Origin: a virus
Lineage: Duplodnaviria; Heunggongvirae; Uroviricota; Caudoviricetes
Length of the DNA: 4,936 bases
IMG/VR virus record: IMGVR_UViG_2648501920_000012
Direction: 5' to 3' (one strand)
Of this stretch, positions 1 to 4,936 are shown piece after piece. Positions within the stretch are counted from its first letter, which is position 1; the number at the start of each line of letters is the position of its first letter. The position numbers and the translations under genes were made by a program. Under the pieces are notes generated by a model that worked only from the letters and a program-made list of their open reading frames with translations, was not told the origin of the DNA and did not search any database.

Positions 1-2514
1 ACCTGTAATGCGTACCTGACCACACAGCGCAAGGCGTGGGATGTGCTCAGTGATTTCTGCTCGGCGATGCGCTGTATGCCGGTATGGAACGGGCAGACGC
101 TGACGTTCGTGCAGGACCGACCATCAGATAAGGTGTGGACCTATAACCGCAGTAATGTGGTGATGCCGGATGATGGCGCGCCGTTCCGCTACAGCTTCAG
201 CGCCCTGAAGGACCGCCATAATGCCGTTGAGGTGAACTGGATTGACCCGGATAACGGCTGGGAGACGGCGACAGAGCTCGTGGAGGATACGCAGGCCATT
301 GCCCGTTACGGTCGTAATGTCACGAAGATGGATGCCTTTGGCTGTACCAGTCGGGGGCAGGCACACCGCGCCGGGCTGTGGCTGATTAAAACGGAACTGC
401 TGGAAACGCAGACCGTGGATTTCAGCGTCGGCGCAGAAGGGCTTCGCCATGTACCGGGCGATGTTATTGAAATCTGTGATGATGACTATGCCGGTATCAG
501 CACCGGTGGTCGTGTGCTGGCGGTGAACAGCCAGACCCGGACGCTGACGCTCGACCGTGAAATCACGCTGCCATCCTCCGGTACCACGCTGATAAGCCTG
601 GTTGACGGAAGTGGCAATCCGGTCAGCGTGGAGGTTCAGTCCGTCACCGACGGCGTGAAGGTAAAAGTGAGCCGTGTTCCTGACGGTGTTGCTGAATACA
701 GCGTATGGGGGCTGAAGCTGCCGACGCTGCGCCAGCGCCTGTTCCGCTGTGTGAGTATCCGGGAGAACGATGACGGTACGTATGCCATCACCGCCGTGCA
801 GCATGTACCGGAAAAAGAAGCCATCGTGGATAACGGGGCGCACTTTGACGGCGACCAGAGCGGCACGGTGAATGGTGTCACGCCGCCAGCGGTGCAGCAC
901 CTGACCGCCGAAGTCACCACAGACAGCGGGGAATATCAGGTGCTGGCGCGATGGGACACGCCGAAGGTGGTGAAGGGCGTGAGCTTCCTGCTTCGCCTTA
1001 CCGTGGCAGCGGACGACGGCAGTGAGCGGCTGGTCAGCATGGCCCGGACGACGGAAACCACATACCGCTTCAGGCAACTGGCGCTGGGGAACTACAGGCT
1101 GACAGTCCGGGCGGTAAATGCGTGGGGGCAGCAGGGCGATCCGGCATCGGTATCGTTCCGGATTGCCGCACCGGCAGCGCCGTCGCAGATTGAGCTGACA
1201 CCGGGGTATTTTCAGATAACCGCCACGCCCCATCTTGCCGTTTATGATCCGACGGTACAGTTTGAGTTCTGGTTCTCGGAAAAGCGGATTGCGGATATCA
1301 GGCAGGTTGAAACCACAGCCCGCTATCTTGGCACGGCGCTGTACTGGATAGCTGCCAGTATCAATATCAAACCGGGCCATGATTATTATTTTTACATCCG
1401 CAGTGTGAACACCGTTGGCAAATCGGCATTTGTGGAGGCTGTTGGCCAGCCGAGTGATGATGCATCCGGCTATCTGGATTTTTTCAAAGGCGAGATAGGG
1501 AAAAGCCATCTGGCTCAGGAGCTGTGGACGCAGATTGATAACGGTCAGCTTGCGCCTGACCTGGCTGAAATCAGGACGTCCATTACGGATGTCAGCAATG
1601 AAATCACGCAGACCGTCAATAAGAAACTGGAAGACCAGAGTGCGGCAATTCAGCAGATACAGAAGGTTCAGGTTGATACAAATAATAACCTGAACAGCAT
1701 GTGGGCTGTGAAGCTGCAGCAGATGCAGGACGGACGCCTTTATATCGCGGGTATTGGTGCCGGTATTGAGAACACCCCTGACGGCATGCAGAGTCAGGTG
1801 CTGCTGGCGGCGGACAGGATTGCGATGATTAATCCTGCGAATGGCAATACAAAGCCGATGTTTGTTGGGCAGGGCGATCAGATATTCATGAACGAAGTGT
1901 TCCTGAAATATCTGACGGCTCCCACCATTACCAGCGGTGGCAATCCCCCAACGTTTTCACTGACACCTGATGGTCGACTTTCTGCGAGAAATGCGGATAT
2001 CAGCGGTAACGTGAATGCGAACTCCGGGACGCTCAATAATGTCACGATTAACCAGAACTGTCGGATTCTGGGAAAACTGTCAGCTAACCAGATTGAAGGT
2101 GATATTGTCAAAACGGTGGGAAAAGCCTTTCCGAGAAATGGCAGTTATGCCAGCGGTACAATAACGGTCACTGTGTACGATGACCAGGCTTTTGACCGTC
2201 AGATAGTCGTCCCCCCCGTTCTGTTTCGCGGTGGTAAGCATGAAAACTTCAACAGCAACAACCAACAGTCATACTGGTATTCAACCTGTAAGCTGCAGGT
2301 GCTGAAGAACGGACAGGAAATCTTTCAGCAACCCGCGACGGATGTCAGCAGGGTATTTTCATCAGTCATTGATATGCCTGCCGGACACGGCCATGTCACC
2401 CTGACTTTCAATGTTTCTTCATATGGTGCAAATAACTGGACGCCAACGACCAGTATCAGCGACCTTCTTGTTGTCGTGATGAAGAAATCAACAGCCGGCA
2501 TCAGTATCAGTTGA
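1..2514 (+). CDS. J: Host specificity protein J (tail tip / central fibre), 5'-partial; the gene begins upstream of the window
   Basis: Frame 1 is open from base 1 to the TGA at 2512-2514 (the ORF track's M at 43 is internal). The translation [44 protein letters not shown]... matches the central part of lambda gpJ almost residue for residue as I recall it, through ...[21 protein letters not shown]. From about nt 1490 onward it is divergent but still alignable to the lambda J C-terminus (conserved blocks [43 protein letters not shown]). Codon usage is coherent over the whole length. Confidence 0.95.
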
Positions 2515-2533
2515 ATTTTAAAACCCAAATTCG

Positions 2534-2560
2534 GGCACCAGAAATGGTGCCTTTTTTATT
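2534..2560 (+). terminator. Candidate rho-independent terminator or attenuator between J and the fibre gene
   Basis: Perfect 6-bp inverted repeat GGCACC (2534-2539) / GGTGCC (2546-2551) around a 6-nt loop AGAAAT, followed directly by TTTTTTATT (2552-2560). It begins 20 nt after the J stop codon. Confidence 0.5.
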
Positions 2561-2563
2561 TGT

Positions 2564-2567
2564 GGAG
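2564..2567 (+). promoter_or_regulatory. Shine-Dalgarno (GGAG) for the tail fibre gene
   Basis: GGAG at 2564-2567, 5 nt upstream of the ATG at 2573. Confidence 0.5.
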
Positions 2568-2572
2568 TGAAT

Positions 2573-4594
2573 ATGGCAGTACAGATTTCAGGTGTGCTGA
2601 AAGACGGTGCAGGAAAACCGATACAGAACTGCACCATTCAGCTCAAAGCAAAACGTAACAGCACCACAGTTGTGGTGAACACGGTGGCCTCAGAAAATCC
2701 GGATGAAGCCGGACGTTACAGCATGGATGTTGAGTATGGCCAGTACAGCGTCGCCCTGCTGGTTGAAGGTTTTCCGCCTTCACATGCCGGGACCATCACC
2801 GTGTATGAGGATTCTAAGCCGGGGACATTGAATGATTTTCTGGGCGCTGCAACAGAAGATGATGTTTGTCCGGAGGCACTGTATCGTTTTGAAAAGATGG
2901 TGGAAGAGGCGGCACGCAACGCTGAAGCCGCCTCTCAGAGCGCAGCGGCAGCAAAGAAATCAGAAACAGCAGCGGCATCGTCCAGGAACGCGGCGAAAAC
3001 ATCAGAGACGAATGCAGGTAACAGCGCGAAAGCGGCAGCTTCTTCAAAAACAGCCGCACAAAACGCAGCAACAGCGGCAGAACGTTCAGAGACAAATGCC
3101 CGTGCGTCAGAAGAAGCCTCCGCAGACAGTGAAGAGGCTTCCCGCCGTAATGCAGAGTCAGCCGCTGAAAATGCCGGAGTCGCCACCACAAAAGCGCGGG
3201 AGGCCGCAGCAGACGCAACAAAGGCCGGGCAGAAAAAGGATGAGGCTCTGTCGGCAGCGACACGAGCTGAAAAGGCGGCAGACCGCGCAGAAGCCGCAGC
3301 GGAAGTGACTGCAGAGCCCTGTGCGAATATAGTGCCGCCGCTGCCTGATGTGTGGATACCGTTTAACGATTCACTGGATATGATTACGGGTTTTTCGCCA
3401 TCTTATAAAAAGATAGTTATTGGTGACGATGAAATAACAATGCCAGGCGACAAGATTGTTAAGTTTAAACGTGCTTCAACAGCAACGTATATTAATAAGT
3501 CCGGCCAACTCAAGCTTGCTGAAGTTGACGAACCGCGATTTGAGCGCGATGGCTTATTGATTGAAGGACAGAGGACAAATTATCTGAGGAACTCAAATAA
3601 ACCAGACTCATGGACTGTTCATTCCGCACTGAATAAAACATTTGGCACTGATAAACAGGGGTTCAATTATGCCACGGTGACACCCACGGAAAGTATAGTG
3701 GGAACAACAGGTGGCTATACTGTGCATGGTGTGGTTGCAGCAGACAGATTCCCGCTGGCAAGTGGTGAATGTTTCACTTTTTCGTGCCGGGTTAAAGGCG
3801 CTAAAGCACGATGCAGGTTAAGAGTTTCAGTTATTATTGGTGGAACAGATACCTTCTCTGCTGACTCTTATCTTGATCTGGATACCCGGATCGCAACAGT
3901 AAGCGGTAATACATCCCTTATAACAGCCAAAGCTGAACAACAGGGCGAGTGGACCTACTATGAGGCCACTTATACAGCTAATACGGACATTGATACCGTT
4001 AACTGTGCTTTTTATATGACAAATAAAATAAGTAATGAGCCATTCTATGATGACTCAACATTAACCATGACGACGCCGCAAATTGAACTGGGCAATACGG
4101 CATCGTCATTTATTGTAACTACAATGCCAACAACACGCGCAAGTGATGTAGTTACTATCCCATCGCAGAATAACCTGTCAACACGGCCTTTTACGGTATT
4201 GTGCGAAGTAAGCAGGAACTGGAGTACACCGCCCAATGTTGCGCCAAGGATATTTGATGTTGGAGGGCACAGTATTGATGATAATTATTTATCGCTGGGG
4301 TTTGTTGCAACAGGAAAGATAAGCGCCAACGTAGGAATGGTTCAGCCACAAATTGCCTCAGATGGAGAAAGGTTCATTGTGGGTGTGAGAGCTAAATCTG
4401 ATTTATCAGTAAATGCAATATGCAATGGTAATTATACAACAAACCTTAATGGTAAAATATTTGGAGTTACAGCAACATCGTACCGGTTTGGTGGGCAGAC
4501 CGCAGCAGGAACGCGTCATTTGTTTGGACACATCAGAAATTTCAGAGTCTGGTTTAAAGAATTAAATGACAGGCAAATCAAGGAGGCAGTATGA
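2573..4594 (+). CDS. stf: Side tail fibre protein, lambda Stf-like N-terminus with a divergent distal (probable receptor-binding) domain; 673 aa
   Basis: ATG at 2573 is preferred over the in-frame GTG at 2567 used by the ORF track, because of the GGAG spacing and because lambda Stf begins MAVKISGVLKDG. The first ~100 residues (MAVQISGVLKDGAGKPIQNCTIQLKAKRNSTTVVVNTVASENPDEAGRYSMDVEYGQYSVALLVEGFPPSHAGTITVYEDSKPGTLNDFL) are near-identical to lambda Stf from memory. An Ala/Ser/Glu-rich low-complexity shaft follows (SETNA-type repeats), then a ~430-aa AT-rich C-terminal region I cannot match to lambda Stf. Stop TGA at 4592-4594. Confidence 0.9.
   Translation: MAVQISGVLKDGAGKPIQNCTIQLKAKRNSTTVVVNTVASENPDEAGRYSMDVEYGQYSVALLVEGFPPSHAGTITVYEDSKPGTLNDFLGAATEDDVCPEALYRFEKMVEEAARNAEAASQSAAAAKKSETAAASSRNAAKTSETNAGNSAKAAASSKTAAQNAATAAERSETNARASEEASADSEEASRRNAESAAENAGVATTKAREAAADATKAGQKKDEALSAATRAEKAADRAEAAAEVTAEPCANIVPPLPDVWIPFNDSLDMITGFSPSYKKIVIGDDEITMPGDKIVKFKRASTATYINKSGQLKLAEVDEPRFERDGLLIEGQRTNYLRNSNKPDSWTVHSALNKTFGTDKQGFNYATVTPTESIVGTTGGYTVHGVVAADRFPLASGECFTFSCRVKGAKARCRLRVSVIIGGTDTFSADSYLDLDTRIATVSGNTSLITAKAEQQGEWTYYEATYTANTDIDTVNCAFYMTNKISNEPFYDDSTLTMTTPQIELGNTASSFIVTTMPTTRASDVVTIPSQNNLSTRPFTVLCEVSRNWSTPPNVAPRIFDVGGHSIDDNYLSLGFVATGKISANVGMVQPQIASDGERFIVGVRAKSDLSVNAICNGNYTTNLNGKIFGVTATSYRFGGQTAAGTRHLFGHIRNFRVWFKELNDRQIKEAV
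2930..3300 (+). repeat. Low-complexity Ala/Ser/Glu-rich repeat region inside the fibre gene (shaft segment)
   Basis: Translation is dominated by degenerate repeated units (AAASSRNAAKTSETNAGNSAKAAASSKTAAQNAATAAERSETNARASEEA...). GCN-rich DNA of this kind produces long spurious ORFs in other frames and on the opposite strand (2832..3308 +, 2935..3189 -, 2814..3263 -). Confidence 0.6.
4579..4585 (+). promoter_or_regulatory. Strong Shine-Dalgarno (AAGGAGG) for the small ORF downstream of the fibre gene
   Basis: AAGGAGG lies inside the last codons of stf, a few nt upstream of the ATG at 4591; that ATG overlaps the stf stop as ATGA (4591-4594). Confidence 0.55.
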
Positions 4595-4693
4595 AAGATT
4601 TAACTTTGAAATTTCCTGGTAACAGAGAGTTTAAATCCTTCCTGTCATCTCTTGACTGGGAGGAGGATGAAGACCTCCAGAATAAACTGTTAG

Positions 4694-4716
<23 letters not shown>
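4591..4716 (+). pseudogene. Small ORF translationally coupled to the fibre gene, truncated by IS5; the native part is 4591-4693 (34 codons), the last 7 codons and the stop are read from the IS5 left end
   Basis: ATG at 4591 overlaps the stf stop (ATGA) and follows a strong SD. Translation is MKDLTLKFPGNREFKSFLSSLDWEEDEDLQNKLL, then GKVRTSP* encoded by the IS5 terminal sequence GGAAGGTGCGAACAAGTCCCTGA. I do not recognise the family; by position it could be a fibre assembly/chaperone gene or the first cargo gene. Confidence 0.6.

Positions 4717-4936
<220 letters not shown>

Follow-up and report, generated by a model that had tools for sequence, protein, structure and literature searches.

The window analysed here, a stretch of 4,936 nucleotides, very likely carries the 3′ two thirds of the J gene of a phage-21-like E. 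coli lambdoid prophage, in which a lambda-like body is combined with the distal fibre of phage 21 and whose product would bind LamB. Comparison with phage 21 identifies the divergent distal module as an already known and already studied phage-21 allele. Over nt 1490-2514 the DNA is 97.7% identical to that of phage 21, the encoded part of J differs from phage 21 J (OL657228, CPT_21_21) at 13 of 837 residues, and the last 174 residues (J 987-1160) are identical to those of the GenBank phage 21 protein. Within the distal module the differences amount to five of 355 residues, namely N816D, T825S, G853D, V912I and K986R. In a diversity panel of 13 lambdoid J genes taken from phage records, the window residues at 816, 853 and 912 are those common to the other 21-type members, the serine at 825 occurs in the window alone, and both lysine and arginine are found at 986. 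With an 81-residue shaft, a receptor-binding domain of the 21 type and near-identity to the OL657228 protein, the window J is a phage-21-type allele.

Gene J and its domain organization

The 3′ part of gene J, which encodes the central tail fibre or tip attachment protein, occupies positions 1-2514 of the plus strand, as judged from the open reading frame and its translation; all features of J described below lie on the same strand. The left end of the window cuts the reading frame, which is open throughout nt 1-2514 and ends in a TGA stop at 2512-2514, and the encoded product corresponds to residues 324-1160 of a 1160-residue lambdoid J. Open reading frames on the minus strand also occur inside J. 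Five Pfam J domains are matched in the same order as in lambda and all above the curated cut-offs (Phage-tail_3, Ig_J, Ig_J_second, Phage_Tail_Tip and Ig_GpJ_C; PF13550 with an E-value of 1.8e-43, PF24421 with 2.4e-41, PF24489 with 1.5e-39, PF09327 with 2.4e-31 and PF12421 with 1.1e-37). The domain set, the position of the gene and the structural homology all place the protein among the lambdoid tip attachment proteins or central tail fibres.

The lambda-like part of the protein, comprising the hub domains, FNIII-1 and most of FNIII-2, is encoded by nt 1-1439, which are 96% identical to lambda J in DNA and 97% in protein. It is followed at nt 1456-1698 by an alpha-helical shaft (J 809-889), which the alignments to lambda and to the panel define as a long form of 81 residues, compared with 53 in lambda. 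The central straight fibre, a beta prism formed by J 890-1000, extends over nt 1699-2031 and is delimited by the panel comparison and by the Phage_Tail_Tip match, with the PDB entries 8xck and 8xcj also aligning here. Finally, the receptor-binding domain region (J 1001-1160; nt 2032-2511) is identical in amino acid sequence to that of phage 21 and is recognized by Ig_GpJ_C (1.1e-37) and by the PDB entries 9wca and 8xcj. In a phmmer search of the PDB with the distal part of J as a query, the matches were 9wca (E = 8.7e-151), 8xcj and 8xck (1.1e-101) and 8iyk (2.6e-100). The alignments lie chiefly in query residues 62-355, equivalent to J 866-1160, and so take in the prism and the receptor-binding domain as well as the last part of the shaft; a separate match involves the first 31 residues of the query. 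An Rfam search of the window gave no match.

Nucleotides 1-4693 are 100% identical to phage-21-like phages of the genus Jouyvirus (Lambda_2E9, 1H12, ev245 and others), and the same sequence is also present in prophages of many E. coli chromosomes. In Lambda_2E9 and E. coli EC1, two relatives with 100% identity, the genes run in the order tape-measure, M, L, K, I, J and stf, of which the window itself contains J followed by stf.

Receptor specificity

The native receptor of phage 21 is LamB (bioRxiv 10.1101/2023.04.13.536812; PMC11336670), and phi21 is listed among the LamB phages (PMC12803456). When new receptor use by phage 21 was monitored experimentally on delta-lamB lawns, lysing phages emerged only later, and the use of OmpC and then of OmpF arose through mutations in J (bioRxiv 10.1101/2023.04.13.536812; PMC11336670). 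The virion encoded by the window would, by analogy with phage 21, bind LamB. The initial annotation had reasoned from the divergent C-terminal part of J to a receptor specificity other than that of lambda, but this is contradicted, since the closest characterised relative, the LamB-using phage 21, has an identical receptor-binding domain.

Use of a receptor other than LamB, such as OmpC, nevertheless deserves consideration, although it is unlikely. The receptor-binding domain is just 50% identical to that of lambda, and the A8 domain, which is 82% identical to that of the window and identical to that of PhiR70_1, delivers DNA via OmpC in delta-lamB cells (PMC11338833). Moreover, I1025T was the first OmpC-enabling change in phage 21 and suffices as a single substitution (PMC11336670). 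The window, however, retains Ile1025 (nt 2104-2106) rather than the OmpC-enabling threonine, its J is identical to that of GenBank phage 21 over residues 987-1160 with the five of 355 distal differences all upstream, and at three of these positions (816, 853 and 912) it carries the residue of the other 21-type panel members. Phage 21 itself is natively a LamB user that has gained other receptors only by mutation. The window domain is also not of an OmpC type, being 46% identical to that of phage 434, 82% to that of A8 and 100% to that of phage 21. The lambda and phage 21 domains are 50% identical and both serve for LamB binding, whereas the 82% identical A8 domain uses OmpC, so divergence from lambda does not by itself imply a different receptor here, and distance from lambda should be treated with caution, as among lambdoid J proteins it is no predictor of the receptor. 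Specificity within the 21-type receptor-binding-domain family is labile and easily changed, because the 82% identical A8 uses OmpC and one substitution gives phage 21 access to OmpC.

A further point in favour of another receptor concerns Glu1071 (nt 2242-2244), which like Ile1025 lies inside the receptor-binding domain. The laboratory stock of phage 21 used in the LamB work carries the change G18903A relative to GenBank (bioRxiv 10.1101/2023.04.13.536812), which translates as E1071K in the receptor-binding domain, while both the window and GenBank phage 21 have the glutamate. The phage 21 protein that was tested for LamB, with Lys1071, is therefore one residue off the receptor-binding domain of the window. 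There is a small chance that the E1071 domain, together with the five shaft and prism differences, shifts the receptor range relative to the K1071 stock; for example, the E1071 form might already use OmpC besides LamB. Residue 1071 is located within a KHENFNS segment, and Stx-type alleles have a glutamine there. Literature searches found no receptor data for the 100% identical phages (Jouyvirus, 1H12, ev017, PhiR47) and no paper describing the PDB entries 9wca and 9wcb, the 'A8 gpJ 713' structures of an OmpC-binding chimera.

Position of the identity break

The divergence was located by protein and DNA alignment to lambda J (NC_001416) and by a maximum chi-square change-point test with 500 permutations. 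Protein identity to lambda is 97.3% over J 324-805 (hub domains, FNIII-1 and FNIII-2), then falls to 41% over J 806-889 with the helical shaft, where a 28-residue gap opens on the lambda side, and is 56% at the beginning of the fibre prism (J 890-930), 81% in a conserved island of the prism (J 931-1000; nt 1822-2031) and 50% in the receptor-binding domain (J 1001-1160). Overall, the distal 355 residues are approximately 56% identical to lambda. The initial annotation had judged J to be nearly identical to lambda up to about nt 1490 and then to depart sharply from it. The near-identity and the sharp departure are both borne out, but the break lies at nt 1439, some 50 nt upstream of the proposed position: the chi-square reaches a maximum of 438 after nt 1439, compared with 19 as the highest value in the permutations (n = 500), and the DNA mismatch to lambda is 4.0% to the left of this point and 36.9% to the right. 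The C-terminal 250 residues are 58.8% identical to lambda, well apart from the identity of more than 90% that would speak against divergence of this part.

The mosaic join relative to both lambda and 434 thus falls at nt 1439/1440, at J residues 803-806 approximately, on the boundary between FNIII-2 and the alpha-helical shaft. The lambda shaft comprises residues 809-861 (PMC11101478), and cryo-EM of the tail tip complex resolved gpJ over residues 1-807 (PMC12617516). The unit exchanged with respect to lambda is the whole distal fibre, with the break exactly at the FNIII-2/shaft boundary.

Base composition of gene J

The divergent part had also been described as more AT-rich than the upstream part, which is correct as to the change in composition but not as to its place. 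The GC content of J drops from 0.609 to 0.495 at nt 1206, so that the profile is not flat but steps, with a chi-square of 33 at nt 1206/1207 compared with a permutation maximum of 18. The change point is situated near the FNIII-1/FNIII-2 boundary (the Pfam Ig_J match ends at window residue 391 and that of Ig_J_second begins at residue 393, and the change point is within about ten codons of these). The identity break follows 233 nt further downstream, the DNA around the change point still being 92-96% identical to lambda, and change-point tests carried out in the window, lambda, 434 and phage 21 each place the GC step at one shared codon, that of J residue 726. The step does not mark the join, because all of these phages have it at this codon; as a marker of the join it was rejected, its position being contradictory.

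It is accordingly very unlikely that the lower GC content reflects DNA recently gained at the join from an AT-richer donor. Such an origin would fit the drop from 0.609 to 0.495 within J and the GC content of the 21-type distal module, which at 0.494 is slightly below the 0.541 of lambda, but it would place the change point at nt 1439 rather than in the lambda-like stretch around nt 1206 and would leave the same step in lambda, 434 and phage 21 unaccounted for. The genome of phage 21 has a GC content of 51% (PMC9119081), to which the 0.49 of distal J is close, and it is the upstream portion of J that is GC-rich. From the compared sequences, the lower distal GC content is best read as an older compositional feature that is common to these J genes and begins at FNIII-2.

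Reassortment of the distal modules

The proposal of a recombinational join within the gene is well supported by identity at third codon positions, which breaks down where protein identity does, from approximately 0.87-0.93 to 0.14-0.6, and by the discordant combinations of modules found among the phages of the panel. The long form of the shaft is present in the window, phage 21, PhiR55_1, PhiR70_1 and the Stx phages, and the short form in lambda, 434, mEp460, 2B8 and PhiR47_1, while at least five types of receptor-binding domain can be distinguished (21, A8, PhiR55, lambda and 434). PhiR55_1 is 98-100% identical to the window in the body, shaft and prism up to nt 2099 and then continues with a receptor-binding domain of 68% identity, PhiR70_1 breaks from the window at nt 1937 with an A8-type domain beyond, and the Stx2 phage 1717 combines a body of 74% identity with a shaft of 99%. 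In the same Stx2 phage (L013), a 21-type block of FNIII-2, the shaft and the first part of the prism is 88-97% identical over approximately nt 1190-1920 of the window, and J outside it 57-90%; the left edge of the block falls together with the GC change point common to the J genes compared.

The exchange points in J, at approximately nt 1190-1206, 1440, 1930 and 2100, are at or near domain boundaries, and one of them falls in the conserved island, near lambda residue 964, where the junction was made in engineered gpJ chimeras (PMC11338833). Since the shaft, prism and receptor-binding domain reassort at domain boundaries across the 13-phage panel, recombination is supported and simple faster divergence is ruled out. 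That the identity step is only apparent, with no recombination and a distal part evolving faster under diversifying selection, is scarcely credible: phage fibre receptor-binding regions are described as subject to such selection (Maddamsetti et al. 2018, as cited in PMC11336670), but the step is abrupt, taking place within a few tens of bases, third-position identity falls at the same site, and the modules are discordant both in 1717 (74% body, 99% shaft) and in PhiR55_1 (99% shaft, 68% receptor-binding domain).

The shaft extension and the proposed working of the fibre

The initial annotation described 61 residues of extra sequence, corresponding to nt 1516-1698. Of these, 28 (nt 1546-1629) are truly extra, having no lambda counterpart in the alignment to lambda and the 13-phage panel, whereas the remainder aligns weakly with the lambda shaft. 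The 28 residues are absent in lambda, 434, mEp460, 2B8 and PhiR47_1 and present in 8 of the 13 panel phages. A local duplication was sought as their source and no meaningful repeats were found. The extra length equals four times seven residues, although no exact insertion of four heptads is claimed; when the shaft was tested for heptad register, the best hydrophobic fraction at the a and d positions was 0.43, with no clean coiled-coil signal. A single-sequence AlphaFold2 model of the distal 356 residues has a pLDDT of 43, with helices at J 813-877 predicted only at low confidence. In lambda, triggering involves flipping and refolding of the shaft (PMC11101478), and, separately from any effect on receptor range and with an equally small chance, the 28-residue polymorphism might tune the reach or the triggering of the fibre.

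The J protein is a modular trimer, in which a conserved tail-tip body of the hub domains and two FNIII domains bears an exchangeable distal fibre made up of the alpha-helical shaft, the beta-prism central straight fibre and the Ig-like receptor-binding domain. Loops of the trimeric receptor-binding domain may insert into the maltoporin LamB, and the binding may be relayed via the prism to the shaft as in lambda. The shaft would then unfold, the FNIII domains would be released and the tail tip would open, again following lambda (PMC11101478). This relay is carried over by analogy from lambda, the shaft of which is 28 residues shorter.

The region downstream of J

The gap between J and stf (nt 2515-2572) contains a hairpin, a T-run and a ribosome binding site and, as in phage 21, no lom. 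The terminator-like hairpin (2533-2552) together with the T-run spans nt 2533-2562 of the plus strand, a site for which the phage 21 annotation gives a terminator. The J-stf position is occupied by lom in lambda, in 434 and in the eight remaining annotated phages of the panel. The side tail fibre gene stf follows at nt 2573-4594 on the plus strand and encodes a protein of 673 residues, as identified by Pfam phage_tail_N (2.8e-67), by the annotation in relatives and by BLASTP. The gene is a mosaic, residues 1-158 of the product being 73% identical to lambda orf-401 and the whole protein just 63% to phage 21 Stf by BLASTP; the specificity of the side fibre probably differs from those of both lambda and phage 21. 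A weak, below-cutoff match to the CBM_4_9 carbohydrate-binding domain covers Stf residues 444-485, and nt 2900-3300 encode a low-complexity stretch of Stf rich in Ala, Ser and Glu, with an AT skew of up to 0.56 and a GC content of approximately 0.58.

An IS5 element is present with its left end at nt 4690-4936, which match an IS5 copy of E. coli EC1 at 99.6% identity. The element is inserted in a 93-residue ORF located after stf, of which 41 residues are left (4591-4716), and the matches to phages extend no further than nt 4693 because IS5 begins at 4690. In Lambda_2E9, phage 21 and the E. coli EC1 prophage, the genes of the iron/manganese transporter sitABCD are found just downstream of the tail-fibre genes (L002, 11267-14716; L003, 7306-8732; L004, 9466-11892). 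The prophage NC-SV, located at the phage 21 site, lowers lamB expression via an sRNA (PMC12803456).

Prevalence of the allele

Of 5426 complete E. coli genomes, 1659 contain the 21-type distal module and 95 the lambda distal module at a query coverage of at least 80%, with the five matches listed for the lambda type all being laboratory strains. The unusual allele is that of lambda and not the 21 type. Strains with the allele of the window include E. coli CFSAN061770 and EC1. A protein homologue search with the distal module was filled by identical partial J fragments from E. coli, and so informs on prevalence and not on diversity. Among phages, a complete distal module is present in roughly 260 J genes. 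As a discovery, the finding carries little weight: the allele belongs to classical phage 21, whose receptor use and evolution have already been investigated, and E. coli prophages carry it widely. What the panel does provide is a clear picture of where exchange takes place in J, namely at domain boundaries and at the junction region chosen for the gpJ chimeras.

Comparison with known systems

The closest counterpart of the window J is that of phage 21, with which it has in common the length of 1160 residues, the long shaft and a receptor-binding domain identical from residue 987 onwards, as well as the order of J, terminator and stf without lom. It differs from it in five conservative substitutions located in the shaft and prism, and the next gene, stf, is only 63% identical. 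With lambda gpJ (P03749; PDB 8IYK, 8XCK and, with LamB, 8XCJ) the window protein shares the order of hub domains, FNIII-1, FNIII-2, helical shaft, straight fibre and Ig-like receptor-binding domain and a 97% identical body, in contrast to the distal 355 residues of approximately 56% identity, with the lambda shaft shorter by 28 residues and the receptor-binding domain 50% identical.

The A8 gpJ chimera (PDB 9wca/9wcb; PMC11338833) and its naturally occurring relatives PhiR70_1 and YYZ-2008 belong to the same family of receptor-binding domains as the window, with 82% identity and the same C-terminal motif, but the window domain is of the 21 type, and A8 delivers via OmpC in delta-lamB cells. 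The J protein of phage 434, which uses OmpC, is 98% identical in the body and likewise breaks from the window at nt 1439; unlike the window J, it continues with a short lambda-type shaft and a receptor-binding domain of 46% identity.

What the first reader, a model, noticed from the sequence alone, without database searches (positions are those of the whole stretch)
4579..4716. Translationally coupled gene downstream of the fibre is disrupted by IS5 after codon 34
The small ORF has a strong SD (AAGGAGG) and an ATGA stop/start overlap with stf, which argues it is a real gene co-expressed with the fibre. Genes in this position are typically fibre assembly chaperones or the first cargo/moron gene. 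Its product reads MKDLTLKFPGNREFKSFLSSLDWEEDEDLQNKLL and then continues into IS5 sequence with a stop after 7 more codons, so the native protein is truncated. I do not recognise the N-terminus as lambda Tfa. If it is a fibre chaperone, this prophage may be unable to assemble functional side fibres.
Basis: partly seen in the sequence, partly recalled or inferred. Interest (0 to 1): 0.55.

Follow-up and report, generated by a model that had tools for sequence, protein, structure and literature searches.

The report
IS5-broken partner gene of tail fibre
A small phage gene that always sits directly after one type of tail-fibre tip has been cut by an IS5 jumping element after codon 34; the insertion is ordinary, but the gene belongs to a widespread, unstudied family that probably helps build or complete the fibre.

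Summary
An ORF starts at 4591 with an ATGA overlap on the fibre stop and AAGGAGG at 4580-4586. It reads 34 native codons, crosses into IS5 at 4694 after a TTAG target, and stops 7 codons later.

The window is a whole draft contig that ends inside IS5, so the far junction and the target duplication could not be seen. Uninterrupted alleles settle the main point: the gene is 92 codons in more than 500 complete E. coli genomes and in free phages. Phage 1H12 is identical to window 250-4693.

The protein is not lambda Tfa. It has no Pfam, NCBIfam or PADLOC match and falls in PHROG 1361 (unknown function). Its confident predicted alpha/beta fold matches no solved structure.

It is also not prophage cargo. 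Homologues lie directly after fibre genes in lambdoid phages, Drexlerviridae, Queuovirinae, T5-like phages, rV5-like myoviruses and an environmental phage group. Stop and start almost always overlap. The upstream partner is always the same ~420-residue fibre C-terminal module, carried on unrelated stalks.

My best reading is a fibre-tip accessory factor (chaperone, or a small fibre subunit), here a null allele. The effect on the fibres is untested.

The parts
1..2514 (+). 3' part of the central tail-tip gene J (C-terminal 837 codons; runs off the window start)
   Evidence: Pfam Phage-tail_3, Ig_J, Phage_Tail_Tip and Ig_GpJ_C on the called product; annotated gpJ in L001/L002.
2573..4594 (+). 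Side tail fibre gene stf, 673 codons, intact
   Evidence: PF08400 phage_tail_N, E 3e-67; PHROG 1419 tail protein; identical to the 1H12 tail protein; residues 1-94 match PDB 9e7m 'Tail fiber protein'.
3329..4591 (+). Fibre C-terminal module (Stf residues 253-673): conserved ends and a hypervariable middle containing a GTA-head-spike-fibre / CBM-like domain. This is the constant partner of the small gene.
   Evidence: NF048003 at residues 329-523. The same module is on other stalks: 45% identity in a non-lambdoid prophage, 31-33% in an environmental phage group, and 218 phage records in all. Segment analysis.
4580..4586 (+). Shine-Dalgarno AAGGAGG, 4 nt before the ATG
   Evidence: Read directly. 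A purine-rich GGAG/GAGG stretch lies at the same place in most of the 16 homologous contexts aligned; phage 21, lam_L021 and the three environmental contexts show only a weak or no match.
4591..4594 (+). ATGA stop/start overlap between stf and the small gene
   Evidence: A 4-nt or 1-nt overlap is kept in 15 of 16 contexts.
4591..4693 (+). Native 5' part of the 92-codon fibre-partner gene (codons 1-34 plus the first base of codon 35)
   Evidence: 100% identical to the intact alleles WP_000654172.1 / YP_009909515.1.
4591..4716 (+). Truncated hybrid ORF, 41 codons: 34 native plus GKVRTSP read from the IS5 end
   Evidence: The exact product is recorded on 18 contigs, against at least 1000 for the intact protein.
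4690..4693 (.). TTAG, the IS5 target (left copy of the expected 4-bp duplication)
   Evidence: Directly precedes the IS5 terminal repeat. The intact sequence reads ...CTGTTAGTCGATG. P1 mod::IS5 has an annotated TTAG duplication. The right copy was not observed.
4694..4936 (+). IS5, transposase-proximal end (first 243 of 1195 bp; runs off the window end)
   Evidence: 1 mismatch in 243 bases to the annotated IS5; thousands of IS5 hits in E. coli genomes.
4762..4936 (+). 5' part of the IS5 transposase gene ([18 protein letters not shown]...)
   Evidence: Translation; annotated 'IS5-like element IS5 family transposase' in the hits.

Best explanation
The window is the late-operon end of a phage 21/1H12-type lambdoid (Jouyvirus) prophage of E. 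coli: J, then the side tail fibre gene stf, then a 92-codon gene. An IS5 copy has inserted at a TTAG inside that gene.

Shown:
- The insertion leaves only residues 1-34 plus 7 IS5-encoded residues. In the confident model these 34 residues are strand 1 and two helices.
- It removes the long beta-hairpin (residues 33-67) and the conserved C-terminal P-L-R-E-W tail. The allele is almost certainly null.

Inferred function:
- The 92-aa protein is acidic (pI 4.05), has no signal peptide or hydrophobic segment evident in the sequence, and so is probably cytoplasmic.
- It is made in step with the fibre, by ribosomes that terminate at the stf stop and restart at the overlapping AUG.
- It acts on the fibre's C-terminal ~420-residue lectin-type tip module. 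It most likely binds the module's conserved framework (residues 253-330 and 641-673) rather than the hypervariable receptor-binding middle.
- I consider a dedicated folding or assembly chaperone most likely (about 45%). A small subunit that stays on the fibre, for example as a cap or docking piece, is next (about 30%).

Inferred consequence:
- Side fibres are missing, misfolded or incomplete.
- The downstream 97-codon membrane-protein gene is probably silenced by polarity.
- The phage can still infect through J, with changed adsorption or host range.

The confidence of 0.6 is for the whole statement. The truncation and null-allele part alone is about 0.9, 'acts on the fibre tip module' about 0.75, and 'chaperone specifically' about 0.45.
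For: Truncation:
- Sequence anatomy.
- Intact 92-codon alleles occur in 552 complete genome records and 12 phages at 99% identity or more. Free phage 1H12 is identical over window 250-4693.
- The truncated form is rare: 18 contigs against at least 1000. All junction contigs are identical from position 1756 onwards, which suggests a single event.

Real, folded protein:
- 22 full-length E. coli/Shigella homologues, down to 53% identity, were aligned from the 45-cluster hit list. A further 85 profile hits in 1.84 billion representatives go down to about 30% identity.
- AF2 model with pLDDT 90.7. Structural matches only to uncharacterised tailed-phage proteins.

Fibre linkage:
- The gene directly follows a protein carrying the same C-terminal module on unrelated N-terminal stalks or backbones: a non-lambdoid prophage, an environmental phage group in 73 of 80 loci, Drexlerviridae, Queuovirinae and T5-like phages, Vequintavirus and Lindwurm.
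- Record counts are about equal: roughly 200 with the small gene against 202 with a near-full module.
- Overlapping stop/start in 15 of 16 contexts.
- No promoter-like or terminator-like site between stf and the end of the 97-codon gene in the intact phage.
- Small-protein divergence tracks the conserved ends of the module (rho 0.70 and 0.78), not the variable middle.
- RefSeq names the IrisVonRoten homologue bas32_0023 'tail fiber protein'. It lies between the proximal fibre Gp22 and the T-shaped fibre Gp24 (PMC11990801).
Against: - No experiment or paper addresses this protein.
- The co-divergence signal is confounded by phylogeny and by physical linkage of residues 641-673 to the small gene.
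- Beta-sandwich lectin-type domains do not obviously need a chaperone.
- The gene is broken in many independent ways in other E. coli genomes. That fits dispensability in lysogens and says nothing for a function.
- The right IS5 junction was never seen, so an accompanying deletion or rearrangement cannot be excluded.
- Polarity on the 97-codon gene is an inference.
Confidence: 0.6

Rival explanations
1. The 92-aa protein is a structural subunit of the fibre rather than a chaperone. It would stay bound to the tip module in the virion, as a cap or as the docking piece for a second, distal fibre protein.
For: In virulent phages a second fibre gene usually follows it: a Peptidase_S74 protein in L013-L016, the BASEL 'putative lateral tail fiber chaperone' genes of 225 and 510 aa, a 576-aa tail fibre in EC142, and the T-shaped Gp24 in IrisVonRoten. 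RefSeq names the IrisVonRoten homologue 'tail fiber protein'. Branched two-protein fibres are known in T5-like phages (PMC4728585).
Against: In the lambdoid contexts, including this window's relatives, no second fibre gene follows; a 97/98-aa membrane protein does. No virion proteomics or cryo-EM entry contains the protein. The branched fibres of DT57C use a different fibre type.
Confidence: 0.3
2. The protein acts in the infected cell on something other than fibre assembly (for example an acidic anti-defence or regulatory protein, or a transient blocker of the new fibres' receptor binding). On this view it is merely carried next to the fibre module.
For: It is small and very acidic (pI 4.05, 22 D+E), like some anti-restriction proteins. 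A 'transient chaperone cap' idea exists for other fibres (cited in PMC11990801).
Against: No PADLOC or Pfam match. Linkage is to one specific fibre module across at least seven phage lineages, with overlapping stop/start. That is hard to explain without a physical or functional tie to that module.
Confidence: 0.12
3. It is a lysogenic-conversion (moron or cargo) gene of the prophage, like the sitABCD operon further downstream.
For: It lies at the end of the late operon, just before the sitDCBA cargo in intact relatives. Morons are common at that position in lambdoid phages (PMC6969025).
Against: Present in many strictly virulent phages. Translationally coupled to the fibre, with no promoter-like site of its own. 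Present in lambdoid prophages that lack sit.
Confidence: 0.03
4. The IS5 junction is an assembly artefact, with a contig end wrongly joined to a repeat, and the gene is intact in the real genome.
For: The window is a short-read draft contig that ends in a repeat. No complete genome shows the junction.
Against: The identical junction is found in two independent isolate assemblies and several metagenomes from different projects. The breakpoint is exactly at the IS5 terminal repeat, next to a TTAG (IS5's usual YTAR-type target, from established knowledge), as in P1 mod::IS5.
Confidence: 0.03

Closest known systems
Lambda Tfa / Mu-type tail fibre assembly proteins (Pfam PF02413 Caudo_TAP)
   Same: Encoded immediately downstream of the side or long tail fibre gene in the same late transcript. 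Travels with the fibre's C-terminal receptor-binding part when fibres are shuffled between phages.
   Different: No sequence match. Half the size (92 against about 175-195 aa). A different predicted fold with no PDB relative. The partner fibre tip is a lectin/CBM-type module, not the lambda/T4 gp37-type tip.
IrisVonRoten (Bas32) gene bas32_0023 and the other BASEL homologues (bas06_0036, bas22_0023, bas55_0027)
   Same: True homologues (47-50% identity; profile E 1e-14 to 1e-35) in the same position after the lateral fibre gene, with overlapping stop/start.
   Different: These are virulent phages, and most have a second fibre gene after the small gene. All are annotated hypothetical except bas32_0023 ('tail fiber protein'). 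None has been tested.
Intramolecular chaperone domains of fibres and spikes (Peptidase_S74, as in T5 pb1 and K1F endosialidase)
   Same: A dedicated folding aid tied to one fibre C-terminus.
   Different: That aid is a covalently attached, self-cleaving C-terminal domain. Here a separate gene is used, and the Stf C-terminus has no S74 match.
IS5 insertions in phage genes (P1 mod::IS5; phage 434 nmpC::IS5)
   Same: Same element, the same 4-bp TTAG-type target in P1, and simple gene disruption.
   Different: A different target gene. Only one junction is visible here.

Membership tests
IS5 (IS5 family insertion sequence) | Terminal inverted repeat GGAAGGTGCGAA... and near-identity to reference IS5 | tested here: met
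   242 of 243 bases identical to the annotated IS5 of P1 mod::IS5, starting at the terminal repeat.
IS5 (IS5 family insertion sequence) | Encodes the IS5 transposase (InsH/Ins5A) | tested here: met
   The N-terminal 58 residues [12 protein letters not shown]... read from 4762. The hits are annotated IS5 family transposase. The rest lies beyond the window.
IS5 (IS5 family insertion sequence) | 4-bp target duplication (YTAR) flanking both ends | tested here: inconclusive
   The left TTAG is present at 4690-4693. The right end is not in the window, in any complete E. coli genome, or in the JGI metagenome contigs.
Lambda Tfa / Caudo_TAP tail fibre assembly proteins (PF02413) | Sequence match to the Caudo_TAP profile | tested here: not met
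   Pfam scan at E up to 1 gives only a sub-threshold LUD_dom hit. NCBIfam gives none.
Lambda Tfa / Caudo_TAP tail fibre assembly proteins (PF02413) | Gene immediately downstream of, and co-inherited with, the fibre's C-terminal part | tested here: met
Lambda Tfa / Caudo_TAP tail fibre assembly proteins (PF02413) | Required for fibre folding or assembly and binds the fibre tip | not testable with these tools
   Needs genetics, biochemistry or multimer modelling. None is available or published.
PHROG 1361 / 92-aa fibre-partner family (uncharacterised) | Full-length match to the family profile | tested here: met
   Intact allele: phrog_1361 E 1.6e-39 over residues 1-91. The window's 41-aa remnant scores E 4e-11 on the N-terminal third only.
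PHROG 1361 / 92-aa fibre-partner family (uncharacterised) | Intact beta-hairpin core and C-terminal P-x-R-x-W motif (invariant or near-invariant N64, R66, P87, R89, W91) | tested here: not met
   The window copy ends at native residue 34. These residues are missing.
Prophage moron / lysogenic-conversion cargo | Restricted to temperate elements, with its own promoter and terminator | tested here: not met
   Present in virulent phage families. No promoter-like or terminator-like sites around it.

The most novel reading that the evidence does not exclude
The 92-aa protein would be the founding member of a previously unrecognised, fold-distinct class of tail-fibre partner protein (chaperone or tip subunit). 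This class is dedicated to a lectin-type fibre-tip module related to the GTA head-spike fibre domain. The two genes move together as a cassette between temperate and virulent siphoviruses and myoviruses of enterobacteria and beyond. The IS5 allele in this window would then be a ready-made natural knockout in a phage otherwise identical to the inducible phage 1H12.
Probability: 0.45. Interest if true: 0.5.

Novelty: new variant of a known kind. Interest (0 to 1): 0.3.

Why it matters
The IS5 hit is routine prophage decay and matters little in itself.

The disrupted gene is more useful. It marks a two-gene cassette (fibre-tip module plus small partner) found in about 200 cultured coliphage and Salmonella phage genomes, including widely used BASEL and T5-like phages, and in more than 500 complete E. 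coli genomes such as ST131-type strains. In almost all of them the small gene is labelled 'hypothetical'.

If the partner is needed to make a working fibre, anyone swapping these fibre tips to retarget phages or phage-derived delivery particles must move it too. Host-range predictions based on the fibre gene alone would also misjudge strains carrying broken partner alleles.

Tried and rejected
- Right IS5 junction. I looked in complete E. coli genomes with a junction-spanning query (no place with 80% coverage or more) and in phage genomes. The exact-protein look-up returned only contigs that end in IS5. Two exact-pattern scans of JGI metagenome contigs gave 0 hits.
- C-terminal fragment. No called fragment exists, because the modelled junction has no start codon in frame.
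- rV5 virion proteomics. rV5 itself carries a different allele at this locus, with no small ORF after gp27, so this was dropped.
- mEpimmI proteomics paper. It concerns a different phage group and does not mention the protein.
- DT57C branched-fibre paper. It describes a different, S74-type fibre and no small gene.
- Database identifiers of the protein occur in no paper.
- Single-sequence AF2 of the fibre C-terminal module failed (pLDDT 34). No fold claim is made from it.
They were redone with P0001 as the first row.
- The search for related loci with the broad alignment failed for lack of a conserved stretch. It was redone with a subset, which returned only one environmental phage group.
- My early note that the ST131 fibre gene is broken was wrong. 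The ORF has no internal stop.
Full report
**What is in the window**

The window carries three late-operon features on the + strand:
- the 3' part of the tail-tip gene J (1-2514);
- an intact 673-codon side tail fibre gene (2573-4594; PF08400 N-terminal domain, E 3e-67);
- a short ORF at 4591-4716.

The ORF's ATG overlaps the fibre stop (ATGA, 4591-4594). The ORF reads MKDLTLKFPGNREFKSFLSSLDWEEDEDLQNKLL, then GKVRTSP and a stop.

From 4694 the sequence is IS5. It begins with the terminal repeat GGAAGGTGCGAACAAG and matches the annotated IS5 of phage P1 mod::IS5 at 242 of 243 bases. The transposase start [12 protein letters not shown]... is at 4762. The four bases before IS5 are TTAG, the same target duplicated in the P1 example.

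**Origin, and why the far end cannot be seen**

The window is the whole of contig LJXY01000079.1 from draft assembly GCA_001306675.1. The exact 41-residue product is recorded on 18 contigs, from two isolate assemblies and several metagenomes. All 8 junction-carrying contigs that were retrieved stop inside IS5, as short-read assemblies do at repeats.

These contigs are identical to the window from position 1756 through the junction. They differ only inside J. This suggests one ancestral insertion, with the J variation coming from recombination or from assembly mixing between co-resident prophages.

I could not find the right-hand junction:
- no complete RefSeq E. coli genome carries the left junction;
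- the predicted right junction (IS5 end + TTAG + TCGATGAAATTGG) is absent from the JGI metagenome contigs;
- the modelled junction has no in-frame start codon, so no C-terminal fragment would ever be called as a gene.

The target duplication, and the absence of an accompanying deletion, therefore remain unverified.

**The intact gene**

The 444 bases before IS5 are 99-100% identical in 552 complete E. coli genome records and 12 isolated phages. In these the ORF continues to 92 codons...NKLLVDEIGFTYTETGVTEEGEPVCVRNDGYFVNIRILDDLFDVSVFSDYVVELETPLREWS.

Free phage 1H12 (Jouyvirus) is identical to window 250-4693, with no mismatch in 4,444 bases. Phage 21 has a 92%-identical copy.

In these relatives the gene is followed by a 97-codon membrane-protein gene and then, on the other strand, the sitDCBA iron/manganese transporter cargo. 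No uninterrupted homologue has a stop near codon 35.

**What the protein is not**

It has no Pfam match, so it is not lambda-type Tfa. It also has no NCBIfam or PADLOC match. It belongs to PHROG 1361, 'unknown function'. No paper in the library mentions its identifiers.

**What the protein looks like**

It is 10.7 kDa and very acidic (pI 4.05). The sequence shows no evident signal peptide or hydrophobic segment.

AlphaFold2, run on an alignment of 19 family members, gives a confident model (pLDDT 90.7). The model has strand 2-8, helices 11-20 and 27-32, and a long hairpin 33-47/53-67. A less well-defined C-terminal tail carries the conserved P-L-R-E-W motif.

Fold searches found no solved relative:
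- Foldseek against PDB: best E 0.04;
- PDB sequence profile search: nothing.

The only real structural matches are uncharacterised proteins of uncultured tailed phages.

The IS5 allele keeps strand 1 and the two helices. It loses the hairpin and all C-terminal conserved residues (N64, R66, P87, R89, W91). I consider it a null allele.

**The conserved company it keeps**

This is the main result. A profile search of 1.84 billion representative proteins finds only 85 relatives. They reach about 30% identity and share the pattern M-[KR]-D-x-x-L-[KR]-F ... G-Y-[FH]-V-N-[IL]-R ... P-x-R-V-W-A.

Wherever I could examine the context, the gene lies directly after a large fibre protein:

| Context | Upstream partner | Identity of partner module to window Stf |
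|---|---|---|
| Other lambdoid prophages without sit | Stf of 673/678 aa | 47% over residues 253-673 (lam_L017) |
| Non-lambdoid temperate siphophage, between head and tail genes | 671-704-aa protein | 45% over residues 253-673 only |
| Environmental phage group (73 of 80 loci) | ~556-aa protein | 31-33% over residues 256-670, E about 1e-46 |
| Cultured Drexlerviridae, Queuovirinae, Dhillonvirus, T5-like, Vequintavirus | lateral or side tail fibre | 34-68% over residues 253-673 for the five compared |

The N-terminal stalks of these partners are unrelated, but the C-terminal ~420 residues are always the same module.

Record counts roughly match. About 200 phage records have a small-gene homologue (144-159, plus about 35 rV5-like), against 202 with a near-full-length module.

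The fibre stop and the small gene's start overlap by 4 or 1 bases in 15 of 16 contexts. Most have a purine-rich ribosome-binding stretch. The intact phage has no promoter-like or terminator-like site between stf and the end of the 97-codon gene.

The module contains a domain that NCBI calls 'GTA head spike fibre' (NF048003, residues 329-523) and has a weak CBM_4_9 match. It looks like a sugar-binding tip.

**Which part of the fibre it goes with**

Across 15 fibre/partner pairs, the module has conserved ends (residues 253-330 and 641-673, mean identity about 0.6) and a hypervariable middle (about 0.3).

Partner divergence tracks the ends (Spearman 0.70 and 0.78). It is uncoupled from the middle: KarlJaspers shares 83-88% identity with 1H12 there, but only 49% in the partner. 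This fits a factor that recognises the module's framework rather than its receptor-binding surface.

The correlation is confounded by common descent, and by the physical adjacency of residues 641-673 to the small gene. I treat it as suggestive only.

**Mechanism, and how sure I am**

Shown:
- the gene is real and conserved;
- it is translationally coupled to the fibre;
- it is tied to one fibre-tip module;
- it is truncated here by IS5.

Inferred: it acts on that module. I rank the possibilities as follows.
- A separate folding or assembly chaperone: about 45%.
- A small subunit that remains on the fibre: about 30%. In virulent phages a second fibre gene usually follows it, and RefSeq calls the IrisVonRoten copy 'tail fiber protein'. 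It sits between the proximal fibre Gp22 and the T-shaped Gp24 described in PMC11990801. In lambdoid phages, however, no second fibre follows.
- Some other role in the infected cell: about 12%.

The claimed consequence, no functional side fibres, is a reasonable prediction and no more. Lambda PaPa lacks side fibres and still grows (established knowledge), so the prophage is not necessarily dead.

The gene is also broken in many other ways in other genomes, with foreign tails after residues 32, 48, 53 and 73, foreign N-termini, and a recurrent +1 frameshift form. That fits ordinary decay of a gene that is not needed in the lysogen.

**Verdict**

- the truncation and 'not Tfa' are right;
- 'chaperone' is plausible and now backed by strong comparative linkage, but untested;
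- 'moron' is wrong.

The IS5 event is ordinary. The modest interest lies in the disrupted gene: an uncharacterised, fold-distinct partner of a widespread fibre-tip module.

Noticed in passing
L001 4342-4620 (the intact allele; proteins P0013, P0014, P0015, P0025, P0027, P0040, P0041, P0044, P0045): The 92-codon gene is disrupted in many independent ways in other E. coli genomes. There are different foreign C-terminal tails after residues about 32, 48, 53 and 73, and several foreign N-termini. It appears to be a frequent casualty of prophage decay or a hotspot for insertions.
   Followed up: partly
L001 about 4504-4623 (+1 frame inside the 3' half of the intact gene): The +1 frame is open for 39 codons and encodes a strongly hydrophobic peptide (MTVILSTFAFLMTCLMFLYSLIMSWSWKHRFGNGAERRK), ending at the start of the next gene. 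Five frameshift variants of exactly 96 aa (P0018, P0022, P0038, P0039, P0042) read into it. It may be only a composition effect. Whether it is an overlapping gene was not tested.
   Followed up: no
window 1-1755 (gene J) against L004-L011: Contigs sharing the identical IS5 junction differ from the window by 9-52 substitutions, all inside J at positions up to 1755, and are identical from 1756 onward. This points either to recombination in J after a single insertion or to assembly mixing between co-resident lambdoid prophages.
   Followed up: partly
L001 2324-4345 (ST131-type strain 4/1-1): PGAP annotates the fibre gene as two partial pseudogenes, but the 673-codon frame has no internal stop. 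This is an annotation artefact, not a broken fibre.
   Followed up: yes
L001/L002 4633-4926; L017-L020 (98-aa gene after the small gene): A 97/98-aa membrane protein (PHROG 1443, unknown function) follows the small gene in lambdoid prophages, whether or not sitABCD is present. It is absent from the virulent-phage contexts. In the window's strain it would lie beyond IS5 and is probably subject to polarity.
   Followed up: partly
L001/L002/L003 about 5018-8444: Intact relatives carry the sitDCBA iron/manganese ABC transporter on the opposite strand just downstream. This cargo is reported on 70% of infant-gut lambda-like phages (PMC6969025). The window's contig ends before it.
   Followed up: no
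window 2573-2854 (Stf residues 1-94): The fibre's N-terminal 94 residues match a solved chain named 'Tail fiber protein' (PDB 9e7m/9mgh, E 1.5e-49). The virion-attachment end of this fibre therefore has an experimental structure, while the tip and the partner do not.
   Followed up: no
window 4747: There is a single-base difference (G against A) from the reference IS5 in the untranslated leader, before the transposase start.
   Followed up: no
window 124-1509 (-), 2814-3263 (-), 2832-3308 (+): Long alternative-frame and antisense ORFs (461, 149 and 158 aa) run through J and through the alanine-rich coiled-coil stalk of the fibre gene. They are most likely composition artefacts and were not examined.
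   Followed up: no
phage records MG065652, MG065653, MG065692, MG065683, OR847733, PQ520124: Records labelled Campylobacter, Listeria or Enterococcus phage contain coliphage fibre cassettes or IS5 at high identity. They are probably mislabelled or contaminated entries.
   Followed up: no
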